A DNA stretch of 64,000 nucleotides from Parcubacteria group bacterium (lineage in GTDB: Bacteria; Patescibacteriota; Patescibacteriia; Buchananbacterales; UBA6539). How positions within the stretch are numbered: the stretch's first letter is position 1; the number at the start of each line of letters is the position of its first letter. Below the pieces are notes generated by a model, which saw only the letters and a list, made by a program, of their open reading frames with translations, did not search any database and was not told the DNA's origin. Shown here in pieces: positions 1 through 64,000 of the stretch. A program made the translations under genes and the position numbers. The stretch spans positions 227-64,226 of the forward strand of contig NYZP01000030.1 of NCBI GenBank assembly GCA_002687175.1, read 5' to 3'.

Positions 1-21
1 TTATGTTTAAAGATAAATATT

Positions 22-285
22 ATGACCAATAAGATAAGTGAAAACTCTAACCGGGTGAAAAAAATTACTTGCAGAGCTATGGGCGGTGCCTGTGATCACG
101 AGATCACTGGGGAAACTGCCGATGAAATGATTCAAAAATCACAGCAACATGGTATGGAAGCCGTTAACAATGGTGATCAAGCTCATATGGAAGCTATGGA
201 AAAAATGAAAAATATGAGTCCAGAAGATCAAGGAAAGTTTGGAGAAGATTTTAAGAATAAGTTTGATTCTTTGTCAGACGCTTAA
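22..285 (+). CDS. DUF1059-family small metal-binding protein
   Basis: 87 aa; motif C-x6-C-D...GET..EM...H typical of DUF1059. Confidence 0.6.
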   Translation: MTNKISENSNRVKKITCRAMGGACDHEITGETADEMIQKSQQHGMEAVNNGDQAHMEAMEKMKNMSPEDQGKFGEDFKNKFDSLSDA

Positions 286-310
286 AAATATTTGAAGTTT
301 ATTGTAACTA

Positions 311-340
311 AAAACCGTCACCTTAGAAGGTGACGGTTTT
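311..340. terminator. bidirectional intrinsic terminator
   Basis: perfect hairpin AAAACCGTCACC-TTAGAA-GGTGACGGTTTT between convergent genes, A-run and T-run on either side. Confidence 0.7.
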
Positions 341-361
341 AAAATTGATTTTCGTATAAAA

Positions 362-961
362 TTAATCGCCATTTAGTGAAGTCATAAGATTTCTTTTTCG
401 AACTTCAATTACTAAATCAACTTTATCTTCATCAATACCCTTTGCTATTGCTTCCTGTTTTAATTTTTCAATTGCTGCAGTTAATTCTTCTGGTATAGTA
501 CCTTCTTTATAGTCGGTTTCTCTTAAACTTCTACGGTCTTCAAATCCTTTAGCTTCTGGATAGTGTTCTACTTCAAGTATTTGGATGTCTTTAGATAGTT
601 TTTCTAAAAGTGTATAAGTGAATTCTGCTGGCTCCTTATCAAGTATTGCAGATTCATTTTCTTGATGAAATTTTTGAGTTTTACTACGCATAATTCCAGT
701 TTCACCAAACATTTCGGATAGTTCATTTAAAACTTTGTCTCTTTCTTCCACTAGAGATGAACCCTTATCTTCCTTTTGAAGCTTTTCATATTGAGCTTGA
801 GCCTTTTTATTATCAATTTCTTCATTACTCTCGGCTAAGGCAACTGAACCCCACTCATAACCTATTTCTGCCAATTTGTTTTTAATTTCCATGTATTTTC
901 GAACAAGCCCTTTAGCCGCCGCTTCTTGCTCTGGGCCAATTTCTACTTCCATTTTCGTCAT
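362..961 (-). CDS. hypothetical acidic coiled-coil protein
   Basis: 199 aa ORF, no recognised motif. Confidence 0.5.
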   Translation of the reverse strand: MTKMEVEIGPEQEAAAKGLVRKYMEIKNKLAEIGYEWGSVALAESNEEIDNKKAQAQYEKLQKEDKGSSLVEERDKVLNELSEMFGETGIMRSKTQKFHQENESAILDKEPAEFTYTLLEKLSKDIQILEVEHYPEAKGFEDRRSLRETDYKEGTIPEELTAAIEKLKQEAIAKGIDEDKVDLVIEVRKRNLMTSLNGD

Positions 962-1048
962 ATAATAAATTATTACTAATAATAATTATATCTTAGCATT
1001 TTTGAATACTGTGTCAATCAATAACTATTTTATGGTAAACTATGATGT

Positions 1049-1678
1049 ATGAAGATACTTCTAACCTCAAGTGGTCTATTTATCCCTAAATTTTTACCAG
1101 CAATAGTTAAAAAGCCAATTGAACAAGCTAAAATTGGATGGGTGACTACTGCTTCAAAAGGTGTTGAAGATTTAACATATCTTGGACAACATCGAGATAT
1201 GATGAATGAGCTGGGATGGAATTTCGAAGAAATTGATATTGATGGAAAATCTCAAGCTGAATTAAGAAAATTGTTTTCTGATAAAGATGTTGTTCATGTT
1301 GAAGGTGGAAATACCAACTATCTCTTAATGGCAATTAGAAAAACAGGCTTTGATCAAATAATTAAAGAGTTAATTGAAAGAGGTGTGATATATGTCGGTT
1401 CCAGCGCCGGTAGTTATATTATGTGCCCAACCATTGAAATGGCTACCTGGAAAAAGGATAATAAACCGAGATATGGTTTGAAAGATTTAACTGGCTTAAA
1501 TTATGTTCCATTTTTATTATTTGCTCACTATAAACCTGAATATGATGAAATTTTAAAAAAGGCACTTAAGAATATTAAGTATCCTCTAAAAATTATTACT
1601 GACAAACAAGCTATACTTGTTGATGACAAAAAAGTAGAGCTGCTTGGAGAAGGTGAAGAAATAAAACTTAATTTATGA
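1049..1678 (+). CDS. peptidase E / S51 family dipeptidase
   Basis: 209 aa; GGNT and SAGS motifs of S51 class-I glutamine amidotransferase-like fold. Confidence 0.7.
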   Translation: MKILLTSSGLFIPKFLPAIVKKPIEQAKIGWVTTASKGVEDLTYLGQHRDMMNELGWNFEEIDIDGKSQAELRKLFSDKDVVHVEGGNTNYLLMAIRKTGFDQIIKELIERGVIYVGSSAGSYIMCPTIEMATWKKDNKPRYGLKDLTGLNYVPFLLFAHYKPEYDEILKKALKNIKYPLKIITDKQAILVDDKKVELLGEGEEIKLNL

Positions 1679-2169
1679 GAGTTCCCATTAGAAAACCCGG
1701 TAAATTTACCCACCAAAAAGCTGATCATAATTTAACTCAGGCTAAGCTTGATGAGCTTAAAGAAAAGTTGAAGAGGGTCAAGGCTAGTCACAAACCAGCA
1801 GCTGAAGAACTGGCTCGACTTAGAGAATTAGGTGATTTATCGGAAAACGCTGCTTATCAAATAGCCAAAGGAAAGTTAAGAGGTATTAATCAGCGAATTA
1901 CTGATTTAACTAATCAAATTAATTACGCCGTGGTAATTAAACCAGCAAATTCTGGAGTGGTTCAGTTGGGCAATACTGTGACTGTTAAAATTAATGGTGA
2001 GGAAAAAGAATATTTAATTTTAGGATCAAATGAAGCTGATCCGGGCCGTAATATTATTTCTCATAATTCACCAATTGGTGCAGCTTTAATGGGACGGCGA
2101 AAAGGGGACGAGATAGAAGTTGAACAACGAAAAAATATTATTAAATTCAAGATTATTAAAATTATTTAA
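1675..2169 (+). CDS. greA: transcription elongation factor GreA
   Basis: 164 aa; GDLSENAAY motif and C-terminal FKBP-like domain. Confidence 0.85.
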   Translation: MRVPIRKPGKFTHQKADHNLTQAKLDELKEKLKRVKASHKPAAEELARLRELGDLSENAAYQIAKGKLRGINQRITDLTNQINYAVVIKPANSGVVQLGNTVTVKINGEEKEYLILGSNEADPGRNIISHNSPIGAALMGRRKGDEIEVEQRKNIIKFKIIKII

Positions 2170-2178
2170 AATTCAACT

Positions 2179-2892
2179 ATGCAAATCATTGTCTTAGATA
2201 CTGAAACCACAAATCTGGACGACAAAGCCAGATTGGTTCAACTAGCATACAAAAATATGAATACTGGAGAGGAAGTTGACCAGTATTTTAAACCACCAGT
2301 ACCAATTTCTTTTGGTGCCATGGCGACACATCATATAACTGAAGAAATGATTGCTGACAAGCCTCAATTTGACGGTAGTGATCAGCAAAGCAAAATTATA
2401 AGTCTACTTGAAGATAATATTTTAGTAGCCCACAATGCACTGTTTGATATTAATATTTTAAGAAACGAAGGGGTACGCACACATCAATATATTGATACCT
2501 TACGTTTGTCCATGCATTTGCTAGATACCGAGCAATATAAACTTCAGTTTTTAAGATATGCCTTGGGTTTGAAGGTTAAAGGCACGGCTCATAATGCCCT
2601 CGGAGACATAGCAGTTCTGGAACTTTTATTTAATCATTTAATAAATGAAGCAAAAGAAAAATTTTCTTTAAGTTCCGATGAAGAGATTTTTGGTAAAATG
2701 ATTGAGCTAACCAAAACACCTGTGCTTTTAAAAAAATTTGCTTTTGGTAAACATGCCGGAAAAACATTTGAGCAAGTCAATGAAACTGATCAAGGTTATT
2801 TGAAATGGCTTTATGAAAGTGAGTCAAAGAAACCTCAGCTTAAGCAAAGTGAGGAATTAGTTTATACTTTAAAAAAGTATTTAAATTTATAA
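2179..2892 (+). CDS. DEDDh 3'-5' exonuclease (ExoX-like) with C-terminal DUF3820-like domain
   Basis: 237 aa; N-terminal VLDTETT exo motif, HNALFD, C-terminal FGKHAGKTFEQV...GYLKWL. Confidence 0.7.
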   Translation: MQIIVLDTETTNLDDKARLVQLAYKNMNTGEEVDQYFKPPVPISFGAMATHHITEEMIADKPQFDGSDQQSKIISLLEDNILVAHNALFDINILRNEGVRTHQYIDTLRLSMHLLDTEQYKLQFLRYALGLKVKGTAHNALGDIAVLELLFNHLINEAKEKFSLSSDEEIFGKMIELTKTPVLLKKFAFGKHAGKTFEQVNETDQGYLKWLYESESKKPQLKQSEELVYTLKKYLNL

Positions 2893-2896
2893 TAGT

Positions 2897-3091
2897 ATGG
2901 ATGGAAATATTAGAGAAAATATAGAGCCAGGTCAAGAGGTTGATATTGTGTTAAAACATCATCAACACAGCGGTGAACTAACCCGAGGGATTGTCGCTGA
3001 TATTTTAACCAAATCGTTGGATCATCCTCACGGGATCAAGGTTAGATTAGAAACAGGAGAAGTTGGCAGAGTCCAAGAGATTATTGAATAA
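2897..3091 (+). CDS. YwbE-family protein (DUF2196)
   Basis: 64 aa; GIVADILT...HPHGIKVRLETGEVGRV signature. Confidence 0.65.
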   Translation: MDGNIRENIEPGQEVDIVLKHHQHSGELTRGIVADILTKSLDHPHGIKVRLETGEVGRVQEIIE

Positions 3092-3103
3092 ATATTACTA
3101 TTT

Positions 3104-3137
3104 AAAAAAAGCCCCGCCTTGAGAGACGGGGTTTTTT
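3104..3137 (+). terminator. intrinsic terminator
   Basis: GCCCCGCC-loop-GGCGGGGC? stem CCCCG/CGGGG followed by TTTTTT. Confidence 0.65.
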
Positions 3138-3283
3138 AAAGACTTTGAAAGACTAATTTATGATTTCATCCGATAGCTTTCAACCAGTCGGTTTTCTTTC
3201 AAAATCTTAATTCTTAAATATATATTTTTAAAGAATAGATCACTATACACTATCTAAGTTTTTTTGTCAATAGTGGTAGTTTT

Positions 3284-5077
3284 TTAGCCTTTTCTGGAAG
3301 CTCTTATTCTATCAACTTCTTTTAACTGCTGTTTTCGTAATCTAACACTTTTTGGCGTAATTTCTAAATATTCATCATCATTCATAATTTCCATCCCACT
3401 TTCAATGGTAAGTTCTAACGGTGGTGTTAAAGCAATAGCTTCGTCGGCTCCGGAAGAACGCATGTTAGTTAGTTGCTTACCTTTAATAGGGTTAACTGCC
3501 ATATCATCGCCTTTAGAGGCATCGCCAATAACCATGCCTTCATAGACCTCAGTGGTTGGGGCAATATAAAGCTGACCACGAGTTTGTAAATTATTTAGCG
3601 AAAATCCTAAGGCTTTTCCGGTTGCCATGGAAATCATAGAGCCAGTTGATCGTTTGGTGATTGCTCCAGCATGAGGTTTAAAATCAATGACCCGTGAGGC
3701 CATGATACCAGCACCTTTAGTATCAACAATAAACTCACCACGATAGCCTAAAAGGCCACGAGTGGGAATTTCAAACAGTAAACGGGTTTGGCCATTATGC
3801 TGATTCATGTCAGTCATTTTGCCACCACGCTTGGACAGTTTTTCAATGACCGCACCGGAGGATTCGGTTGGCGTATCAATTGTTACTTCTTCAAATGGCT
3901 CAAATTTTTTACCCTCAATTTCTTTAGTAATAACCTGAGGTTGAGAAATTTGCATTTCATAGCCTTGGCGTCTCATATTTTCTAATAATATGGCAATATG
4001 CATTTCGCCACGGCCGTGGATGCGGTAACGGTCTTTGGCTGAAAAATCAATATTCAAACCAACATTAACTTCCAACTCTTTTTTTAATCGTTCATCAAGT
4101 TGACTGTTGGTAACAAAAGTTCCTTCTTTGCCGGCAAAAGGAGAGTTGTTAACTAATAGGTCTAAAGAAATTGTTGGTTCGTCAATTGAAATAGCTGGTA
4201 AAGCTTCTTGGTATTCAGTTTCACAAATTGTTTCACCGATATCAATGTCGGAAATACCAGCAGCCATAATAATGTCTCCGGCTTTGGCTGTTTCTACTTC
4301 TTTTCTATCGAAACCTTCAAAGGTAAATAATTTTGTAATACTGGCCTTACGATTTTCTCCTTTACTGTTTTTAATAACTACTTTTTGAGCTTTAGCAATG
4401 GTACCTTCATATATACGGCCAACCGCTAACCGACCTAAATAATCATCATAAGCTAAATTAAAAGGTTGCATCCGCAACTGTGCTTCAACATCATTAGGAG
4501 CAGGGGAGACATATTCTAAAATGGTATCTAACAACGGATCCATATTATCAGAATTATCATCTAAATTTTTTTTAGCTAAACCTTGGACACCAATTGAGTA
4601 AACGGTAATGAAATCAAGTTGATCATCATTGGCACCTAAATCCATGAAAAGTTCTAATACTTGATCATGTGCTTTGTGAGGATCTGCTGCTGGTTTATCA
4701 ATTTTATTTAAAACAACAATTGGCTTTAAACCAAGCTCTAAAGATTTTTTTAAAACAAATCTGGTTTGAGGCATTGGTCCTTCTTGAGCATCAACAATTA
4801 ATAGTACTGAATCAATGGAACGCAAAACACGCTCAACTTCTGAACTGAAGTCAGCGTGACCAGGAGTATCAACAATATTAATTTTAGTATCCTTATATAT
4901 TAATGAAGCGTTCTTGGCATAAATTGTAATACCTCGTTCTTGTTCTAAGGTATCAGAATCCATGCTAACGCCGTCACCAATCATCCCAGTTTGTTTCATC
5001 ATGGCATCAACCAAAGTTGTCTTTCCATGATCAACGTGAGCAATGATCGCTATATTTCTAGTTTCTTTATAATTCAT
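3284..5077 (-). CDS. typA: translational GTPase TypA/BipA
   Basis: 597 aa; AHVDHGKTT G1, DTPGH, NKID motifs, TypA-specific C-terminus. Confidence 0.9.
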   Translation of the reverse strand: MNYKETRNIAIIAHVDHGKTTLVDAMMKQTGMIGDGVSMDSDTLEQERGITIYAKNASLIYKDTKINIVDTPGHADFSSEVERVLRSIDSVLLIVDAQEGPMPQTRFVLKKSLELGLKPIVVLNKIDKPAADPHKAHDQVLELFMDLGANDDQLDFITVYSIGVQGLAKKNLDDNSDNMDPLLDTILEYVSPAPNDVEAQLRMQPFNLAYDDYLGRLAVGRIYEGTIAKAQKVVIKNSKGENRKASITKLFTFEGFDRKEVETAKAGDIIMAAGISDIDIGETICETEYQEALPAISIDEPTISLDLLVNNSPFAGKEGTFVTNSQLDERLKKELEVNVGLNIDFSAKDRYRIHGRGEMHIAILLENMRRQGYEMQISQPQVITKEIEGKKFEPFEEVTIDTPTESSGAVIEKLSKRGGKMTDMNQHNGQTRLLFEIPTRGLLGYRGEFIVDTKGAGIMASRVIDFKPHAGAITKRSTGSMISMATGKALGFSLNNLQTRGQLYIAPTTEVYEGMVIGDASKGDDMAVNPIKGKQLTNMRSSGADEAIALTPPLELTIESGMEIMNDDEYLEITPKSVRLRKQQLKEVDRIRASRKG

Positions 5078-5193
5078 CGTTTAGGTTTTTAGCTTGTAGC
5101 TTTTTAGGCTTTTTAAAAAATAAAAAGGTCGCTAAATTGACCTTGTAATCAAAAACTTAATATAGCACTAATTTTTGACTTTGTCAATGAAAA

Positions 5194-5222
5194 TCGTCAA
5201 AACTTGTTGTTTTTGGTATAAT
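5194..5222 (+). promoter_or_regulatory. candidate sigma70 promoter with extended -10 (TGgTATAAT)
   Basis: TGGTATAAT at 5214-5222, weak -35 TCGTCA 17 bp upstream; immediately precedes ATG 5229. Confidence 0.4.
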
Positions 5223-5228
5223 GAATTC

Positions 5229-6914
5229 ATGAAGAGGATATTCAAATCTAAAATTTTTTGGGTCATCATAGTCCTTTTAGTAATTGGAGGACTTGCTTTG
5301 GTTCAATTTTTAGTCAGTAGACAGCAGATAGAATATATCACTGAAGAGGTAAAAATTGGCGATGTTAAGCAAACTGTATCGGCTACTGGTCAACTAAAGT
5401 CAGCCATCGATATTGAACTAAATTTTAAAACTACCGGAAGATTAAATTCGTTGAATGTTTTTGTTGGTAGCAAGATAATAAAAGGCCAGCAGTTAGCTAC
5501 CTTAAGAGCGGTTGATTTACAAATTGATATAAATATCGCTAAGGCGAACTTACTTGAAGCTCAAGCAAATTTACAGAAAATTTTAGCAGGTGCGACTAGA
5601 GAGGAAGTAGCTTTAAAAGAAGCAGAAGTAGCTAAGTCTGAATCAGCCTTAACAAGTGCTAAATCAGATTTAATTAATAATGAAATTATATATACTCAAG
5701 CATTAAATAATGCTGAGGACAATTTGTTAAGGGATATTAACAGTTCATTAAGTAAAGCCAGTTTTTCTTTGCAGGAAATGGACGACACTATAAATTTTGA
5801 AGGTAACGCAAATAATTTTAATACTTTTAATGGTAGTTTAGAAAATAGTTTTTTATTAAGTTATGACATAGCTAAAGAAAAATTTAGCATTGCCGATGAG
5901 TCCTATAGCTTAACTATTGTAAGTCCAACTAAACAAAACATCGAAATTACTGCTGATCGGACACTAAGTGCATTAATGCAGGTCAGTGATACTTTAGATG
6001 ATTTGAGTAGTTTATTGGACTTTGTTTTAACTAATGCCAATCTAACTATAACCAAATTAGATACTTTAAAAACAACTATTAATACTGAGCGAACAACAAC
6101 CAATACCAGCATTGATACGGTGGTAACTGAAAACCAAGATTTAATCGATGCTCAAATCGATTATGATACTAAAATCGTTGATACCCAAAACGATATCAAT
6201 GAAGCCGAAAAAGCACTGGTTAAAGCACAGGCTGATCTTAATTTAATCAAAGCACCGGCTAGATCAGAAGATATTTTATTAGCCCAAGCTAAAGTGAGCA
6301 AAGCTGAAGCTGATTTGGCTCAGGCCCAAGAGGGTTTATCCGATACAATTATTATTGCTCCACAAGATGGGATTATTACTAATATTAACTATGAAATTGG
6401 TGAACAAACTTCATTAACCACAGCAATCATTGAAATGTCGGCCAGTAAAAATTTTAAAATAGAAGTTGATATACCAGAAAGTGACATAGCCAAAGTGGAA
6501 GTTGGTGATTTTATCAATGTGACCCTAGATGCTTTTACTGAGGATGATATTTTTAAAGCTGAAGTTGTTAGTATTGATCCAGCGGAAACTGAAATTCAAG
6601 ATGTTATCTATTTTAACGTCACTGCACTATTGAACGATTCTCAAGATGAATCAATCGCTGAGTTAATACCAAAGATTAAACCAGGAATGACCGCTAATAT
6701 TGAAATTTCTACGGCTGAAGTAAATAATGTTTTAATTATTCCATTTCGAGCAGTTAAAGAAATTGAAGGCCGAAAAATAGTTGAGGTTTTAGAAAATGAA
6801 AAACCTCGAGAAGTTACTATTAGTACTGGTTTACGTGGTGATGAAGGAGAAGTTGAAGTAACTTCAGGTTTAAATGTTGGCCAAAATGTTATAACTTCGG
6901 TAAGAGAAAAGTAA
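5229..6914 (+). CDS. HlyD/MacA-type periplasmic adaptor (membrane fusion protein) with long coiled coil
   Basis: N-terminal TM, long coiled-coil, C-terminal beta-barrel (IIAPQDGIITNINYEIGE); ORF track offers TTG at 5175 but ATG 5229 follows promoter. Confidence 0.7.
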   Translation: MKRIFKSKIFWVIIVLLVIGGLALVQFLVSRQQIEYITEEVKIGDVKQTVSATGQLKSAIDIELNFKTTGRLNSLNVFVGSKIIKGQQLATLRAVDLQIDINIAKANLLEAQANLQKILAGATREEVALKEAEVAKSESALTSAKSDLINNEIIYTQALNNAEDNLLRDINSSLSKASFSLQEMDDTINFEGNANNFNTFNGSLENSFLLSYDIAKEKFSIADESYSLTIVSPTKQNIEITADRTLSALMQVSDTLDDLSSLLDFVLTNANLTITKLDTLKTTINTERTTTNTSIDTVVTENQDLIDAQIDYDTKIVDTQNDINEAEKALVKAQADLNLIKAPARSEDILLAQAKVSKAEADLAQAQEGLSDTIIIAPQDGIITNINYEIGEQTSLTTAIIEMSASKNFKIEVDIPESDIAKVEVGDFINVTLDAFTEDDIFKAEVVSIDPAETEIQDVIYFNVTALLNDSQDESIAELIPKIKPGMTANIEISTAEVNNVLIIPFRAVKEIEGRKIVEVLENEKPREVTISTGLRGDEGEVEVTSGLNVGQNVITSVREK

Positions 6915-6933
6915 ATTCAAATAAAACAAAATT

Positions 6934-7662
6934 ATGCAAGAAAGGAAATTAATTTCCGTTAAGGGACTAAAAAAAGAATTTGTCTCTGGTGAAGTGGTTA
7001 CTAAAGTTTTGAAAGGTCTTGATTTCGAAATTGCTAAGGGTGAATTTATAGCCATAATGGGGCCATCAGGCTCAGGAAAATCAACGTTAATGCACGTCTT
7101 AGGATTTTTAGAAAGATTGACCGAAGGTCAATATTTTTTTGATAATGAGGATATTTCACAATTTACTGACGAAAAATTAGCAAAGTATCGAAATAATAAA
7201 ATCGGTTTTATTTTTCAAACTTATAATTTACTTCCTAAAACCTCAATTTACGACAACGTTAAATTGCCCTTGATTTACGCTGATATAAAATCAAACGAAA
7301 TGGACAAGAGAGTTAAGCAGGCAGTAGCAGCAGTTGGTTTGACTCATCGTATAGATTTTTTATCAAACCAATTATCTGGTGGCGAGCAACAACGAGTAGC
7401 CATTGCTCGGGCCTTGGTCAATAACCCAAGTGTTATTTTTGCTGATGAACCAACCGGAAATTTAGATTCAACAGCCGGACAACAAATTATGAAGATTATC
7501 CAAGACTTAAACAAGAAAGGTAGGACTATAATATTGGTTACTCATGAACAAGATACTGCCGAACATGCTAAACGAATCATCCACATCAAAGACGGATTAA
7601 TTGAAAGTGATAAAAATGTTAAAAATCAACGCAATGCCATGAATCACAAATTACAGAAGTAG
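6934..7662 (+). CDS. ABC transporter ATP-binding protein (MacB/LolD-type)
   Basis: 242 aa; Walker [10 protein letters not shown], signature LSGGEQQR, Walker B IFADEPT. Confidence 0.9.
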
Positions 7663-7664
7663 TT

Positions 7665-8906
7665 ATGAATTTAATTGAAAGTTTCATTAGTAGTATTAAA
7701 AATATCAGAGCGCATAAACTGCGTTCGTTTTTAACTATGCTCGGAATGATTATTGGAATTTCAGCAGTAATTATTATTTTATCACTTGGCGCTGGAGCTC
7801 AAGGTTTAATTTTAGATCAAATCAGTGGAGTCGGTACGAATTTAATTGGTGTATTACCAGGTCAGGCCGAAGAAGATGGTCCACCGGCCTCTATTTTAGG
7901 CATTACTGTTACTACCTTAAAATTCGAAGATGCCCAGGCTATTGGTGAAAGTCGGAACGCCCCAAATGTTCAGGATGTGGCTGCTTATGTTCGGGGAACT
8001 GCCACGGTAGTTTATCGCAATAAGGATGTAGGAACCAGCTTTACTGGCACAACCGCTAGTTATTTAGATGTTGAAGAAACTGATGTTAAACAAGGAAGAT
8101 TTTTTGATCAGTCAGAAGAAGTGGGCATTCATCGGGTAGCCGTTTTAGGTAGCACATTAACTAAAGATTTATTTGGTGAACAAAATCCAATCGGTCAAAA
8201 TATTAAAATTAAAAAAGAACTTTTTCGAGTAGTAGGTGTAATGAAAGAAAGGGGAAGTAGTTTTTTTGTAAATCAAGACGATGAGATTTTTGTTCCTTTA
8301 CAGACAGCCCAAAAGATTTTGTTGGGAATTAATCATTTAAATTTTATTAGAGCCAAAATTGATAGCCCAGAAAATATTGAACAAAGCCTCGAAGATATTA
8401 AAGTAACTCTTAGGGAAAAACATGACATTGATAATCCTGAAGAAGATGATTTTACAGTCAGAAGTACCCAAACAGCCACTGATATATTAACCCAAGTAAC
8501 CAATGCTTTAAAATTTTTCCTAGTCGCTATTGCTTCGATTGCTTTAATCGTCGGTGGTATTGGCATTATGAATATAATGTTAGTGGTGGTGAACGAACGA
8601 ATAAGGGAAATCGGTCTACGTAAGGCTTTAGGGGCCACTAGGAAAGATGTTATCGGTCAATTTATCATGGAAACGGTTATAATCTCACTAATCGGCGGAG
8701 TAATTGGTATTATCATTGGAGCCTTAATTTCAGTTATTATTTCACTAGTGATTAATTATTTAGGTTTTTCTTGGCAGTTAGTAATTTCTTTAAGTTCAAT
8801 ACTAATTGCTGTAACATTTTCAATTATCGTTGGTTTAGTTTTTGGAATTTATCCAGCCTTAAAAGCAGCTAAGCTAGATCCAATTACTGCTTTAAGATAC
8901 GAATAA
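7665..8906 (+). CDS. ABC transporter permease, FtsX/MacB family
   Basis: 413 aa; N-terminal TM, large periplasmic domain, C-terminal 3 TM with GIMNIMLV motif. Confidence 0.85.
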   Translation: MNLIESFISSIKNIRAHKLRSFLTMLGMIIGISAVIIILSLGAGAQGLILDQISGVGTNLIGVLPGQAEEDGPPASILGITVTTLKFEDAQAIGESRNAPNVQDVAAYVRGTATVVYRNKDVGTSFTGTTASYLDVEETDVKQGRFFDQSEEVGIHRVAVLGSTLTKDLFGEQNPIGQNIKIKKELFRVVGVMKERGSSFFVNQDDEIFVPLQTAQKILLGINHLNFIRAKIDSPENIEQSLEDIKVTLREKHDIDNPEEDDFTVRSTQTATDILTQVTNALKFFLVAIASIALIVGGIGIMNIMLVVVNERIREIGLRKALGATRKDVIGQFIMETVIISLIGGVIGIIIGALISVIISLVINYLGFSWQLVISLSSILIAVTFSIIVGLVFGIYPALKAAKLDPITALRYE

Positions 8907-8907
8907 T

Positions 8908-10155
8908 ATGATTTCTGAGTCATTAAAAATTGCAATTGATGCTTTAAAGAATAATTTATCACGAACGGTCTTAACCGTACTGGGTATTGTAATTGGAATT
9001 TCTTCAGTGATTACCGTTATTGCGGTAGGGCAAGGTATTAAACAATTTGTTGTTAAACAAGTTGAGGGTTTTGGACCTGACTTAATTGAAGTTGAAATTA
9101 AAGTTCCGTCAGCCGGTAAAACTTCTTCGGAAAATGCCGTTGGCATCGCAACTGGTATTGAAATTACGACCTTAACAATTAATGATCAGCAAGCAATTAA
9201 TAAATTGCCTAATATCAAAAATTCTTATGCCGGTTCAATTGGCCAACAAATTGTTTCATTTGAGGATAAAAATAAACAAGTTTTATTATTTGGGGTAACT
9301 TCGGAGTTTATTAATATTGATACCGCTAATGTTGAAACCGGAAGATTTTTTACAGATGATGAGGATCGGTCATTAGCCAATGTAGTTGTCATTGGATCAA
9401 AGGTTAAAGAAGAAATTTTTGGTGATGGTGACCACTTGGGTAAATTAGTAAAAATGGGTAATCAAAAGTTTCGTGTTATTGGTGCCCTTGAGAGTAGGGG
9501 AACTACCTTTGGTTTTGATATGGATGATATGATTTACGTTCCTACCAGAACGTTGCAGAAAAAAATTATGGGTGTTGACCACGTTAGTTTCATGATGGTT
9601 CAAGTTTTTGACAGCACAATAGTTGAAGAAACTGCCGAAGAGATAACCTGGCTATTACGTGACCGGCATGATATTACTGATCCTGATAAAGACGATTTTC
9701 ATGCCACTTCCATGGCAGAAGCCTTAGAAATTCTCGATACGGTATTTTGGGCAATATCACTTTTATTAATAGCTGTAGCCAGTGTCTCATTAATTGTTGG
9801 TGGTGTAGGTATTATGAATATAATGTATGTGTCAGTAATGGAACGGGTGTACGAAATAGGTTTACGTAAAGCTGTTGGTGCTTCCAGAAAAGAAATTTTA
9901 AATCAATTTTTATGGGAAGCAATTATTATTACTTTCTTTGGAGCAGTTATTGGAATAATTGTTGGCGTTATATTATCGTTAATCATTACTTTTGCAGCTA
10001 AATCACAAGGTCTTGATCTACAATTAATCATTTCCTTTTCCTCAATTGTTTTATCTTGTGGCGTAGCTGTTATGATTGGATTGGTTTTTGGTATTTTACC
10101 GGCTCGTACTGCTGCTAAAATGGATGTAATTCAAGCTCTTAGATATAATAAATAG
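8908..10155 (+). CDS. ABC transporter permease, FtsX/MacB family (paralog)
   Basis: 415 aa; same architecture, GIMNIMYVSV motif. Confidence 0.85.
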   Translation: MISESLKIAIDALKNNLSRTVLTVLGIVIGISSVITVIAVGQGIKQFVVKQVEGFGPDLIEVEIKVPSAGKTSSENAVGIATGIEITTLTINDQQAINKLPNIKNSYAGSIGQQIVSFEDKNKQVLLFGVTSEFINIDTANVETGRFFTDDEDRSLANVVVIGSKVKEEIFGDGDHLGKLVKMGNQKFRVIGALESRGTTFGFDMDDMIYVPTRTLQKKIMGVDHVSFMMVQVFDSTIVEETAEEITWLLRDRHDITDPDKDDFHATSMAEALEILDTVFWAISLLLIAVASVSLIVGGVGIMNIMYVSVMERVYEIGLRKAVGASRKEILNQFLWEAIIITFFGAVIGIIVGVILSLIITFAAKSQGLDLQLIISFSSIVLSCGVAVMIGLVFGILPARTAAKMDVIQALRYNK

Positions 10156-10189
10156 TAAATTTAAAAAAGAATTTGTAAACCAGTCGTTA

Positions 10190-10385
10190 AAACATGAAGC
10201 CTCGCGCAAGAGAGAAAAGATACCGTTATACGCCAAGGCATCAGCGCCTTTGGTACAAAATCAAGAGATTTATAAGAAGGCTATCACGGCCTGTAGATGA
10301 CGAGACACTAAAGTGTCTTAAATCTCAAAACAAACAACGACCCCAGGTTTCATTACCCGGGGTCGTTTCACGTCCAAAAAAACGT
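10190..10385 (+). ncRNA. GC-rich structured intergenic element, possible small RNA (unassigned)
   Basis: GC well above flanks; hairpins GACAC-TAAA-GTGTC, GACCCC...GGGGTC; overlapping 66-aa ORF has implausible composition. Confidence 0.25.
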
Positions 10386-10403
10386 ATATTTTAATATCTT
10401 TAG

Positions 10404-11660
10404 TTGATAGAGTATCTCTGTTATAATAGGGATGTGGAAAAACTCTCAAAATCTCAGATTTTATTACTCATTACTATTGTTATCCTGATAATAACGGTTT
10501 ATTTTATTTACTTATCTAAGGATGAAAATATTGAGCCAGAAATTCTAAATGTAAATTCTGGCGGTACTGTTTTAGGAACCTCAACGACTACGGCGACTAT
10601 TGATCTAAATTTTGCAATGTCCGGAACTTTATCAATATTGAATGTTACTGTTGGAGATGATGTTAAGGTTGATCAAATATTGGCTCAATTAAATGCTACT
10701 GACTTGATACTTAATCTGAATCAACAAAAGTCTAATTTAGCTGAGGCTCAGACAGATTTAGATAAGTTAAAAGCTGGACCAACTGATGAAGAAATTGCCG
10801 CATTACAATTAGCCATTAATCAAGCTGAAGCTGATTTGGTTATTGCCCAAAAAAATTTAAATAGTGCGGCATCAACCACCAGTAAAATAATTGATGATCA
10901 GCAATCAGCAGTACTGGTTGTAGTCAAGGAGGTTTTAGCGGCCGCTAATATTTCTTTACAGGAGATTTTTGATACCCTAAACTATAAAGGCAGTAGTAGT
11001 AATTTTTTAACTACCAATACGGAGTTACTAAAACAAGTAGAGGCTGGTTACAATTTAGCATTAACTAAAATTGATGAAGCAGAATTGGCTTATAATTTAG
11101 CCAAGTTTAATCTTGATGGTGATTTTACTGATAATCAAATAGACCAAAGTGTTACCTTAACTTTAATTGCTTTGCCTGAAGTTGCTAAAACTTTAACTGA
11201 CTTAATCGAGCTATTAAACTTTGTGACTTTAACTTCTGTTTTAAATCAAACGGACTTGGTTATCTTAAATACTACTATTAATGCTGAACAGTTGGGTACT
11301 GATTTAAGTATTACTGATTTACAAACCTCCCAGAATGATTTAGCCGAGATTAGAGCAACACAGGAAATAAAACTTACAGCAGCTAGTGATCAAGTTAGCG
11401 TTAGTGAAAAAAAATTTATTGAGTCTGAATCAGAATTAGAACTTAAGCTGGCGCCAGTTAGTCAAGAAGACATTGTACTACTTCAAGCTAAAGTTAGTAA
11501 GATTAGAGCTGACTTGGCGAGAGCTCAAACAAGATATAATCAATCAATATTACGTTCACCAATTGCTGGAGAAATTAGAGCCATTAATTTTAATATTGGA
11601 GAACAAATAAATTCAGAACAACCGGTTATTATAATTTCAACAGATTATAGTAAAAATTAG
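10404..11660 (+). CDS. HlyD-like adaptor paralog, C-terminally short
   Basis: 418 aa; TM plus coiled-coil similar to 5229-6914 protein but ends soon after the lipoyl-like motif (RSPIAGEIRAINFNIGEQ); start uncertain, a GTG at 10431 follows TATAAT plus AGGG. Confidence 0.6.
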   Translation: MIEYLCYNRDVEKLSKSQILLLITIVILIITVYFIYLSKDENIEPEILNVNSGGTVLGTSTTTATIDLNFAMSGTLSILNVTVGDDVKVDQILAQLNATDLILNLNQQKSNLAEAQTDLDKLKAGPTDEEIAALQLAINQAEADLVIAQKNLNSAASTTSKIIDDQQSAVLVVVKEVLAAANISLQEIFDTLNYKGSSSNFLTTNTELLKQVEAGYNLALTKIDEAELAYNLAKFNLDGDFTDNQIDQSVTLTLIALPEVAKTLTDLIELLNFVTLTSVLNQTDLVILNTTINAEQLGTDLSITDLQTSQNDLAEIRATQEIKLTAASDQVSVSEKKFIESESELELKLAPVSQEDIVLLQAKVSKIRADLARAQTRYNQSILRSPIAGEIRAINFNIGEQINSEQPVIIISTDYSKN

Positions 11661-11665
11661 TTACT

Positions 11666-12778
11666 ATGTTTCTACAAAAATTATTTTCAATATTCAAAAG
11701 CTTTGACTGGATTCTTTTAGGTGCGGTTTTCTTATTGATTTGTTTTGGATTGGCCGCTATCTACAGCGTTACTATCAGCTTTGAAGAGGCTAGTTTTTTA
11801 AACTTTAATAAACAGATCATTTTTGCGGTTATTGGTTTAATTGTTCTTTTTATAATTAGTTTTTTTGACTATCGATTTTGGCAGGATTATAGCTACCTAG
11901 TATATTTGGCGGTGGCTATAATTTTAGTAGCCGTTCTATTCTTTGGTACAACTGTCCGAGGCACCACTGGTTGGTTTTCCATTTTTGGAATAAATTTTCA
12001 GCCAGTGGAATTAGCCAAAATTGCTTTGATAATATTTTTGGCATATTTTTTGAGCAATAAAGGAGCATTAATTAAAGAACCTAAAAATTTTATTATCACC
12101 CTTTCTGGTACTGGTTTATTTTTCTTGTTAGTTATGCTACAGCCTGATTTTGGATCAGGCGTTATTTTGTTTTTAGTTTGGCTTTTAATAGTTGTTTTTT
12201 CCGGAGCCAGCAAAAAACATTTAATTATTACCGGTCTGGGTTTAATGGCTCTGGCAGTAGTTGCTTGGTTCTTCTTATTTGCTGATTATCAAAAAGATCG
12301 AATTTTAACATTTGTTAATCCAACTTCTGATCCCTATGGTAGCGGTTATCATGTACGTCAAGCAGTAACGGCAGTTGGCGCTGGAGGATTTCTAGGGCGA
12401 GGGTTAGGTTTTGGGTCTCAGTCACAGCTAAAATTTTTGCCGGCTAGCCAAACTGATTTTATCTTTGCCGTAATTGCCGAGGAGTTAGGTTTTCTGGGGG
12501 TTAGCTTAGTTTTTTTCCTGTGGGGATTAATTTTTTGGCGGTTAATTCGGGCGGTTAAAATAATGAAAGATAATTTCTCGGCTCTCTTTATTCTAGGTGC
12601 ATCAGCAATTTTTTTCAGCCAGATAATTATTAATATTGGAATGAACATTGGTTTAGTACCAGTGACCGGTATTTCTTTACCATTCCTTAGCTATGGTGGC
12701 AGTTTTTTATTAATAAGTCTGGTTTTAATTGGTATTATTGAAAGCATGATTATACGGAATCAACGCTTAGGTGCTTAA
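11666..12778 (+). CDS. SEDS family peptidoglycan glycosyltransferase (FtsW/RodA)
   Basis: 370 aa; 10 TM, conserved SEDS motifs (GSQSQLKFLP, PFLSYGGS). Confidence 0.85.
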   Translation: MFLQKLFSIFKSFDWILLGAVFLLICFGLAAIYSVTISFEEASFLNFNKQIIFAVIGLIVLFIISFFDYRFWQDYSYLVYLAVAIILVAVLFFGTTVRGTTGWFSIFGINFQPVELAKIALIIFLAYFLSNKGALIKEPKNFIITLSGTGLFFLLVMLQPDFGSGVILFLVWLLIVVFSGASKKHLIITGLGLMALAVVAWFFLFADYQKDRILTFVNPTSDPYGSGYHVRQAVTAVGAGGFLGRGLGFGSQSQLKFLPASQTDFIFAVIAEELGFLGVSLVFFLWGLIFWRLIRAVKIMKDNFSALFILGASAIFFSQIIINIGMNIGLVPVTGISLPFLSYGGSFLLISLVLIGIIESMIIRNQRLGA

Positions 12779-12784
12779 GATAAT

Positions 12785-12813
12785 TTGACTATTTTTGTGA
12801 TTTAGGCTATATT
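12785..12813 (+). promoter_or_regulatory. sigma70-like promoter TTGACT-17-TATATT
   Basis: hexamers with 17 bp spacer 12 bp upstream of ATG 12825. Confidence 0.5.
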
Positions 12814-12824
12814 GTTACTAACCT

Positions 12825-13160
12825 ATGGGGGAGAAATTATTCAATTTATTTAGTGATAATCCCACTCTAATAACACATTGCCCGGTTTGCAATGTACGTT
12901 ATAACCCTCTAGAAGCTAGGGTGTTAGAGGAGGGGGAAAGTGCGCACCTAGTTTATATTAAGTGCCGTCAATGCCAGTCAGCGATACTGGCATTAATTAT
13001 TGCTAATAATTCCGGTATTAGTTCCATGGGACTAATAACTGATTTGAGCAGTGATGACGTTTTAAAGTTTAAATCAGACAATGCTATTAGTTGCGATGAT
13101 GTGATTGAAGTGCATCAATTATTAAATAAGGAGAAAGTACTAATTGAATATTTTGATTAA
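12825..13160 (+). CDS. hypothetical zinc-ribbon protein
   Basis: 111 aa; CPVC...CRQC pair. Confidence 0.5.
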   Translation: MGEKLFNLFSDNPTLITHCPVCNVRYNPLEARVLEEGESAHLVYIKCRQCQSAILALIIANNSGISSMGLITDLSSDDVLKFKSDNAISCDDVIEVHQLLNKEKVLIEYFD

Positions 13161-13190
13161 ATATTAACTTTACAAAGGAGTAGGTAATAA

Positions 13191-13925
13191 ATGCCTGAAC
13201 AAATAAACCTTAAGGTAAAGACCAGAAGCGAGGTCGGAAAAAAAGTAAATAATTTAAGAAAGCAGGGTCAAATCCCGGCTATTTTGTATGGGAACAAAAT
13301 GGATCCAGCAAATTTATCTGTTGATTATTCAACTTTTGAAAAAGTTTTTAAAAAAGCTGGAGAAAGTACTTTAATTGATTTAGAAATTGATGATCAAAAA
13401 CCAATTAAAGTTTTAGTTCAAGACTATCAAATTAATCCAGTATCTGATAAATTTATTCATATTGATTTTCAACAAATCAATATGACTGAAAAACTTCATG
13501 CCACGGTTGAGCTTAAATTTATTGGCGAGCCACCAGCCGTAAAAGAATTTGGTGGTGTTTTAATTACCAGTATCGATAATTTGGAAGTTGAATGTCTACC
13601 ACAAGATCTAGTTCACCAAATTGAAATTGATCTATCAAGTTTAGAAAAAATTGATGATTCAATTCACGTTGCTGATATCAAGGCTCCGGAAGGTATAACA
13701 ATTTTAAATACCCCTGATAATGTAATCGTCCTAATTCAAGCACCAAGAACAGATAAAGATATGGCCGCTCTTGAAGAAAAACCAGACGGTGAATTGCCAT
13801 CAGTTGTCGGCACCGAAGGCACAGAGGGTATTGAAGGTGAAACTGCTGAAAAAGGTGAAGGCGGTACTGAAGTTAAAGCCGAAACAGATAAGACCAAACC
13901 AGAAGATAAAGCAGAGAAGAAATAA
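13191..13925 (+). CDS. rplY: 50S ribosomal protein L25 / general stress protein Ctc with acidic-lysine-rich C-terminal tail
   Basis: 244 aa; strong RBS AAAGGAG; L25 N-terminal and Ctc beta domain motifs. Confidence 0.85.
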   Translation: MPEQINLKVKTRSEVGKKVNNLRKQGQIPAILYGNKMDPANLSVDYSTFEKVFKKAGESTLIDLEIDDQKPIKVLVQDYQINPVSDKFIHIDFQQINMTEKLHATVELKFIGEPPAVKEFGGVLITSIDNLEVECLPQDLVHQIEIDLSSLEKIDDSIHVADIKAPEGITILNTPDNVIVLIQAPRTDKDMAALEEKPDGELPSVVGTEGTEGIEGETAEKGEGGTEVKAETDKTKPEDKAEKK

Positions 13926-13954
13926 TTTTTATATAAAAAATTATCTAATTTAAC

Positions 13955-13976
13955 CCAGACCTTAAGGTCTTTTTGT
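13955..13976 (+). terminator. intrinsic terminator
   Basis: AGACC-TTAA-GGTCT followed by TTTTTGTGTTT. Confidence 0.6.
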
Positions 13977-14009
13977 GTTTGAACCCCACTCGTTTAAGGA
14001 GAATTAACC

Positions 14010-14219
14010 ATGGGAGCAGACTCAAATTGTGGATTTGAGGACGACGAAGAGGTTATTCATGAATACATGCGTATCTTGAACGTTTCCGGCCAGAGTATCG
14101 CTAGAGCTTTTTTAGACGGGCTTCCGGAAAACCAGCGTAGCCGGGTTACCCCAGACATCAATCTTCTGGTCGCGACGCGGGCCGCGCGTCTCACCGCACG
14201 GCGCCAAAGAGAAACCTGA
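14010..14219 (+). CDS. GC-rich small ORF (69 aa) with strong RBS; protein or RNA element uncertain
   Basis: AAGGAG 7 nt before ATG; about 50% GC versus about 35% flanks; own terminator downstream. Confidence 0.35.
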   Translation: MGADSNCGFEDDEEVIHEYMRILNVSGQSIARAFLDGLPENQRSRVTPDINLLVATRAARLTARRQRET

Positions 14220-14273
14220 TACCCATATCTAACTTTCTCTGCCCAGAAAATTGCGGTAATAATCTACTGCAAC

Positions 14274-14318
14274 TGCACGACTTAGAACATCGCCGTTCAA
14301 GCCGTGCTTTTTTAAGTA
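14274..14318 (+). terminator. intrinsic terminator
   Basis: GCACG...(inner GAAC-ATCGCC-GTTC)...CGTGC followed by TTTTTT. Confidence 0.5.
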
Positions 14319-14369
14319 GAATTTCATACTTTTAATTAAAGTAAAAATATTATAAAATACTAATATTAT

Positions 14370-15407
14370 ATGTTTAAAAATTTAAAGAATTTATTTAATA
14401 TTTCTCCTCGACTATGGATTCTAATTGCTGGTGCCGTTTTAACGGCTGATTTTTTTCTGCTATATTTTATAGCTACGGAGAACAGTTTTAATTGGCAATT
14501 TGGCAAAATTCGTCCAGTAGATCAAATGAATCATCGTTTGCTAGACGGTGAATTAGTAGCAAAAGATATATCATCATTAAAACCAATTGTTGTGATGATG
14601 GAGAATCACTCGCTAAGTAGACCAACTGCTGGCCTGGAAAATGCCAGTATAATTTACGAAACAATCATCGAAGGTGACATAACCAGATTTTTGGCTATTT
14701 TTGATCCAACTATTGAAGCTAAAAAAATTGGACCAGTTCGATCAGTCAGACCTTTTTTTGTCGAAATTGCCGAAGAGTGGAATCCAGTTTTATTCCATGC
14801 TGGAGGTAGCCAGGACGCTATGTATAAGTTAACTTATAGTAAAGTTGATAATGTAAACGAGATATCAGGAGATGGCATTTATTTTTGGCGTGACACTCAG
14901 CGAGCAATGCCCCATAATCTTTTTACCTCAATTAATCAAATCAAAAGAGCAATTGAAGCTAAAGAGATAGATTTGGCAGCAGATTTTGAACCTTGGTTAT
15001 TTAAAAATGATGGTCTAGACAGACCAGAGGCGGACGCAAAATTACATGAAGTAGTAAAAGTTAATTTTAACAATAATCCATTATATCAAGTTGAGTATAG
15101 GTATAATCAAGAAGATCATAACTATACTCGCTACTTGGCTGGAGAAATTCATAAAACTGACAGGGGCATATTTCTCAAAGCAAATAACATTATTTTTCAA
15201 CATGTAAATTTTGATGTTGTTGATAGCTATGGCAGATTAGATGTCAACGTCACGGGAAAAGGCCGAGCAGAGATTTTTCAAGATGGTAGGATAATTGAAG
15301 CCTATTGGCAAAAACCAAAGAACAGTAGAACCAAATTCTATGATTTGGGTAATCGAGAGATAAAATTTAACCGAGGAACTATTTGGATTGAGCTAGTTTT
15401 TAACTAA
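14370..15407 (+). CDS. DUF3048 (YerB-like) membrane-anchored protein
   Basis: 345 aa; N-terminal TM; PIVVMMENHSLSRPTAGLENASIIYETIIEGDITRFLAIF signature. Confidence 0.75.
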   Translation: MFKNLKNLFNISPRLWILIAGAVLTADFFLLYFIATENSFNWQFGKIRPVDQMNHRLLDGELVAKDISSLKPIVVMMENHSLSRPTAGLENASIIYETIIEGDITRFLAIFDPTIEAKKIGPVRSVRPFFVEIAEEWNPVLFHAGGSQDAMYKLTYSKVDNVNEISGDGIYFWRDTQRAMPHNLFTSINQIKRAIEAKEIDLAADFEPWLFKNDGLDRPEADAKLHEVVKVNFNNNPLYQVEYRYNQEDHNYTRYLAGEIHKTDRGIFLKANNIIFQHVNFDVVDSYGRLDVNVTGKGRAEIFQDGRIIEAYWQKPKNSRTKFYDLGNREIKFNRGTIWIELVFN

Positions 15408-15441
15408 AACCCTTTGTAATTAGCTTCTTATATTTGTATTC

Positions 15442-15470
15442 TTGACATGAATACTTTTTTTATTTAACAT
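15442..15470 (+). promoter_or_regulatory. sigma70-like promoter TTGACA-17-TAACAT
   Basis: perfect -35, 17 bp spacer; same -10 hexamer as the rnpB promoter. Confidence 0.5.
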
Positions 15471-15477
15471 ACTAATA

Positions 15478-15863
15478 TCACTACATTTGGAGAAGGGAGG
15501 ATAAAATCGACTTGGATGATGTAGTACAGTATCGTTTTTTTACGCGGCAGTCTTGAACTTATCTCATGCGAGGGGTACAACCATTTCCATAGTTACGAGC
15601 CAACGATGAGTTGACAGAAATTCAACAAGAATATCTGTAAAAACTTCCGACTAACGGAGTTACTATGAATTGGCCAACCCAAGGCACAGACCACTGATTC
15701 AAGACGAACGAACCCACAGGGGAATGTTATGCGCAATTTGCATTTGTGGAGTTCTGGAATGCCCAACAAGATCACTTTGGAGCGGGAAAGACCACCGCCC
15801 CTATAGATTCATTTTGGCTCGAGATTCGCACCTAAGCAATGCGTCTTCTCGGGCCACTTTTTT
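15478..15863 (+). ncRNA. unassigned structured ncRNA (~385 nt), independent transcription unit immediately upstream of dnaX
   Basis: GC-rich island between promoter 15442-15470 and terminator 15816-15863 (GGCUCGAGA...UCUCGGGCC plus U6); no plausible ORF; canonical SRP/tmRNA/6S motifs not recognised. Confidence 0.5.
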
Positions 15864-15902
15864 CTTGATTAAAATAAAAAAATAGGCTATTATTTCAATG
15901 CT

Positions 15903-17498
15903 ATGGATCTAACATTATATCGAAAATATCGCCCTCAAAGCTTTAAAGAAGTTATTGGGCAGAACCATGTTAAAACCACGGTTCAAAGTGAAATTGAAAC
16001 TGGTAAAGTGGCTCATGCTTATCTATTTTCTGGTCCTCGTGGTCTTGGTAAAACTACTATGGCCCGGCTTTTGGCAAAAGCGGTTAATTGCTTAAAAGTA
16101 AAATCTGGTAGTAGTGAACCATGTAACAGCTGTGACGCTTGTACTGAATTAATGGCGGCTAAGTCGCTAGATATCATTGAAATCGATGCGGCGTCACATA
16201 CCGGGGTTGATAATGTTCGGGAAAATATTATTGATAATGCTCGGTTTACCCCAACAAGTCGTAAATTTAAAGTTTTTATTATTGATGAAGTTCACATGCT
16301 GTCAGTATCAGCATTTAATGCCCTGTTAAAAATTTTAGAGGAACCACCAGATCATGTAATGTTTATTTTGGCTACTACCGAAATTCATAAAGTTCCAGAA
16401 ACTATTATTTCTCGTTGTCAGCACTTTGAATTCAGAAAAGTAACCGAGGCCGAAATTGTCGGTCGTTTAAATCAACTTGTTACAAAAGAAAAAAGATCAG
16501 TTGATAAATCAATTTTAGAAAATATTGCTTATTATGCAGATGGTGGTATGCGTGACGCTGAAAGTTTACTCGGTCAAATTTTATCTTTAAGTGATAAAGA
16601 AATTACCCCTGAGCAAGCCGAGTTAGTGCTACCACGATCTCGTTTTGATTTAGTTTTAGAATTTATTGCTTATTTAAGTAAAAAGGATTCAACCGCCGCG
16701 ATCGGCTTAATAAATCGGTTAGTTCAGGAAGGAATTGATTTAGAAAAGTTTAATGTTGAACTAATTGAAGTGTTAAGAAAAATTTTACTGATAAAAATAA
16801 ATCAAGATTTAAGTAAATATACTAGTGGTTTGAATAAAGATCTGGAAAAAAGAGTAACTGATATTTCTAAAGATATGACACTCAATTTTTTAGTTAGAGC
16901 AACAGAAATTTTTATGGCTAAACAGCAAGATCTTAAATTCGCCACTATTTATCAACTGCCATTAGAATTAGCAATTTTAGAAATAATTGGTTCCAACCAG
17001 GAAGAAGTTAATGATAATGATAACGATGTAGATTCATCAAATAATAATAAACCTCTAGCAACACCTAAAGTAGATAATAAGATTACAGAGAGGCCAAAAC
17101 CAGAAGTGAAAAAACAAGTTAATAGTGCTGTTGCTGTCAGACTAACTTTAGATCAAATTAAAGAAAAATGGGGAGAAGTTTTACAAAATTTAAAGCAGTA
17201 TAATCAAAGCCTAGCTTCAGCTTTAAAGATTGGCCAACCGGGATCGGTAAAAGATGATGGAACACTAGAGGTTTGCTTTAAACATAAATTTCATCAAGAA
17301 AGAATTAACGACACCAAAAACAAAAAGATTTTAGAAAGTGTCCTAGAAGAAATTTTTGGGGTTAAGCTAATTGTTAGAACATTAGTTGTTAAAGAACTGC
17401 CTGATAAGGAAGTCATAGTCGAAGCGGTTGCTGAAAAGCCAGCCGATGATTCCTTGGATAATATTTTAAAAACATTTGGCGGTCAGGTTGTAGATTAG
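15903..17498 (+). CDS. dnaX: DNA polymerase III subunit gamma/tau
   Basis: 531 aa; GPRGLGKTT Walker A, zinc Cys cluster CNSCDAC, SRC arginine finger. Confidence 0.9.
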   Translation: MDLTLYRKYRPQSFKEVIGQNHVKTTVQSEIETGKVAHAYLFSGPRGLGKTTMARLLAKAVNCLKVKSGSSEPCNSCDACTELMAAKSLDIIEIDAASHTGVDNVRENIIDNARFTPTSRKFKVFIIDEVHMLSVSAFNALLKILEEPPDHVMFILATTEIHKVPETIISRCQHFEFRKVTEAEIVGRLNQLVTKEKRSVDKSILENIAYYADGGMRDAESLLGQILSLSDKEITPEQAELVLPRSRFDLVLEFIAYLSKKDSTAAIGLINRLVQEGIDLEKFNVELIEVLRKILLIKINQDLSKYTSGLNKDLEKRVTDISKDMTLNFLVRATEIFMAKQQDLKFATIYQLPLELAILEIIGSNQEEVNDNDNDVDSSNNNKPLATPKVDNKITERPKPEVKKQVNSAVAVRLTLDQIKEKWGEVLQNLKQYNQSLASALKIGQPGSVKDDGTLEVCFKHKFHQERINDTKNKKILESVLEEIFGVKLIVRTLVVKELPDKEVIVEAVAEKPADDSLDNILKTFGGQVVD

Positions 17499-17682
17499 AT
17501 AGACAGTAAATATTCGGGGATCGTCCACCTACGCCAAAGCTTCGGTGGACAAGTCTAACGGCTTAGCCCCATAACTCGGGGATCGTCTAATCCCCGACAT
17601 AAAGTCGGGGCAGGGTCCGGACGCCAGACATGGTTTGTCCTGTCCAAACTTCGGAGATCGTCTAACGTCCCCGCCCCATAAC

Positions 17683-17753
17683 TCGGGGATCGTCTAATGG
17701 TAGGACGCCTGGTTCTGGTCCAGGTAATCTAGGTTCGAATCCTGGTCCCCGAG
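17683..17753 (+). tRNA. tRNA-Gln (anticodon CUG), no encoded CCA
   Basis: cloverleaf folds by hand: acceptor UCGGGGA/UCCCCGA with U1-A72 and G73 (bacterial Gln identity), D arm GUCU/GGAC, anticodon stem CCUGG/CCAGG loop UUCUGGU, T arm CUAGG-UUCGAAU-CCUGG. Confidence 0.85.
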
Positions 17754-17938
17754 TTATGGGGCGGGATAAATAGGACGCCAGGTGGCGCCTGCCCCGCCGC
17801 ATGGCGGGGGATCCTGGTAATCGGGGTTCGCGCGAAGCGCCTGTCTCCGAGGCTTGTACAGGAATCATGCTTGTCCGCCAAAGCCTGGAGGGCGTAGGTG
17901 GTTCCCTGAGCCAATAAATAATAAATAAATAAAATTTA

Positions 17939-18718
17939 ATGGACCCTAAATATCAGCAGATTATTGATTTTATCAAGGAGTCTGGAGAGGAGATTGTAGA
18001 ACAATTTGGAAAAATTAAATATATTGATGTTAAACATCGTTTCACCAGCGAATACGATTTAAAAATTGAACGAGGCTTTGAAAAAATTGTTAAAGGTTTT
18101 GGTGAAGGCCATAAACTTTATGCTGAAGAAGAACACGATGCCTTTAGCGAGGCAAATAATTTGTGGGTAGTCGACCCAATTAGTGGCACACGATTTTTAA
18201 TTGAAGGCACAAAGTACTACTCCATTGTGGCTACTCATGTGCAAAATGGAAAATCATTATTCTCGGCGGTGTATGGTCCCAGTATTAATGAATTTTTTGT
18301 AGCTATGGCTGGTCAAGGTTCATTTTTGAATGATAAAAAAATTACTATTAATCCTAGTCAACCAAATCCTAAAATAATATTTAAAGTTTCTGATGAGTGG
18401 AAAGATTTAGAAGCTGCTGAAAGAGTTCGTTTGGTGCTAAAAACTTTCAATTTCGAAGAAGTTGAAAAATCAGAAGCGCTAAATTACAGCAATGTTGCCT
18501 GTGGTCGAGCTGACTGCTTTGTTTTACTGGGTAAAGATTCTTTTCCCAGTTTTGCTGGTCAATTAATAGTGACCGAAGCGGGAGGTGTTTTTAGCAATAT
18601 TAAAGGGGAGTCCATAATTAATCACGATGATAAAATTTTTATTGCCGGTGAACAAACTATTAATGACAAGATCTTACCGTTAGTCCAAAAGGCTCTCGGC
18701 TCTTATTACATTAATTAA
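17939..18718 (+). CDS. inositol monophosphatase family protein
   Basis: 259 aa; WVVDPISGT metal-binding motif. Confidence 0.75.
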   Translation: MDPKYQQIIDFIKESGEEIVEQFGKIKYIDVKHRFTSEYDLKIERGFEKIVKGFGEGHKLYAEEEHDAFSEANNLWVVDPISGTRFLIEGTKYYSIVATHVQNGKSLFSAVYGPSINEFFVAMAGQGSFLNDKKITINPSQPNPKIIFKVSDEWKDLEAAERVRLVLKTFNFEEVEKSEALNYSNVACGRADCFVLLGKDSFPSFAGQLIVTEAGGVFSNIKGESIINHDDKIFIAGEQTINDKILPLVQKALGSYYIN

Positions 18719-19264
18719 ATGTCACTTGAAAAATCTAAAATAAAATTAGAAACTGGGGATCAAGCTCCTGATTTTAGTTTACTGGGTATTGATGATAAAC
18801 AATATTCACTGGCTGATTTTACTGATTTTGAATCAGTTTTAATAATTTTTATGTGCAATCACTGCCCCTACGTAAAAGCTAAAATTGATGTTTTGAATAA
18901 TCTTCAAAAAAAGTATAGTTCTCAATTAGCGATTGTTGGAATCAACAGTAATGATCCTAATTATCCAGGAGAGGGAATGGAGTTGATGAAAGAATTTACC
19001 AAGGAACATAAAATAAATTATTTTTATCTACTTGATGATTCACAAGATACAGCAAAATCTTATGGCGCTACTTGCACACCAGATCCATTTTTATTAAACA
19101 AAGAACACAAGTTAGTTTTCCATGGACGACTTAATAATCAAATGCAACCAGAAGATAAGTCGACTGAAGAGACCATGGAGTTAAAAATTGAACAGCTTCT
19201 GAAGAATGAAAAAATCAGTGACGATTTTTTACCCTCAATGGGGTGTTCTATTAAATGGTTATAA
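18719..19264 (+). CDS. thioredoxin-fold protein (redoxin/AhpC-TSA-like) with CxxC
   Basis: 181 aa; CNHCPY motif. Confidence 0.65.
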   Translation: MSLEKSKIKLETGDQAPDFSLLGIDDKQYSLADFTDFESVLIIFMCNHCPYVKAKIDVLNNLQKKYSSQLAIVGINSNDPNYPGEGMELMKEFTKEHKINYFYLLDDSQDTAKSYGATCTPDPFLLNKEHKLVFHGRLNNQMQPEDKSTEETMELKIEQLLKNEKISDDFLPSMGCSIKWL

Positions 19265-19282
19265 ATTATTAAAATAAATATT

Positions 19283-19537
19283 ATGTTAGATAAATTTAAA
19301 GAGTTAGGAAAACTTAAGGCCTTACAAGACCAAGCAAAAAATGAAAGATTCGAAGCAAATAAGGATGGTGTTAAAGTTGTGGTCAATGGTAGCTTTAACG
19401 TAGAAGAAGTAGTTTTAAATTCGGAATTAACAGTTGAGCAACAAGCTGACATTGTTAAAGAGTGTTTTAATGATGCTATTAGAAATGCTCAAATGGGAAT
19501 GGCCCAAAAAATGCAAGGTTTAGGACTAGGAATGTAA
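19283..19537 (+). CDS. ybaB: YbaB/EbfC nucleoid-associated protein
   Basis: 84 aa; characteristic N-terminal helix, beta core and C-terminal Q/M-rich tail. Confidence 0.7.
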   Translation: MLDKFKELGKLKALQDQAKNERFEANKDGVKVVVNGSFNVEEVVLNSELTVEQQADIVKECFNDAIRNAQMGMAQKMQGLGLGM

Positions 19538-19604
19538 ATATTGACTAATTTTAGTCATATTGCTACCATAATTGTATATATTATTAATAATAATACAAAA
19601 ACTT

Positions 19605-20423
19605 ATGATGTTTAATAAAAAAGTATTAATCGCCACGGTATTCATTTTCGCCCTAGGTGCTTACATCACAGTGGTAAATGCTAGTCATTCATAGGGAAAT
19701 TATCACTGGGGAAGAACAACAAGTACTTTTACCCTTGAGCTTGGAGACAATCTTTCTTCAGATTGGGATTCTTATTTAGTAACTACCAGCAGTGACTGGA
19801 GCCAATCAACTGCTCTTGATACAATTATAAAATCAGGTAAAGGTAAAAGAAACTGTCGAGCCACTGATGGTCGTGCTGAAGTATGTAATAGCAGTTATGG
19901 TAATAATGGTTGGTTAGGAATAGCTCAAATTTGGATTAGCGGCGAACACATCACTAAAGGTGTTGTTAAAGTTAATGATTCTTATTTTGATACTCCTACC
20001 TATGATACTCCAGCTTGGAGAAATGTAGTTATGTGTCAGGAGGTTGGACACATCCTTGGTCTTGGTCACGTAGATGAAGATTTCAATAACCCACCATCAG
20101 GTACCTGCATGGATTATTCAGCTGATCCGGAACCAAATCAACATCCAAATCAACATGATTATGACATGTTAGAAATAATCTACGCTCACCTTGATAGTGT
20201 TGATACCTATAAATCTTCTGATGACGATGGCGGTGGTAACGGTAATAATGGTAGAGGCGGTGGTAGAGGTAAGCCAGAAGGAGTTGGCAACAACATGGAC
20301 TTAAATGACCCATCAGCTTGGGGACAATCTATTAAAGAAGATGCCCAAGGAAATAAATCTTTATTTGTAAAGGATTTAGGTAATGGTGAAAAATTATTCA
20401 CCTTTGTTACCTGGATTCAATAA
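19605..20423 (+). pseudogene. secreted metzincin-like protein interrupted by in-frame TAG (19692-19694); catalytic motif QEVGHILGLGH
   Basis: signal peptide MMFNKKVLIATVFIFALGAYITVVNA, then TAG, then a 243-codon stop-free continuation in the same frame to 20423; HExxHxxGxxH-like motif with first His replaced by Gln (CAG). Confidence 0.55.
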
Positions 20424-20452
20424 GTTGATAGCTTAAATTAAAAATCCTTAAA

Positions 20453-20482
20453 CAGCCCGCTATATTCTAGCGGGCTGTTTTT
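20453..20482 (+). terminator. intrinsic terminator
   Basis: 10-bp perfect stem CAGCCCGCTA/TAGCGGGCTG plus TTTTT. Confidence 0.7.
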
Positions 20483-20573
20483 ATATCATTGACAATTTAG
20501 AAAAAATATAATAGTATAATTTATCGTTCATTGAATGTTAAATACTACTCAACTTGGAAAGGAGGTATACCCA

Positions 20574-21131
20574 ATGCCTACCTATAGGATGATTCGCTGT
20601 GGCACAGACTATTCTTTTGTGATTGTAGTAACACCAGCAGATACTGACCCTATGTCAGAGGATGGTACTTTTTATCGGTACCTTAGGGAAGATGACGGAG
20701 ATGACCCAGCAGTTTTTTATGAAATAGAAAGACTAACAGCCGTTGGTTATTTTGGTGGCATATATGACGGATCTCGTGCTTTTGCACCAAGAAAACGTTT
20801 CGAATCCCTTGACGCCATATTGGAATTTATCCATGGTGATGACCATTCAATACGAGTCAAGGTTACAGCAGATGAAGCTGGAGAAGTGCTTGTTGGTTAC
20901 GGATATCTTCAAGAAGCTGTGATTGTATATATTGTAAGAGCACCTGACGGTAAATTAAGGAGTAGAAAAAACCCAGAAGAAAAGCCATCTGAAAAAGAAA
21001 TTTCTGAGTGGGGCGGACAGTTGATAGTTGAAGGTAACCATCACAAAATTGTACTTGATGATGGTAGGGAAGTTTACGATTTCCAAGTTCACTGGGATGA
21101 AGTTCTTGAAGGAGAGGAGGAACACGTATGA
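20574..21131 (+). CDS. hypothetical protein, GC-elevated
   Basis: strong RBS AAAGGAGG 8 nt upstream of ATG 20574; about 42% GC. Confidence 0.55.
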   Translation: MPTYRMIRCGTDYSFVIVVTPADTDPMSEDGTFYRYLREDDGDDPAVFYEIERLTAVGYFGGIYDGSRAFAPRKRFESLDAILEFIHGDDHSIRVKVTADEAGEVLVGYGYLQEAVIVYIVRAPDGKLRSRKNPEEKPSEKEISEWGGQLIVEGNHHKIVLDDGREVYDFQVHWDEVLEGEEEHV

Positions 21132-21349
21132 AGAGAAAATTATCGTTATTTTGGATTATCCATTTCAGTAGCAAGCCTAATGAACGACACGAAGTAATTG
21201 CTCTGACCAAGGGTCAAGCTATTGAAAAAGCTTGCTTAATATACAGGCTTAAAAAAAGACATGTTGTAACTGCTTTTCATGTAGGCAAAGCCAGAGAAAA
21301 GCATAGGTCCTATCTTACCAGGAGATTAAGGGAACTACATTCTTGGTAA
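21128..21349 (+). CDS. small basic hypothetical protein, translationally coupled (ATGA overlap)
   Basis: 73 aa, pI very basic, 4-nt overlap with upstream gene. Confidence 0.45.
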   Translation: MKRKLSLFWIIHFSSKPNERHEVIALTKGQAIEKACLIYRLKKRHVVTAFHVGKAREKHRSYLTRRLRELHSW

Positions 21350-21388
21350 TTAGTATTCATTTCAGTTAGCTTAATCAGGTTAACAACC

Positions 21389-21422
21389 AAAGCTCAATGA
21401 TAATATCAAAGAGCTTTTTTTA
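21389..21422 (+). terminator. intrinsic terminator
   Basis: AAAGCTC...GAGCTTT hairpin plus T7. Confidence 0.55.
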
Positions 21423-21466
21423 TTTTAAATTTTGTTAATTAACAAATTTTTGCTAAGATTAGGTTA

Positions 21467-22561
21467 ATGTTATTTGGACTTATAAATTTAATAGTAATTG
21501 CCCCGATGATTCTTTTTTCTCTTGGGGTTACTTATCTTTTAAATAATGGCGAACCAACATATAAAGTCTTGACACGACCGGAAAAAATAGAGGTCAAAGC
21601 CATCTACATGACTGGTTATACGGCTGGCTGGAAAGCACGCAGGGAAGAATTAATTAATTTGATTGAAACTACCGAGCTTAATGCCGTGGTTATAGATATT
21701 AAAGATTCTACTGGTAGGATCTTTTTTGATACTAATATACCATTAGTTAATAAAATTGGTGCCGAGGATATTAGAATTCCTGATTTAGCAGAGTTAGTCC
21801 AGGATTTAAAAAGCAGGGGAATTTATACTATTGCCAGGATGGTGGTGTTTCAAGATCCCTATTTAGCCAGAAGTAAGCCGGAAATCGCTTTAAATGCAAA
21901 ATACGGTGGCCTTTGGCGTGATTGGAAAGGTCTATCTTGGGTTGACCCAACCCAAAAGTTTGTTTGGGATTATAATATGGATTTAGCCAAAGAGGCAGTT
22001 AAATTAGGCTTTGATGAAATTAATTTTGATTATATTCGTTTTCCTTCGGATGGCAATATTAAACAAATCTCTTTTGCAAATCTAAAGGATAGCAGTTCCC
22101 TTGGTAAGTCAGAAGTGATGAAGAGTTTTTATGAGTATCTAAATGAAACCCTAAGCTATGTACCAGTTATTACTTCGGCTGACATGTTCGGCATGGTTCT
22201 TTGGCGTGATGATGGTTTGAATATTGGTCAACGGTTTGACGATGCCGCTCCTAATTTTGATTTCATAGCTCCGATGGTATATCCATCTCATTATCCTTCT
22301 GGTTTTGAAGGTTTTGCTAATCCAGCGGCTCATCCTTACGAGGTTATCTATCGCAGTTTAATCCAAGTTGAGGACAGACTAGTTGACTCACGAGCTCAAC
22401 TTAGGCCTTGGCTCCAGGATTTTGATTTAGGTGCAGTTTATACTCCAGAGATGATACGTTTACAAAAACAGGCAACTTATGATGGCGGTGGCAATGGTTG
22501 GTTTTTATGGAATGCCTCTAATAACTATACCGTAGGCGGACTTGAGTTAGCCATAGAATAA
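21467..22561 (+). CDS. putative glycoside hydrolase-like (GHL/DUF4015-type TIM barrel) membrane-anchored protein
   Basis: 364 aa; N-terminal TM; IYMTGYTAG...VVIDIKD pattern. Confidence 0.55.
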   Translation: MLFGLINLIVIAPMILFSLGVTYLLNNGEPTYKVLTRPEKIEVKAIYMTGYTAGWKARREELINLIETTELNAVVIDIKDSTGRIFFDTNIPLVNKIGAEDIRIPDLAELVQDLKSRGIYTIARMVVFQDPYLARSKPEIALNAKYGGLWRDWKGLSWVDPTQKFVWDYNMDLAKEAVKLGFDEINFDYIRFPSDGNIKQISFANLKDSSSLGKSEVMKSFYEYLNETLSYVPVITSADMFGMVLWRDDGLNIGQRFDDAAPNFDFIAPMVYPSHYPSGFEGFANPAAHPYEVIYRSLIQVEDRLVDSRAQLRPWLQDFDLGAVYTPEMIRLQKQATYDGGGNGWFLWNASNNYTVGGLELAIE

Positions 22562-22670
22562 TGGCTTAACTTGTGGATAATTTGGTAAATTTTAATTTGC
22601 TCTAAATGGTCGTTTTTGTTAAAGTGTACTCACATTAAAAATTAGATATACCTCCTTAAGGTTTTATCAT

Positions 22671-24173
22671 ATGTATTTAGAATTTTTATCATTTAGGAGG
22701 AGGGTTAAGGCCACATTTACGGTAGGTCTTTTTTTTATATTAATAATTTTTTTATTATTAGCTGCTCCAGTAAGTGCAGAAACTAACAACTCAATTTCCG
22801 GACGTATTTTTGAAGACCTTAATTTTAATGATGTTCTAGATGATGGTGAGATTATTCTAGAAGATTGGACATTAAATTTGTACAAAGCTGACAATCTAGT
22901 TAGTTCACAAAAAACTAATGAAGCCGGTAAATATTTTTTTGGTAATTTAGCTTCCGGGGAATATTCGTTAAAGTTAACAATTCCTGATAAGTGGTTAGCA
23001 GTTTCCGCTAGTTTAGTAACTGTTAATGTTGCTACTAACTCTAGTCAAGAAATAAATTTTACTGCCTATAAGATATTTAGAGAGGAGCCAGTTTTAAGTC
23101 CGATGATGACATTGACTAATCAAAGTGTTGAAGTGTTATCACCAACCTCTGTTAGGATTACTTGGTTTACCAATAAAGAAGCTACGACTCAAGTTGTTTT
23201 TGATAAATCAGGTGTTAGTAATGATCAGCTGATAATTAGTAACAATAGTTTAAGCTACAATTTTTCATCAGTAATAGATTTCAATGGAAATACTTTTCAT
23301 TCAGTTATTTTGACTGACTTAGACCCGGCGGCAACCTATAACTATCGCGCTGCTTCAATTCCTAATCCCAGACAATGGCGTGGTTCACCTCGGATTTATA
23401 CTGACGAAGTAGATTTTGTTACCGATAAATTACCACCAGAGGTTAGTCAGCCATTACCAAGTACAACAATTGAGGAACAGGATCCTGTTTCAGAAATAAT
23501 ACCTGATGGGCAAGTTTTAGGAGTTAAAAAAGATTTAGCGGTGACTGAAGTTGTTTCCGAGAAAAATTTAGTCATTGAAGACCCTGACGAGAAAGACCAA
23601 AGTGAAGAAGTAGTATTGAATGAAGAATTACCAATTAATGTTGCAAATCCTTCACTAGACTCATTCAACTGCCGGCCACATATTTGGATTCTGCTAATTT
23701 TAAATGTATTTGCGATCGTAGTACTTAGATCAAAAGGTCAAAGAACAAAAAGTAATAGGGTTCAAAGACTTTGGTATTTAGTGGCAATTCTGGTGGCAGG
23801 GCCAACAACACTTGGTTACCCAGGTTGCTGGTTGATAACTTGGTTAGTATTTACTTTAGTATTATCAATAGCTATTATAGCCGGGTTTAAAAGTAAACCA
23901 CCAAATAACAATTCAGGGCCGTCATATATAGTTCCCGAAAAACCGCCAACCATTCCTAAAATTGTAGATACCATTAATGATAAACAAACTGTTGAAAAAC
24001 CCGAAATAAAATCATCAATTGAAAAAGTAAATAATGAGGTTAATACGAACGCAACTTCTCCGCCAATTAATTTACCACCGCCATCATCGTCACCAATAAC
24101 ATCGCCTCCAGCTGAACCAAAAAATGATCCCAATCAACCAGATCCACCGCCAGACAACCGATTTCCTCTTTAG
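22671..24173 (+). CDS. cell-surface protein with Cna-B/SdrD-like and fibronectin-III-like domains, C-terminal TM and Pro-rich tail
   Basis: 500 aa; signal peptide, GRIFEDLNFNDVLDDGE Cna-B-like, FN3-like VRITWFT, TM segments near C-terminus. Confidence 0.6.
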   Translation: MYLEFLSFRRRVKATFTVGLFFILIIFLLLAAPVSAETNNSISGRIFEDLNFNDVLDDGEIILEDWTLNLYKADNLVSSQKTNEAGKYFFGNLASGEYSLKLTIPDKWLAVSASLVTVNVATNSSQEINFTAYKIFREEPVLSPMMTLTNQSVEVLSPTSVRITWFTNKEATTQVVFDKSGVSNDQLIISNNSLSYNFSSVIDFNGNTFHSVILTDLDPAATYNYRAASIPNPRQWRGSPRIYTDEVDFVTDKLPPEVSQPLPSTTIEEQDPVSEIIPDGQVLGVKKDLAVTEVVSEKNLVIEDPDEKDQSEEVVLNEELPINVANPSLDSFNCRPHIWILLILNVFAIVVLRSKGQRTKSNRVQRLWYLVAILVAGPTTLGYPGCWLITWLVFTLVLSIAIIAGFKSKPPNNNSGPSYIVPEKPPTIPKIVDTINDKQTVEKPEIKSSIEKVNNEVNTNATSPPINLPPPSSSPITSPPAEPKNDPNQPDPPPDNRFPL

Positions 24174-24178
24174 ATATA

Positions 24179-24204
24179 GCCCCTCGTTAAAAACGAGGGG
24201 TTTG
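24179..24204 (+). terminator. intrinsic terminator
   Basis: CCCCTCGTT-AAAA-ACGAGGGG plus TTT. Confidence 0.6.
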
Positions 24205-24251
24205 ACAAATTAGGTCTATAATATTATATTTTAAAAGTTTACATTAAATTT

Positions 24252-25352
24252 TTGAAAATGTTTTTGTTAAAAAGTATAAAATCAGATAAAAAACACAACA
24301 AGCTAAAAAATTTTAGACGACTTATTATCGCTGAGAAAAAAGAGTTCAGTCAACTGCTGACTGGAAAAGAAACTTCCAAAAAATTTTTTAAAGACTCAGG
24401 AAATTTATTAAAAGATTTTTTTATTCCTTATTCAGGAAATAATCATAAACCAAAAATTTTAAGATCAGATAGCCTGGCCAGTTATGCGATCATAGCAATA
24501 ATTGTAAAGATGTTTACTGTTGGCTTCTTGTTTTTAGCTTATCCCAATCCGGCCCAACTTAGTTCTATTGTCGCTTCGAATATTATTAATTTAACAAATC
24601 AATCTAGACTAGATAGTGGACTTAATAAGTTGTCAGAAAATTCATTATTATCTTCATATGCTTTAGCCAAGGCCGAGGATATGATGAATCGAAATTATTT
24701 TAGCCATGATACCCCTGAAGGCAAACACCCCTGGCAATGGATTAATCGGGGTGAGTATGACTATATTTATGCTGGAGAAAACATGGCCATGGATTTTATT
24801 AGCGCAGAAACAGTTCAGGCCGCATACCTGAAAAGTCCCAGTCATCGACAAAATATTTTAAATTCAAATTATCAAGACATTGGTGTTGCCGTCTTGCATG
24901 GAGAACTAAATAATAAACAAACTACTTTACTGGTAGTTTTTTTCGCTACTAAGAGAAGTGATTTGCTTGATTTAGGGACTAAGCCAGCTATAGCTATAAA
25001 TAACGATAATGCAACTTTTTTAGATACTGATTTGATTGAGCAGCCAACCGTTGCCGGAGTTCAAACGATTGTCCAAGACAATAAATCTAATGATGGTGTG
25101 GTACATGTTGCTGCTACTCAAAAATCTGGTAAATCAGTGGTTGATTTTGTGGTTGAGTATTCAAATATTTTCTTTTTAGCATTTTTGTTTTTTATTTTAA
25201 TATCATTGGTAGCTAATATAATTATCAAGGCAAAAATTCAGCATCCGACGATAATTTTACAAAGCCTTGCCGTAGTTTCTTTATTGGCCGCATTGTTGCT
25301 TGCTAAAATTCACTTTATTGAAAAGGTTACGTCACAACTTTTAATACTCTAA
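24252..25352 (+). CDS. CAP/SCP (PR-1-like) domain membrane protein
   Basis: 366 aa; YFSHDTPEG...AGENMA...SPSHRQNIL CAP motifs, N- and C-terminal TM. Confidence 0.7.
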   Translation: MKMFLLKSIKSDKKHNKLKNFRRLIIAEKKEFSQLLTGKETSKKFFKDSGNLLKDFFIPYSGNNHKPKILRSDSLASYAIIAIIVKMFTVGFLFLAYPNPAQLSSIVASNIINLTNQSRLDSGLNKLSENSLLSSYALAKAEDMMNRNYFSHDTPEGKHPWQWINRGEYDYIYAGENMAMDFISAETVQAAYLKSPSHRQNILNSNYQDIGVAVLHGELNNKQTTLLVVFFATKRSDLLDLGTKPAIAINNDNATFLDTDLIEQPTVAGVQTIVQDNKSNDGVVHVAATQKSGKSVVDFVVEYSNIFFLAFLFFILISLVANIIIKAKIQHPTIILQSLAVVSLLAALLLAKIHFIEKVTSQLLIL

Positions 25353-25378
25353 ATAATCATTTAGTTAAAAAAGATATA

Positions 25379-25399
25379 GCCCCAAAACGGGGTTTTATT
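25379..25399 (+). terminator. intrinsic terminator
   Basis: GCCCCAAAACGGGGT plus TTTATT. Confidence 0.55.
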
Positions 25400-25427
25400 G
25401 TCTTAAAAATTGTGTTATATTAAGGTT

Positions 25428-26987
25428 ATGGCAAATTCTAAAAAAAAACAAAAAAAGCAAAATAATTCTAAATCAGAAGATGTAAAAAGTGATTTTATAA
25501 CGGTTGCTTCTCATCAATTAAGAACTCCAATTTCGGCAATTCGCTGGTCACTCGACACTTTACTCAGTGCCCGAACAGGCAAATTATCTGACAAACAAAA
25601 AGAAATAGTATCTCAAGCTTATCAGAATAATAAATTCATGGTTAAGGTAGTTAATGATTTGTTGAGAGTCTCTCGCCTCGAGGAGAAAGGAATTAATCTT
25701 GTTCCTAAATTTGTAAATTTTGAAAAATTAGTTAAGGAACTCTTATCACGTCATAAATATTTTGCTGATGCTTGCAACTGTAAAATAAGTATCGTAGTTG
25801 AAAATAATTTGCCTAAAGTTTACATCGACCCTTTGCAAATCAAGCCCGTCATTAATGGATTAATAGACAATGCCATTCGTTATGGCCGAGACAAAGGAAC
25901 TGTAAAAATTAATTTAAAGAAGTCAAAAAATCGTGTATTGTTTAAAATAGAGGACAAGGGTATCGGTATTCCGCTTAATCAGAAAGACCTTGTATTTTCT
26001 CAATTTTTTAGAGCGCAAAATGCCATGAAAACACAGACCGAAGGATTAGGCCTTGATTTATATCTGGCAAAAAAAATTATTGAAGCTTCTGGCGGCGAGA
26101 TTAATTTTAGTAGTGTGGTAAATAAAGGAACAATTTTTAATGCCTATTTGCCAATTTCAAAAAATCAGGTTAAAGAAAATGATGATGAAAAAATAAAAAA
26201 AATTGTAGAGGAAAATCCAGAAGATATTTTGAAGAAAGAAAGAGAATTTGTATCAATTACCGTTCATGAATTAAAGGCACCGCTAGGATTAAGTAAATGG
26301 AGTCTAGAGATGTTAAAGGGTGGCAAATCAGGGAACCTAACTGAAAAGCAACTTGGGTTAATTGATCAAGTTTATCGAGGGAACGAAAGATTACTAGTGC
26401 TGGTTCGTGATTTATTAAATTTGTCAAAGCTTCAAGAAGGTAAATTTGAAATTAAGCCAGAGCGAATACAACTTTCTAAAGATATTTTTCAAGTAGTTGA
26501 TGGGTTTCATATAGAAGCTAAAAGAAAAAATATAAATTTACAACTAGTGAAGCCAAAAAATAAATTACCAAAAGTTATCGCAGATAGAAATCGGATTGCT
26601 CAAGTGGCAACTAATCTAATTTCTAATGCCATCAAATATACACCCGCTAACGGTAAGGTAATTGTGTCCTTAAAAAAAATTAGTGGTAAAAAACTTGAAG
26701 ATATGAGTGATGATAATACTACTGTTAATATTAATCATACTGATAATAAAAAAGGGTATTTAGTATTTTCTGTTAAGGATAGTGGTATTGGTATTTCAGA
26801 CAAAGATCAAAAAAAATTATTTAGTCGTTTTTTTAGAAGTGAAAAGGTCTTAGAATCTGAAACTGAAGGAACTGGTCTTGGGTTATATATCACCAAGTCA
26901 ATTATTAATCTACATAAGGGTGATATTTGGTTTAAAAGCAAGTTGGGTCATGGATCAGAATTTTATTTTAGTTTACCAATAGCTTAA
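25428..26987 (+). CDS. cytoplasmic histidine kinase with two tandem HisKA-HATPase cores
   Basis: two H-boxes (ASHQLRTP and TVHELKAP) each followed by N/G1/G2 boxes (DNAIRYG...GLGLDLYLAKKII and SNAIKYT...GTGLGLYITKSII); no TM; ATG 25428 has AAGG 4 nt upstream (ORF track 25410). Confidence 0.8.
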   Translation: MANSKKKQKKQNNSKSEDVKSDFITVASHQLRTPISAIRWSLDTLLSARTGKLSDKQKEIVSQAYQNNKFMVKVVNDLLRVSRLEEKGINLVPKFVNFEKLVKELLSRHKYFADACNCKISIVVENNLPKVYIDPLQIKPVINGLIDNAIRYGRDKGTVKINLKKSKNRVLFKIEDKGIGIPLNQKDLVFSQFFRAQNAMKTQTEGLGLDLYLAKKIIEASGGEINFSSVVNKGTIFNAYLPISKNQVKENDDEKIKKIVEENPEDILKKEREFVSITVHELKAPLGLSKWSLEMLKGGKSGNLTEKQLGLIDQVYRGNERLLVLVRDLLNLSKLQEGKFEIKPERIQLSKDIFQVVDGFHIEAKRKNINLQLVKPKNKLPKVIADRNRIAQVATNLISNAIKYTPANGKVIVSLKKISGKKLEDMSDDNTTVNINHTDNKKGYLVFSVKDSGIGISDKDQKKLFSRFFRSEKVLESETEGTGLGLYITKSIINLHKGDIWFKSKLGHGSEFYFSLPIA

Positions 26988-27005
26988 AATTAATAATTTA
27001 AGCTT

Positions 27006-27386
27006 ATGAAAAAAGTAAAAATCCTCATTATTGAAGATGACAAATCACTGGTTAGGATTATTGAAGAAGCCCTTGATATAGATAAGTTTAAGGTCGTATT
27101 GGCTTTAAGCGCAGATGAAGGATTGGATAAAGCTTTCTTGGAGAAACCAGATTTAATCGTACTTGACATAATGTTACCAGGACAAAGTGGTTTTAATTGT
27201 CTTAAAAAGCTTAAAGAGAACAAGAAAACCAAAAATATTCCAGTTATTATTTTATCCAATCTAGGACAAGATGAAGAGATTAGGCAAGGTCAAAAATTGG
27301 GTGCTATTGATTATTTAGTTAAAGCTGATTTCACGATTGATGAGATTATTAACAAAATAGTAAAATACACAAGTAAGAAAAAATAA
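27006..27386 (+). CDS. stand-alone response regulator receiver (CheY-like)
   Basis: 126 aa; DD...D phospho-acceptor LIVLDIMLPG, no output domain. Confidence 0.85.
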   Translation: MKKVKILIIEDDKSLVRIIEEALDIDKFKVVLALSADEGLDKAFLEKPDLIVLDIMLPGQSGFNCLKKLKENKKTKNIPVIILSNLGQDEEIRQGQKLGAIDYLVKADFTIDEIINKIVKYTSKKK

Positions 27387-27407
27387 ACTTACAAGGTAAT
27401 TTAGGTT

Positions 27408-28322
27408 ATGGCAATTAAAACAATTAAAACAAAGGAACTAAACTGGTACTACTTAACTGACTTTTCAAACAAGGAGTTAGATTTTTTAAAAAATAATTTT
27501 AAATTTCATCCACTTGATTTAAAAGATTGTGCTGGTGAAATTCAACGTACTAAAATTGACAGCTATAAAAACTATTTATTTTTAGTTTTTCAATTACCAA
27601 CTATAGAGAAGAAATCAAAAAGAGTTGGTATTGAGCAAATTTATATTTTTGTTGGTAAGGATTATTTAGTAGTTATTGGTCCAAAAAAAGTAAAGTCTTT
27701 GGCTAATATTTTTTATAAAGCAGTTAATAATAATAGTTTTAAAGAAGACGTTACTATGCAAGGTAGCGGCTATCTGTTATACCGGATTTTGGATTCACTA
27801 CTAAGGTCAAGCTGGACTGTTCACCAATACCTTGACCAAGAAATTGGCAGTGTTGAACTTGAGATTGATGCTGGACGTGGAAAAAAATTAGTTTTTGATA
27901 TTGCTTTCTTAAGAAGAATTATTTTACAACTTAAAACTATTATTGACCCCCAACGTCTTGTCACCAATACTTTAAGTAGGATGAATACAAATTTTTTAGG
28001 AAAAGACATGGCAGTCTATTTTGATGACCTTGATGATTTCATCGAGAAAAATTTATTCATTTTAGAAAGCTATAAGGATCGAATATTAAGCTTGCATGAA
28101 ATAAATGAGTCATTAATTTCATATCGAACGAACACGATCATGAAAATTTTAACCATTTTTTCCGTCGCTTTACTGCCATTAACTTTATTAACGGGAATCT
28201 ATGGTATGAACGTTGATTTACCTTATACTAATACTCCAGGCAGCATCTGGATTATATTTGGTATTTTAAGTTTATTTATTATCGGTATTTTTTTGGTTTT
28301 GAAAAAGAAAAATTGGATATAA
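27408..28322 (+). CDS. corA: CorA-family Mg2+/Co2+ transporter
   Basis: 304 aa; YGMN motif and two C-terminal TM. Confidence 0.85.
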   Translation: MAIKTIKTKELNWYYLTDFSNKELDFLKNNFKFHPLDLKDCAGEIQRTKIDSYKNYLFLVFQLPTIEKKSKRVGIEQIYIFVGKDYLVVIGPKKVKSLANIFYKAVNNNSFKEDVTMQGSGYLLYRILDSLLRSSWTVHQYLDQEIGSVELEIDAGRGKKLVFDIAFLRRIILQLKTIIDPQRLVTNTLSRMNTNFLGKDMAVYFDDLDDFIEKNLFILESYKDRILSLHEINESLISYRTNTIMKILTIFSVALLPLTLLTGIYGMNVDLPYTNTPGSIWIIFGILSLFIIGIFLVLKKKNWI

Positions 28323-28343
28323 TTTAGAATAAAATTTGAGTGT

Positions 28344-29351
28344 ATGGGACGTTTTGATATTGTAACAATTGGTGGTGCGGTTAAAGATTTTACTTTTTAT
28401 ACTGACGCTGGCAAGTTTTTTTCTACCCCAGAAAATTTAACAGCTCAACGAATGTTAGCATTCGAGTACGGAGCTAAAATTAATATTAAAGAAGCTCACA
28501 CCAATTTTGGCGGTGGGGCAGCTAACGCGGCTGTATGTTTGTCTAGACTAGGTTTTAAAGTAGCTACACTATCACGTTTAGGTAAAGATGAAATCGCTAA
28601 TGAAATACTTAAAAATTTTAAGAGCGAGAAAGTTAATACCAGTTTTATCCAAATAGATAAAAAGTTGGCTTCAGGGTATTCATTTATTTTAGCCACTGAT
28701 AAAAAGGAGAGGGAACACATTTCTTTTTCGTTTAGAGGGGCGATTGATAATTTACATTTTAATGTTAAAAATTTGTCACGACTTAGCTGTGATTGGATAT
28801 ACCTAACTTCATTATCTGGTAAAGGATGGCTCAAGACTTTAAAAACAATTTTTGATTTCGCGTCCCAGAAAGGTATTAAAATAGCTTGGAATCCCGGCAA
28901 TCATCAATTACAAAGCGGCAAGAAGATTCTTTCACCTTATTTAAAACAAACAGATATTTTAATTTTAAATAAGGATGAAGCAATTGAACTGGTACTTTCC
29001 GGAGTAAAACTAGGTAAAAAAAATCCAAAGCATTTTAATAAACCAATTTATTTATTAAATATTTTAGGGGAATGGGCCCCAAAAATTTCTTTGGTTACTG
29101 GTGGAAAACAAGGAGCTTGGGCTTATGACGGAGCTAACATTTACCGCACCAGCATAGCTAATAAAAAAGTTCTTGATACAACTGGAGTAGGAGATAGCTT
29201 TAGTTCCACATTTTTAGCCGGCCTAATAGCTAATAAAAATAACATTAACAAAGCTTTGAGGTGGGGGGTAGTTAATAGCGGATCAGTAGTTTCTAAGGTT
29301 GGTGCCCAAAATGGTTTACTAAGCCGTAAGAGCTTAAATGATAAAATATGA
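28344..29351 (+). CDS. PfkB-family carbohydrate kinase
   Basis: 335 aa; GGAANAA and DTTGVGDSF motifs. Confidence 0.8.
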   Translation: MGRFDIVTIGGAVKDFTFYTDAGKFFSTPENLTAQRMLAFEYGAKINIKEAHTNFGGGAANAAVCLSRLGFKVATLSRLGKDEIANEILKNFKSEKVNTSFIQIDKKLASGYSFILATDKKEREHISFSFRGAIDNLHFNVKNLSRLSCDWIYLTSLSGKGWLKTLKTIFDFASQKGIKIAWNPGNHQLQSGKKILSPYLKQTDILILNKDEAIELVLSGVKLGKKNPKHFNKPIYLLNILGEWAPKISLVTGGKQGAWAYDGANIYRTSIANKKVLDTTGVGDSFSSTFLAGLIANKNNINKALRWGVVNSGSVVSKVGAQNGLLSRKSLNDKI

Positions 29352-29929
29352 AAGTGATTATTCAAATATCAGGACGGCATTGTCACATTTCTCGAAAAGA
29401 CCTCGATATAGTATATGGCAAAGGCTACAAGTTAAAACCAATAAAAAAATTGTCACAAACTGGTCAATTTGCTTCTCAAGAGACGGTAACTATTAAAGTG
29501 GGAAATAAAAAAATTGAAGATATTAGGATACTGGGTCCGGTTAGAAAAAATACTCAGGTAGAAATTTCTCTATCTGGTGGACATCGTTTAAATATTAAAC
29601 CGCCGATCATTAGGCATGTTCACCCTGAATCTGCCGGTGGTTGCATTCCGGCTGAGATTATTGGTCCAAATGGTAAAGTTAGAAGCTGTGCCATTATTGC
29701 CGCTCGGCGACACTTACACACTAACCCCAAAACTGCAAAAAAGTTAAAGATTAAAGATGGACAATTAATATCTCTTAAAACGTCTGGAAAAAGGAGTGTT
29801 ATATTTAACAATATTCTTGTCAGAGTCCATCCAAGTTTTAAAACTCGGGTACACTTGGATACTGACGAAGGTAATGCCGCTGGGTTAATAGGCGGAGAAA
29901 AAGGGGAACTTATGCTAAATAACTCTTAA
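29348..29929 (+). CDS. pduL: PduL-type phosphate acyltransferase (phosphotransacetylase/propanoyltransferase)
   Basis: 193 aa; two PduL repeats each with RHxH (GRHCHIS; RRHLHT). Confidence 0.75.
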   Translation: MKVIIQISGRHCHISRKDLDIVYGKGYKLKPIKKLSQTGQFASQETVTIKVGNKKIEDIRILGPVRKNTQVEISLSGGHRLNIKPPIIRHVHPESAGGCIPAEIIGPNGKVRSCAIIAARRHLHTNPKTAKKLKIKDGQLISLKTSGKRSVIFNNILVRVHPSFKTRVHLDTDEGNAAGLIGGEKGELMLNNS

Positions 29930-30063
29930 TATAAAATTATGGATTCAGGATTAATGTGGACAACTTTGATAATAATTTTCATCGGAGTCGTGGCAGGACT
30001 TATTGTTAAATCTAAACTCTAATCATTTTTAAAAAAATTAAACAAAAGTGTTAGTTTTTAATT

Positions 30064-31236
30064 ATGTCAAAACTAAAAAAGTACATTTTAGTTGTAAACT
30101 CAGGTTCGGCTACTCTTAAGTTTAAAATATTTAATCAAGAAAATTTTGAAGTAGCAGTCACCGGTATAGTAGAAAAAATTGGTTTACCAGGTTCTTTTAT
30201 AGCCATTGAAGAAAAATCATCTAAAAGAATGATGATGAAAAATTATCCTGGTGGTATCGATAGTCATCAGCAAGCTTTGGAAGTTATTTTTTCATTTTTA
30301 AAACACTGGAAAAGAAAAATTAAAGTTATTGGACATCGTATTGTTCACGGTGGTCAAAATTATACCAAGCCAACCATTTTAACTAAATCAGTATTAGCAA
30401 AACTTAAAGAATATAATCAACTCGCTCCGTTGCATAATCCGATTAATTTAAGCTGCGTTAATATTTGTTTGAAAGATTTACCGAGTATAAAAAACGTTGC
30501 CGTATTTGATACAGCTTTTTATAAAACAGTTCCCGAGCATGCATTTCTTTATGCAATTCCTTATAAGTACTACAAAGAATTAGGCATCAGAAGATATGGC
30601 TTTCACGGTATTTCTCATCAATATGTGGCTAATAAAACAGCGGAAAAACTTAACAAACCATTAAAAAAGTTGAGGCTTATAACTTGTCATCTTGGTTCAG
30701 GGTCGTCAGTTACTGCTATAAAATTTGGTAAACCAATAGATACCTCGATGGGTTTTACTCCCTTAGAGGGTGTTACTATGGGAACCAGGAGCGGTGATAT
30801 AGATCCCTCGGTTGCTTTTTATTTAATGGATAAGCTGGATCTTGACGTACGAGAAGTAGAAAAAATACTAAATCAAAAGTCAGGTTTAAAAGGAATCTTT
30901 GGCTACAGTAATGACATGCGTGACATTATGATTGCTGCTGGCTATAAAATCAAAGACTACAAAGCTACCAAAAAATTTAATCTTCAAGAACAGAAACAAG
31001 GAAAATTAGCATTGGCTATGTATATTTATGATATAGTTCGTTATATTGGTGGTTATACCACGGTTATGGGCGGCATTGATTACATTATTTTTACTGGTGG
31101 AATTGGCGAAAGAAATCAAACTGTCAGAAATCTAATTACCAAACAAGTAAGAAAAGCCTGGCCTAAAGTAAAGTCTTTAGCCATACCAACTAACGAAGAA
31201 TTAATGATTGCCCAACAAGTGAATGATTTTAGTTAG
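30064..31236 (+). CDS. ackA: acetate kinase
   Basis: 390 aa; VLVVNSGSATLKFK N-terminus, conserved ASKHG-like catalytic motifs. Confidence 0.9.
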   Translation: MSKLKKYILVVNSGSATLKFKIFNQENFEVAVTGIVEKIGLPGSFIAIEEKSSKRMMMKNYPGGIDSHQQALEVIFSFLKHWKRKIKVIGHRIVHGGQNYTKPTILTKSVLAKLKEYNQLAPLHNPINLSCVNICLKDLPSIKNVAVFDTAFYKTVPEHAFLYAIPYKYYKELGIRRYGFHGISHQYVANKTAEKLNKPLKKLRLITCHLGSGSSVTAIKFGKPIDTSMGFTPLEGVTMGTRSGDIDPSVAFYLMDKLDLDVREVEKILNQKSGLKGIFGYSNDMRDIMIAAGYKIKDYKATKKFNLQEQKQGKLALAMYIYDIVRYIGGYTTVMGGIDYIIFTGGIGERNQTVRNLITKQVRKAWPKVKSLAIPTNEELMIAQQVNDFS

Positions 31237-31254
31237 AGTATAGATATATGCCCA

Positions 31255-31371
31255 GTAGTGAAACTTTGATAAGGTCACCAAAAGCAACTTGCTTAGCAAT
31301 AGTAATATTTGTTAAAATAATTAATTAGTTACAACCTATATTTTAAACTAAATCAAAGTTCTACTACTGGG
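31255..31371 (+). repeat. 19-bp near-perfect inverted repeat (CCCAGTAGTGAAACTTTGA / TCAAAGTTCTACTACTGGG) spanning the ackA-murJ intergenic region, 3' arm abuts murJ ATG
   Basis: arms at 31255-31273 and 31353-31371, 18/19 pairs with one G-U. Confidence 0.6.
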
Positions 31372-31372
31372 T

Positions 31373-32980
31373 ATGCTAAAAAAAATATTTAATAGTAAGT
31401 CAAAAACTATCACGTCTGCTGCCATCATTTTAGGGGTGGCTTCTTTAGTCTCAAGATTTTTAGGAATTTTAAGAGATCGGATACTGGCCGGAGAATTTGG
31501 TGCTGGATCAGAGCTTGATATGTACTATACGGCTTTTAGATTTCCTGACCTAGTTTTTAACTTATTGGTCTTAGGTGCTTTATCTGCTGGCTTTATTCCA
31601 GTTTTTACGAGCTATATGTCCAACAAAGATAAAGCTTGGGAATTGGTTAATGTTGTTTTGAATGTAATGTTTTTTAGTCTTATATTAATTTCAACTTTAG
31701 CTATTATATTAGCTCCCTGGTTAGTAAAACTTATTGCTCCTGGATTTAATGGCGAGCAATTAGTAACAACGACCGCACTAACTAGAATTATGTTTTTATC
31801 TCCCATTCTTTTGGGAATTTCCGGAGTCTTTGGTAGTGTGTTACAGTCATACAAAAGATTTTTTATATATTCTTTGGCACCAATTTTATATAATCTTGGT
31901 ATTATCGTTGGTGCTTTGTTTTTTACAATTAAATTTGGGATTTTTGGTTTAGCCTGGGGGGTTGTTTTTGGTGCTTTTATGCACATGTTAGTCCAAACTA
32001 TCGCCATAACCTTTTTAGGGTATCATTACAAATGGTCTTTTAGCATAACTCATAAAGGCTTATTGAAAATACTAAAAATGATGGTGCCAAGAACTTTAGG
32101 ATTAATTATTACCCAGATAAATTTTTTAGTAGTAACTATTATTGGTTCAACCTTGGCCGTTGGCAGTATTGCTATTTTTAATCTAGCCAACAATATTCAA
32201 AGTTTTCCGTTGGGACTTTTTGCTATTTCTTTTGCTATTGCCGCTTTTCCAACTTTGTCTGAGTTAGCCAATAAAAAAAAGCAGTTTATTGAGGCAGTGT
32301 CATTAGCCATTAGACAGATTTTATTTTTAATAGTTCCAGCCTCGGTTTTATTGATTATTTTGCGAGCGCAAATTGTTAGAATTGTCCTTGGCAGTGGACG
32401 GTTTGACTGGGAAGATACCATTTTGACTTTAGAAACTTTATCACTATTTGCTTTCAGTTTATTTGCCCAAGGTCTGATATTAATTTTAGCTCGTGCTTTT
32501 TATGCTCAGCATGACAGTAAAACACCTTTTTATACCGGTCTAGTTTCTGCCTTTGCCAACATTATTTTAGCAGTGATGCTAGTAGACCAGTTTGGTGTAA
32601 GTGGCTTGGCCTTAGCATTTTCTTTATCAACAATTCTAAATTTTGTACTATTATCATTAATATTACATTATCGTTTAGGGAGTCTGGATGGTCAAAGAAT
32701 TACTATTTCCACAATAAAGATCACTACTGCTACATTTATGTTAGCCATTGTTGCTCAAGCTGCTAAATACCCCCTAGAACAAATTAGTGGTACCCAAACT
32801 TTTATGGGAGTTACCGCCCAAGCATTAACCGCAATTATTGCTGGGTTAGCAACTTATTTTGTTGTTTGCTATTTTTTAAAGAGCGAAGAGCTTAATATTT
32901 TTATTTCGGCTCTTAAACGTAAAATATCCAGAAGGCCAGTTATTGCCGAGGAGATTGAGGAGACAGAAAAATTAACTTAA
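31373..32980 (+). CDS. murJ: lipid II flippase MurJ
   Basis: 535 aa; MurJ/MviN N-terminal signature RDRILAGEFGAG and 14 TM. Confidence 0.85.
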   Translation: MLKKIFNSKSKTITSAAIILGVASLVSRFLGILRDRILAGEFGAGSELDMYYTAFRFPDLVFNLLVLGALSAGFIPVFTSYMSNKDKAWELVNVVLNVMFFSLILISTLAIILAPWLVKLIAPGFNGEQLVTTTALTRIMFLSPILLGISGVFGSVLQSYKRFFIYSLAPILYNLGIIVGALFFTIKFGIFGLAWGVVFGAFMHMLVQTIAITFLGYHYKWSFSITHKGLLKILKMMVPRTLGLIITQINFLVVTIIGSTLAVGSIAIFNLANNIQSFPLGLFAISFAIAAFPTLSELANKKKQFIEAVSLAIRQILFLIVPASVLLIILRAQIVRIVLGSGRFDWEDTILTLETLSLFAFSLFAQGLILILARAFYAQHDSKTPFYTGLVSAFANIILAVMLVDQFGVSGLALAFSLSTILNFVLLSLILHYRLGSLDGQRITISTIKITTATFMLAIVAQAAKYPLEQISGTQTFMGVTAQALTAIIAGLATYFVVCYFLKSEELNIFISALKRKISRRPVIAEEIEETEKLT

Positions 32981-33046
32981 TATTATATAGTATCAATAAT
33001 TAGTCACCTTGCGGCTTTTATTTTTTTCGTATAAACTACAAGAATT

Positions 33047-34822
33047 ATGAAAAAAATTAAGAACTTTTGTATTATTGCCCATATTGATCACGGAAAGTCA
33101 ACCTTGGCTGATCGCTTTTTGGAATTAACCAATACTATAGAAAAAAGAGACATGAAGGCACAGCTCCTTGATCAAATGGACATTGAACGTGAGCGGGGGA
33201 TTACCATTAAATTACAACCAGTTAGGATGAGTTGGCGTGATTATGAATTTAATTTAATTGACACTCCCGGCCATGTTGATTTTAGCTACGAGGTATCACG
33301 TAGTTTAGCGGCAGTTGAAGGAGCTGTTTTACTTGTTGATGCCACTCAAGGAGTTCAAGCTCAAACAGTTGCTAATTTATATTTAGCTTTAGAACAAGAC
33401 TTAACAATCATACCAGTAATAAATAAAATAGACTTACCAAATGCTCAAGTTAATAAAGTACGCCATGAAATTTGTAAATTAACCGATAGCAACCCTGATG
33501 ATGTTTTATTAATTTCCGCTAAAACAGGTGAAGGAGTGGAGCAAGTTTTACAAGCAGTTGCTGACAGGATAAGTTCACCAAAAGATGATAATGAAAAAAA
33601 TCTAAAGGCTTTAATTTTTGATTCAAACTTTGATGAATATCGAGGTGTTATAGCACAAGTTCGTATTACCCAAGGACAAGTTAAGGCCGGGGATAAAGTA
33701 ACCTTTTTTTCAACACATAAAACCGCCGATGTACTAGAAGTTGGTTTTTTTAACCCTAAGTTTAAAAAAACTGACGTTTTAAGATCCAGTGATATTGGTT
33801 ATATTGTTACCGGGCTAAAAGAAATTGAGCTCTGTCAGGTTGGTGATACTATTGCTCCGGCTGGTATTAATATTGAACCATTGGCCGGCTATAAAGAAGT
33901 TAAGCCAATGGTCTTTGCTGGACTTTTTTGTAAAGAAGGCAATGAATATCCCAAACTTCGTGAAGCTATTGAAAAACTAAAATTAAATGATGCCGCTCTA
34001 ATTTATGAGCCAGAAAACTCTAAAGCTTTGGGGTTTGGTTTTCGTTGTGGTTTTTTAGGGTTATTACATCTTGAAGTAATCCAAGAGAGACTAAGAAGAG
34101 AGTATAATCTAGATTTAGTAGTAACTGTACCAAGCGTTGCCTATAAACTTAAACAAAAAAATGGTAAAGAGTCGGTTGTCCATAGCCCTCAAGAGTTACC
34201 CAGTCCAGAGTCAATTGATTCTGTTGCCGAACCATTGATGAAGGCTGATATTTTTTCGCCCAAAGAATACCTGGGACAAATAATGCAACTTCTAGCCCAA
34301 AAAAGAGGAACCTATCTTGATACCGAGTACCTCGATGAAAATTTGGCAGTTCTTCACTATCATATTCCATTGACTACTCTCTTGGTTGATTTTTATGATA
34401 AATTAAAAAGTGTTTCCTCGGGTTATGCTTCCTTGAGTTATGATTTTTTGGAATACCAGCCAACCCAAGTCATAAAACTTGATATTTTAGTTGCCGAAGA
34501 AAAAGTAGAATCTTTAAGTTCAATTGTTTATAAAGATGAAGCTTATTCAGTTGGCAAAAAAATAGTTAACTCTTTGAAGGAAACATTACCTCGTCAAAAT
34601 TTTGTCATTAAAATACAAGCAGCAGTCGGTGGTAAAATTATAGCTGCTGAACGGTTATCGGCTTTTCGTAAAGATGTTACCGCTAAACTCTATGGCGGAG
34701 ATTATACCAGAAAAAGAAAATTACTGGAGAAGCAAAAAAAAGGTAAGAAAAAAATGATGGCTCAAGGTCAGGGTCGTGTTGACATACCACCAGAAGCATT
34801 TTTAGCGGTTTTAAAAAAATAA
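33047..34822 (+). CDS. lepA: elongation factor 4 (LepA)
   Basis: 591 aa; GTPase motifs and LepA-specific C-terminal domain. Confidence 0.9.
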   Translation: MKKIKNFCIIAHIDHGKSTLADRFLELTNTIEKRDMKAQLLDQMDIERERGITIKLQPVRMSWRDYEFNLIDTPGHVDFSYEVSRSLAAVEGAVLLVDATQGVQAQTVANLYLALEQDLTIIPVINKIDLPNAQVNKVRHEICKLTDSNPDDVLLISAKTGEGVEQVLQAVADRISSPKDDNEKNLKALIFDSNFDEYRGVIAQVRITQGQVKAGDKVTFFSTHKTADVLEVGFFNPKFKKTDVLRSSDIGYIVTGLKEIELCQVGDTIAPAGINIEPLAGYKEVKPMVFAGLFCKEGNEYPKLREAIEKLKLNDAALIYEPENSKALGFGFRCGFLGLLHLEVIQERLRREYNLDLVVTVPSVAYKLKQKNGKESVVHSPQELPSPESIDSVAEPLMKADIFSPKEYLGQIMQLLAQKRGTYLDTEYLDENLAVLHYHIPLTTLLVDFYDKLKSVSSGYASLSYDFLEYQPTQVIKLDILVAEEKVESLSSIVYKDEAYSVGKKIVNSLKETLPRQNFVIKIQAAVGGKIIAAERLSAFRKDVTAKLYGGDYTRKRKLLEKQKKGKKKMMAQGQGRVDIPPEAFLAVLKK

Positions 34823-34859
34823 AAAGCTGACCAATTTTTTGATCAGCATGCCCAGCTTG

Positions 34860-35369
34860 TTAAGCTGGAGAACCTTCTGTTGATAGCCCCTGGCCATTTT
34901 TTTTGCGCAAACGTGCGAATCTTTCGGCCCAATGAGTTAGTCGACTCACTTTGCTTTTTGGTTCAGTTTTAGCTAAAGCTTTTTCGTCTTTCGGGGTAAT
35001 ACGCAATACCTCAATCAAGTAACTCACAAAAGCCTTGGTGACAGCCGCCCTGGACTTGAAATCGTGATATCCCGTTACAAAATTCAAGGAAGCTTCTTTG
35101 AATTCTTGAAAAGCCGCTTCTTGCTCTTGACTCTCTTCTAGAGCTTTGGCTAGAGCAGCATTCTTTTCGGCAACCTCTTTTTCCAACTGCTGGTTGGCGC
35201 TCGCCAGGTCCTGCCTGTATTTTTCTTCAGTTGCTAAAGCTTTTTCAAGCTTCGCTATTTCTTCCCTGGTTTTTTGGTCAGGGCCAAACCAAGTATTAGC
35301 CCAATAGTGAACCTTTTCTCCAAAACTTGACCAAAGTCCGGAGAAGAAAAAACTGATGTTATTCAGCAT
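34860..35369 (-). CDS. hypothetical coiled-coil protein, GC-elevated
   Basis: 170 aa from ATG 35369 (RBS AGAGAGGTG); ORF track extends to 35423. Confidence 0.5.
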   Translation of the reverse strand: MLNNISFFFSGLWSSFGEKVHYWANTWFGPDQKTREEIAKLEKALATEEKYRQDLASANQQLEKEVAEKNAALAKALEESQEQEAAFQEFKEASLNFVTGYHDFKSRAAVTKAFVSYLIEVLRITPKDEKALAKTEPKSKVSRLTHWAERFARLRKKNGQGLSTEGSPA

Positions 35370-35400
35370 AGTTACACCTCTCTGATTTGATGAAATAAAT

Positions 35401-35526
35401 TTAGTAAAAACCACCACCACCAACTAAATGGGCACCAGCTGTGAAAAGAACCATGGTTATAGAGATCATTATTGCTACAATGATCCAAATCACCCTGACT
35501 ATTTTTCGTTGTCTTTTAAGGCTCAT
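35401..35526 (-). CDS. small single-TM protein (41 aa), co-directional upstream of coiled-coil gene
   Basis: MSLKRQRKIVRVIWIIVAIMISITMVLFTAGAHLVGGGGFY; below ORF-track cutoff, found by reading. Confidence 0.3.
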   Translation of the reverse strand: MSLKRQRKIVRVIWIIVAIMISITMVLFTAGAHLVGGGGFY

Positions 35527-35613
35527 AGTAAAAAATATTATACCATCATTGAAAAATATAGACAACCAGTGTCTAAAATGTTATACTAATATCCTTTGTT
35601 AAATACAAAAAAT

Positions 35614-37329
35614 ATGGATAAAAAGTGGCACTTAGCCGAAAAGGTTGATAAAGACTTCCTAGAAAAATTTCCGGAAATTAACAATACTGTTTTACAATTA
35701 CTGCACAATAGAGGAATATCCTCGGAAGCAGATATTGATAAATTTTTGAATTCCGATTACCTAACGGATCTTCATGATCCTTTTTTATTTAGAGATGGTA
35801 AAAAAGCGGTTGAACGAATTTTGAAAGCCATAGAGGGTAAAGAAAATATTGTGGTCTATGGAGACTATGACGCCGACGGGGTAACTTCAACAGCAGTCAT
35901 GGTAGAAACTTTGGAGGCCTTAGGTTCTAAAGCAAAAGTTTACATACCTTTTCGTGAGACAGAGGGTTATGGTTTAAATATGGAAGCAGTTAAAGGTTTA
36001 GTAAAAGAAAAGGCGAACCTAGTTATTACTGTTGACTGTGGCATTTCTAATGTCGAGGAAGCAGAATTTTTACAAAAAGAAGGTGTTGATATTATTATTA
36101 CAGACCATCACCAAGAACCAATTGAATTACCAAAAGCTTTTGCTATTTTAAACCCTAATGTCAAAGCTGAGACTTATCCCTTTCGCAGCTTGGCCGGTTG
36201 TGGTGTTGCCTTTAAGCTGTGTCAAGGGCTCATTAAAGAGCATCAAAATTATAAAGTAAAGCAAGTTGATGAAGGCTTTGAAAAATGGTTGCTTGATATA
36301 GTGGCCATTGGCACTATCGCTGATATGCAACCAATACTAAATGAAAATAGAGTACTGGTAAAATATGGCCTAGTAGTTTTACAAAAGACTAAAAGATTAG
36401 GGATTCTAAAATTAATTGAGTTTATGAGTAGCAAGCTAACCTCAATCGATGAAAGAGTCGTTGGTTGGCAAATTACTCCTCGCTTAAACGCTGCTGGTCG
36501 ACTTAATCATGCCAGCGCGGCTTATCAATTATTGATAACCGAAGACGTAGCTGAAGCCGAAAAATTAGCCAATGAGCTTAATGACACCAACAAACAACGG
36601 CAGCAAATAACCGAAAAAATTGGCCTAGAGGTAAATGAGCAAATTGGCGAAGTTAAAGGTCAAAAAATACTAATTGCCGTTGGTGATGGCTGGCCGATTG
36701 GTGTTGTTGGCTTAGCGGCTGGACGATTAAGCAATAAACATCATTTACCCAGCTTAGTTATCAGTCGATATAATGGTGAAATAATTGGTTCAGGGCGCAG
36801 TATTTCGGAATTTAATATTATTAAAGCCCTACAGCAGTGTGATGAGTTACTAACTCGTTATGGTGGACACCCCCAGGCTTGTGGCTTTACTATTAAAGAT
36901 GAGGAATCTTTAATAAAATTTAGAACTAAGCTAGAAGAAATTGCTCTAGCTGAGCTAGGAGATCAAAAATTGGTTCCCACGGTTGATATTGATTCGGAAA
37001 TTAAATTAGAAGAAGTTAACTGGGATTTATTTAAACAACTAGAAAAATTTATGCCTTATGGCCAAGGTAATAATAAGCCAATATTTTTAAGCAAGGATCT
37101 GACGGTTAGTCAATGTCAAACTGTTGGGCCAGAAGGTAAACATTTAAGACTAATAGTTAAACACCAGACTGAAATTATTCGAAAAACTATTGGCTTTGGT
37201 TTTGGGCACCAGTTTGGTGAATTAAAAGAAGGCGACAAAGTTGATATGGTTTTTGAAATTGATATAAATGAATGGAATGGTAATAGGGAATTGCAGTTAA
37301 GAATTATAGACTTGAAGTCAAGTGATTAA
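35614..37329 (+). CDS. recJ: single-stranded-DNA-specific exonuclease RecJ
   Basis: DHH (GDYDADGVTS, TDHH) and DHHA1 motifs; ATG 35614 preferred over TTG 35596. Confidence 0.85.
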   Translation: MDKKWHLAEKVDKDFLEKFPEINNTVLQLLHNRGISSEADIDKFLNSDYLTDLHDPFLFRDGKKAVERILKAIEGKENIVVYGDYDADGVTSTAVMVETLEALGSKAKVYIPFRETEGYGLNMEAVKGLVKEKANLVITVDCGISNVEEAEFLQKEGVDIIITDHHQEPIELPKAFAILNPNVKAETYPFRSLAGCGVAFKLCQGLIKEHQNYKVKQVDEGFEKWLLDIVAIGTIADMQPILNENRVLVKYGLVVLQKTKRLGILKLIEFMSSKLTSIDERVVGWQITPRLNAAGRLNHASAAYQLLITEDVAEAEKLANELNDTNKQRQQITEKIGLEVNEQIGEVKGQKILIAVGDGWPIGVVGLAAGRLSNKHHLPSLVISRYNGEIIGSGRSISEFNIIKALQQCDELLTRYGGHPQACGFTIKDEESLIKFRTKLEEIALAELGDQKLVPTVDIDSEIKLEEVNWDLFKQLEKFMPYGQGNNKPIFLSKDLTVSQCQTVGPEGKHLRLIVKHQTEIIRKTIGFGFGHQFGELKEGDKVDMVFEIDINEWNGNRELQLRIIDLKSSD

Positions 37330-37332
37330 TTT

Positions 37333-37737
37333 ATGATTGGTAAAGTAACAATTCACACCGATGGAGGAGCCAGGGGTAATCCCGGACCAGCTGGGATTGG
37401 TGCAGTTTTAGATTTTGATGGTCAACAAAAAACTTTTAAGGAATATATTGGTGAGACTACCAATAACCAGGCTGAATATAAAGCGGTTATTTTAGGTTTA
37501 GAAAAAGCTAAGGAGCTTGGAGCGGAAGAGGTTGATGTTTTCTTGGACAGTGAATTGGTCCAACAACAGCTAAATCAAAAGTATAAAGTTAAAAATATTG
37601 ATTTACAGCCTTTATTTATTCAGGCTTGGAATTTGGGAATGAATTTTAAAAAAGTAAAGTATATTCATGTTGGCCGAAATGATAATAAACTGGCAGATAA
37701 ATTAGTCAACGAAGCTCTGGACGAAGCTGGTAAATAA
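37333..37737 (+). CDS. rnhA: ribonuclease HI
   Basis: 134 aa; DGG..GNPG, TNN.AEY, D..L catalytic motifs. Confidence 0.85.
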   Translation: MIGKVTIHTDGGARGNPGPAGIGAVLDFDGQQKTFKEYIGETTNNQAEYKAVILGLEKAKELGAEEVDVFLDSELVQQQLNQKYKVKNIDLQPLFIQAWNLGMNFKKVKYIHVGRNDNKLADKLVNEALDEAGK

Positions 37738-37902
37738 AAAAACCGCCAGTTGACGAGTTATCAAACTAGAAGCAAAGTCTCTTTCGAGCAAAATGGTTAT
37801 TACACCTATTCTTAGCTTCATGATCGTTCAGTAACTCACTGGCGGACCTAGAGGCTGGTGGGGCTGGTTTGCCCCAGGCATTTGGCAAAAATAATTTTAT
37901 CA

Positions 37903-37926
37903 AATAAAAAATACCTCGTCAAGAGG
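37903..37926 (-). terminator. intrinsic terminator of rnpB (minus strand)
   Basis: minus-strand CCUCUUGACGAGG hairpin followed by UAUUUUUUAUUU. Confidence 0.6.
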
Positions 37927-37931
37927 AATTT

Positions 37932-38686
37932 TTTATTGTCCAAGCAAACTGATAAGCCGAATTTTGTATTCCCTCACTTTTTCTAAAAGTGATGGATGAT
38001 GATCATCTATCTTGACTGTTTGTTGCCAAACAGCTCATGCTGCTTACCAAATTTAGCATTGCACCAGGTAGAGTTTACCACGACATCCTGTCACCAGGAG
38101 CCGAGTTAAGAAGCGTTACGCTGAAGGGATATCCCGTATTCAGCACAGCACACCTTAACACTTTTCACATTTGGCCAGCGCTACGCGCTGAAAATTATAA
38201 GTCCAAAATCACAAATCACAAATAATTTATTTGGAATTTAATGTTTTGAATTTTGAATTTGCAGTGCGCAGCACTGACTTGTATAGTCTCTGTGGAACTG
38301 GTCCTCTTTTACCGTTACCAGCAAAAGGGTGGGCGTTACCCACTACCGCTTTATGGTGTTCGGACTTTCCTCCCCCCACTTTCTAAATTCTATTATTTGT
38401 CTATACTTTTTTGAATACGCTTTTTTAAATGACCATAACTTCCTTTAAACTGTTTTAATGATCTTTCTCTTTTTTGTGCATCCTCTTTAAATTTATAGGC
38501 CTCGTAATAAACTAATTCTAAAGGCCTAAAATTTTTAGTAAATTTTGATTCACCATTTGTATGCTCTTTTACTCTTCGCTGTAAATTATTTGAATATCCA
38601 ATGTATAATTTACCATCTTTGAGTTTTAAAACATACATATAGAACATAGAAAGTGGGGGGCGATCATCTAGCTTACTTAGACAATT
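37932..38686 (-). ncRNA. rnpB: RNase P RNA, bacterial type A, with a ~275-nt insertion in P3 that contains the GIY-YIG ORF
   Basis: minus strand: P4 5' GGAGGAAAGUCCGAACACC (38355-38373), GGUAACGCC / ACAGAGA / GGUAAACUCUACCUGGUGCAAUGCUAAAUUUGG blocks colinear with the E. coli M1 RNA sequence as recalled from memory (no alignment was run), P4 3' ACAAAAUUCGGCUUA (37953-37967), P1 UUGUCUAAGUAAGC (38671-38684) pairs with GUUUGCUUGGACAA (37936-37949), P2 GAUGAUC/GAUCAUC, P3 arms CCCCCCACUUUCU (38648-38660) and AGAAAGUGGGGGG (38372-38384). Confidence 0.85.
38393..38647 (-). CDS. GIY-YIG nuclease superfamily protein (YhbQ/UPF0213-like), encoded inside rnpB P3 loop
   Basis: 84 aa; MFYMYVLKLKDGKLYIGYSNNLQRRVKEH GIY-YIG motifs; ATG directly follows the P3 5' strand. 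Confidence 0.75.
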   Translation of the reverse strand: MFYMYVLKLKDGKLYIGYSNNLQRRVKEHTNGESKFTKNFRPLELVYYEAYKFKEDAQKRERSLKQFKGSYGHLKKRIQKSIDK

Positions 38687-38689
38687 GCT

Positions 38690-38718
38690 ATGTTATCATA
38701 AAAATAATACTTTGTCAA
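38690..38718 (-). promoter_or_regulatory. rnpB promoter TTGACA-17-TAACAT (minus strand)
   Basis: plus-strand TGTCAA 38713-38718 and ATGTTA 38690-38695; predicted TSS a few nt before P1. Confidence 0.5.
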
Positions 38719-38773
38719 GAGTTAAGTTGATTTTTAAAGGGTTTTCTGCTACTATAAGGCTAATCAAAACCCT

Positions 38774-40177
38774 ATGAAACGCTCAGAATTGCTATTTACC
38801 GCGGCAAAGCCACCTCTTGATTACTTGGCACTGGTCTTTGCTGCTATTACTGCATTTTTTATCCGTTACCTGCCTTCAGTTCAATCTATTAGGCCGGTAA
38901 TTTTTAATTTATCCTTTAAAGAATATTTTGGCATCGCCTTAATTATTTCTGCTGTTTGGATAATTATTTTTATTTTAGCTGGACTGTACACCATTGGTGG
39001 CGTGAAAAAAATTCGTGATGAGCTTGGCAAGATATTCGTTGCCTGTACCGCCGGTTTAGCCACAGTGCTTGGCATCATGGTCTTTTCTCGGTTTTTGTTT
39101 GATTCACGATTTATCATCATCACTGCTTGGGTACTAGCAATTATTTTTGTTAGCTTTGAGCGCCTGATCATACAGCTAACTCAGCGACTGGCTTACAGGG
39201 CGGGTATTGGAACTCACCGAATAATAATTATTGGTAATGGTCAGATAGCCAATGAGTTAATTAAAGAATTTACTACTAGGTTCAGCTTAGGTTATAGAGT
39301 GGTTGACAAATTTTCGCAATTTGACTCCATGACTGCTGAAAAAATAAAACATCTTGCCAAAATTGATGCTGTTGATGAAATAATACAAATAAACCCAAAC
39401 CTAGAAGCTAAACAAACCTCCGAGCTAATTGATTTAGTTAATGAATACCATTTAGATTTCAAATATACCGCTGATTTATTAGGTACTCAGCTGACGAATT
39501 TAGAAGTAACCACTTATGCTGGCTTACCAGTGGTCGAGGTTAAAAAAACTAGATTAGATGGTTGGGGTAAAATATACAAAAGAAGTTTTGATATTATTGG
39601 TTCAATCATGTTTATTGTTTTGCTTTCCCCAATTATGTTAATAATTGCTCTTGCCATCAAGCTAGATTCAAAAGGACCAATCTTTTTCAAATACAAGAGG
39701 ATAGGGGAATACGGAAAAGCCTTTGATTATTTAAAATTTAGATCGATGATTCCCGATACTCATAAGTATCGGTTTGACAAGGAGTTCTTGAGTAACCAAG
39801 AAAATTTAAGACAAGGAAGTCCAATGATGAAATTTAAAGGTGACCCTAGAATTACTAAAGTAGGAAAATTTATTCGTCGTTTTAGTTTAGATGAACTACC
39901 AGAACTTTTCATAGTACTCTTTGGTAAAATGAGCTTAGTCGGTCCCAGGCCACATGAAGTAGAAGAAGTAGAAAAATACCAAAAACATCATAAAAAATTA
40001 TTAACTATAAAACCAGGAATGACTGGAATGTCACAGGTTTCGGGCAGATCTGATTTAGACTTTGAACAAGAAGTGAAACTGGATACTTTTTACATTGAAA
40101 ACTGGTCAGTAGGACTTGATTTACATATTTTAATAAAAACTCCACTGGCGATACTTAAACGAAGGCGGACACAATGA
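38774..40177 (+). CDS. polyprenyl-phosphate hexose-1-phosphate transferase (bacterial sugar transferase, WbaP-like)
   Basis: 467 aa; 4-5 N-terminal TM, C-terminal sugar transferase domain (KFRSM, DELPQL-like ELPELF, GPRP). Confidence 0.85.
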   Translation: MKRSELLFTAAKPPLDYLALVFAAITAFFIRYLPSVQSIRPVIFNLSFKEYFGIALIISAVWIIIFILAGLYTIGGVKKIRDELGKIFVACTAGLATVLGIMVFSRFLFDSRFIIITAWVLAIIFVSFERLIIQLTQRLAYRAGIGTHRIIIIGNGQIANELIKEFTTRFSLGYRVVDKFSQFDSMTAEKIKHLAKIDAVDEIIQINPNLEAKQTSELIDLVNEYHLDFKYTADLLGTQLTNLEVTTYAGLPVVEVKKTRLDGWGKIYKRSFDIIGSIMFIVLLSPIMLIIALAIKLDSKGPIFFKYKRIGEYGKAFDYLKFRSMIPDTHKYRFDKEFLSNQENLRQGSPMMKFKGDPRITKVGKFIRRFSLDELPELFIVLFGKMSLVGPRPHEVEEVEKYQKHHKKLLTIKPGMTGMSQVSGRSDLDFEQEVKLDTFYIENWSVGLDLHILIKTPLAILKRRRTQ

Positions 40178-41292
40178 AATTAGCTTTAATCCATGATCAT
40201 CTAACACAAGAGGGCGGTGCTGAGAAAGTACTTAAAGTTTTTCATGATATTTACCCAAAAGCCCCAACCTATACTTTATTTTATGATAAAAAAAAGATGA
40301 GTAAAGTTTTTGAAGGTAAAGATATCAGAACATCTTTCTTGCAAAATTGGCCAGGTGCTTTAAAACACTATCAGTGGTTTTTACCTTTTATGCCAACGGC
40401 TACTGAAAGTTATGACTTGATGGATTATGACGTTGTGATCTCTTCATCTTCGGCAATGTCAAAAGGAGTAATCACCAGATCAAATACCCTGCATTTTTGT
40501 TACTGCCACACCCCAACTCGCTACTTATGGTCGGACACACACCGTTATATTGATGAACTAAAATATAATCGATTAATTAAAAGATTCATCCCACCAGTAC
40601 TGACCAAATTAAGAGCCTGGGATCAGTTAGCCGCTCAAAGAGTTGATTTCTTTATTGCTAATTCTAAGAACGTGGCTGATCGAATTCAAAAATATTATCG
40701 TCGAGACAGTATCATTATTCATCCACCGGTGGCGACTAACCAATTTAAAATAAGTGATAAAATCGAAAATTATTATTTGACTGGTGGAAGACTAGTAGCT
40801 TATAAAAGATTTGATATTGCAATTCAAGCATTTAATCGCTTAGGAATCCCACTAAAGATTTTTGGTTCTGGCCCAGAGCTGAATAATCTGAAACGGTTAG
40901 CCAAATCAAACATTGAATTTTTGGATAGAGTTAGCCAGGATGAATTAGCCAAACTTTATAGTCGCGCAACGGCATTTGTTCATCCACAAATTGAAGATTT
41001 TGGCATTACCGCAGTGGAATCCATGGCTGCCGGACGTCCAGTTATTGCTTATGCTGCTGGCGGTGCCTGTGAAACAGTTGTTGATAAAAAAACCGGAAAA
41101 TTTTTTGATGAACAAACATGGGAGGCTTTAGCTGATGCCATTGTTAGGTTTAAACCAGAAGATTTTAAACCAGAAGAGGTTAAAAATTATGCTCAACAAT
41201 TTAGCGAGGAGAGATTTAAAAAAGAGATTACTAATTTAGTTGAAGCTGAGTGGGAAAAATTAAAAAGTACTCAAATTAAGTGCGGAATATAA
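40174..41292 (+). CDS. GT4-family glycosyltransferase
   Basis: 372 aa; C-terminal EDFGITAVESMAAGRPVIA (E-x7-E) motif. Confidence 0.8.
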   Translation: MKLALIHDHLTQEGGAEKVLKVFHDIYPKAPTYTLFYDKKKMSKVFEGKDIRTSFLQNWPGALKHYQWFLPFMPTATESYDLMDYDVVISSSSAMSKGVITRSNTLHFCYCHTPTRYLWSDTHRYIDELKYNRLIKRFIPPVLTKLRAWDQLAAQRVDFFIANSKNVADRIQKYYRRDSIIIHPPVATNQFKISDKIENYYLTGGRLVAYKRFDIAIQAFNRLGIPLKIFGSGPELNNLKRLAKSNIEFLDRVSQDELAKLYSRATAFVHPQIEDFGITAVESMAAGRPVIAYAAGGACETVVDKKTGKFFDEQTWEALADAIVRFKPEDFKPEEVKNYAQQFSEERFKKEITNLVEAEWEKLKSTQIKCGI

Positions 41293-41306
41293 GTGGTCAA
41301 TAATTA

Positions 41307-41331
41307 TCTAACTTATGCGTATTGGTGTTGA
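41307..41331 (+). repeat. 25-bp direct duplicate of the start of the 41406 gene (CTAACTTATGCGTATTGGTGTTGAC)
   Basis: identical except 1 nt to 41399-41423; the copy opens an 8-codon ORF ending in a GC hairpin. Confidence 0.6.
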
Positions 41332-41405
41332 CCCCGCATAGTGCGGGGCAAGACAAGGAAAGATACGAATCATAGTATGTTGACCATAATCTAATTTTCT
41401 AATTT

Positions 41406-42530
41406 ATGCGTATTGGTGTTGACGTTCGCTGTTTAACGGAGCCCTATTATTCTGGAATAAGCGAATACACTTACAATTTATTAACCCATCTATTTAAAAT
41501 TGATTCTGAAAATCAATATTTTTTGTTTTATAATTCATCTAAAGAATTAAAAGCACCTAAATTTGATTATCCTAACGTTACTTATAAGAGTTTTAAATAC
41601 CCAAATAGACTTTTTAACTTAGGCCTAAGCCTTTTCAAAATTGCAGAAATTGACAAAATGATTGGTGGAGTTGATATTTTTTTAACACCAAATATTTTAT
41701 TTTCAAATCTTTCTAAGGATACTAAAAAGATTCTAATTGTCCATGATTTAACGTTTGAATTATACCCAGAATTTTTTACCCTAAAAAAACGCTTGTGGCA
41801 TAAATTAATTGGTCCCAAGAATCTTTGTCAACAGTCAGACGTTATTATTAGTATTTCAGAGAATACCAAGAATGACATTGTTAAATTATATAACTTGGGC
41901 CCAGAAAAAATTAAAGTTATATATCAAGGGGTTAATGAAATGTACTTTGATCAAATTTCTGAAGCAAAAAAGATTGAAGTTAAGACTAAGTATCACTTAC
42001 CTGATGATTACATTTTTTACTTAGGTAATCTTGAACCACGGAAAAATGTTGAAAGTTTAATTTTGGCCTTTGAAAACTTGAAAAATCAATCAGCTAACCT
42101 GGTAATTGCTGGTGGTGAGGCTTGGAAATATAAAAAAATTTACAAAATTTGGCAAGATTCTCCGGTAAAAAAACGAATTAAATTTTTGGGTTATGTTGAT
42201 GCAGCTGACAAGCCAGCTCTTTATTCATTAGCAAAAATTTTTGTTTATCCTTCAATATATGAAGGGTTTGGTTTACCGCCGCTAGAATCCATGGCCTGTC
42301 GTACGCCAGTTGTTAGTAGTTTTAATTCATCTTTGGTAGAAGCAGTTGGTTCGGCCGGCCTACTAGTTGATCCAAATAATACCAATGAATTGTCTAAAGC
42401 CATGGAGCAGTTAATAACTGATGATAAGCTTTCTGATTTATTTATAGAAAAAGGGTTAAAACAAGTCCAGCAATTCCGTTGGCACAAGACGGCTGAAACA
42501 TTCATTAATATTTTTAAAAAAATTACATGA
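41406..42530 (+). CDS. GT4-family glycosyltransferase
   Basis: 374 aa; EGFGLPPLESMACRTPVV motif. Confidence 0.8.
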   Translation: MRIGVDVRCLTEPYYSGISEYTYNLLTHLFKIDSENQYFLFYNSSKELKAPKFDYPNVTYKSFKYPNRLFNLGLSLFKIAEIDKMIGGVDIFLTPNILFSNLSKDTKKILIVHDLTFELYPEFFTLKKRLWHKLIGPKNLCQQSDVIISISENTKNDIVKLYNLGPEKIKVIYQGVNEMYFDQISEAKKIEVKTKYHLPDDYIFYLGNLEPRKNVESLILAFENLKNQSANLVIAGGEAWKYKKIYKIWQDSPVKKRIKFLGYVDAADKPALYSLAKIFVYPSIYEGFGLPPLESMACRTPVVSSFNSSLVEAVGSAGLLVDPNNTNELSKAMEQLITDDKLSDLFIEKGLKQVQQFRWHKTAETFINIFKKIT

Positions 42531-43645
42531 AAATTGGAATTGATGCCAGAATGTATGGATCTGAATCTACAACCGGTCTTGGAGTATACGTAAAAAGCTT
42601 AACCGATAAACTTTTCTCTATTGATCAGAAAAATAAGTACTTTTTATTTATGAACGAGCCAGGTTTCTCTAAATTTCAGCCACCTAGTCAAAATGTTAAA
42701 AAAATTAAAGTTGATATCCCGTGGTACAGTTACACCGAACAGCTAAAATTTCCAAAAATATTACTAAGCCAAAAGCTGGATCTCGTGCATTTCCCTCATT
42801 TTAATGTTCCGATCTTATATCCCAAAAAATTTATTACTACAATCCATGACATTACACCAAAATTTTTTCCTGGGCCCAAGGTGAAAAAATCATTGACACG
42901 AAAAATTGCTTATCAAACTGTCTTCCGGAATGGCTTAGCAAGAGCTAAAAAAATTATCACTATTTCTGAATACACGACAAAAAATTTAGTGAATTTTTTT
43001 AACGCTGACAAAAGTAAAATAGTCATAATTTACAATGGTTTCAATGAAAAAATTAGTGAAGTTAAAGATGAAGAATTAATAAAAAACTTTAAAGCTAAGA
43101 ATAACATAACCAAACCATTTATATTTTATGTTGGGGTTTGGCGCGATCACAAAAATTTACCTGGTTTAATTAAAGCATTTAACATTCTACGGCAAGATTT
43201 TAAACAAGATTATCAACTAGTCTTGGCTGGGAAACAAGACGGAAGATACCCAGAAATTTTGGCGACAATAAATAACTCACCCTTTAAATCAGACATTATT
43301 TTACCTGGTTATGTGGCAGATGAAGACCTACCGTTATTCTATTCAGCAGCTGAGCTGTTTGTACTGCCGTCATTTGCCGAAGGTTTTGGTTTAGTTAGTT
43401 TAGAATCTATGGCTTGCAACACCCCAGCGATTAGTTCCAAAACTACCAGTTTACCAGAAATTTTAGAGGATGCCTCTTTATATTTTGATCCTTATGATCC
43501 TCATGATATGGCTAAAGTCTTTATGTCAGTCATAGGTGACAGGGAAAAGTATAAAAGCTTGCAATCATTAGGACTTGATCAAATAAAAAAATACAGCTGG
43601 GATAAGTGTGCTCAACAAACATTAGCAATTTATCAATCAGTATAA
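42527..43645 (+). CDS. GT4-family glycosyltransferase
   Basis: 372 aa; EGFGLVSLESMACNTPAI motif. Confidence 0.8.
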   Translation: MKIGIDARMYGSESTTGLGVYVKSLTDKLFSIDQKNKYFLFMNEPGFSKFQPPSQNVKKIKVDIPWYSYTEQLKFPKILLSQKLDLVHFPHFNVPILYPKKFITTIHDITPKFFPGPKVKKSLTRKIAYQTVFRNGLARAKKIITISEYTTKNLVNFFNADKSKIVIIYNGFNEKISEVKDEELIKNFKAKNNITKPFIFYVGVWRDHKNLPGLIKAFNILRQDFKQDYQLVLAGKQDGRYPEILATINNSPFKSDIILPGYVADEDLPLFYSAAELFVLPSFAEGFGLVSLESMACNTPAISSKTTSLPEILEDASLYFDPYDPHDMAKVFMSVIGDREKYKSLQSLGLDQIKKYSWDKCAQQTLAIYQSV

Positions 43646-43701
43646 TTTGTGTTATAATAAGTTAAAATTATAGACTAATATAACTCCTAATATTTCTTGG
43701 G

Positions 43702-46086
43702 ATGCCATTAAAATCAAAAAAAAATAAAAAAAATACCCAGCCTAAAGTTAGTGATAGATTAACAATTAATAGTTCTAAGGCTAAAAAATCTAGCTATGTT
43801 GTTAATTTAAAAAATCCTAACCAAGGAATATTTGAAGATAATTTTTCTTTGAAACAATCTAATTTTTCAAAGACTAAAACAGTACCAAAAACACCAAGCC
43901 TAAGATTAAAGCCGACCTCTAAAAAACGCAATAAAGTAGGGGTTAATTTTATTTCAACAAAGAAATCAAGACCTAAGTTTAAAAAATCAATCGTTAAAAA
44001 AACACCAATTTTAGAGCTAAGTAAGGAAAGCAAGGATGCTCCCCTAACATTTAGCAGTCCACAGAAAGCAGAGGAGTTAGAAGATATTTTTGCTCCAGCA
44101 GTTCATGAAAATTTTTTAAAAATTAGTTTACCATATAATTGGCAAAAAAAATTGACCGTTTTTGTTTTGATCTCGGTGGTTTTAATTTTACCACTGCAAG
44201 CCGTTACCTATTACCAAGATTTACAAGATGTTAAAGACAAAATTTTACTAATCACCAATGAAGCTATTGAAAACCTTAAATCTGGTCAACAGGCAGCGTC
44301 AGAATTAGATTTAACCACGGCTGATTTTGATTTTGACCAAGCCAAAAGTAATTTTGCATTAGCTCAGCAAGAGGTCAGTAATCTTAATATTTTAAGCAGT
44401 GAAATTCTAAAATTATTACCAGCCCAAGAGCAATCAGTTGAGAATGGACTTAATTTACTTCAGGCTGGAGAAATCATTGCTGAAACCGGACAAATTTTAA
44501 TTAATAGTGGGCAAAATTTGCTCTCCGGAGGCAACCTAACAGATTACTACAAGTCTTTAGTCACTTTTGAGTCAAGCTTAAGGTTAGTAATTGATAAGTT
44601 TAAGCAAGCAAAAGAAAAAATTGAAAATATTGATCCTAATTTCTTACCACCAGAGCATCAAGAAACATTTACTAAAGTTTTGACTCAGCTACCAAGTATT
44701 CATCAAGGATTAATCAACGTTTATGATATTAATCATACGTTACTAAAACTTTTGGGACATGAACAATGGCAACGCTACTTAATTGTTTTTCTCAATAATA
44801 ATGAACTAAGAGGTGGTGGTGGGTTTATGGGCAGTTTTGCTATCTTAGACATTGATCGTGGAGAGATTAAAAATTTAGAAGTTCCAGGCGGTGGCACCTA
44901 TGATATCCAAGGCCAGTTAGTACCCCGCGTTATTTCACCTGAACCGCTACATTTAATTAATTCCCGGTGGGAATTTCAAGATTCTAACTGGTGGCCTGAC
45001 TATCCAACTTCAGCTAAAAAAATGCAATGGTTCTATCAAAATGCTGGTGGCCCTAGCGTAGATGGAGTGATTACTATAACTTCTACTTTAATGGAAAGAT
45101 TATTAGACGTTTTTGGCCCGATCAGTATGCCAGAGTATGGACGTGATATTACTAGCGAAAATTTTGTAATTGAAACCCAAAAAATTGTTGAATTGGAATA
45201 CGACAAAGAAGAAAATAAACCTAAGCAATTTATTGCAGACTTGACGCCACGACTTTTAGACCTAATTTTTTCTGCTGATAATGATCAGCTAGCCGACTTA
45301 TTTAATACTCTGAAAAAAGGTTTAAATGAAAAACAGTTTATTGTCTATTTTAACGATCAACAGACTCAAGAGTTAGTTGCTAATTTTGATTGGAGCGCTG
45401 AAATAAAAGAAACTGATGGTGATTACTTGTCAGTAGTTCACAGCAATATCGCTGGCGGAAAAACCGATGGTGTTATAAAGGAAACAATTGAACATCAAGC
45501 TGAAATTCAAAACGATGGTTCAATTATTAATACAGTTAAATTAATCAGACGGCATACTGGTGTGGCCGGAGAAAATATTTTTACCGGTGTCCAAAACAAC
45601 AGTTATGTTAGATTTTATGTTCCTTTAGGCAGTGTGTTACTAGAGTCGTCCGGTTTTGAAAAACCACCAATAGAACTTTTTGAAGAACCGGAAGATGATT
45701 ATGTAGCCGATATTGACTTAATTAGTGTTGAGAGTAACCATACAAAAGACGAAGCATCTGGCATGGATGTTTATAAGGAAAGTGGTAAAACAGTTTTTGG
45801 TCACTGGCTTCAACTAAAGCCTGGTGAAATTGGCCAAGCGATAATAAAGTATCGCTTACCTTTTAAGCTAGCTCTTGAAGGCAAAAATATTTTCTACTAC
45901 AGTTTATTAGCTCAAAAACAAGCTGGCAGCATAGGTAGTAATCTTAAGAGTAATTTGATACTTAATAATAATTTTAAGCCAATGGCTAAGTTTCCAGCAG
46001 AACTGGCCAGTGATGACACAGAGGTCAGTTTTAACAAATCACTTACCACTGATCAATTCTACGGTGTTGCTTTAGTCAATAAATAA
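43702..46086 (+). CDS. DUF4012-domain membrane-anchored protein (polysaccharide-locus associated)
   Basis: 794 aa; basic N-terminus, one TM, NNNELRGGGGFMGSFAIL DUF4012 signature. Confidence 0.65.
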   Translation: MPLKSKKNKKNTQPKVSDRLTINSSKAKKSSYVVNLKNPNQGIFEDNFSLKQSNFSKTKTVPKTPSLRLKPTSKKRNKVGVNFISTKKSRPKFKKSIVKKTPILELSKESKDAPLTFSSPQKAEELEDIFAPAVHENFLKISLPYNWQKKLTVFVLISVVLILPLQAVTYYQDLQDVKDKILLITNEAIENLKSGQQAASELDLTTADFDFDQAKSNFALAQQEVSNLNILSSEILKLLPAQEQSVENGLNLLQAGEIIAETGQILINSGQNLLSGGNLTDYYKSLVTFESSLRLVIDKFKQAKEKIENIDPNFLPPEHQETFTKVLTQLPSIHQGLINVYDINHTLLKLLGHEQWQRYLIVFLNNNELRGGGGFMGSFAILDIDRGEIKNLEVPGGGTYDIQGQLVPRVISPEPLHLINSRWEFQDSNWWPDYPTSAKKMQWFYQNAGGPSVDGVITITSTLMERLLDVFGPISMPEYGRDITSENFVIETQKIVELEYDKEENKPKQFIADLTPRLLDLIFSADNDQLADLFNTLKKGLNEKQFIVYFNDQQTQELVANFDWSAEIKETDGDYLSVVHSNIAGGKTDGVIKETIEHQAEIQNDGSIINTVKLIRRHTGVAGENIFTGVQNNSYVRFYVPLGSVLLESSGFEKPPIELFEEPEDDYVADIDLISVESNHTKDEASGMDVYKESGKTVFGHWLQLKPGEIGQAIIKYRLPFKLALEGKNIFYYSLLAQKQAGSIGSNLKSNLILNNNFKPMAKFPAELASDDTEVSFNKSLTTDQFYGVALVNK

Positions 46087-46218
46087 ACCAGACCCCACTC
46101 TAAAGAGTGGGGTATCAGGGCGGGGTTTATTGCAAGGTGTCGGCTCCGCCGACAATATTATTTACTAATTGCCCTCATCCGCACGCTGAAGCGCACGGTA
46201 CTCGGGCATACAATATAA

Positions 46219-48129
46219 ATGAAAAAAGACAGATTAAAACAGTTAAAAAAAAATTATAAAAAAACCAGTGATTTAGCAGTCCAGAAAGGTTTGATGAATA
46301 TTTACAGCAATAAGGATGGCAGCTTACCAGACATCTCACATTTAGATGTAAGACGTAAGAGTCGTCTCAAGATTTTTTTAATAAGTTTTGTTGGTATTGC
46401 CATCATTCTAGCGGCTATTGTTTGGCTCGGTTTTATTGTATTTAATCCAGACAGTACCGTCTCCAATCAGAGTATAAAACTTGAAATAAAAAGCCAACAA
46501 AGTATCGCATCTGGTGACGAAGTTATATATATATTAAACTATGCCAATGTTGAAAAAGTACCCTTAAATGATGTTGAAATAATTTTTCGCTTTCCCGAAG
46601 GTTTTGAATTTACCTCGGCAACTCCGGAGCCAACCAATGATTTTAATACCTCTTGGGATATTGACCAGTTAGCAAAAAATGCCAGTGGTAAGATTGAAAT
46701 TAAAGGTAAACTAATTGGTGAAGTCGGTTCAATCAAAACAATCAGTGCAACAGCATCATATCGACCAGAAAATTTTAGTTCTATCTTTAAAGATATTCAG
46801 TCATTCAGCAGTCAAATTACTTCATCTATTTTAGAAATTAATGTCGAGGGACCTGAACAAATTTTACCAGAAAAAAAGGCTACTTATAAAATTTTATACC
46901 GTAATGATTCAGATCAAGATTTAGCCAAGATCAAAGTGCTAGTTGACTATCCGGCAAATTTTATTTTTCAAGAAGCGTTACCAGAGCCATTTCATAAAGA
47001 AGAAGATGCTCGTAATTTAAATAATCAATGGATTATTGAGAATTTAGAAAAAAATCAAGAGGGTGAAATAGAAATTACGGGCGGATTTTTAGCTGATGAA
47101 CAAATACCCAGCGCAAATTTTAACGTCCAAATTGGTTTTTTAGACGAAGAGTTTGATGAATTTTCATTACAACAAGAAAAATCAATTTCTACTGAAATTA
47201 TAGAATCAAATTTAAGTATGAATTTGATTGTCAATGGTTCAAATCAGAATCAGCCAATTAGCTTTGGGCAAATACTAACGTATTCAATTGTCTACAAGAA
47301 TTTAGGTCAAAAAGATTTAGACGATGTTTCTTTTACTATAACTTTGGATTCAGATATTTTAAATTTTGAGGAAATTGAGGATAAAAATTTTGGAATCATT
47401 GATAATAATTCTATCACTTGGGGTAAAGATCAAATTTCAGAATTAGATTTAGTGAGACCTCTAGACGAAGGTAGCATTGATTTTTCAATCAAAGTTTTAG
47501 ACTCAACCGATGTTAATCTTGATACTGATAATTTGCAGGTTAAAAGTAAAAGTCAGGCCAGCTTGATTAAGATTGGTGATTTAGAAATTGAGGAGTTAGA
47601 CATATCAAGTAACGAGATTTTAAATAATATAAATACCGATATTCAACTAAAAGTTGAGGGAAGATATTTCAATGAAGATAATATCGCTGTTGGCACTGGA
47701 CCACTACCACCAGTAGTCGGCGAAAGAACAACTTTTAGAATCTATTGGTATATTGCTAATAGTTTGCATGAGGTATCAGATGTCGTGGTCAGTGCTGTGC
47801 TACCCGATGGTGTTGAGTGGGTTGATAAGTATTTGGTGAAAACTGGTCAAATAAGCTATAGCGATAAAGATAACCGTGTTAGTTGGTCAATCAATAAAAT
47901 TTCCGCTGGTCAAGATTTTCAAGATATTAATACTTGGTTTGACGTAGCTGTAATTCCTACTAAACAACAAGAGGGTAAACTCTTAATTCTAAGCGATCAG
48001 ACATTCTTAGTAGCCACTGATGAACAAACTGAATCAGAAATTTCAAAAAGTGGCAAAGCCGTTACTTCAAATTTAGAAAATGACCCAGTCGGTGGTGGAC
48101 GAGGTTTAGTGATCGATATCACTGAATAG
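46219..48129 (+). CDS. large secreted/membrane-anchored hypothetical protein (beta-rich repeats)
   Basis: 636 aa; N-terminal TM; no known catalytic motif. Confidence 0.55.
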   Translation: MKKDRLKQLKKNYKKTSDLAVQKGLMNIYSNKDGSLPDISHLDVRRKSRLKIFLISFVGIAIILAAIVWLGFIVFNPDSTVSNQSIKLEIKSQQSIASGDEVIYILNYANVEKVPLNDVEIIFRFPEGFEFTSATPEPTNDFNTSWDIDQLAKNASGKIEIKGKLIGEVGSIKTISATASYRPENFSSIFKDIQSFSSQITSSILEINVEGPEQILPEKKATYKILYRNDSDQDLAKIKVLVDYPANFIFQEALPEPFHKEEDARNLNNQWIIENLEKNQEGEIEITGGFLADEQIPSANFNVQIGFLDEEFDEFSLQQEKSISTEIIESNLSMNLIVNGSNQNQPISFGQILTYSIVYKNLGQKDLDDVSFTITLDSDILNFEEIEDKNFGIIDNNSITWGKDQISELDLVRPLDEGSIDFSIKVLDSTDVNLDTDNLQVKSKSQASLIKIGDLEIEELDISSNEILNNINTDIQLKVEGRYFNEDNIAVGTGPLPPVVGERTTFRIYWYIANSLHEVSDVVVSAVLPDGVEWVDKYLVKTGQISYSDKDNRVSWSINKISAGQDFQDINTWFDVAVIPTKQQEGKLLILSDQTFLVATDEQTESEISKSGKAVTSNLENDPVGGGRGLVIDITE

Positions 48130-49260
48130 ATGTTTAAAATTTTAAAAAAATCTAAAAAATCTCAGGCGAGATTAACAGAATTAAAATTGTCCCATGGTAA
48201 AATAATGGGTCCTTTTTTTATGCCAATTGCTACCTATGGTGCGGTTAAAAATTTGGATACTGCTGAGCTCAAAAGTTTAGGTGCTCAAATAATTCTATCA
48301 AATACCTATCACTTAATGTTGGCTCCAGGTGAAAAAATAATCAAACGGGCAGATGGTTTGCATAAATTCATCAACTGGTCAGGTCCAATTCTAACCGATT
48401 CCGGTGGGTTTCAGGTATTTTCATTAGCTCAACATCGAAAAATTAGAGAAAAAGGTGTAACTTTTGCTGATCCAAAAAATGGTAATAAATATTTGCTAAC
48501 TCCCGAGAAATCAATTAAAATTCAAACAGACCTTGGTGTCGATATCGCGATGGTTTTAGATGAAGTTGTTGGCTATCCGGCATCAAAAAAGATGGTCAAA
48601 GAAGCTATGAATCGAACAACTCGTTGGGCTAAACGATCAAAAGAAGCTAGACAGTCAAAAAAAATGAAACTGTTTGGTATAGTCCAAGGCGGTATATACA
48701 AGGATCTCCGCCTGACCTCAGCTAATGGCCTAGTAAAACTAGACTTTGACGGCTATGCTATTGGTGGTGTCGCCGTTGGAGAACCACGAAATAAAATGAA
48801 GCATATACTAAGTTGGACGGTTCATGAGCTACCAGAAAATAAACCACGTTACCTAATGGGTCTAGGTAGGCCAGAAGAGATTATTCAAGCAGTAAAGCAG
48901 GGGATTGACATGTTTGATTGTGTTATTCCTACCCGCGAAGCCCGCCACGGCCGGCTATATCTTTGGACAAACACTCACGGGCGAGGCGTCTCTGTCTCGC
49001 CGTCACGGTCGGGCAAGGATGCCCGACCTATATTAAGGGGAAAATTTTATCAAACCATCAATATCACTAATGCCAAATTCGCTAAAGACTTAAAGCCAAT
49101 TAATCAAACTAATCTAAAACAATATTCAAAAGCTTACTTGCATCATTTATTTAAAACCAGTGAACCTCTTGGAATGAGACTGGCTACACTTAGTAATCTT
49201 AATTTTTATTTAACCTTAATGTCTGAATTACGGCAAGCAATTAAAAATAATAAACTATGA
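48130..49260 (+). CDS. tgt: queuine tRNA-ribosyltransferase-like protein, lacks the C-terminal CxCxxC...H zinc motif and has an in-frame GC-rich insertion
   Basis: 376 aa; LTDSGGFQVFSL and MFDCVIPTR motifs; no Cys in the zinc-site region; inserted NTHGRGVSVSPSRSGKDARP encoded by two GC hairpins. Confidence 0.75.
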   Translation: MFKILKKSKKSQARLTELKLSHGKIMGPFFMPIATYGAVKNLDTAELKSLGAQIILSNTYHLMLAPGEKIIKRADGLHKFINWSGPILTDSGGFQVFSLAQHRKIREKGVTFADPKNGNKYLLTPEKSIKIQTDLGVDIAMVLDEVVGYPASKKMVKEAMNRTTRWAKRSKEARQSKKMKLFGIVQGGIYKDLRLTSANGLVKLDFDGYAIGGVAVGEPRNKMKHILSWTVHELPENKPRYLMGLGRPEEIIQAVKQGIDMFDCVIPTREARHGRLYLWTNTHGRGVSVSPSRSGKDARPILRGKFYQTINITNAKFAKDLKPINQTNLKQYSKAYLHHLFKTSEPLGMRLATLSNLNFYLTLMSELRQAIKNNKL

Positions 49261-49586
49261 AACTTACTTTAGTCCATCAAGCAACCCAAGAAGCTGCTAT
49301 AAAAATTATTGATGACAAATTAAATGAATTGCTTGAGCAACAACATGAAGGTATTGAAGTGTCTGATTCAGTCAAGGAATGGGATGACAATATCATGCGT
49401 TTTTCGTTTAGTGTTCAAAAGCTACTTTTTACCTTAGAATTTTCCGGAAATTTGATTGTCACTGATGAAGAAGCCATCCTGGAAGGAGATTTACCAGGTC
49501 TTTTATTAACATTTGTTTCTGAAGATAAGGTTAAAGAAATATTGACCGAGGAATTCAATAAACTTTTTAACATTGAATCAAAGTAA
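49257..49586 (+). CDS. hypothetical protein
   Basis: 109 aa acidic ORF, overlaps tgt stop by 4 nt. Confidence 0.45.
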   Translation: MKLTLVHQATQEAAIKIIDDKLNELLEQQHEGIEVSDSVKEWDDNIMRFSFSVQKLLFTLEFSGNLIVTDEEAILEGDLPGLLLTFVSEDKVKEILTEEFNKLFNIESK

Positions 49587-50116
49587 TGAGTCAACCAAAA
49601 TTTACGGCCGTGGTAGTTTCGACTATTGACGGAAAAATTGCCAAAAATTCCAAACATAATGTCAACTGGTCGAGTACTGAAGACAAAGTATTTTTACGTC
49701 AAAAAATAGCAGAACATGATGTCGTGGTAGTCGGCCGCACAACTTTTAAGGTTGCCAGGAAGGCTTTAACCAAGAAAAAATTTAGTAGTCGAAATTATAT
49801 TGTTTTAACCAGATCGGTTAAAACTTTTAAAAAAGACAGTCCACAAATAACTTACCTAAACCCGAGCAAGGTCAATTTAAAAAAATTCGTCGGAGATCTA
49901 GGCTATAAAAAAATTTGTGTCTTAGGTGGTACTCAAATTTATAGTCTACTTTTAAAGAAAGGTTTAATAGATGAAATTTATTTAACTATTGAACCGTTAG
50001 TTTTTGGCTCTGGGCTTAATTTTCTTGATGGCCAATTACCAACAACTATTTTCAAACTAATTGCTGTTAAAAAATTAAATAAGTCAGGCACTATTCTATT
50101 ACACTATAAAAAGTAA
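49586..50116 (+). CDS. dihydrofolate reductase-like (RibD C-terminal domain family)
   Basis: 176 aa; VVSTIDGKIA...VVVVGRTTF pattern. Confidence 0.65.
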   Translation: MSQPKFTAVVVSTIDGKIAKNSKHNVNWSSTEDKVFLRQKIAEHDVVVVGRTTFKVARKALTKKKFSSRNYIVLTRSVKTFKKDSPQITYLNPSKVNLKKFVGDLGYKKICVLGGTQIYSLLLKKGLIDEIYLTIEPLVFGSGLNFLDGQLPTTIFKLIAVKKLNKSGTILLHYKK

Positions 50117-50144
50117 TTGACAGCATATTTTTTTTACTTATACT
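50117..50144 (+). promoter_or_regulatory. sigma70-like promoter TTGACA-16-TATACT
   Basis: immediately after DHFR-like stop; drives the GC-rich RNA below. Confidence 0.45.
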
Positions 50145-50150
50145 CTGGTT

Positions 50151-50346
50151 ATGGAATGTGTCGTTTGGTAGTGCTGGCGCGCAATGCCGGTGGAATACGC
50201 GATGATGACCAGATCCTTCAGGGATAAGATGAGAGACCGGCCAAGGCCTGGTCTTACTCGGCGCTAGATGAACCGGTAAAAAAGCCCCGACGACGTTAAC
50301 ATTTCCTGCCCTAGCTGATATCCAGTCAGTTGGGGCTATTTTTTTA
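50151..50346 (+). ncRNA. unassigned structured ncRNA (~200 nt) with own promoter and terminator
   Basis: GC-rich, multiple hairpins (CUGGCGCGC...GCGAUGAUGACCAG; AGACCGGCCAAGGCCUGGUCU), terminator AGCCCCGAC...GUUGGGGCU plus U8 at 50283-50346; no ORF. Confidence 0.45.
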
Positions 50347-50347
50347 C

Positions 50348-50376
50348 TTGACTTTTCGGCAATAAAAGAATATTAT
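50348..50376 (+). promoter_or_regulatory. sigma70-like promoter TTGACT-17-TATTAT
   Basis: upstream of 50432 gene which has RBS AAAAAGGAGG. Confidence 0.45.
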
Positions 50377-50431
50377 AAATTTGGTTTAAGATTCTATTGG
50401 GGAAAGGTGAGAAGCCAAAAAGGAGGCGGTA

Positions 50432-50734
50432 ATGGTTCAAATTCTGATCAGTTACTGGTACCTGTTCCTGCTGGCCATCATCCTTATACTAGGATTTCTT
50501 TGGCCAGGTTGGTTGACCAGATTGGCAACCAAAAACAACATTGTCCTTTATCGAGCAATATCGAAAAAGGGTGGATGGAAAATACTTTGGATAATCCCAT
50601 TTTTAGGCATCCCGCTAATACTCAGGTCAATACTGAAAAGTGTACACCGAAAAGAGCGTAAAAAGGAAAGATGGACTGATGCCGATGGTGGATTAACAGA
50701 AGAGGGTTGGGGAAACAGCAGTAAAAAAAGTTAA
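50432..50734 (+). CDS. small membrane protein (2 TM) with basic C-terminus
   Basis: 100 aa; strong RBS; overlapping 84-aa ORF 50407-50661 rejected. Confidence 0.55.
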   Translation: MVQILISYWYLFLLAIILILGFLWPGWLTRLATKNNIVLYRAISKKGGWKILWIIPFLGIPLILRSILKSVHRKERKKERWTDADGGLTEEGWGNSSKKS

Positions 50735-50807
50735 CGTACATTCTACCGAAACTTTCGTAAGTTTCGGTTTTTCTTTTAGCAATTTTATGTTATAATATGA
50801 AACAAAT

Positions 50808-51185
50808 ATGACTAATAATATTTTTTATACTTCACTCAGGTATGTCATTGTAGAGTTAATCGGTGATGTTTTATATTGGCCGTTGTGGTGGTACTCTAAA
50901 GGGTTGGTAAAGACCGGCCTTTTTTGTTTGACTGAAATTAAAGCAAAACAAGAACGCTTAGGCTTGCTAATTTGGGTTAAAAATTTATTTACTCCAATGT
51001 TTGGGCAGCAAGATTTTGAAGGAAGAGTAATAAGTTTTTTTGCAAGGTTAATCCAAATAATTTTTCGTTCAATTATTTTATTGTTGTATGTAGTTTTGCT
51101 GCTGCTTTTCTTTTCAGCTTGGATTGCATTACCAGTCATTATTTCATTTCAATTGATAGATAACTTGTTATGGTTATTTACCTAA
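50808..51185 (+). CDS. hypothetical membrane protein
   Basis: 125 aa, 3 predicted TM. Confidence 0.5.
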   Translation: MTNNIFYTSLRYVIVELIGDVLYWPLWWYSKGLVKTGLFCLTEIKAKQERLGLLIWVKNLFTPMFGQQDFEGRVISFFARLIQIIFRSIILLLYVVLLLLFFSAWIALPVIISFQLIDNLLWLFT

Positions 51186-51192
51186 AAAAATA

Positions 51193-53964
51193 ATGCCTAA
51201 AGAAAAAGTTCAACAACAAAAACTACAAATTTTAAAGTGTGAGCACTGCACCGGAAGTGGCTTAGTACAAAAAAGGGTGTGTGATTTCTGTCTGGGGTTT
51301 GGCATGTTGGCCTGGACTGGAGACGAGTTATTGTATTGGAATAAAAGAATCAATTTAGTCCAAATCGGTAAAGATCGAGTTAAGTTGCTGGTGACAAATT
51401 TTATTAATCTGTCGCTTTTTTTATTTGGAACACTTGGTGTTTTGATGCTTGGCTGGGTCATGGTTTCATTTATTGAGACAGATTTTCTATTTTGGAAATT
51501 TTACAAGATAAGAAACTGGCAAATGACTATTTTTTGGTTGTCCATGCTAACAAATGGCTATTTAGTCTATCGATTTCAAAAAGCTTGGGACAAAATAAAA
51601 TTTATACCAAAACAAAAGTACCAAACCACAAATGTACCTTTTAGAAAAATTAGTTGGTCAGAAGTTAAAGATTTACCTAAAAATAAAAAAATAAACATCA
51701 CAGATTATTTTACTATCGAGGCTCAAACAGCAGTTAATAAATCTTGGCAATTAACTAATCGTTATGAAGATAATCAAACAGACCCTATTCATTTGCTAAT
51801 TGCTTTGCTAACTTACAATCAAACCCAGGTAATTTTTGCCCGCTTAGGAGTCCCTTTTTCAAAGTTAAAAAGTAAAATTAGAAACACGCTTTCAGCTCAA
51901 CCAGAACATAATAAAGGGATGGTTATCTTGAGTACACAAATGAAAGAAATAATTTTTAGATCTTACTTCCTTGCTCGACAACTTCGACAAAAAAAAGTAG
52001 AAATTACCGAACTGTTAGAAGAACTAGTCACTCAAGACAATAAGGTTAACGAACTTTTGTATGATTTGAATATAACAGTTGATAAAATCAGAAACGTTAC
52101 TGCTTGGCTCAGAATCAAACAGCAACTAAGAGATAATTTAAAACGTTTCAAGCAAAAGGCAACCTTAAGACCAAGAAGTTCCATGAATCGAGCGATGACT
52201 GCAGTGGCTATTCCAACTCTTGATACTTTTAGCCAAGATTTAACACTGCTGGCTCAAACAGGGTATTTGTTACCGTGTATTGGACGGGACAAAGAAATTG
52301 AAGAAATTTTTAATATCATGCATGGTGGAACCAGACGAAGCGTTATTTTAATTGGCCAACCAGGAGTGGGTAAAAATACCATAATTGATGGTATTGCTCA
52401 AAGGATGGTTGAGGATAATGTCCCTGATTTTTTAAAAGATAAAAGGTTAGTAAATTTAAGTGTTGCTAAAATCGTTAGTGGAGCTACTCCCGTGGAAGCA
52501 CAAAAACGCTTAATGACAGTAATTCATGAAATCAGAAGGTCGGGAAATATTATTTTATTCATTGAAAATGTTGATAAAATGATTGGTATTTCTGCAGGGC
52601 GCCAGGGAAGCATTGATTTAGCAGATGTTTTGTCACAAACTTTATCTAACAATAATCTTTTAGCTTTAGCCACCACCACCCCCGATGATTACCGTAAATA
52701 CTTTGAAGGAAAAAGTTCTTTGGATAATGTGTTTGAAAAAGTAGATATTACTGAAGTATCAGGAAATGAAGCAATTCAAATTTTAGAAGCTAAAGCCGGT
52801 TCAGTAGAATACCAAAACGAAGTATTCTTTTCTTATGATGCTATTGCCCAGACTGTTAATCTTTCCGACCGTTATTTACACGAACGCTATTTACCAGAGA
52901 AAGCGATAGAAATTATTCAAGAAGTTGCCACAAAAGTTAAGCAAGAAAAAGGCAAAGATAGCACGGTGACTGCCAACGATGTGGCAACTGTTATTTCTAA
53001 CAAAACAAACATTCCGCTGACTGAAATTACTCAAGAAGAGTCAAAAAAATTACTTAACCTTGAAGATAAAATTCACCAAAGAGTTATTGGGCAAGATGAA
53101 GCAGTCACTGCAGTGGCGGCAAGTATACGTCGTGCCAGGGCTGAAATGAGAGATACTTCAAAGCCAATTGTTAATTTGTTATTTTTAGGACCAACAGGCG
53201 TTGGGAAAACCGAACTGGCGAAATCAGTAGCCGAAGTCTATTTTGGTAATGAAAAAAACATGATTCGTCTTGATATGTCAGAATATCAAGATAAAACCAG
53301 TATTAATCGACTAATTGGTGCTCCACCAGGTTACAGTGGAGCCGGTGAAGGCGGTTATTTATCTGAGGCAGTTAGAAAAAAACAGTTTTCTTTGATACTC
53401 CTGGATGAAATTGAAAAAGCCCATCCTGATATTTTAAATATTTTTTTGCAGGTGTTAGACGATGGTCGTCTGACTGACAGTTCTGGCCGAACCATTGATT
53501 TTACCAATACAATAATTATTGCTACTTCAAATGCTGGTACCAGGTTCATCCAAGACCAGGTAAAACAAAAAATGCCAATTGGCGAAATCAAGCAACAATT
53601 GATTGATTCTAAGTTAGGAAAATTTTTTAGGCCAGAGTTATTAAATAGGTTCGATGGCATTATTGTATTTAAACCCCTAACTCTCGACGGTGTTGAAAAA
53701 ATTGCTCAGTTAATGATTAAAAAAGTTGGTAAAACCTTAGAAGAAAAGGGGATTACCCTAGACGCTAGCGATGAGGCAGTTAAAGAAATTGCTACTGCTG
53801 GTTTTGATCCGCAATTCGGTGCCAGACCTCTACGTCGGGTGATTCAACAAAAAGTGCAGGATCCACTGGCTAACTATTTACTATCAGGAAAGATTGATCG
53901 TCGTGATAAAGTGATGATTGAGGCTGGTGGAGAAATAAGTATTAAAAAAGCAAAAAAAATATAA
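51193..53964 (+). CDS. Clp/Hsp100-family double-AAA+ ATPase with N-terminal zinc ribbon and transmembrane helices
   Basis: 923 aa; CEHC...CDFC ribbon, 2-3 TM, Clp_N-like repeat, AAA1 GQPGVGKNTI, AAA2 GPTGVGKTELAK, short middle domain; no clear IGF/VGF ClpP loop. Confidence 0.8.
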   Translation: MPKEKVQQQKLQILKCEHCTGSGLVQKRVCDFCLGFGMLAWTGDELLYWNKRINLVQIGKDRVKLLVTNFINLSLFLFGTLGVLMLGWVMVSFIETDFLFWKFYKIRNWQMTIFWLSMLTNGYLVYRFQKAWDKIKFIPKQKYQTTNVPFRKISWSEVKDLPKNKKINITDYFTIEAQTAVNKSWQLTNRYEDNQTDPIHLLIALLTYNQTQVIFARLGVPFSKLKSKIRNTLSAQPEHNKGMVILSTQMKEIIFRSYFLARQLRQKKVEITELLEELVTQDNKVNELLYDLNITVDKIRNVTAWLRIKQQLRDNLKRFKQKATLRPRSSMNRAMTAVAIPTLDTFSQDLTLLAQTGYLLPCIGRDKEIEEIFNIMHGGTRRSVILIGQPGVGKNTIIDGIAQRMVEDNVPDFLKDKRLVNLSVAKIVSGATPVEAQKRLMTVIHEIRRSGNIILFIENVDKMIGISAGRQGSIDLADVLSQTLSNNNLLALATTTPDDYRKYFEGKSSLDNVFEKVDITEVSGNEAIQILEAKAGSVEYQNEVFFSYDAIAQTVNLSDRYLHERYLPEKAIEIIQEVATKVKQEKGKDSTVTANDVATVISNKTNIPLTEITQEESKKLLNLEDKIHQRVIGQDEAVTAVAASIRRARAEMRDTSKPIVNLLFLGPTGVGKTELAKSVAEVYFGNEKNMIRLDMSEYQDKTSINRLIGAPPGYSGAGEGGYLSEAVRKKQFSLILLDEIEKAHPDILNIFLQVLDDGRLTDSSGRTIDFTNTIIIATSNAGTRFIQDQVKQKMPIGEIKQQLIDSKLGKFFRPELLNRFDGIIVFKPLTLDGVEKIAQLMIKKVGKTLEEKGITLDASDEAVKEIATAGFDPQFGARPLRRVIQQKVQDPLANYLLSGKIDRRDKVMIEAGGEISIKKAKKI

Positions 53965-54989
53965 TGTTTTATTTTGTACCATTATTAATAGCATTTACTA
54001 TTTCATTAGTTTTAACACCACTAGTAAGAAAAATTGCACTTCTCACTCGCATTATTGATGCTCCAGTTGCTAGGAAAATTCATAAAAAACCAACTCCACT
54101 TTTAGGTGGCGTCGCTCTTTTTTTATCATTTTTTATTACCACAGTTATTTTTTGGATTTTTGGTTATATTACTGACTCAAAAATTTCTGATATAAATATT
54201 ATAGCAATTCTAGCTGGAGGATTTGTTTTGATTATTGGAGGACTGCTTGATGATAAATATAACTTTAAACCATATCAACAAATACCATTCCCAATTATCG
54301 CTGCCGGAATAATAGTTTTTTCTGGCATCAAGATTCAATTTATTTCAAACCCTCTGGGAGGCATTTTAGAATTTTCATTATTAGCCGGAATACTTTTAGC
54401 CTTTTTCTGGATCCTGGGAATGATTTACACCACCAAATTACTGGATGGTCTTGATGGCCTAGTAACTGGTGTAACGACCATTGGTGCTTTTATAATTTTT
54501 GCAGTCAGTCTTTTTTGGGATGTCCCTTCTTCTGGAACTTCTGTGTTAGCGTTAATCCTGGCCGGAGCCAGTCTGGGTTTTTTAATATTTAACTGGCATC
54601 CAGCCAAAATTTTTTTAGGAGAAGGCGGAAGTGTTTTTTGTGGTTTTATGCTGGGAACTTTAGCTATTATATCAGGATCAAAGATTGCTACCGCTTTATT
54701 AATTTTGGGTATCCCAATTTTAGATGTTTTCTGGGTTATTGCAAACAGAATCTGGCAAGGCAAGTCCATCGCCAAAGGGGATAATAAACATCTGCATTTC
54801 AGACTTTTAGATATCGGGTTATCACACCGGCAAACTGTTATTTTTTTATACTTTTTAACCGCAGCCTTTGGTGTAACTTCACTTTTCCTGCATTCCAAGG
54901 GAAAAATTATTGCCTTAGGAATTCTGGCCGCTGTGATGATAATATTAGCCAGTAGTTTAATGCTAATCTACAAATTTAAAAATGAATAA
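53964..54989 (+). CDS. GT4-fold polyprenyl-phosphate N-acetylhexosamine-1-phosphate transferase (WecA/TagO/MraY family)
   Basis: 341 aa; 10-11 TM, DDxxN-like LLDDKYN motif. Confidence 0.75.
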   Translation: MFYFVPLLIAFTISLVLTPLVRKIALLTRIIDAPVARKIHKKPTPLLGGVALFLSFFITTVIFWIFGYITDSKISDINIIAILAGGFVLIIGGLLDDKYNFKPYQQIPFPIIAAGIIVFSGIKIQFISNPLGGILEFSLLAGILLAFFWILGMIYTTKLLDGLDGLVTGVTTIGAFIIFAVSLFWDVPSSGTSVLALILAGASLGFLIFNWHPAKIFLGEGGSVFCGFMLGTLAIISGSKIATALLILGIPILDVFWVIANRIWQGKSIAKGDNKHLHFRLLDIGLSHRQTVIFLYFLTAAFGVTSLFLHSKGKIIALGILAAVMIILASSLMLIYKFKNE

Positions 54990-55434
54990 AAATAATAGAC
55001 TACTAATTATTTCATTACTCTTGGTAGCTTCTGCATTTCTTTTGCTAAGTCAAAATAAAAACCAAAGTTACCTAAAAATTAATGACAGCACGATTAAGGT
55101 TAAGGTTGCTAAGACGGTACAAGAACAAACTATTGGGTTGGGTGGAGAGTTGAATTTAGCCGAAAACCAGGGAATGCTCTTTGTATTTCCTGATCAGCAA
55201 GTTAGAAATTTCTGGATGAAAGACATGCTTTTTCCAATTGATATTATCTGGATTCAAGATAATTACATTATCGCCATTGAAAAAAATGTTCCTATTCCTA
55301 CTGGCGATCAACAAAATATTCCCCAGTATCGTTCACCACAACCAGTTAACTATGTCTTGGAAGTTAATGCTGGGTTTACTGATAAGACCAACATTGCAAT
55401 AGGTAATGAAGTTGATTTTTTCTTACTTGACTAA
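54982..55434 (+). CDS. DUF192-domain protein
   Basis: 150 aa; signal/TM plus FWMKDMLFPIDIIW signature. Confidence 0.7.
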   Translation: MNKNNRLLIISLLLVASAFLLLSQNKNQSYLKINDSTIKVKVAKTVQEQTIGLGGELNLAENQGMLFVFPDQQVRNFWMKDMLFPIDIIWIQDNYIIAIEKNVPIPTGDQQNIPQYRSPQPVNYVLEVNAGFTDKTNIAIGNEVDFFLLD

Positions 55435-55483
55435 TTTTTCAACAAACTATACAATATATAAACCTTAAATATAATATATAAAT

Positions 55484-55789
55484 ATGTTAGCAGTTATAAA
55501 AACTGGTGGAAAACAGTACCTGGTCAAAAAAGGAGATAAAATTAAAGTAGAGAAGCTTCCTGGTAAAGAGGGTAGTGCTGTTAAATTTGATACTTTGTTA
55601 ACTACCGATGAAAAAGGTGTAAAAGTCGAAATTGGCAAACCACTTTTAAAATCTAAGGTGGAAGCCAAAATTTTAAAACAAGATAAAGACAAAAAGCTGG
55701 TAGTGGTTAAGTACAAATCAAAAACTCGATATACTAGACGCATTGGCCATCGCCAACCATTTTCTCTTGTAGAAATTGAAAAGATTTAA
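55484..55789 (+). CDS. rplU: 50S ribosomal protein L21
   Basis: 101 aa; MLAVIKTGGKQYLVKKGD N-terminus. Confidence 0.9.
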   Translation: MLAVIKTGGKQYLVKKGDKIKVEKLPGKEGSAVKFDTLLTTDEKGVKVEIGKPLLKSKVEAKILKQDKDKKLVVVKYKSKTRYTRRIGHRQPFSLVEIEKI

Positions 55790-55800
55790 TTTTTAAGCAA

Positions 55801-55835
55801 AAAAAAATAGCCCCACGACCTAGGGGTTGTTTTTT
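55801..55835. terminator. bidirectional intrinsic terminator between rplU and recR
   Basis: A7-GCCCCACGACCTAGGGGT-T6. Confidence 0.6.
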
Positions 55836-55841
55836 AAATAC

Positions 55842-56444
55842 TTAAATTTCTTTTCGTCCCTTCAAGGCATTACCTAACGTTGTTTCATCAGCATATTCTA
55901 GATCGCTACCAGTTGGTAACCCTTGAGCTAAACGGGTAACTTTCAAATTACTAAACTGCTTTAATAATTTAGTTAAATAAAGTATTGTGGTCTCGCCTGG
56001 TAAATCTGAATTAATGGCTAAAATAATTTCCAACACGTTATCAGTCTTAATCCTGTCTAGAAGCTGTTTAATATTAAGTTGCTCGGGGGTAATCCCGTCT
56101 AGCGGATCAATCACTCCACCTAAAATATGGTAAACTCCTTGATACTCATTGGTTTTTTCTAGAGCAAATAAATCTTGTGGCTTAGCTAAAATGCAAATAA
56201 CCGTTGAACTTCTTTGACTATTGCCACATATTGAACACGGACTGGCTTCAGCATAATTTTGACATTTTGCGCAAACAGTAACCGTGTTTTTTAAATGCTG
56301 CATAGCATCACCAAATTTAGCCAGGTCTTCTTTGGGACGTGTCAATAAATGGAAAACTAAGCGCTCGGCAGTCTTCGGTCCAATGCCGGGCAACCGTGAA
56401 AATTGATCAATAACTTTCTTAATGGTTTGAGGATACGCGGACAT
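55842..56444 (-). CDS. recR: recombination protein RecR
   Basis: 200 aa; HhH LPGIGPKTAERL, C4 zinc finger CAKCQNYAEASPCSIC, Toprim. Confidence 0.9.
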   Translation of the reverse strand: MSAYPQTIKKVIDQFSRLPGIGPKTAERLVFHLLTRPKEDLAKFGDAMQHLKNTVTVCAKCQNYAEASPCSICGNSQRSSTVICILAKPQDLFALEKTNEYQGVYHILGGVIDPLDGITPEQLNIKQLLDRIKTDNVLEIILAINSDLPGETTILYLTKLLKQFSNLKVTRLAQGLPTGSDLEYADETTLGNALKGRKEI

Positions 56445-56737
56445 TAATTTTTAGTGCTGACCGAGTAAATAAGAGTAATAGTACCAACCCAGATAGGAGC
56501 TAACACCGGTAAAATAACATTAACGGAAATACCAATAAATTTTAAAATAAAGCCCATAGCAACCGTTAGAATTGAACCAAAGATTATGGCGATAATCAAT
56601 GTCTTAGCTTTGTTATCTTTAGGTGGTTTTTGATGAGGTAGAGATTCCAAAGGTGGAGAAATTGGCTGTTCGTTTATATCACCTGCCGGATGTGGCGGAG
56701 CTGGTGGACGATGTGATGGTTTTGGTGGTGGAGGCAT
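56444..56737 (-). CDS. Pro-rich small membrane protein
   Basis: 97 aa; PPPPKPSHRPPAPPHP N-terminus, 2 TM. Confidence 0.5.
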   Translation of the reverse strand: MPPPPKPSHRPPAPPHPAGDINEQPISPPLESLPHQKPPKDNKAKTLIIAIIFGSILTVAMGFILKFIGISVNVILPVLAPIWVGTITLIYSVSTKN

Positions 56738-56742
56738 AAAAA

Positions 56743-58128
56743 TTACTCAAATTTAATTTCTTCGTCACTAATTTTTCGATCAACGCTCCTGAAAGTTACA
56801 TTATTTTGATCAAAGAATAGTTGAATTTTTCCAGTTGGCCCATTACGATGTTTAGCTACTATAATATCAGCTAAATTAGCTTTGTCAGGCGGTAAATCTT
56901 TTTGATAGGTAGCGTCACGATAAATAAATAATACCACATCAGCGTCTTGTTCAATAGAGCCAGAATCTCTAAGATCAGCCAAGCGGGGAATATGAGTTTC
57001 TCTTGACTCAACACTACGAGATAATTGCGACAAAGCTAACACTGGTACATTAAGCTCACGAGCAATTGCTTTTAAATTTCGAGATATTTCAGAAACTTCC
57101 TGGACTCTATTTTCTCTATTGCCAGAGGTGCCTTCCATTAATTGAAGATAATCAATAATAATTAATCCTAAGCCATGTTCAGTCTGTAGTCTACGGGCTT
57201 TGGTTCTAATTTCCATTACATTAGAATTAGCCGAGTCATCAATATAGATTTTAGCCTCAGACAGAACTCCCATGGCATGATTAATTTTGGAAAAATCATC
57301 ATTTTCTCCTTGATCTGATAATTTACCAGTTCGCATCTTCCAGAGATCAACTCCCGCTTCTGAACAGAGTAGTCGATCAACCAGTTGTTCTTTGGACATT
57401 TCTAAACTAAATATGCCAACTGGTATCTTGGCTTTAGTTGATACATTTCGAGCAATGTCTAAGGCAAAAGTAGTTTTACCAACTGATGGCCTGGCAGCCA
57501 GAATAATTAAATCTGATTTTTGCAAGCCAGCTAAAACATTGTCCAAATCATTATAATAAGTTGGCACTCCTCTTAATTTACCAGATTCACGATGTAGCTC
57601 ATCAATTCGATCAAAAGCTTCCGTTAAAACATCAGAAATTGGCATAAAAGTTCTTTTAAGATACTTCTGAGAAACCCCAAATAACCTTTGCTCGGCTTTA
57701 TCAAGAAGAGAATCAACTTCTTCGGTCTCCTGAAACCCCAATTCGGTAATTTCTGAGGCCGCTGAGATCAGTCGCCGTAAAGTTGCTTTACTTTGAACAG
57801 TTTTAGCATAATGAGTAACGTGGCTGGAAGTTGGTACGGTATTAGCTAAACTGGTTAAGTAGCTCCGACCGCCAACAGTATCTAGATGACCTTTTTCTTC
57901 AAGTCGACTGCCTAAGCTCAATAAATCAATAGGTTCACGCCTTTCATACAAACCCTTAATACTTTCAAAAATAAGGCGATGCCTGTCATTATAAAAATCA
58001 TCGGCGTTGATAATATCAGCAATTTTAATAATAGCATCTTTATCAATCAGTAAAGACCCGAGCAACGATTGCTCCATTTCTAGATTTTGCGGTGGAATTT
58101 TTTCTTTGGTTTCGCTATGTTGAGCCAT
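56743..58128 (-). CDS. dnaB: replicative DNA helicase DnaB
   Basis: 461 aa; Walker A GKTTFALD-like ARPSVGKTTF, RecA-fold motifs H1-H4. Confidence 0.9.
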   Translation of the reverse strand: MAQHSETKEKIPPQNLEMEQSLLGSLLIDKDAIIKIADIINADDFYNDRHRLIFESIKGLYERREPIDLLSLGSRLEEKGHLDTVGGRSYLTSLANTVPTSSHVTHYAKTVQSKATLRRLISAASEITELGFQETEEVDSLLDKAEQRLFGVSQKYLKRTFMPISDVLTEAFDRIDELHRESGKLRGVPTYYNDLDNVLAGLQKSDLIILAARPSVGKTTFALDIARNVSTKAKIPVGIFSLEMSKEQLVDRLLCSEAGVDLWKMRTGKLSDQGENDDFSKINHAMGVLSEAKIYIDDSANSNVMEIRTKARRLQTEHGLGLIIIDYLQLMEGTSGNRENRVQEVSEISRNLKAIARELNVPVLALSQLSRSVESRETHIPRLADLRDSGSIEQDADVVLFIYRDATYQKDLPPDKANLADIIVAKHRNGPTGKIQLFFDQNNVTFRSVDRKISDEEIKFE

Positions 58129-58389
58129 GAGAAAAAGTAGAGTTATATTTTATTGGTGAGTACATCTTACACTACTTTACCCGTCCATTTCAAGTGTTTT
58201 TAAACCAAAACTTGGCCACATATTATCCACCCCGCCTGTTTAGTAGCAACCGTCTTGCCAAAAAGCCCTTTTCTTGTTAGTATTGAATTTGTTTAAAACA
58301 TTACCGTGGGGCGTAAGCGCCCCTAGCCATTAATCAATGCAAGCACAAGAAAAGTAACAGTTGTGGCTAAACAAAATTAATAGAATCGT

Positions 58390-58465
58390 GGGGCGTTAGC
58401 TCAGTTGGTAGAGCAGCAGCCTTTTAAGCTGAATGTCGGGGGTTCGAATCCCTCACGCCCCACCA
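58390..58465 (+). tRNA. tRNA-Lys (anticodon UUU) with encoded CCA
   Basis: GGGGCGU/ACGCCCC acceptor, D arm GCUC-AGUUGGUA-GAGC, anticodon loop CUUUUAA, T arm GGGGG-UUCGAAU-CCCUC, discriminator A, CCA. Confidence 0.85.
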
Positions 58466-58487
58466 ATCGCCTATTAGGCGATTTTTT
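58466..58487 (+). terminator. intrinsic terminator after tRNA-Lys
   Basis: AATCGCC-TATT-AGGCGATT plus T6. Confidence 0.65.
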
Positions 58488-58525
58488 GGTAGAATAACAA
58501 TATATATAAATATTATTAACATGCT

Positions 58526-58990
58526 ATGTCCAAAATAAAAATCATCTTTGTAGTCATGTTTACGGTCTTTGTATTTGGTTTTATCAAATTTTATCTGAAA
58601 TTTCCAGATGTCAATTCCGATGCTCTTGGAACTGTAATTACCGTATCTAGTATTCTGTTTGGATTTTTGGCTGGTTTTTTTATTAATGAATTATGGTCTA
58701 GGTATACAGAAATTCGCTCTATTCAAGGAGCTCGTCTATCTGATAGTTTAAATATGATTAATTATGCTGAAAATTTCTACGGCAACATTAAGTTTAAAAA
58801 TGATTTCAAAAGAAGAATAGAAGCTACTGCTTTTGTAGATGAAATTATAAATTGGGACGAGGGACAGCTAGAAACTTCTTATTGGCAAAATATAGAACGT
58901 TCTTTTGATTTTATAAAAGATGAGAGGTTAAAGGAAGTAAATCAAAAATATACTTTGATGACATGCTTGGTATGCACAACCGAACTGTAA
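58526..58990 (+). CDS. DUF4239-like membrane protein, N-terminal part (likely frameshifted gene)
   Basis: 154 aa; N-terminal TM plus soluble region; continues in another frame as 58963-59388. Confidence 0.45.
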   Translation: MSKIKIIFVVMFTVFVFGFIKFYLKFPDVNSDALGTVITVSSILFGFLAGFFINELWSRYTEIRSIQGARLSDSLNMINYAENFYGNIKFKNDFKRRIEATAFVDEIINWDEGQLETSYWQNIERSFDFIKDERLKEVNQKYTLMTCLVCTTEL

Positions 58991-59388
58991 GTGCTATGAT
59001 ACGACTTGATACACTGTATAAGGAGAGGCTTTTTGTTGCTGAGTGGATGTTGCTCTACACTTTGTCATTAATAATAGCTCTTTCAGTTCTCTTTATAAAT
59101 ACAGAAAATTTATTTTTTCAGATGGTTGTGCTTATTTTTCCTGCCGTTATTTCTTTAGCCTTGTTTATTATAAACTACCTAGATAAGCTTGCTTGGAGCA
59201 GAGAAAGTGTTACTTTGGAACCCAACCAAAGATTATTTGATGCTATAGGCAAAAAAAGATTTTACCTCAAGAGAAACATTAAATATCTAAAAAAATCTAC
59301 CAAAAGATACCGTACAGAGGATGAATTAACAGATGAATTACAAAAAATTCATTCCGATATTTTAAATAAAAGAAAAAGCCAATCTTAG
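58963..59388 (+). CDS. DUF4239-like membrane protein, C-terminal part (2 TM)
   Basis: 141 aa; overlaps upstream ORF by 28 nt in a different frame. Confidence 0.45.
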   Translation: MLGMHNRTVSAMIRLDTLYKERLFVAEWMLLYTLSLIIALSVLFINTENLFFQMVVLIFPAVISLALFIINYLDKLAWSRESVTLEPNQRLFDAIGKKRFYLKRNIKYLKKSTKRYRTEDELTDELQKIHSDILNKRKSQS

Positions 59389-59403
59389 CTCTTCTGGTCC
59401 AGT

Positions 59404-59477
59404 GGAGCGTCTCTTAAACAAATGGTCGGGCCGAGCCTGTGCTGAACTTGTTTCAGTAAATCCCTCACGCTCCACCA
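59404..59477 (+). other. degenerate tRNA-Lys-like element with intact 7-bp acceptor stem, discriminator A and CCA; 3' 19 nt near-identical to tRNA-Lys 3' end
   Basis: GGAGCGU...ACGCUCC-A-CCA; shares GCUGAA and AAUCCCUCACGC(C/U)CCACCA with tRNA-Lys; D, anticodon and T arms do not fold canonically. Confidence 0.6.
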
Positions 59478-59488
59478 CTTTAAAAACT

Positions 59489-59514
59489 AGTCGTTAAAAT
59501 CGGCTATTTTTTTT
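59489..59514 (+). terminator. intrinsic terminator
   Basis: AGUCG-UUAAAAU-CGGCU plus U8. Confidence 0.6.
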
Positions 59515-59688
59515 AAATTTATTCATACTGTGATACAATGTAAAAACGTTGATAGACACTAATCAAATAAAATATGTGGACATTTCTCAAGAAATTCCAC
59601 AAGAGGAATATGATTGCCTGGTCTCAACCGGATATTACTCAAAACACTTCGGAGAGTGAAAATAATTAATAATTTAACTATTTAATCT

Positions 59689-60345
59689 ATGAAAAAACTT
59701 TTGATTTTTAGTTCATTAGGGTTACTGGCATTGGCTGGCTGCACTCAAAGTACTAATACTAATGTTAATACGGCCGTCAGTAATGAAAATACTAATCAGG
59801 CAGTGACTAATACCAACACTAACTCAACTAACACTAATACCAATACTACTATGACCGATGATTCAATAACCCAAGCTGTGCTCAAGACTAACCTTGGAAA
59901 TATAACCTTAGAATTTTATAGTGAAGATTCTCCCAAGACTGTTGAAAATTTTCTTAAGCTAGCTAAAGATGGCTTTTATGATGGCACTAAATTTCATCGA
60001 GTAATCAAAGATTTTATGATTCAAGGTGGTGATCCACTCAGTAAAGATGATGTAAATAAAGCCAGGTGGGGAACTGGTGGGCCAGGATATCAATTTGCCG
60101 ATGAGTTTAATAGTCATAAATTAGTAAAAGGATCATTGGCCATGGCTAACTCGGGACCAAATACTAATGGCAGCCAATTTTTTATTGTTACTGCTGACAG
60201 TACACCTTGGCTTGATGGAAAACACACCAATTTTGGTTGGGTTACCTCTGGCCTAGAAATAGTTGAGCAAATTCAAGCAACTGCTGTTGATCCTTCTGAT
60301 AAACCACTAGAAAATGTTATCATTGAATCAATAGAGTTAAAATAA
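59689..60345 (+). CDS. cyclophilin-type peptidyl-prolyl cis-trans isomerase, lipoprotein
   Basis: 218 aa; lipobox LALAGC, TN-rich linker, FHRVIKDFMIQGGD cyclophilin motif. Confidence 0.85.
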   Translation: MKKLLIFSSLGLLALAGCTQSTNTNVNTAVSNENTNQAVTNTNTNSTNTNTNTTMTDDSITQAVLKTNLGNITLEFYSEDSPKTVENFLKLAKDGFYDGTKFHRVIKDFMIQGGDPLSKDDVNKARWGTGGPGYQFADEFNSHKLVKGSLAMANSGPNTNGSQFFIVTADSTPWLDGKHTNFGWVTSGLEIVEQIQATAVDPSDKPLENVIIESIELK

Positions 60346-60375
60346 TCAAATTTCTTTGAAAGGAGATGAAAATAA

Positions 60376-60633
60376 ATGGGAAAACATAAAAAAGGTCCTC
60401 ACATGATAACTTTTTTACTACTACTTGTTGGCGGCATCAATTGGGGACTTCAAGGAGCTTTAAATTGGGATATCAGCCAACTTTTTGGTGGTATGGAAAA
60501 TATCGTATCACGAATTATTTTTGTCTTAATTGGCTTATCTGCTGTCTATGAAATCGCAACTCACAAGAAGAACTGTAAAAAATGTAACCCTAATGAGGGG
60601 ATGAAACCACTGGCACCATCTGCTGGAAATTAA
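60376..60633 (+). CDS. DUF378-family small membrane protein
   Basis: 85 aa; LLLVGGINWGLQG signature. Confidence 0.6.
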   Translation: MGKHKKGPHMITFLLLLVGGINWGLQGALNWDISQLFGGMENIVSRIIFVLIGLSAVYEIATHKKNCKKCNPNEGMKPLAPSAGN

Positions 60634-60737
60634 GCAACTTCATAATTTTTTATATTAAATAAAGTCACTGTTTTGGTGACTTTATTTATTTTTTTAAAAT
60701 AGTAATTTTGTCAATTTTTTGTTATAATATATAAACT

Positions 60738-63440
60738 ATGGAAAAAACTCTTTGGCATACTTTACCCATAACTAAAGTCTTTAGTAAGCTACACACTGAT
60801 AAATCAGGGTTGGATAATAACGACGTAAAAAAAAGATTAAAAAAATTTGGGTACAATAAATTACCTGAAGAAAAAGGACTTTCTACAGCCAGAATTATTC
60901 TGAGCCAATTTAAAAGTCCCTTAGTTTACATTTTAATTGGTGCTGCATTAATTTCTCTTGTTTTACAAGATTATGTTGATATGACCGTCATTTTACTGGC
61001 GGTTTTTTTAAATACTATTTTAGGATTTTATCAGGAGAATAAAGCTAACAAAGCAATTAGTCACTTAAGAAAATTAATAGATCGAAAAGCTAAGGTTTTG
61101 AGAAATAATAATGCTGTTGAGGCTAGTGCCAAAACATTGGTTCCTGGTGACGTTATAATTCTAGAGGCTGGTGATAAAATTTCGGCTGATGCTAGACTAA
61201 TATCTTTTGATAATTTTCAAGTAATTGAAGCATCTTTAACTGGTGAATCAGTACCATCTGAAAAAAAACTAAAGTTATTAGATAAAGGAGCAGTATTAGC
61301 TGATCGTGAAAATATGGTTTTCAGTGGCACTGTAGTAGCGACCGGTAGAGCTAAAGCTATAGTTTGTGAAACTGGCATTAATACTGAGTTAGGGCAAATA
61401 ACTAAGCTAGTTAAAGACACTAATGAAGAAAATACCCCGTTACAAAATCAATTAGCAGCCCTGAGCAGATTTTTATCATTTATTGTTCTAGGAGTCGCCG
61501 TACTAATAATTATTGTCGGAAAATTGCAAGGCCGTACAATTTTTGGTTTTGGCCATCAAGCTCGTGAAGGTATGTTGAATACGGCAGCTGCGGTTGCGGT
61601 AGCAGCCATCCCCGAAGGCTTACTGATCGCTGTTACTGCTATTCTGGCCATTGGGATGCAAGCTATCCTAAAACGAAAAGCGTTGGTTCGTAAATTAGTA
61701 GCGGCAGAAACCTTAGGTAGTATATCGATTATATGTACTGACAAAACTGGTACATTGACTGAGGGAAAAATGCAAGTTTCCAGAATAATAAGTTTAGGTG
61801 AAGAAATTTCATTAAAAAAATCATTTCAATACCACGACACAACTCAACTGAAAGACCACGATTTAATGATTAAAATTTCTTTACTTTGTAATAATGCCGT
61901 TATTGAGAATCCTGACGAAGAATTAGAAAAAAGAAAAATACTGGGCAGTCCCACTGAAAGTGCGTTGTTAGTTGGTGCTATTCAGGCTGGTATTCCATAT
62001 AAATCTATCGAGAAAAGACAAGCACGTATTGCTGAAATTCCCTTTGATTCAGCAACTAAGTATATGGCCACTTTAAATAAATTAGATACCAAAAAAAATG
62101 TTATCTATATTAAAGGGGCTCCAGAAAAAATTATTTCTATGTCATCAAAAGTCAGAATAAACGGCAAGACTGAAAAGTTAACAGAAGGCAAAATAAAGTC
62201 ATTAAAACAAAAATATGAAAAGTTGACCAATCAAGGTTTAAGAGTTTTAGCCTTTGGCTATCGACAGGTACCTAATGACAATAAACTAGTGCTCAAGGAT
62301 GAGTTACATGACACAATTTTTATTGGATTTATTGCCCTACAAGACCCTCTTCGGGTTGAAACTAAGGAAACATTCAAATTAACTAAAATAGCAGGCATTA
62401 GACCAATCATTATTACTGGTGACCACAAATTAACGGCCAAAGCTGTAGTAGCAGAGCTTGGTCTAAAAATTGAAGAAAAAAATATTTTAGAAGGTAGTGA
62501 CCTTGATAAGATGAGTGACGAAAAACTAGCTAAAAAAGTCAGGAGTATTGACATCTATGCCAGAGTAGAGCCAAAACATAAACTGCGTATTATTGACGCC
62601 TGGCAAAAAAAAGGTGAGGTAGTGGCGATGACTGGTGATGGAGTTAACGATGCTCCAGCCATTAAAGCAGCTGATGTAGGTATTGCCCTAGGTTCAGGGA
62701 CTGATGTCGCTAAAGAAACTTCCGATATAATTTTACTGGACAATAATTTTAAAACAATCGTTGCCGCTATTGAACGTGGACGAGTTATTTTTGATAACAT
62801 TAAAAAAAATGTTCTGTATCTATTATCCGACAGTTTTTCAGAGATAATTTTAATTATCGGTGCTTTATTGTTAGCTTTGCCGTTACCAATTTTACCGGCT
62901 CAAATTATTTGGATTAATTTAATTGCTGACGGCTTACCAAGTTTAGCTCTTACTCAAGAAAAAGGTGAAAAGGAAGTAATGTTAGATAAACCACGCAAAA
63001 AATCAACAAAAATATTGGATGGCGAAATGAAAACATTGATATTTATTATCGGTATCGTTACTGATATAGTTTTACTAACTTTATTTTATTTGTTAGTTAA
63101 TCAAAATAATTTTGATATTACACGTATTAGAACAATTATTTTTGCCGCGATTGGAATTGATTCTTTGCTTTATGTTTTTTCCTGCCGGAGCTTACGTCAC
63201 ACCATTTTCCAAATGAATCCATTTTCAAACTTATATTTAATTGGCGCCGTAGCCATAGGACTCATTTTACAATTCCTGGCAATCTATTTACCTGTTCTAC
63301 AAAAAGCTCTTGAAACTATTCCTTTAGGACCAACCGATTGGCTGATTGTGGCCGTATTAGCAATAATTAAAATCATTGCTATTGAATTTGGAAAATATTA
63401 CTTTATTATCAAAAAATCTAAAGTCCAAGTTCATGTCTAA
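60738..63440 (+). CDS. P-type ATPase, Ca2+-type (P2A/P2B-like cation transporter)
   Basis: 900 aa; ICTDKTGTLT phosphorylation site, TGDGVNDAPA hinge, PEGL in M4, 10 TM. Confidence 0.9.
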   Translation: MEKTLWHTLPITKVFSKLHTDKSGLDNNDVKKRLKKFGYNKLPEEKGLSTARIILSQFKSPLVYILIGAALISLVLQDYVDMTVILLAVFLNTILGFYQENKANKAISHLRKLIDRKAKVLRNNNAVEASAKTLVPGDVIILEAGDKISADARLISFDNFQVIEASLTGESVPSEKKLKLLDKGAVLADRENMVFSGTVVATGRAKAIVCETGINTELGQITKLVKDTNEENTPLQNQLAALSRFLSFIVLGVAVLIIIVGKLQGRTIFGFGHQAREGMLNTAAAVAVAAIPEGLLIAVTAILAIGMQAILKRKALVRKLVAAETLGSISIICTDKTGTLTEGKMQVSRIISLGEEISLKKSFQYHDTTQLKDHDLMIKISLLCNNAVIENPDEELEKRKILGSPTESALLVGAIQAGIPYKSIEKRQARIAEIPFDSATKYMATLNKLDTKKNVIYIKGAPEKIISMSSKVRINGKTEKLTEGKIKSLKQKYEKLTNQGLRVLAFGYRQVPNDNKLVLKDELHDTIFIGFIALQDPLRVETKETFKLTKIAGIRPIIITGDHKLTAKAVVAELGLKIEEKNILEGSDLDKMSDEKLAKKVRSIDIYARVEPKHKLRIIDAWQKKGEVVAMTGDGVNDAPAIKAADVGIALGSGTDVAKETSDIILLDNNFKTIVAAIERGRVIFDNIKKNVLYLLSDSFSEIILIIGALLLALPLPILPAQIIWINLIADGLPSLALTQEKGEKEVMLDKPRKKSTKILDGEMKTLIFIIGIVTDIVLLTLFYLLVNQNNFDITRIRTIIFAAIGIDSLLYVFSCRSLRHTIFQMNPFSNLYLIGAVAIGLILQFLAIYLPVLQKALETIPLGPTDWLIVAVLAIIKIIAIEFGKYYFIIKKSKVQVHV

Positions 63441-64000
63441 TTCTTTAGTCTATAAATATTTAATTCTAAATGATGATGAAAATGTAATTAAAATAGTTAG
63501 ACAGCGTTCGCTACAGCTCTTTCAATCAATAATTATTCCGATCATTCTTATAATTTTACCTTTTTTCTTTCTTTATCCTTTATTTAACTGGGGTAATAAA
63601 GGTATTATTCTTTTTTCTAGCTTAGTTTTTATTGGATTAATTTGGTTAATTAGAAATGTAGTAATCTGGTATCTTCAAATTTTTATAATTACCGATAAAC
63701 GTGTAGTTGATATTGATCAAAAAGGAATGTTTCGTAAAACTGTTTCCGATATACCACTGACAAAAGTGGGTGATGTTTTTTATCAAGTCAATGGGATTTG
63801 GCAAACTATATTTAGAATAGGTAATATTTATCTAGTATTAACCGATAGTAAAACTAAAATTGAAATTAAAAATATTGCTCAACCTAGTAAAACCCAACAG
63901 CTTGTTCTTCAGCTAAAGGATGATTTTTTAAAGCAAGCAAAAGATACAAGCTCACTTTCCACAAAAGATCTAATTGAATTAATTGAAAAAATAAAGTTAA
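63433..64000 (+). CDS. bPH_2/YdbT-like membrane protein, 3' partial (runs off window)
   Basis: ATG overlaps ATPase stop by 8 nt; open to window end; two N-terminal TM then PH-like region. Confidence 0.5.
   Translation, partial: MSNSLVYKYLILNDDENVIKIVRQRSLQLFQSIIIPIILIILPFFFLYPLFNWGNKGIILFSSLVFIGLIWLIRNVVIWYLQIFIITDKRVVDIDQKGMFRKTVSDIPLTKVGDVFYQVNGIWQTIFRIGNIYLVLTDSKTKIEIKNIAQPSKTQQLVLQLKDDFLKQAKDTSSLSTKDLIELIEKIKL

Follow-up and report, generated by a model that had tools for sequence, protein, structure and literature searches.

The space between a DUF3048-family gene and dnaX in the genome of an uncultured marine Patescibacteria (CPR) bacterium carries a non-coding unit that is bounded on the + strand by a promoter and an intrinsic terminator. 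Judged from its sequence, this element could well be an orphan, lineage-specific, independently transcribed and structured ncRNA gene of ~387 nt on the + strand, a reading whose prospects we regard as evenly balanced. The element was analysed within a 64-kb stretch of DNA, referred to here as the window, of which ~87 % is coding and ~13 % intergenic, and in which nearly all genes, including the two that flank the element, lie on the + strand. At 495 nt (15408-15902), the gap that holds the element is among the largest in the window, and no known RNA was found to account for it. The host is close to 'Candidatus Buchananbacteria'. An identical DnaX has been recorded in a Tara Oceans assembly, in a JGI metagenome and in an NCBI MAG that bears the label Parcubacteria group bacterium, while the next-nearest DnaX proteins are 69 % identical and are named Buchananbacteria or Patescibacteria. 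Coordinates of the features discussed below are collected in Table 1.

Table 1. Features of the gap upstream of dnaX, its flanking genes and rnpB, in window coordinates
Feature	Position	Strand	Details
DUF3048-family gene	14370-15407	+	upstream neighbour; stop codon 15405-15407
Small hairpin GUAUUC/GAAUAC plus T7	15436-15461	+	arms 15436-15441 / 15449-15454; T7 15455-15461; -5.2 kcal/mol, z = -2.87
Sigma-70-type promoter TTGACA-N17-TAACAT	15442-15470	+	10/12 consensus matches, perfect -35
Predicted transcript, ~387 nt	15477-15863	+	5' end inferred ~7 nt past the -10; 3' end in the T6 tract
5' hairpin (predicted)	15480-15525	+	8-bp AU-rich stem ACUACAUU/GAUGUAGU; z = -0.35, not beyond chance
Internal U7 tract	15535-15541	+	between 5' hairpin and rod
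Central rod domain, 165 nt (predicted fold)	15546-15710	+	-44.9 kcal/mol, z = -4.44, 0/200 shuffles
Bipartite hairpin GAAC-CCACAG...AUGCG-loop-UGCAU-UUGUGG-GUUC	15710-15754	+	predicted fold
Small GC hairpin GG-A-GCGG / CCGC-C-CC	15779-15800	+	predicted fold; 9-nt loop GAAAGACCA
Intrinsic terminator	15815-15863	+	10 + 4 bp hairpin 15815-15856, then T6 15858-15863; -20.8 kcal/mol, z = -5.85
dnaX promoter TTGATT-N17-TATTAT	15865-15893	+	abuts the T-run; right-hand boundary, outside the element
dnaX	15903-17498	+	531 aa; downstream neighbour
rnpB	about 38686-37935	minus	Rfam RNase P match, 120 bits

Boundaries, coding potential and predicted fold

The left-hand boundary is set by a promoter whose -35 hexamer occupies 15442-15447 and whose -10 hexamer, after a 17-nt spacer, occupies 15465-15470. 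It is present exactly as the original prediction had described it. The same prediction had noted that the -10 recurs at rnpB, and the likeness proved to extend to both hexamers and the spacing, so that the shared promoter is that of a stable-RNA gene. The window contains two exact copies of the 12-base pattern where 0.03 would be expected, and two copies were obtained in 0/100 shuffles. We assign the second copy, at 38718-38690 on the minus strand, to rnpB on the grounds that helix P1 of RNase P starts a few nt beyond its -10. Of the 9 promoter-like sites with a perfect TTGACA, 8 lie between genes and point at them, although intergenic DNA makes up only ~13 % of the window. The -35 hexamer of the element sits within the loop of the small hairpin at 15436-15454. 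This hairpin and its T7 tract probably terminate the upstream DUF3048 gene; relatives carry a terminator and T-run at the equivalent place.

The right-hand boundary is formed by the strongest intergenic combination of hairpin and T-run across the 64 kb, a terminator that a stock scan missed only because its loop exceeds 8 nt. The strong terminator with its U6 tail that had been predicted here is real (Table 1). Its T-run is followed immediately by a promoter for dnaX that is homologous to the conserved promoter of relatives (CTTGCYTAAA...GAGTTARAAT). The short gaps that precede dnaX in these relatives consist of an upstream terminator whose T-run passes straight into the conserved dnaX promoter, and the same junction is present in the window at 15856-15893, right after the terminator of the element. 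Since dnaX retains its own conserved promoter directly after the terminator, the unit is not a dnaX leader.

The absence of a credible ORF, likewise predicted from the letters, was borne out. In codon usage, internal ORFs scored -0.15 to -0.41 per codon, compared to +0.25 to +0.51 for real genes; no frame of the element matched Pfam or PDB, and a search among 1.84 billion representative proteins brought up no real relative of the 71-aa ORF. A P-loop-like 'FGAGKTT' in frame +2 was considered as the trace of a decayed gene and rejected, as Pfam (E ≤ 10) and PDB searches with all stop-to-stop fragments came back empty. Nor do we take a long SD-like tract to mark a ribosome-binding site or a leader peptide. 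The tract (GGAGAAGGGAGG) can pair over ~10 nt with the 3' end of a generic 16S rRNA at -16.1 kcal/mol, but it is uninformative in a genome that is SD-poor (median -1.8 kcal/mol, with only 8 of 54 genes at or below -6) and in a window where 35 sites reach SD-like pairing of -12 kcal/mol or lower. Promoter, terminator and coding tests thus support the non-coding, independently bounded + strand unit that had been proposed.

The GC content of the element is 0.44 overall and 0.46-0.47 in its 3' half. Its description as GC-rich holds relative to the window mean of 0.347, but the excess is only modest and leaves the element near the RNase P RNA of this genome (0.42) and comparable to several coding islands. 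Other non-coding gaps in the genome range from 0.31 to 0.39, a difference that argues against the element being old neutral DNA under AT pressure.

We predicted the fold of a transcript whose ends, 15477 and 15863, we infer from the promoter and the terminator. Near the 5' end lies a hairpin with a 30-nt loop that bears the purine tract GGAGAAGGGAGGAU, followed by the U7 tract and the central rod. The rod is stable in excess of its shuffled counterparts and ranks 5th of 580 same-length windows by folding z-score, the other top-ranked windows being mostly intergenic gaps or known RNA genes (tRNA-Gln, the 3' part of rnpB). In the predicted fold it is closed by a helix between GUCUUGAA (15550-15557) and UUCAAGAC (15698-15705), in its body short helices of 3-5 bp alternate with A-rich internal loops, and its apex is a four-way junction with three small hairpins carrying the 5-nt loops GAUGA, AACAA and ACUAA. 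The whole transcript reaches z = -2.0 on the + strand, and only the rod and the terminator, about half of its length, exceed shuffles. The many local hairpins originally described therefore stand in part: the rod (z = -4.4) and the terminator are more stable than chance, whereas neither the 5' hairpin nor the 3' domain, taken in its entirety (z = -0.48), outdoes shuffles. No complementarity of the element to other parts of the window was detected.

Known families, relatives and homologue searches

The original prediction had reported no hallmark of SRP RNA, tmRNA or 6S RNA and had named a cmscan search of Rfam as the way to check this. That search gave no confident assignment to a known family: at the gathering thresholds and at E ≤ 10 there was no SRP, tmRNA or 6S match in the element, and the matches at E ≤ 10 were chance snoRNA and miRNA models only (13-21 bits). 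Since the large number of families searched (4,227) inflates E-values in the E ≤ 10 run, we based a custom SRP model on 11 small SRP RNAs and ran it, with filters off, across the entire window. It returned nothing in the element, the best match in the window scoring 9.5 bits and falling, with the others, on trivial hairpins elsewhere. ARAGORN, run for standard and permuted tmRNA, reported no tmRNA in the window, its sole finds there being two tRNAs, and a six-frame view of the element revealed no tag-like frame ending in ...AA-stop. As a control, a genuine 6S RNA was detected by Rfam in another locus (L068), and none in the element. Rfam, ARAGORN and the custom model thus agree with the predicted lack of hallmarks; SRP RNA, tmRNA and 6S RNA were not found elsewhere in the 64-kb window either.

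The position directly 5' of dnaX had raised the question of SRP RNA in the first place. As general biology the premise is sound: in 13 of 15 non-CPR loci an SRP RNA immediately precedes dnaX and shares its strand. In this clade, however, it does not hold. The ffs-dnaX linkage so common among bacteria was seen at none of the 34 Patescibacteria loci examined (SRP RNA near dnaX in 0/34), where the only conserved RNA neighbour is a tRNA downstream of dnaX. We found nothing in the literature on CPR ncRNAs near dnaX.

We compared the locus with those of the eight closest relatives, chosen via their DnaX proteins (65-69 % identity). All eight keep the gene order ftsW, a 111-aa gene, rplY, (DUF3048), dnaX. 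The space before dnaX measures 104, 258, 103, 146, 125, 54 and 221 nt in seven of them and is occupied by an unrelated 356-aa gene in the eighth (L165), and no sequence or structure match to the element was found in the flanks of any of the eight. The empty slot, together with the shared terminator/dnaX-promoter junction, marks the element as a lineage-specific insertion of ~400 nt and not as an ancestral housekeeping gene. The original prediction had offered a divergent housekeeping RNA or a lineage-specific ncRNA; the empty slot in relatives favours the latter and disfavours the former. The nearby rplY-DUF3048 gap has also gained a cassette, a GC-rich (0.52) 69-aa ORF that relatives do not have.

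Searches of wider scope recovered only the element itself. Using nhmmer, blastn and tblastx against 170 loci, we found only two identical copies, and a covariance model of the rod run over 754 kb recovered only itself. Phage and plasmid blastn searches gave nothing except one 23-nt chance match, and three 22-23-mer probes had 0 matches in viral contigs. Since gene callers might have translated homologous loci, protein space was searched with the spurious ORFs; one gave a repetitive 17-residue match and the second gave zero candidates. The other copies of the element are 100 % identical, but the ~5 kb around it differs at only 3 positions (2 mismatches, 1 gap), so the identity of the copies is uninformative on constraint. 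No diverged homologue from which to align the rod for covariation turned up among the sequences searched. The original prediction had declared itself open to refutation by an absence of conservation, and within this reach no conservation was found, either in relatives or in the sequences searched. This limits confidence, and any function proposed for the element is based on single-sequence evidence.

The element was also checked as a mobile (MITE) element. It is single-copy in the window and has no convincing terminal inverted repeats; a T-run/A-run 'TIR' and the 8-nt direct repeat ACTTTTTT were rejected as transposon ends on the grounds that they are low-complexity terminator and promoter sequence, the repeat being the two terminator tails. 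These tails flank 403 nt, the excision of which leaves ~92 nt, similar to the 103-nt gap of one relative (L166).

Strand and alternative readings

The evidence on strand is conflicting. The rod is equally significant on both strands, but on the minus strand it has a lower MFE (-52.6 vs -44.9 kcal/mol) and 7 G.U pairs compared to 1, the 5 transition mismatches between the two arms are without exception G.U when read on the minus strand and A.C when read on the plus strand, and the whole region reaches z = -3.0 compared to -2.0. Taken alone, the G.U bias would favour a minus-strand RNA. As proof of such an RNA we rejected it, because the 5:0 count reaches only p ~0.06 and the same data, read on the + strand, are A-rich loops that resemble those of RNase P RNA. 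Unpaired bases of the rod are 47 % A and 15 % U on the + strand, close to the 47 % A and 23 % U of the genome's own RNase P RNA in the sense orientation, whereas on the minus strand they are U-rich (44 % U, 20 % A) and unlike RNase P RNA. This composition, together with the promoter and terminator, favours placing the RNA of the element on the + strand. A functional minus-strand RNA of ~165-390 nt, antisense to nothing annotated and with the rod as its core, could draw on a weak promoter-like site at 15898-15871 (9/12), but the strong promoter and the only good terminator face the other way, the region has no minus-strand terminator and nearly all genes here are on the + strand; we consider it very improbable. 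A cis-acting or coding role appears quite improbable as well. The element might be a long 3' UTR of DUF3048, a read-through attenuator of dnaX or a transcript for a tiny peptide (the UUG-start 14-aa MDDVVQYRFFTRQS, or AUG-AUG-UAG, behind the long SD-like tract). Read-through is plausible given the weakness of the hairpin past the DUF3048 stop (-5.2 kcal/mol), the tract pairs well with the 16S 3' end and the 14-codon ORF ends within the closing helix of the rod. Such a role is nevertheless at odds with the conserved promoter that dnaX keeps past a very strong terminator, and with relatives that express dnaX in the absence of any such element. As for a peptide, SD use is rare in this genome and sites of high pairing energy are common in the window, the tract lies 11-15 nt from the candidate start codons, and the product would account for <15 % of the element.

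Two further readings concern the origin of the element. It may be functionless DNA, either a foreign or selfish segment that entered recently or what is left of an inserted gene cassette after decay, in which case the rod would be an imperfect DNA palindrome, the promoter partly fortuitous, with its -35 lying in the loop of the native DUF3048 terminator, and the terminator of the element either that of the ancestral upstream gene or part of the cassette. The slot is indeed variable in the clade, being empty (54-258 nt) in seven relatives and filled by a gene in the eighth, and the adjacent gap has gained a cassette too. The lack of relatives of the element, a rod that is equally significant on both strands and 5' and 3' parts that are structured no more than chance agree with such an origin, as does the near-restoration of a relative's gap length upon removal of the ACTTTTTT-flanked segment, although that repeat consists of the two terminator tails and the element is single-copy, with no convincing inverted ends. 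Its GC content fits a recent foreign origin in exceeding the genome mean, but also stands well above the other non-coding gaps of an AT-rich genome. No trace of a decayed ORF was seen in any frame, phage, plasmid and viral-contig searches produced no match, the exact rnpB hexamer pair is unlikely to be fortuitous, and a compact genome that is ~87 % coding is not expected to retain 400 nt of strongly transcribed junk for long. On balance we consider a functionless insert unlikely, though far from negligible and the chief competitor of the ncRNA reading. Much less credit is due to a highly divergent housekeeping RNA masked by lineage-specific insertions, whether an SRP RNA at the ancestral ffs-dnaX place, a tmRNA or a 6S-like RNA. 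The position and strand are those of SRP RNA in 13/15 non-CPR dnaX loci, the size falls within the range of tmRNA and large SRP RNA, the promoter is common to rnpB, and the genome tolerates big insertions in rnpB, which itself nearly escapes models. That none of these RNAs was found elsewhere in the window would also fit, although a 64-kb window lacking them is expected by chance in a genome of ~1 Mb. Set against this, Rfam at E ≤ 10, the custom SRP model and ARAGORN were all negative in the element, which has neither a GNRA-capped helix-8 motif nor an apical tetraloop, and the slot holds no such element in 8/8 relatives with 65-69 % identical DnaX and the same gene order. We therefore regard a disguised housekeeping RNA as highly improbable. 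The housekeeping, minus-strand and cis-acting or coding readings each fail at least one direct test.

In the reading that we prefer, that of an orphan structured RNA gene, the cassette would be self-contained between the DUF3048 terminator and the ancestral dnaX promoter. Transcription would start near 15477 from a strong housekeeping-type promoter with the hexamers of rnpB, the RNA would adopt a fold in which a 5' hairpin precedes the 165-nt rod with its apical junction of three hairpins, two smaller hairpins come next and a terminator hairpin of very high stability closes the series, and the transcript would end in the U6 tract. As to function, the lack of complementarity within the window, the irregular rod with its A-rich loops and the promoter that dnaX keeps for itself suggest that the product most likely acts in trans as a protein-binding or scaffold RNA; base pairing with targets, in the manner of an sRNA, or regulation of dnaX in cis would be less likely. 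We extend this, tentatively and at slightly less than an even chance, to the proposal that the element is an undescribed, lineage-restricted structured RNA gene of ~390 nt that was acquired as a promoter-RNA-terminator cassette in the usual ffs slot and is expressed from an rnpB-type promoter; its product would be a new protein-binding or scaffold RNA. To our knowledge, the tiny genomes of CPR/Patescibacteria have almost no characterised ncRNAs beyond rRNA, tRNA and RNase P RNA. If the proposal is true, this orphan RNA of nearly 400 nt with its strong promoter would join a very short list of lineage-specific RNA candidates in CPR.

Comparison with rnpB and with known RNA classes

The nearest point of reference is rnpB of the same genome, with which the element shares promoter hexamers and spacing, a similar GC content and A-rich unpaired bases. 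Unlike the element, rnpB has a clear Rfam match, and beyond the promoter there is no sequence similarity between the two. The Rfam match starts ~295 nt downstream of the 38718-38690 promoter copy. Helix P1 is formed between the sequence just past the -10 (AUUGUCUAAG) and the RNase P 3' end (CUUGGACAAU), and P3 is a perfect 13-bp helix (CCCCCCACUUUCU / AGAAAGUGGGGGG, -24.6 kcal/mol) around an inserted 84-aa GIY-YIG ORF. A further insertion of ~90 nt lies within the RNase P core. Elsewhere in the window, tRNA-Gln lies in an extremely structured island (408 nt, z = -10.2) of concentric helices and partial tRNA copies, and further promoter-to-gene gaps may hold other RNAs. This genome thus remodels the neighbourhoods of its RNA genes, as seen in the GIY-YIG ORF inside P3 and in the hyper-structured tRNA-Gln island. 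These two features and the other gaps look at least as interesting as the orphan element, which on its own is a modest candidate.

Compared to bacterial SRP RNA (ffs/scr; RF00169 small, RF01854 large), the element is likewise a stand-alone RNA gene with a dominant rod-shaped helix, and it has the same position and strand directly upstream of dnaX, a resemblance that is supportive but does not define the class. The element nevertheless departs from SRP RNA in its ~390-nt length with a three-hairpin apex and in lacking helix 8 of domain IV (GNRA-capped, ..AGG..GGAA..AGCA..), none of its three apical loops being a tetraloop. Moreover, SRP RNA is universally required, whereas the element is absent from the same slot in 8/8 nearest relatives. 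It is similar to tmRNA (ssrA; RF00023 and permuted variants) in length (~360-400 nt), in having its own promoter and terminator and in its multi-domain fold, but it has no tRNA-like domain, T-arm, CCA end or tag frame. The 6S and Ms1-type RNAs (RF00013) are the hardest class to exclude because their sequence conservation is intrinsically low, and they resemble the element in standing alone, in having a promoter of the abundant type and in being built chiefly around an irregular rod. The rod of the element has small internal loops only and no large central bubble of the kind that in 6S RNA mimics an open promoter, a difference that, coming from a single-sequence prediction, is a weak ground for exclusion; it also ends in a three-hairpin junction and not in a terminal loop, and ~220 nt of the element lie outside it.

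Like stand-alone ncRNA genes in general, the element lies between genes with its own promoter and Rho-independent terminator and has no protein-coding potential. In comparison with stand-alone regulatory RNAs of 300-500 nt, such as Staphylococcus RNAIII, it lacks an embedded conserved peptide and any target complementarity detected within the window, but it shares with them a sigma-70 promoter, a 5' hairpin, several hairpin domains and a Rho-independent terminator. String-of-hairpins RNAs of the RNAIII type are lineage-restricted and stand without deep homologues.

Gene order around dnaX and the 69-aa ORF

The ffs gene was linked to dnaX in 13 of the 15 non-CPR loci, whereas this linkage was present in none of the 34 Patescibacteria loci scanned. 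A tRNA positioned just downstream of dnaX was conserved in most of these 34 loci. In the locus from one relative (L164, 2160-2290), the dnaX 5' UTR displayed a long hairpin following the conserved promoter. This hairpin has an imperfect stem of ~20 bp (CCCGGTAGTGATCCCGCCCT ... AGGGCGGGACTACTACCGGG), and its sequence is unrelated to that of the ~390-nt candidate ncRNA element lying between the DUF3048 gene and dnaX in the window.

Shine-Dalgarno sequences are hardly used in this genome: the median predicted pairing for genes in the window was -1.8 kcal/mol, and values of -6 kcal/mol or lower were observed for only 8 of 54 genes. The 69-aa ORF located upstream of the DUF3048 gene (see table) possesses a strong AAGGAG ribosome-binding site and a GC content of 0.52; it failed to match any Pfam family, and is among the gene calls of the public assembly. 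In relatives, rplY and the DUF3048 gene are separated by only 43-116 nt. The 69-aa ORF is a second lineage-specific insertion, neighbouring the ~390-nt element.

A structured island surrounding tRNA-Gln

A GC-rich island (0.55-0.62) of ~400 nt (17505-17912, plus strand) surrounds tRNA-Gln (17682-17754), and folds with an energy of -217 kcal/mol (z = -10.2). Within it, the tRNA acceptor stem is lengthened by at least 12 bp (CCCGCCCCAUAAC / GUUAUGGGGCGGG), and additional concentric helices form between 17513-17555 and 17870-17910. The 5' half of the tRNA recurs in the island as partial copies (around 17512, 17563-17590 and 17650), and a degenerate copy resembles the 3' half (around 17775-17850). 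Relatives carry a plain tRNA at the same place. Upstream of tRNA-Lys (58390-58465), part of the 5' end of this tRNA is repeated and forms a hairpin (58300-58330, plus strand; GUGGGGCGUAAGCGCCCC), echoing the partial copies at tRNA-Gln.

Additional gaps bearing promoters or structure

Among the 165-nt windows scanned for structure, the top-ranked was 20386-20550 (plus strand; z = -7.1), which covers the short gap separating gene 20031-20423 from gene 20535-21131; the same gap contains a promoter with a perfect TTGACA (20489-20517). Gene 50432-50734 bears the strongest Shine-Dalgarno of the whole window, and a near-consensus promoter (TTGACA-16-TATACT, 11/12) was located 288 nt 5' of it. GC content in the leader of this gene reached 0.55, and no Rfam match was obtained for it at the gathering threshold. 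Region 50117-50431 (plus strand) may act as a riboswitch or leader, or may represent some other ncRNA. On the minus strand of the gap 2893-3283, region 3270-3110 carries a strong promoter-like site (TTGACA-17-TATAGT, 11/12). It is followed ~130 nt later by a GC hairpin and T-run (CCCCGTCTCTCAAGGCGGGG), beyond which the minus strand is free of genes for 2.3 kb. Region 3270-3110 may constitute a small RNA unit.

The RNase P RNA gene and its GIY-YIG ORF

A protein gene appears to interrupt the RNase P RNA gene (38718-37935, minus strand).

Coordinates of the 69-aa ORF and of features of the rnpB gene
Feature	Position	Strand	Remarks
69-aa ORF	14010-14219	+	in gap 13926-14369, between rplY and DUF3048 gene
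rnpB promoter	38718-38690	minus	
rnpB P1 5' strand, AUUGUCUAAG	38685-38676	minus	pairs with 37944-37935
rnpB P3 5' strand, CCCCCCACUUUCU	38660-38648	minus	
84-aa GIY-YIG ORF within rnpB	38647-38393	minus	Pfam PF01541, E = 1.5e-15
rnpB P3 3' strand, AGAAAGUGGGGGG	38384-38372	minus	immediately 5' of P4 GAGGAAAGUCC

The Rfam RNase P match spans 38395-37937 (120 bits) and does not include P3. Within this match, a hairpin in the core of the RNase P RNA contains an AT-rich insertion of ~90 nt (around 38250-38160). An RNase P RNA bearing a nuclease ORF in its P3 loop is unusual.

Follow-up and report, generated by a model that had tools for sequence, protein, structure and literature searches.

A GC-rich island in a Parcubacteria genome is a nest of tRNA-Gln(CUG) copies, probably left by a selfish cassette that repeatedly invades tRNA-Gln and brings its own working copy

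In the 64,000-nucleotide stretch of Parcubacteria DNA analysed here (hereafter the window), the region spanning 17500–17930 holds a tRNA-Gln gene surrounded by pieces of what looks like the same gene, which raises the question of how such an arrangement arose. The sequence-only reading had described a repeated 5' tRNA motif at about 17518, 17577, 17652 and 17683, and these positions were found to be correct within 1–4 nt. Exactly four copies of the 12-mer TCGGRGATCGTC were found in the 64-kb window (17514, 17576, 17651 and 17683), each on the + strand; its chance expectation from shuffled sequences was 0.09 and four copies were reached in none of 100 shuffles. A single tRNA-Gln(CTG) was called by both ARAGORN and Rfam at 17682/3–17753/4, confirming the tRNA identity proposed earlier. 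The GC content is 0.52–0.68 in the island and about 0.2–0.45 in its flanks, where the neighbouring genes are dnaX, an inositol-monophosphatase-family gene, a redoxin gene and ybaB. A promoter/terminator scan of 17300–18100, with a consensus that may not suit this group, showed no promoter-like site on the + strand, and the tRNA may be read through from dnaX. The repeats were present in six independent assemblies (TARA, NCBI GCA_002434675.1, Logan, ENA and JGI) with 99.2–100% identity over the island, and an assembly artefact is ruled out.

The order of the pieces is that of a nest. Upstream, the 5' pieces follow one another as 1, 2, 3, 4, and downstream the 3' pieces, which the sequence-only reading had missed, come in the reversed order 4, 3, 1 (TAGGACGCCAGG..TCTCCGAG at 17771–17851 and TCCCTGA followed by GCCA at 17903–17913). 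The outer acceptor strands pair within their own copy, TCGGAGA with TCTCCGA and TCGGGGA with TCCCTGA. The GC-rich island is a nest of tRNA-Gln(CUG) copies, neither a tandem array nor a processing structure. It comprises four layers, all without an ORF and decayed, in which only the innermost tRNA is intact; this tRNA sits inside the D loop of an older copy, and that copy sits inside a still older one that closes at 17903–17913 (Table 1). The long inverted repeats of the island are the pairings of cassette ends, leaders and trailers plus two mini-hairpin remnants. Leader and trailer do pair as had been suggested, but over more than the roughly 13 bp given before, because the arms around the intact tRNA are 20 nt long and 100% complementary (17670–17689 / 17746–17765; inverted repeat I1). 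The 11-bp outer inverted repeat is real as well, although its left arm CCACCTACGCC lies at 17525–17535 instead of 17531–17541 and its right arm GGCGTAGGTGG at 17891–17901; a second outer pair is formed by TGGACAAG (17546–17553) and CTTGTCC (17870–17876). These 11-bp repeats are two small hairpin remnants within the outermost pseudo-tRNA. The acceptor minihelix was found as TCGGGGATCGTCTAA-TCCCCGA at 17576–17597, whereas the supposed diverged copy at 17541 turned out to be no separate copy: a small hairpin contributes its 3' arm there, and GTCTAACGG (17553–17561) next to it continues the outermost D arm. The layer assignment of 17599–17637 and 17870–17902 is interpretive.

Table 1. Layers of the tRNA-Gln island in the window, in order of position
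Feature	Position	Strand	Remarks
Layer 1 (outermost, oldest) tRNA-Gln 5' fragment, positions 1–12: acceptor TCGGGGA, TC, start of D stem	17514..17525	+	Exact 12-nt match to intact tRNA; pairs with TCCCTGA 17903–17909
Small hairpin GTCCACC..GGTGGAC then AAG, inserted in layer-1 D stem	17526..17552	+	Inverted repeats I5, I7; reverse-orientation, end-only cassette derivative; one arm of the outer long-range inverted repeat
Remaining layer-1 D stem and loop, GTCTAACGG, tRNA positions 10–18	17553..17561	+	
Cassette 2 left end and leader, CTTAGCCCCATAAC	17562..17575	+	Near copy of cassette 4 left end; direct repeat D2 (17553–17591 vs 17660–17698, 39 nt, 90% identical)
Layer 2, dead tRNA-Gln ("minihelix")	17576..17598	+	Internal deletion joins positions 1–16 to the 3' acceptor strand
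ATAAAG (cassette 2 end), reversed cassette-end half GTCGGGGCAGG, then GGACGCCAGAC..	17599..17637	+	Inverted repeat I8; GGACGCCAGAC.. interpreted as layer-1 D-stem 3' strand and anticodon-stem remnant
Cassette 3 leader and decayed left end, TCCTGTCCAAAC	17638..17650	+	Pairs with 17852–17863 (I3, 20 nt, 85% complementary; same pairing in fold)
Layer 3 tRNA-Gln 5' fragment, TCGGAGATCGTCTAA, positions 1–15	17651..17665	+	Ends at D-loop insertion point; acceptor strand pairs with TCTCCGA 17844–17850
Cassette 4 left inverted end CGTCCCCGCC and leader CCATAAC	17666..17682	+	Family consensus of the end CTTGCCCCGCC
Layer 4, intact tRNA-Gln(CUG), no encoded CCA	17683..17753	+	ARAGORN; Rfam tRNA model 59.5 bits; presumably the only functional copy
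Cassette 4 trailer TTATGG and right inverted end GGCGGGATAAA	17754..17770	+	Family consensus of the end GGCGGGGTGAA; I1
Layer 3 3' part: TAGGAC, anticodon stem, degenerate T arm, acceptor TCTCCGA, G	17771..17851	+	D4, D7
Mini hairpin CCTGCCCCGCC-GCAT-GGCGGGG in layer-3 anticodon loop	17788–17809	+	
Cassette 3 trailer and decayed right end, GCTTGTACAGGA..	17852..17869	+	Inverted repeat I3; holds SNP 17864
Cassette-end-like remnant CTTGTCCGCC..GGCGTAGGTGG in former layer-1 T-arm region	17870..17902	+	I5; second arm of the long-range inverted repeat; holds SNPs 17876 and 17902
Layer 1 3' acceptor TCCCTGA, discriminator G, encoded CCA	17903..17913	+	End of the original resident gene

The origin of the layers became apparent from relatives that carry a full-length cassette. 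A metagenome scan with the cassette ORF, using an alignment of three proteins as query, gave 80 loci, 66 of them distinct, and in 74 of the 80 an intact tRNA-Gln (CTG or TTG) begins 8–9 nt past the ORF match. These loci, and several CPR (Patescibacteria) genomes as well, share a cassette of uniform layout that interrupts a resident tRNA-Gln gene in its D-loop-coding part, between TCGTCTAA and TAGGAC. The cassette opens with a left inverted end CTTGCCCCGCC(AAATTT), followed by an ATG with a single-domain GIY-YIG ORF of ~80 codons; a spacer of about 8 nt separates this ORF from an intact tRNA-Gln that encodes no CCA, and after a short trailer comes the right inverted end (AAATTT)GGCGGGGTGAAG. 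The spare tRNA-Gln lies within the 3' end of the cassette's own reading frame, which reaches roughly 115 aa when read through the tRNA. The resident gene is thereby cut into a 15-nt 5' shell and a ~50-nt 3' shell, both of which decay. The left end was found in 63 of the 66 distinct loci, where TCGTCTAA stands before it in 40 cases and variants do so in further ones, and the right end in 56 of 62 loci, followed by (G)TAGGAC; the large majority of the 66 loci thus share one conserved insertion site in a conserved gene. The left end lies 5–8 nt from the ATG in most loci, the ATG lies 242 or 245 nt from the tRNA, and the inserts range from 17 to 330 nt. The junctions TCGTCTAA/CTTGCCCCGCC and GGCGGGGTGAAG/TAGGAC recur in >55 unrelated genomic contexts. 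The nuclease encoded by the full-length element has been lost from the window copy, and 17500–17930 contains no GIY-YIG ORF. These results together suggested that the island was probably left by a selfish cassette that repeatedly invaded tRNA-Gln and brought its own working copy, a spread in which nuclease-driven homing would be the moving force.

The outer and inner copies differ in ways that bear on their ancestry. The complement of the outer 5' acceptor was found downstream in 37 of 49 loci as against 14 of 49 with a reversed-sequence control, mostly at the expected +45 to +47 nt, and where outer and inner acceptors are not the same the match is often exact nonetheless (L131, L139, L141, L158, L197, L199 and L207), which indicates that the outer halves derive from one former gene. 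A CCA is encoded in none of the 66 inner copies, in 9 of 28 outer copies and in 17 of 50 uninvaded low-GC sites; in the window, the outermost layer ends with GCCA and the inner tRNA lacks CCA. The outer copies are resident-like, the inner copies are a property of the cassette, and the encoded CCA marks resident genes. It is very unlikely, in our estimate, that the island arose by plain local duplication, in which tandem or slipped duplications of tRNA-Gln were followed by deletions without any mobile element. Tandem tRNA genes are frequent in bacteria, direct repeats D1 and D2 (22–39 nt) do occur in the island, and a second tRNA-Gln was called nearby in L157, L173, L184 and L204. The geometry is nevertheless wrong for the decayed tandem array considered earlier, as the copies are nested and each outer 5' acceptor pairs with its own 3' strand even though the outer halves differ from the inner tRNA. 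The same junctions stand in >55 unrelated contexts and the 66 different flanks argue against these reflecting shared ancestry. The difference in encoded CCA between inner and outer copies and the conserved nuclease ORF that accompanies the inner copy also speak against duplication and for the invading cassette.

The two cassette ends pair with each other in 93% of the cells of the alignment, with changes on both sides in 6 of 13 pairs, a result reached by none of 500 shuffles; the pairing of the ends covaries and is under selection. The ends therefore form terminal inverted repeats as in an inverted-repeat transposon or MITE. Besides the full cassette, mini hairpins of about 25 nt were found, of the form CTTGCCCCGCC-NNN-GGCGGGGTGAA, in which two cassette ends are separated by a 2–4-nt loop. 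They accumulate in the dead shells in both orientations and recur at the D loop, anticodon loop and T arm of outer shells, one of them in the window island; hairpins at the same position as that at 17526–17552 were seen in L007, L010, L104, L128 and L066. One further mini hairpin stands at an intergenic site of the window (41326–41352). Among the three explanations offered by the sequence-only reading, an inverted-repeat element that had captured a tRNA comes closest in spirit: the relatives do show a cassette bounded by inverted repeats and carrying tRNA-Gln, but the 11-bp repeats are not its ends. The end-only hairpins resemble the miniature non-autonomous derivatives known among MITEs and small palindromic repeats, from which they differ in their length of only ~25 nt, in having no known transposase and in being concentrated at three loop positions of dead tRNA-Gln. 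To our knowledge, the GIY-YIG domain, which is the only ORF of the cassette, is not a transposase family. No clear target-site duplication was seen at the cassette junctions, where the D-loop TGG is lost instead.

The island RNA is predicted to fold with −217 kcal/mol (z = −10.3), a very stable fold, but the reverse strand is nearly equal (z = −9.5), as is expected of inverted DNA repeats. The fold bears on the possibility that the whole 400-nt block is one selected structured RNA with the tRNA at the tip of a rod, the extra halves guiding or buffering its processing as RNase P or RNase III decoys. In keeping with such a precursor, leader/trailer helices flank the tRNA at every related locus, the cassette ends covary, and L010 has a long-range pairing at the same place (CGCTTACGTCCC with GGGACGTAGGCG). 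We consider it quite unlikely all the same, since apart from the reverse-strand result the outer pieces vary in number, sequence and layout from genome to genome and are missing from many relatives. Conserved positions of the outer tRNA are mutated, as in the T loop of L007 (TTTTACT) and the degenerate T arm of layer 3 in the window; additional hairpins disrupt about two thirds of the outer 3' parts, with 9 of 28 left uninterrupted, and all three SNPs among the island assemblies (17864, 17876 and 17902) fall in the 3' outer shell and leave the intact tRNA untouched. The processing decoys proposed earlier thus found no support.

The cassette could also act at the RNA level, being excised at its paired ends, with the outer halves rejoined or used as a two-piece tRNA; the outer tRNA would then still be the real gene, for young insertions at least. 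The ends do covary, and their pairing closes off the insert precisely at the D loop. In L197, L191 and L203 the insert is the one flaw in the outer copy; insertions that are not introns and carry GIY-YIG ORFs are described in CPR rRNA genes (PMC11270868), and the P3 loop of the RNase P RNA gene in the window holds such an ORF. Group I and bulge-helix-bulge introns were rejected, since neither the model match nor the motif was present: no group I or II intron model in Rfam matched 17400–18000 at E up to 10, and inspection of the consensus junction by eye gave a 4-bp D-stem helix, a 2x2 loop, 3 bp, a 1x2 loop and a 13-bp helix with no bulge-helix-bulge. Most outer copies are disrupted further, and G18 and G19 of the tRNA (TGG) are missing from the outer D loop. 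The outer copies, with their mutations, their missing G18/G19 and their renewed interruptions, do not look like a host gene still in use, and the insert always brings an entire spare tRNA of the same isoacceptor, for which a surviving host gene would leave no need. We therefore regard excision at the RNA level as unlikely and retain the selfish cassette that replaces the copy it breaks.

Filled and plain alleles exist at the same position. Downstream of dnaX, a split or nested tRNA-Gln occurs in L007, L008, L010, L104, L128 and the window, the L008 insert holding the GIY-YIG ORF, and a plain tRNA-Gln in L009, L028 and L063, with a paired leader and trailer in L009. These alleles are from distant relatives only; BLAST of the cassette flanks against the collected loci returned the same strains and no near-identical filled/empty pair. 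In CPR, an uninterrupted tRNA-Gln gene is the usual state, seen in about 50 of about 64 low-GC species representatives.

tRNA genes have long been known as sites of integration, and integrating elements carry partial tRNA copies for their restoration. The layers might accordingly be the scars of an integrase island or prophage that repeatedly entered and left tRNA-Gln, and structural variation does start exactly at the 3' end of the outer tRNA (L148 vs L149, L192 vs L194). We hold this to be extremely improbable: the roughly 4 kb upstream and 6 kb downstream contain no integrase, the 5' fragments lie upstream and the 3' fragments downstream with a complete gene inside, and the inserts are only 17–330 nt with no ORF relatives in viral contigs. 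In place of a direct repeat of the tRNA 3' end with an integrase, the repeats are nested 5' and 3' shells, and this architecture essentially refutes att scars. The earlier view that the locus represents neither an ordinary integrase att duplication nor a CRISPR array was borne out, CRISPR being rejected because the repeats are irregular, nested and tRNA-derived.

The protein of the cassette was examined through the L008 ORF, which matches Pfam PF01541 (E = 1e-13). Across 63 ORFs the median pairwise identity is 60%, and Y6, Y16, G18, R27, H31, N32 and E63 are kept in 98%, which points to a cassette nuclease under selection; the catalytic residues are intact in the cassette family, and the window copy has no such ORF. 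The conserved part is a single bare GIY-YIG domain of ~79 aa whose closest solved structure is the UPF0213 protein BH0048 (1ZG2). Known GIY-YIG homing enzymes draw their specificity from a DNA-binding domain, and the cassette protein has no separate domain of this kind as found in I-TevI and Seg; the minimal nuclease is possibly structure-specific. NCBIfam and PHROGs gave no family match for the ORF, and viral contigs contained no relatives, so carriage by phages is unsupported. Nearest ORF neighbours share the anticodon of their tRNA in 35 of 63 cases against 50% by chance, giving no signal that ORF relatedness follows the anticodon carried, although in a star-like family at 60% identity this comparison is uninformative. 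A related GIY-YIG ORF is the one in the P3 loop of the window's RNase P RNA gene, and homologues of this ORF were found inside 16S rRNA genes.

If the selfish cassette spreads by homing, the GIY-YIG protein would cut intact tRNA-Gln DNA in or near the D-loop segment, and repair of the break would use a filled allele as template for the cassette, the tRNA shells serving as homology arms. Since the incoming tRNA carries the same site and is open to re-invasion, layer can follow upon layer, and misaligned repair might let the inner copy be invaded again and so produce the nesting. The paired ends may also have a role in RNA, for instance by forming a helix at which processing releases the ORF and the inner pre-tRNA. 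For cleavage, target site and transfer alike, homing by the cassette nuclease is what we infer from the comparison of loci. Against it stand the bare GIY-YIG domain, with no DNA-binding domain to confer specificity, and the left homology arm, whose 15 nt are few for repair of the RecA type across unrelated genomes. The loss of TGG at the junction together with mini hairpins in either orientation looks more like transposition than homing. For the ORF-less layers of the window, the nuclease would have to be supplied in trans, or else the layers predate the loss of the ORF.

A nuclease gene with comparable habits is SegB of the T4 tRNA gene cluster, which is established to spread via a double-strand break with its gene copied along with flanking tRNA DNA (PMC2330249; see also PMC13096335). 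Like the free-standing GIY-YIG homing endonucleases of T4-like phages, the cassette is a selfish GIY-YIG nuclease gene tied to tRNA genes. It differs in its ~80-aa bare catalytic domain of the UPF0213/YhbQ (Slx1-like) type without a DNA-binding module, and in lying within the broken target copy with a complete replacement tRNA and paired inverted ends on CPR chromosomes. A parallel by host is with the CPR rRNA genes, which are reported, citing earlier work, to hold non-intron insertions with GIY-YIG ORFs, with no mention of tRNA (PMC11270868). The host group, the small GIY-YIG family, the stable-RNA target and the lack of intron features are shared, and the island has all of these, namely a CPR host (Parcubacteria/Buchananbacteria-like), an insertion in a structural-RNA gene, no intron fold and, in the full-length relatives, a small GIY-YIG ORF. 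The rRNA insertions, however, stand in tolerant loops of a host gene that is still used, whereas the cassette kills the tRNA copy, supplies a new one and nests. A survey of tRNA introns in Patescibacteria does not mention tRNA-Gln.

Other known arrangements share single features. As in tRNA-targeting integrative elements, the insertion into a tRNA gene is compensated by carried tRNA sequence, but here an integrase is lacking, the D loop takes the place of the anticodon loop, T loop or 3' end as crossover point, an entire tRNA is brought along and the inserts are very small. In Aeromonas phage Aeh1, mobE splits nrdA into "genes in pieces" that still cooperate; there too an endonuclease gene interrupts an essential gene and the host survives, while with the cassette a spare gene copy rescues the function. 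Archaea have multi-intron or split tRNA genes with mobile bulge-helix-bulge introns, and these resemble the cassette as GC-rich helical inserts at the D loop, anticodon loop and T arm with signs of mobility. The present host is bacterial, as judged from dnaX and a bacterial class A RNase P RNA; inspection shows no bulge-helix-bulge, and the interrupted copies are decaying around an intact one.

A full-text literature search, with incomplete coverage, yielded no published description of such an element. On balance, we are inclined to see in it an undescribed class of CPR selfish elements, a paired-end cassette with a minimal nuclease that invades the D loop of tRNA-Gln, carries a spare tRNA and leaves Russian-doll shells and ~25-nt hairpins, the same nuclease family being present also in RNase P RNA and 16S rRNA genes. 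If the model is true, the element neither splices out nor avoids the gene but replaces the essential gene that it destroys, and the model would account for the GC-rich clutter near tRNA-Gln in many CPR genomes. The CPR insertions, whether in rRNA, RNase P RNA or tRNA genes, would then belong to one picture of selfish nuclease genes in stable-RNA genes, which would be a general habitat for such elements in reduced genomes. A natural GIY-YIG enzyme of ~80 aa that may act at a defined site or structure of a tRNA gene would be of interest to enzymologists and tool builders. For annotation, the arrangement has the consequence that tRNA finders call the inner copy only and gene callers let the nuclease ORF run on across the tRNA, and that the outer shells may pass for introns or additional tRNA genes.

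The island, a GC-rich block at 17514–17913 (52–68% GC) in the AT-rich window, is probably a nest left by a family of tRNA-Gln cassettes. ARAGORN and Rfam found a single tRNA-Gln(CTG) in it. Four copies of the 12-mer TCGGRGATCGTC (acceptor 5′ strand and beginning of the D arm) are present, at 17514, 17576, 17651 and 17683, against 0.09 expected by chance, which bears out the repeated tRNA 5′ motif noticed in the sequence-only reading. The proposal that leader and trailer lengthen the acceptor stem of the tRNA also held, as both take part in a perfect 20-bp helix (17670–17689 with 17746–17765). The outer 11-nt inverted repeat of that reading exists as well, with its coordinates corrected to 17525–17535 and 17891–17901. 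The island is present in six independent assemblies with 99.2–100% identity and is therefore no assembly artefact. The assemblies differ within it by three SNPs (17864, 17876 and 17902), all in the 3′ outer shell. Two of the six (L005 and L006) end inside the island, at points matching 17863 and 17758, where its internal repeats probably misled the assembler.

The arrangement of the tRNA pieces is that of nested copies. The 3′ pieces were found downstream of the intact tRNA and in reverse order relative to the 5′ pieces, and the suggestion of a decayed tandem tRNA array was thus discarded. The region 17771–17851 reads TAGGAC-G-CCAGG...CCTGG-TAAT-CGGGG...TCTCCGA-G. It covers the tRNA-Gln portion between the D-stem 3′ strand and the acceptor, both included, and its acceptor base-pairs with TCGGAGA, the variant 5′ piece at 17651. 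Similarly, the island end at 17903–17913 (TCCCTGA-G-CCA) pairs with TCGGGGA at 17514. These reverse-ordered, pairing pieces place the intact tRNA and its flanks inside an older copy, whose D loop they interrupt between GTCTAA and TAGGAC, and this copy within a still older one. The element described earlier as a bare acceptor minihelix was located at 17576–17598 and is a reduced tRNA-Gln copy, positions 1–16 fused to the 3′ acceptor strand. The island RNA folds at −217 kcal/mol (z = −10.3) and its opposite strand with z = −9.5; such nearly equal folding of both strands is the pattern given by inverted DNA repeats, and the reading of the block as a structured precursor with processing-site decoys was rejected.

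The same position, downstream of dnaX, was compared in relatives with 66–69% DnaX identity (L numbers denote fetched relative or metagenome loci). Every state was found, from a plain tRNA-Gln gene (L028, L063) through a paired leader and trailer only (L009) or an outer 5′ shell only (L128) to full nests (L007, L010, L104). In L008, the outer tRNA-Gln is split by an insert with a GIY-YIG ORF and, after it, an intact tRNA-Gln. When JGI metagenomes were scanned with an alignment of three cassette ORFs, 80 loci with 53–67% identity to the L008 ORF were obtained. An intact tRNA-Gln (CTG or TTG) in the same orientation starts 8–9 nt past the ORF match in 74 of them; five of the others are cut by the contig end, and in L195 the sole tRNA-Gln call is ~800 nt downstream. 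The left end CTTGCCCCGCC (up to two mismatches) stands immediately 5′ of the ORF in 63 of 66 distinct loci, preceded by TCGTCTAA in 40 loci and by close variants in others. The right end GGCGGGGTGAA follows 16–67 nt past the inner tRNA in 56/62, and then come (G)TAGGAC and the remaining tRNA-Gln. The spacing is fixed, with 5–8 nt from left end to ATG in most loci and 242 or 245 nt from ATG to tRNA. A stereotyped paired-end cassette, with a conserved nuclease and a spare tRNA-Gln, thus occupies one tRNA-Gln site in many unrelated contexts. It is found across CPR lineages, among them Levybacteria (L030) and Buchananbacteria-like Parcubacteria (L008). Once split, the host gene decays, and nests and hairpin-only derivatives are common.

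A 13-bp helix joins the two cassette ends (CCCCGCC+AAATTT with AAATTT+GGCGGGG). Among 36 distinct cassettes, 93% of cells were paired and both sides had changed in 6 of 13 pairs, a level reached by none of 500 shuffles. Mini hairpins, in which CTTGCCCCGCC and GGCGGGGTGAA enclose a 2–4-nt loop in either orientation, occur in outer shells in the D loop, the anticodon loop (11 events) and at one T-arm position (5 events). The island has one at 17788–17809, the sole CCCGCC-N3-8-GGCGGG match in 64 kb. A solitary hairpin at 41326–41352, TTGACCCCGCATAGTGCGGGGCAAG, has a glycosyltransferase-like ORF on either side. Read on the other strand, as CTTGCCCCGCACTATGCGGGGTCAA, it resembles the cassette ends in type, and its intergenic place indicates that mini hairpins are not restricted to tRNA-Gln loci.

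The island was parsed into four layers, 1 being the outermost and 4 the innermost, with an assignment of pieces that is partly interpretive; none of the layers has kept a nuclease ORF. An inverted-repeat element carrying a tRNA does exist, akin to the MITE-like one that the sequence-only reading had considered, but the repeats flagged as its ends are a layer-1 mini hairpin paired with a layer-1 remnant.

Features of the island, its borders and the RNase P RNA locus in the window
Feature	Position	Strand	Remark
dnaX-like ORF	15903–17498		borders island on one side
Inositol-monophosphatase-family ORF	17939–18718		borders island on other side
Layer 1, original resident gene	17514–17525 + 17553–17561, 17619–17637, 17903–17913		partly interpretive parse
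Layer 1 D stem	17526–17552		reverse-orientation mini hairpin
Layer 1 D loop	17562–17604		dead ORF-less cassette, holding the minihelix
Layer 1 anticodon region			holds cassette 3
Layer 1 T-arm region	17870–17902		end-like remnant
Cassette 3	leader 17638–17650 to trailer 17852–17869		tRNA copy 3 = 17651–17665 + 17771–17851
Cassette 4, left end CGTCCCCGCC + leader	17666–17682		cassette 4 splits copy 3 D loop
Cassette 4, intact tRNA	17683–17753		
Cassette 4, trailer + right end GGCGGGATAAA	17754–17770		
GIY-YIG ORF, 84 aa	38393–38647	minus	within RNase P RNA gene (37937–38684); 36% identical to cassette ORF
Bracket CCCCCCACTTTCT	38667–38655	minus	flanks RNase P-embedded ORF
Bracket AGAAAGTGGGGGG	38384–38372	minus	flanks ORF; directly before P4 sequence AGGAAAGTCCG

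The two outer halves derive from a single, formerly resident gene. In 37 of 49 loci, the sequence past the right end contains the complement of the outer 5′ acceptor, versus 14 of 49 with a reversed-sequence control. It lies mostly at +45 to +47 nt, as expected of an uninterrupted tRNA, and the match was often exact at loci with different outer and inner acceptors (in L197, TCCGGGG/CCCCGGA outside and TGCCGGG/CCCGGCA inside). An encoded CCA separates the resident from the cassette tRNA lineages, being present in 0/66 inner tRNAs, 9/28 outer copies and 17/50 uninvaded low-GC tRNA-Gln genes; in the window, the outermost layer ends in GCCA and the inner tRNA has no encoded CCA. Inner and outer copies share the isoacceptor in every locus read, as expected if replacing the destroyed gene keeps the host alive.

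The cassette ORF encodes just one UPF0213/YhbQ-type GIY-YIG domain, with BH0048 (1ZG2) as closest solved relative. The catalytic residues Y6, Y16, G18, R27, H31, N32 and E63 are kept in 98% of 63 ORFs despite a median pairwise identity of 60%, so the nuclease protein is under selection. There is no stop before the tRNA in 60/63 loci; the frame crosses the whole tRNA (..GSSNGRT..) and ends 76–130 nt past its start, so that the tRNA gene lies within the ORF 3′ end (e.g. L008 3857–4270) and gene callers give proteins of 100–139 aa. An RNase P cut at the inner tRNA would leave a stop-less nuclease mRNA.

For the mobility of the cassette, GIY-YIG-driven homing has about an even chance. The nuclease would cut intact tRNA-Gln DNA near the D-loop segment, and repair of the break would copy the cassette from a filled allele, with the shells as homology. 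The spare tRNA would let the cell survive and recreate the target, permitting re-invasion and stacked layers, and mini hairpins could arise where copying across the paired ends breaks off. The homing model has weak points: the nuclease protein has no DNA-binding domain, the left homology arm is just 15 nt, TGG is lost at the insertion junction and hairpins occur in both orientations. A mechanism that is transposition-like or structure-specific would fit these features as well. More speculatively, RNA processing (helix cleavage, RNase P at the inner tRNA) may also control nuclease expression, as suggested by the paired ends, the ATG directly at the helix and an ORF with neither a visible ribosome-binding site nor a stop before the tRNA.

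The nearest known systems are the free-standing GIY-YIG homing endonucleases of phages, with SegB of the T4 tRNA cluster as an example (PMC2330249), and the non-intron GIY-YIG insertions of CPR rRNA genes (PMC11270868). A survey of Patescibacteria tRNA introns describes group I introns in anticodon loops and does not mention tRNA-Gln, GIY-YIG or nesting (PMC13011429). At the island, no intron model matches, no bulge-helix-bulge motif was seen by inspection and no integrase lies nearby; an intron of either kind and integrase-mediated insertion were rejected. No viral relatives of the cassette ORF were found, and a full-text literature search returned no description of a cassette replacing the tRNA it destroys. 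The cassette was placed with the homing-endonuclease or stable-RNA-insertion kind, outside any named family.

In the RNase P RNA gene of the window, the Rfam match begins only past the embedded GIY-YIG ORF, with P3 deleted and poor P1/P2 5′ strands, as expected if the RNA gene really starts upstream of the ORF and the ORF occupies the P3 loop. The layout is the same in L211 (ORF 79% identical). Homologues with 52–54% identity lie inside 16S rRNA genes in L212 (1501–1761) and L213 (821–1081 and 1226–1486, two ORFs in one gene), which agrees with the GIY-YIG insertions already published for CPR rRNA genes. Together, these ORFs support a small nuclease family living in stable-RNA genes. In L212, a tRNA-Ile(GAT) was called at 2795–2874. 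It falls within sequence matched by Rfam to 16S rRNA positions 1–849, and this sequence exceeds the model there by about 1 kb.

Nested tRNA-Gln with different ends and insertion point was seen in L086 (about 850–1500) and L022 (about 7530–7700), which suggests several cassette families. In L086, the insertion point is after position ~26, GAGTCCCTTGC../..GCAAGGGAC close the insert, and the outer acceptor is paired (TCCGGGA with TCCCGGA). Further small GIY-YIG ORFs are located 36–500 nt past an uninterrupted tRNA-Gln on the same strand (L023, L047, L092, L123) and are a second kind of tRNA-Gln association for the GIY-YIG family. Finally, insertions or replacements start exactly at the outer tRNA 3′ end between near-identical strains (L148 and L149, with L148 longer by about 1.2 kb; L192 and L194). 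In this set, which also includes L142 and L201, the motif AAGTCAGGTGAC(C/T)G recurs just 3′ of tRNA-Gln genes, and a different element may be targeting the tRNA 3′ end.

What the first reader, a model, noticed from the sequence alone, without database searches (positions are those of the whole stretch)
37932..38720. RNase P RNA gene carrying a complete GIY-YIG nuclease ORF in the loop of helix P3
Read on the minus strand, the type-A RNase P RNA is recognisable from the universally conserved blocks (P4 5' strand GGAGGAAAGUCCGAAC, GGUAACGCC, ACAGAGA, GGUAAACUCUACCUGG...AAAUUUGG, P4 3' strand ACAAAAUUCGGCUUA) and hand-pairable P1, P2 and P18 helices. The two arms of P3, CCCCCCACUUUCU and AGAAAGUGGGGGG, are about 275 nt apart. 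The whole interval between them is an 84-codon ORF for a YhbQ/UPF0213-type GIY-YIG protein, and its AUG is the first triplet after the 5' arm. P3 is the known insertion-tolerant helix of RNase P RNA, but I cannot confirm from memory that a protein gene inside it has been described. Either a GIY-YIG (homing-endonuclease-like) element invaded rnpB, or the organism makes a bifunctional RNA (ribozyme plus mRNA). The promoter TTGACA-17-TAACAT sits just upstream of P1, so the ORF has no independent promoter.
Basis: partly seen in the sequence, partly recalled or inferred. Interest (0 to 1): 0.9.

Follow-up and report, generated by a model that had tools for sequence, protein, structure and literature searches.

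The report
Nuclease gene nested inside RNase P RNA
In this candidate-phyla-radiation (CPR) bacterium, the gene for the RNase P ribozyme carries a complete, selectively maintained gene for a small GIY-YIG nuclease in the tip of helix P3, enclosed by a long stem; this cassette recurs in other stable-RNA genes of related bacteria, and I found no published report of it in RNase P RNA.

Summary
On the minus strand (about 38682 to 37938) lies a type-A RNase P RNA. Its P1, P2 and P3 5' strands sit upstream of an 84-codon GIY-YIG (UPF0213/Slx1-like) ORF. The rest of the ribozyme follows the ORF.

Rfam's default hit (38395-37937, 120 bits) deletes P3 and mispairs P1/P2, so it is an artefact of the 263-nt insertion. 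In 13 related rnpB genes, P1 and P2 pair across the ORF with compensatory changes. Relatives found by protein search have different P3 arm sequences, yet each has 18-21 perfect pairs around the ORF.

The ORF is under strong purifying selection and keeps the catalytic residues. Its divergence tracks that of the flanking housekeeping genes. Relatives show frameshifted, truncated and ORF-less versions.

The same "long stem + ORF" cassette occurs in rnpB P12 and P15-17 and in 16S rRNA. It also occurs directly 5' of tRNA and tmRNA genes.

Best reading: a GIY-YIG cassette of the intervening-sequence kind, co-transcribed with rnpB. Whether it is cut out (giving a two-piece ribozyme) or retained is not resolved. 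This is a new variant of a known kind, since GIY-YIG insertions are already known in CPR rRNA genes.

The parts
38690..38718 (-). rnpB promoter: -35 TTGACA (38718-38713), 17-nt spacer with TG, -10 TAACAT (38695-38690). It is the only promoter upstream of the ORF.
   Evidence: Best match (10/12, TG present). TTGACA-17-TAnnnT lies at the same distance from P1 in L001, L004, L006 and L020.
38669..38682 (-). P1 5' strand (GUCUAAGUAAGCUA)
   Evidence: Pairs 14/14 with 37952-37938, with a one-base bulge at 37951. All 9 aligned P1 pairs show compensatory changes across 13 rnpB genes.
38662..38668 (-). P2 5' strand (GAUGAUC)
   Evidence: Pairs 7/7 with 38004-37998. In the alignment, 100% of cells are paired and 5 of 7 pairs show compensatory changes.
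38639..38660 (-). P3 5' arm, extended (CCCCCCACUUUCUAUGUUCUAU). It contains the start codon.
   Evidence: 22-nt inverted repeat, 91% complementary. It closes the minimum-free-energy fold.
38393..38647 (-). 84-codon ORF for a single-domain GIY-YIG nuclease (UPF0213/Slx1-like). It fills the P3 loop.
   Evidence: Pfam PF01541, E = 1.5e-15. PDB profile hit to the UPF0213 protein 1zg2, E = 1.6e-14. AlphaFold pLDDT 89.9; nearest folds are 1zg2 and Slx1. Y5, Y15, G17, R25, H29 and E61 are invariant and E49 nearly so. pN is far below pS.
38372..38393 (-). P3 3' arm, extended (AUAGAAUUUAGAAAGUGGGGGG). It overlaps the last base of the stop codon.
   Evidence: It is followed directly by the P4 5' strand.
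38361..38371 (-). J3/4-P4 5' strand (AGGAAAGUCCG)
   Evidence: Rfam alignment with high posterior probability.
37953..38371 (-). Body of the RNase P RNA (P4 5' strand through P4 3' strand, type A)
   Evidence: RF00010, 120 bits against a gathering score of 100, E = 3.8e-36.
38176..38276 (-). Enlarged P12 (imperfect 50-nt palindrome)
   Evidence: Inverted repeat I1. Rfam shows a roughly 90-nt insertion in the P12 loop.
37998..38004 (-). P2 3' strand (GAUCAUC)
37970..37996 (-). Extra hairpin between the P2 3' and P4 3' strands (UCCAUCACUUUU-AGA-AAAAGUGAGGGA). Its arms resemble the P3 arms.
   Evidence: Inverted repeat I11.
37953..37967 (-). P4 3' strand (ACAAAAUUCGGCUUA)
   Evidence: Rfam alignment.
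37938..37952 (-). P1 3' strand (U-C-AGUUUGCUUG-GAC)
37903..37937 (-). Probable intrinsic terminator (15-bp stem AAUAAAAAAUUCCUC/GAGGUAUUUUUUAUU with a U tail)
   Evidence: Inverted repeat I5, 93% complementary. The simple terminator scan did not call it. A similar hairpin follows P1 in L001, L015 and L020.

Best explanation
What it is (shown, confidence about 0.95). The window encodes one transcription unit: rnpB promoter, then P1, P2 and P3 5' strands, then the GIY-YIG ORF, then the P3 3' strand, the rest of a type-A RNase P RNA, and a terminator. The ORF with its enclosing 22-bp stem is one member of a cassette family in CPR/Patescibacteria. Members of the family occupy the tips of helices of stable-RNA genes, or the position just 5' of tRNA and tmRNA genes.

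How it most likely works (inferred, about 0.5).
- The ORF is transcribed only as part of the rnpB precursor.
- The long stem brings the two halves of P3 together, so the ribozyme core folds as if the 263-nt loop were absent.
- As in the intervening sequences of 23S rRNA, the stem of about 20 bp is cut by a double-strand-specific RNase (RNase III).
- Cutting would release the loop as an mRNA with almost no leader. This genome hardly uses Shine-Dalgarno sites anyway.
- It would leave an active RNase P RNA made of two base-paired pieces. One is a 5' piece of roughly 40 nt carrying the P1, P2 and P3 5' strands. The other is the body of about 430-450 nt.

Role of the protein (inferred, weaker). It is an Slx1/UPF0213-like, probably structure-selective, nuclease. 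It presumably maintains or spreads the cassette at the DNA level, at hairpin-forming sites.

History in this lineage. The cassette is old and vertically inherited, and some relatives have lost it.
For: Architecture.
- Direct reading and repeats.
- Rfam places P1-P3 upstream of a 57-nt P3 insert in the close relative L015, at 179.5 bits.
- RNAalifold on ORF-spliced sequences predicts P1, P2 and P3 de novo.
- For P1, P2 and P3 together, 93.3% of cells are paired, against 42-54% when partners are slid. Seventeen pairs have changes on both sides, against 2-9. Covariation score is 0.379, against 0.129 or less. No shuffle of 500 reaches these values.
- L035, L090 and L111 were found by protein search, not by P3 sequence. 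Their arms differ in sequence but form 18-21 perfect pairs around the ORF.

Coding.
- Pfam, PDB and AlphaFold results.
- Catalytic residues are invariant.
- pN is 0.08-0.14 against pS of 0.63-0.73 for the closest pairs, giving dN/dS of 0.03-0.11.

Element-like behaviour.
- Intact ORFs occur in window, L001, L004, L006, L016 and L019.
- L023 and L024 are frameshifted. L015 keeps a 66-nt remnant that reads MFYGCVIKL*. L020 keeps only the arms.
- The same cassette sits in rnpB P12 (L057) and P15-17 (L038, L084, L089).
- It sits in 16S rRNA with 23-25-nt arms.
- In 24 of 80 loci a tRNA gene starts within 25 nt of the stop codon. In two loci it is a tmRNA gene.

RNA-level stem.
- 46 distinct stems average 20 bp.
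- Among non-Watson-Crick positions, 19 are G.U on the sense strand and 6 are A.C.

Expression.
- The only upstream promoter is the rnpB promoter.
- Only 2 of 46 long ORFs in the window have an SD core, so the missing SD is normal here.

Precedents.
- GIY-YIG ORFs in non-intron insertions of CPR rRNA genes, and RNase III-cleaved 23S intervening sequences (PMC11270868).
- Active M1 RNA complexes reassembled from fragments (PMC11143913).
Against: - There are no RNA data. Cleavage, its enzyme and its sites are inferred only by analogy.
- No RNase III signature was found in the 64-kb window. This is uninformative for the whole genome.
- The start codon lies inside the stem here but 5-20 nt beyond it in L019, L035 and L090. 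A cut that makes a usable mRNA is therefore not obviously conserved.
- Long vertical persistence under strong purifying selection is not what a purely selfish homing gene is expected to show. It fits a host-beneficial protein just as well.
- The protein is a bare catalytic domain, so a sequence-specific homing activity is doubtful.
- No second copy of the hairpin motif exists in the window.
Confidence: 0.55

Rival explanations
1. Bifunctional mature RNA. The ORF is not removed. The roughly 745-nt RNA is both the active ribozyme, with a giant P3 extension, and the mRNA of the nuclease. The long stem only insulates the fold of the ribozyme.
For: P3 is an outward-pointing, length-variable helix (my own knowledge). 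CPR RNase P RNAs are known to have large helix extensions (PMC8172020). Relatives carry 100-150-nt non-coding P3 inserts (L027, L029). This window has a roughly 90-nt P12 insert. Nothing in the sequence demands cleavage.
Against: Homologous cassettes lie inside 16S rRNA, where a translated ORF in the mature RNA is hard to imagine. Translation would unwind the distal 9 bp of P3, because the AUG and the stop codon lie in the stem. Stems are kept at about 20 bp, more than is needed merely to nucleate a helix.
Confidence: 0.25
2. Domesticated gene. The protein serves the host, for example in DNA repair or in stable-RNA or DNA-hairpin metabolism like other UPF0213/YhbQ proteins. It is parked inside stable-RNA operons for strong constitutive expression. 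Mobility is only historical.
For: dN/dS is 0.03-0.25 across all pairs. GIY identity tracks RNase H and RecJ identity, which indicates vertical descent. More than 594 species representatives encode the family. UPF0213 is a widespread chromosomal family.
Against: Close relatives have lost it or carry frameshifts (L015, L020, L023, L024). Position and copy number vary, including tandem copies in L012, L034 and L053. The tRNA-linked copies carry 11-12-nt duplications typical of insertion events.
Confidence: 0.15
3. Two separate genes. rnpB starts at 38395, as Rfam reports, and the GIY-YIG ORF is an ordinary upstream gene. The P3-like arms are then chance.
For: Rfam's full-length hit spans 38395-37937 and scores above the gathering threshold.
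Against: That alignment has no P3 and a mispaired P1/P2. The upstream strands pair perfectly and covary in 13 genes. L015 is aligned by Rfam in the upstream register, about 60 bits higher. The promoter sits in front of the upstream P1 in all lineages.
Confidence: 0.02
4. Dead rnpB. The insertion inactivated the gene and RNase P function is supplied from elsewhere.
For: None directly. Only 64 kb of the genome is visible.
Against: All conserved core blocks are intact. P1, P2 and other helices keep pairing through compensatory changes across ORF-bearing lineages whose synonymous sites are saturated.
Confidence: 0.03

Closest known systems
Insertion sequences of CPR rRNA genes that encode GIY-YIG proteins (Brown et al. 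2015 as cited in, and Tsurumaki et al. 2024, PMC11270868)
   Same: Same bacterial radiation. The protein family is related: homologs at 51-54% identity lie inside 16S rRNA genes (L010-L012). The insertions are not introns and sit at the tops of stem-loops. The ORF is enclosed by 23-25-nt inverted repeats.
   Different: The host gene here is the RNase P ribozyme, which that paper does not mention (0 occurrences). The paper also does not mention inverted repeats (0 occurrences). It judged GIY-YIG to be sparse and probably recent. Here the cassette is old and vertically inherited.
Intervening sequences (IVS) of bacterial 23S rRNA, cut out by RNase III without religation
   Same: An insertion replaces the tip of a helix of a stable RNA and is flanked by complementary arms that form a long stem. 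Some IVS carry an ORF (the 23S_rRNA_IVP family is mentioned in PMC11270868).
   Different: The host RNA differs. The ORF here is a nuclease. Processing here is untested.
Ssn nucleases and their NTS/SRM hairpin repeats (Chenal et al. 2025, PMC11893778)
   Same: A single-domain GIY-YIG protein of about 90 aa whose gene is flanked by inverted repeats, an IS-like layout.
   Different: Ssn repeats are small self-contained hairpins present in hundreds of copies. Here the two arms pair with each other across the ORF, and the motif occurs once in 64 kb. Ssn is assigned to cd10448, whereas this protein is nearest to UPF0213/Slx1. Ssn genes are not reported inside RNA genes.
GIY-YIG homing endonucleases: I-TevI in group I introns, and free-standing SegB in the phage T4 tRNA gene cluster (PMC2330249)
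   Same: A GIY-YIG nuclease gene lodged in or next to highly conserved RNA genes. Presence/absence polymorphism, degeneration and loss are seen.
   Different: There is no C-terminal DNA-binding domain (84 aa in total). Rfam finds no intron in the region. The match to I-TevI is only marginal. There is no sign of recent horizontal spread.
Slx1 and bacterial UPF0213/YhbQ proteins
   Same: These are the best sequence and fold matches (1zg2, 1ywl, Slx1), with the same catalytic residues.
   Different: Slx1 needs Slx4 and has an extra zinc-finger domain. I know of no report that UPF0213 genes lie nested in RNA genes.
Diverged RNase P RNAs of CPR bacteria (Lui et al. 2021, PMC8172020)
   Same: The paper reports large helix extensions, rnpB genes missed by Rfam thresholds, and the need for manual refolding. 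The same happened here: five ORF-bearing loci (three distinct sequences, L016 = L025, L031 nearly the same) fell below the gathering score.
   Different: That paper reports no protein-coding insert (0 occurrences of GIY-YIG).

Membership tests
Bacterial RNase P RNA, type A (Rfam RF00010) | Score at or above the curated gathering threshold, with the conserved P4 strands and core blocks present | tested here: met
   120 bits against 100, E = 3.8e-36, model positions 1-367.
Bacterial RNase P RNA, type A (Rfam RF00010) | P1 and P2 formed by the 5' and 3' ends, and a P3 hairpin between P2 and P4 | tested here: met
   Met only with the strands upstream of the ORF: P1 14/14, P2 7/7, P3 13/13 plus 8. 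Supported by covariation and by the Rfam register in L015.
Bacterial RNase P RNA, type A (Rfam RF00010) | Catalytic cleavage of pre-tRNA 5' leaders | not testable with these tools
   Requires biochemistry.
GIY-YIG nuclease superfamily (Pfam PF01541) | Domain score above the curated cut-off | tested here: met
   57.7 bits against 22.6, covering residues 1-70.
GIY-YIG nuclease superfamily (Pfam PF01541) | Catalytic Tyr, Tyr, Gly, Arg, His and Glu residues conserved, and the beta-beta-alpha-beta-alpha fold | tested here: met
   Y5, Y15, G17, R25, H29 and E61 are invariant and E49 is at least 90% conserved in 21 sequences. The AlphaFold model has pLDDT 89.9 with elements E-E-H-E-H-H.
UPF0213 / YhbQ / Slx1-like branch | Significant profile and fold similarity to UPF0213 structures, and a single domain of about 85-100 aa | tested here: met
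   1zg2 at E = 1.6e-14 and 1ywl at 9.8e-11. Foldseek ranks 1zg2 first, then Slx1.
Ssn site-specific ssDNA nucleases (cd10448) | Assignment to cd10448, or homology to N. meningitidis SsnA | not tested
The paper's supplements are not held.
Ssn site-specific ssDNA nucleases (cd10448) | Gene flanked by copies of a short hairpin repeat that is also dispersed in many copies in the genome | tested here: not met
   The arms pair with each other rather than each forming its own hairpin. The only CCCNCAC...GTGNGGG hairpin in 64 kb is P3 itself.
GIY-YIG homing endonuclease in a self-splicing intron | ORF embedded in a group I or group II intron | tested here: not met
   No intron family matches in the window at gathering score. 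The flanks are simply the two strands of P3.
GIY-YIG homing endonuclease in a self-splicing intron | Nuclease domain joined to a DNA-binding domain | tested here: not met
   The protein is 84 aa and the GIY-YIG domain covers residues 1-70.
RNase III-processed intervening sequence (IVS) of stable RNA | Insertion at the tip of a helix, flanked by complementary arms that form an extended stem | tested here: met
   22-nt arms. Perfect arms of 18-21 bp in L035, L090 and L111. 46 stems average 20 bp, with G.U outnumbering A.C.
RNase III-processed intervening sequence (IVS) of stable RNA | Excision by RNase III without religation, leaving a fragmented mature RNA | not testable with these tools
   Needs RNA end mapping or in-vitro cleavage.

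The most novel reading that the evidence does not exclude
RNase P RNA in these bacteria is a natural dual-purpose transcript. Either the ribozyme works as two separate RNA pieces after its own precursor has released a nuclease mRNA, or the mature, active ribozyme still contains and is translated through a protein-coding P3 loop. The second and stronger reading would make it a ribozyme that is also an mRNA. More broadly, stem-enclosed GIY-YIG cassettes would be a general coloniser of helix tips and 5' leaders of stable RNAs (rnpB P3, P12 and P15-17, 16S rRNA, tRNA, tmRNA). They would also be the origin of many of the unexplained helix extensions in CPR structural RNAs. The probability given is for the stronger reading, retained and translated.
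Probability: 0.2. Interest if true: 0.9.

Novelty: new variant of a known kind. Interest (0 to 1): 0.74.

Why it matters
[quoted passage not shown] In the searchable literature I found no report of a protein gene nested in it.
- **A testable prediction.** The finding predicts either a naturally split RNase P RNA or a ribozyme that is also an mRNA. Both can be tested with metatranscriptomes or by heterologous expression.
- **An annotation problem explained.** Rfam truncates or misses these rnpB genes, and gene callers extend the ORF through P1-P3.
- **A link between scattered observations.** GIY-YIG ORFs in CPR rRNA insertions, oversized helices in CPR RNase P RNAs, and small GIY-YIG genes next to tRNA genes all fit one cassette architecture, a long stem enclosing the ORF. 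This suggests how a structure-selective nuclease could target helix tips of RNA genes.

Tried and rejected
- **Rfam boundaries.** I took them at face value at first and then rejected them: P3 is deleted and P2 pairs only 4/7.
- **Spliced sequences.** cmscan cannot be run on spliced sequences with these tools. I used natural short-insert relatives instead (L015, L020) and RNAalifold on spliced sequences.
- **Ascertainment bias.** The metagenome scan used the P3-3'/P4 sequence as its pattern, so invariance of the basal P3 pairs in that set is by construction. I corrected this with a protein-based scan of genomes, which gave P3 arms of different sequence.
- **L020 as an empty site.** I considered its hairpin as the uninvaded P3 and rejected that. 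It still carries the ORF's first codons (ACG UUU UAU GUG), so it is a deletion remnant.
- **Missing Shine-Dalgarno site.** I considered it as evidence against translation and rejected that, because the genome almost never uses SD.
- **Searches of the window that found nothing.** No further GIY-YIG copies, no RNase III signature, and no other hairpin copies.
- **Ssn membership.** It could not be tested because no sequence was available.
- **NCBIfam.** Only sub-threshold hits.
- **Literature.** Searches for rnpB with intervening sequence, RNase III, homing endonuclease or Patescibacteria returned nothing relevant, or only fungal mitochondrial genomes.
- **Other host RNAs.** An Rfam scan of 20 further cassette loci identified a host RNA in only two (tmRNA). 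The contexts of the other 18 stay unknown, and 16 more loci of unknown context were not scanned.
Full report
**1. The observation**

- An 84-codon ORF (38647-38393) matches Pfam GIY-YIG at 57.7 bits, against a cut-off of 22.6.
- Its AUG follows CCCCCCACUUUCU directly.
- The complementary AGAAAGUGGGGGG lies 263 nt downstream and is followed at once by AGGAAAGUCCG, the P4 5' strand.
It includes the start codon and the last base of the stop codon.
- The 289-nt segment folds with this stem closing it: -78.8 kcal/mol, z = -8.55.
- The best promoter match in the region is TTGACA-17-TAACAT with a TG extension at 38718-38690(-). It lies about 7 nt upstream of P1.

**2. Where rnpB starts**

Rfam's RNaseP_bact_a model reports 38395-37937 at 120 bits. 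The alignment, however, deletes P3 completely. It also builds P1/P2 from the end of the ORF, with marked non-canonical pairs.

The strands upstream of the ORF do far better:
- GUCUAAGUAAGCUA pairs 14/14 with the 3' end.
- GAUGAUC pairs 7/7 with GAUCAUC.

Related loci settle the question.
- The three closest protein homologs fetched with their flanks (65-82% identical) all lie immediately 5' of an Rfam rnpB hit. One of them has quite different neighbouring genes.
- A metagenome scan with the P3-3'/P4 sequence gave 19 loci.
- L015 has the same gene neighbourhood as the window but only a 66-nt P3 insert. Rfam aligns it with P1, P2 and P3 in the upstream register at 179.5 bits.
- I removed the ORF from eight ORF-bearing genes and aligned them with five short-P3 genes. 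RNAalifold then predicted P1, P2 and P3 on its own.
- For these three helices, 93.3% of cells pair, against 42-54% when partners are slid. Seventeen pairs show changes on both sides, against 2-9. No shuffle of 500 reaches the observed values.
- P2, for example, is GAUGAUC/GAUCAUC here, GAUAGCC/GGCUAUC in L019 and GUUGUC/GACAAC in L024.

The 13 basal P3 pairs are nearly invariant in that set. That is partly by construction, because the scan pattern contained the 3' arm. A protein-based scan of one genome per species removes this bias.
- L035 has arms CCCCCCACCUUUUACAAU/AUUGUAAAAGGUGGGGGG.
- L090, a Falkowbacteria genome, has CCCCCCACUUAUUAAGCCU/AGGCUUAAUAAGUGGGGGG.
- L111 has CCCCGCUCUUUGGAUUGCAUA/UAUGCAAUCCAAAGGGCGGGG.
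- Each pair of arms forms 18-21 perfect pairs around the ORF and ends directly before the P4 strand.

The architecture is therefore real and conserved.

**3. The protein**

- A profile of 21 homologs hits the UPF0213 proteins 1zg2 (E = 1.6e-14) and 1ywl, then Slx1, and I-TevI only marginally.
- The AlphaFold model (pLDDT 89.9) has the GIY-YIG topology. Its best structural matches are 1zg2 and Slx1.
- Y5, Y15, G17, R25, H29 and E61 are invariant, and E49 nearly so.
- The protein is only the catalytic domain.
- Among nine rnpB-embedded ORFs, pN is far below pS. Window against L004 gives 0.078 against 0.726, a dN/dS of about 0.03. All estimable pairs give 0.5 or less. The ORF is therefore maintained as a protein.
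- The absence of a Shine-Dalgarno site is normal for this genome: only 2 of 46 long ORFs have one.

**4. History**

- Intact ORFs occur in window, L001 (a Buchananbacteria genome, L033), L004, L006, L016 and L019.
- L023 and L024 carry frameshifts.
- L015 keeps MFYGCVIKL* and a 66-nt loop.
- L020 keeps only the 22-nt arms around a GUG loop, with ATG changed to ACG.
- Other relatives have short P3 hairpins or unrelated 100-150-nt inserts.
- GIY-YIG identity to the window tracks the identity of the flanking genes. In L001, RNase H is 75% and GIY 79%. In L004, they are 78% and 82%. In L019, they are 66% and 61%. Correlation with rnpB core identity is r = 0.55.

The cassette is old and vertically inherited, with repeated decay and loss.

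**5. The wider family**

More than 594 species representatives, almost all CPR, encode the family. Among the best 80 loci:
- Eight cassettes are inside rnpB. Four are in P3, one is in the P12 loop (L057) and three replace P16/P17 distal to P15 (L038, L084, L089). The Rfam alignments place them there.
- In 24 loci a tRNA gene (mostly Ala, also Ile, Val, Trp) starts within 25 nt of the stop codon. The 3' arm runs into the tRNA's first bases, and an 11-12-nt copy of the tRNA 5' end lies upstream of the 5' arm.
- Two cassettes precede tmRNA genes in the same way.
- Several lie in 16S rRNA genes, enclosed by 23-25-nt arms.
- About 55 of the 80 have flanking stems of 16-30 bp, typically CCCCNCAC.../...GUGNGGGG.
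- In 46 distinct stems, G.U pairs on the ORF-sense strand outnumber A.C by 19 to 6. If mismatches arose at random, the two would be equally common, and a one-sided binomial test gives about 0.007 (my own calculation). This points to selection on the RNA.
- ORF-less hairpins with the same arms occur elsewhere in these rnpB genes: P12 of L001, the hairpin before the P4 3' strand in L019, and P3 of L038.

**6. Mechanism**

Shown: one promoter, one transcript, an ORF in the P3 loop, a conserved long stem, and a selected protein.

Inferred: the stem lets P3 form despite the 263-nt loop. By analogy with RNase III-processed 23S rRNA intervening sequences and the non-intron GIY-YIG insertions of CPR rRNA genes (PMC11270868), it is probably cleaved. 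Cleavage would free the ORF as an mRNA and leave a two-piece ribozyme held together by P1, P2 and P3. Fragment complementation of M1 RNA shows that such an enzyme can work (PMC11143913).

The presence of the same cassette inside 16S rRNA argues for removal rather than retention. No RNA data were available, so retention (a ribozyme that is also an mRNA) remains a live rival.

The Slx1-like fold suggests a structure-selective nuclease acting on DNA hairpins. That would explain why helix tips of unrelated sequence are the targets. This is speculation.

**7. Comparison and novelty**

- GIY-YIG ORFs in non-intron insertions of CPR rRNA genes are known.
- Oversized helices and Rfam-invisible rnpB genes in CPR are known (PMC8172020).
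- Single-domain GIY-YIG genes flanked by hairpin repeats are known as Ssn (PMC11893778).
- None of these papers, nor a 2024 review of RNase P, mentions a protein gene inside RNase P RNA. Targeted searches found nothing.

I rate it a new variant of a known kind.

Noticed in passing
L057 2501-2764; L038, L084, L089 about 2501-2758: The same GIY-YIG ORF with a 23-30-bp enclosing stem sits in other helices of RNase P RNA. In L057 it is in the P12 loop. In L038, L084 and L089 it occupies the P16/P17 position distal to P15. These rnpB genes score only 51-117 bits in Rfam.
   Followed up: partly
L077, L037, L087, L049, L073, L053 (ORF ends at about 2755-2770; in L053 at 2121 and 2423); L043 and L051 (tmRNA): Many family members lie directly 5' of tRNA-Ala, Ile, Val or Trp genes, or of tmRNA genes. 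The 3' arm overlaps the first bases of the mature RNA. An 11-12-nt copy of the tRNA 5' end is repeated upstream of the 5' arm, like a target-site duplication. L053 has two tandem cassettes.
   Followed up: partly
L001 3393-3510; L019 hairpin just before its P4 3' strand; L038 P3; window 37970-37996: ORF-less hairpins with nearly the same arms as the ORF-bearing stem occur at other positions of the same RNase P RNAs. In L019 the hairpin reads GCCCCCCACUUUCUAUGAAAGUGGGGG and includes the AUG. They may be remnants of the cassette and a source of the helix extensions seen in CPR structural RNAs.
   Followed up: no
L004 3694-3735: An extra 13-bp hairpin (CCCCGUUAGAAGC...GCUUCUAACGGGG) is inserted in the P1 3' strand of rnpB. 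It is flanked by CUUG direct repeats and is absent from the other lineages.
   Followed up: no
L027 (P3 region, about 150-nt insert): A different, non-coding P3 insert made of short repeats (GCGGAUnAACGC, AUCAGCGUGCAUC). The same repeats also occur upstream of that rnpB promoter.
   Followed up: no
whole window: The genome has 34.7% G+C and almost never has a Shine-Dalgarno core upstream of long ORFs (2 of 46).
   Followed up: partly
L111 2501-2869: This P3-embedded ORF has no stop codon before P4 and reads on into the ribozyme, giving 122 codons. This could be a real read-through or a sequencing error.
   Followed up: no
P0002 (L004 3001-3309); L016, L023, L024, L025, L031: Annotation artefacts. 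A gene caller extended the ORF upstream through the P1-P3 strands, giving 102 aa. Rfam at gathering score misses rnpB altogether in five ORF-bearing loci (three distinct sequences, L016 = L025, L031 nearly the same).
   Followed up: yes
window 38176-38276: P12 of this RNase P RNA is enlarged by an A/U-rich imperfect 50-nt palindrome. L015 has a similar one.
   Followed up: no
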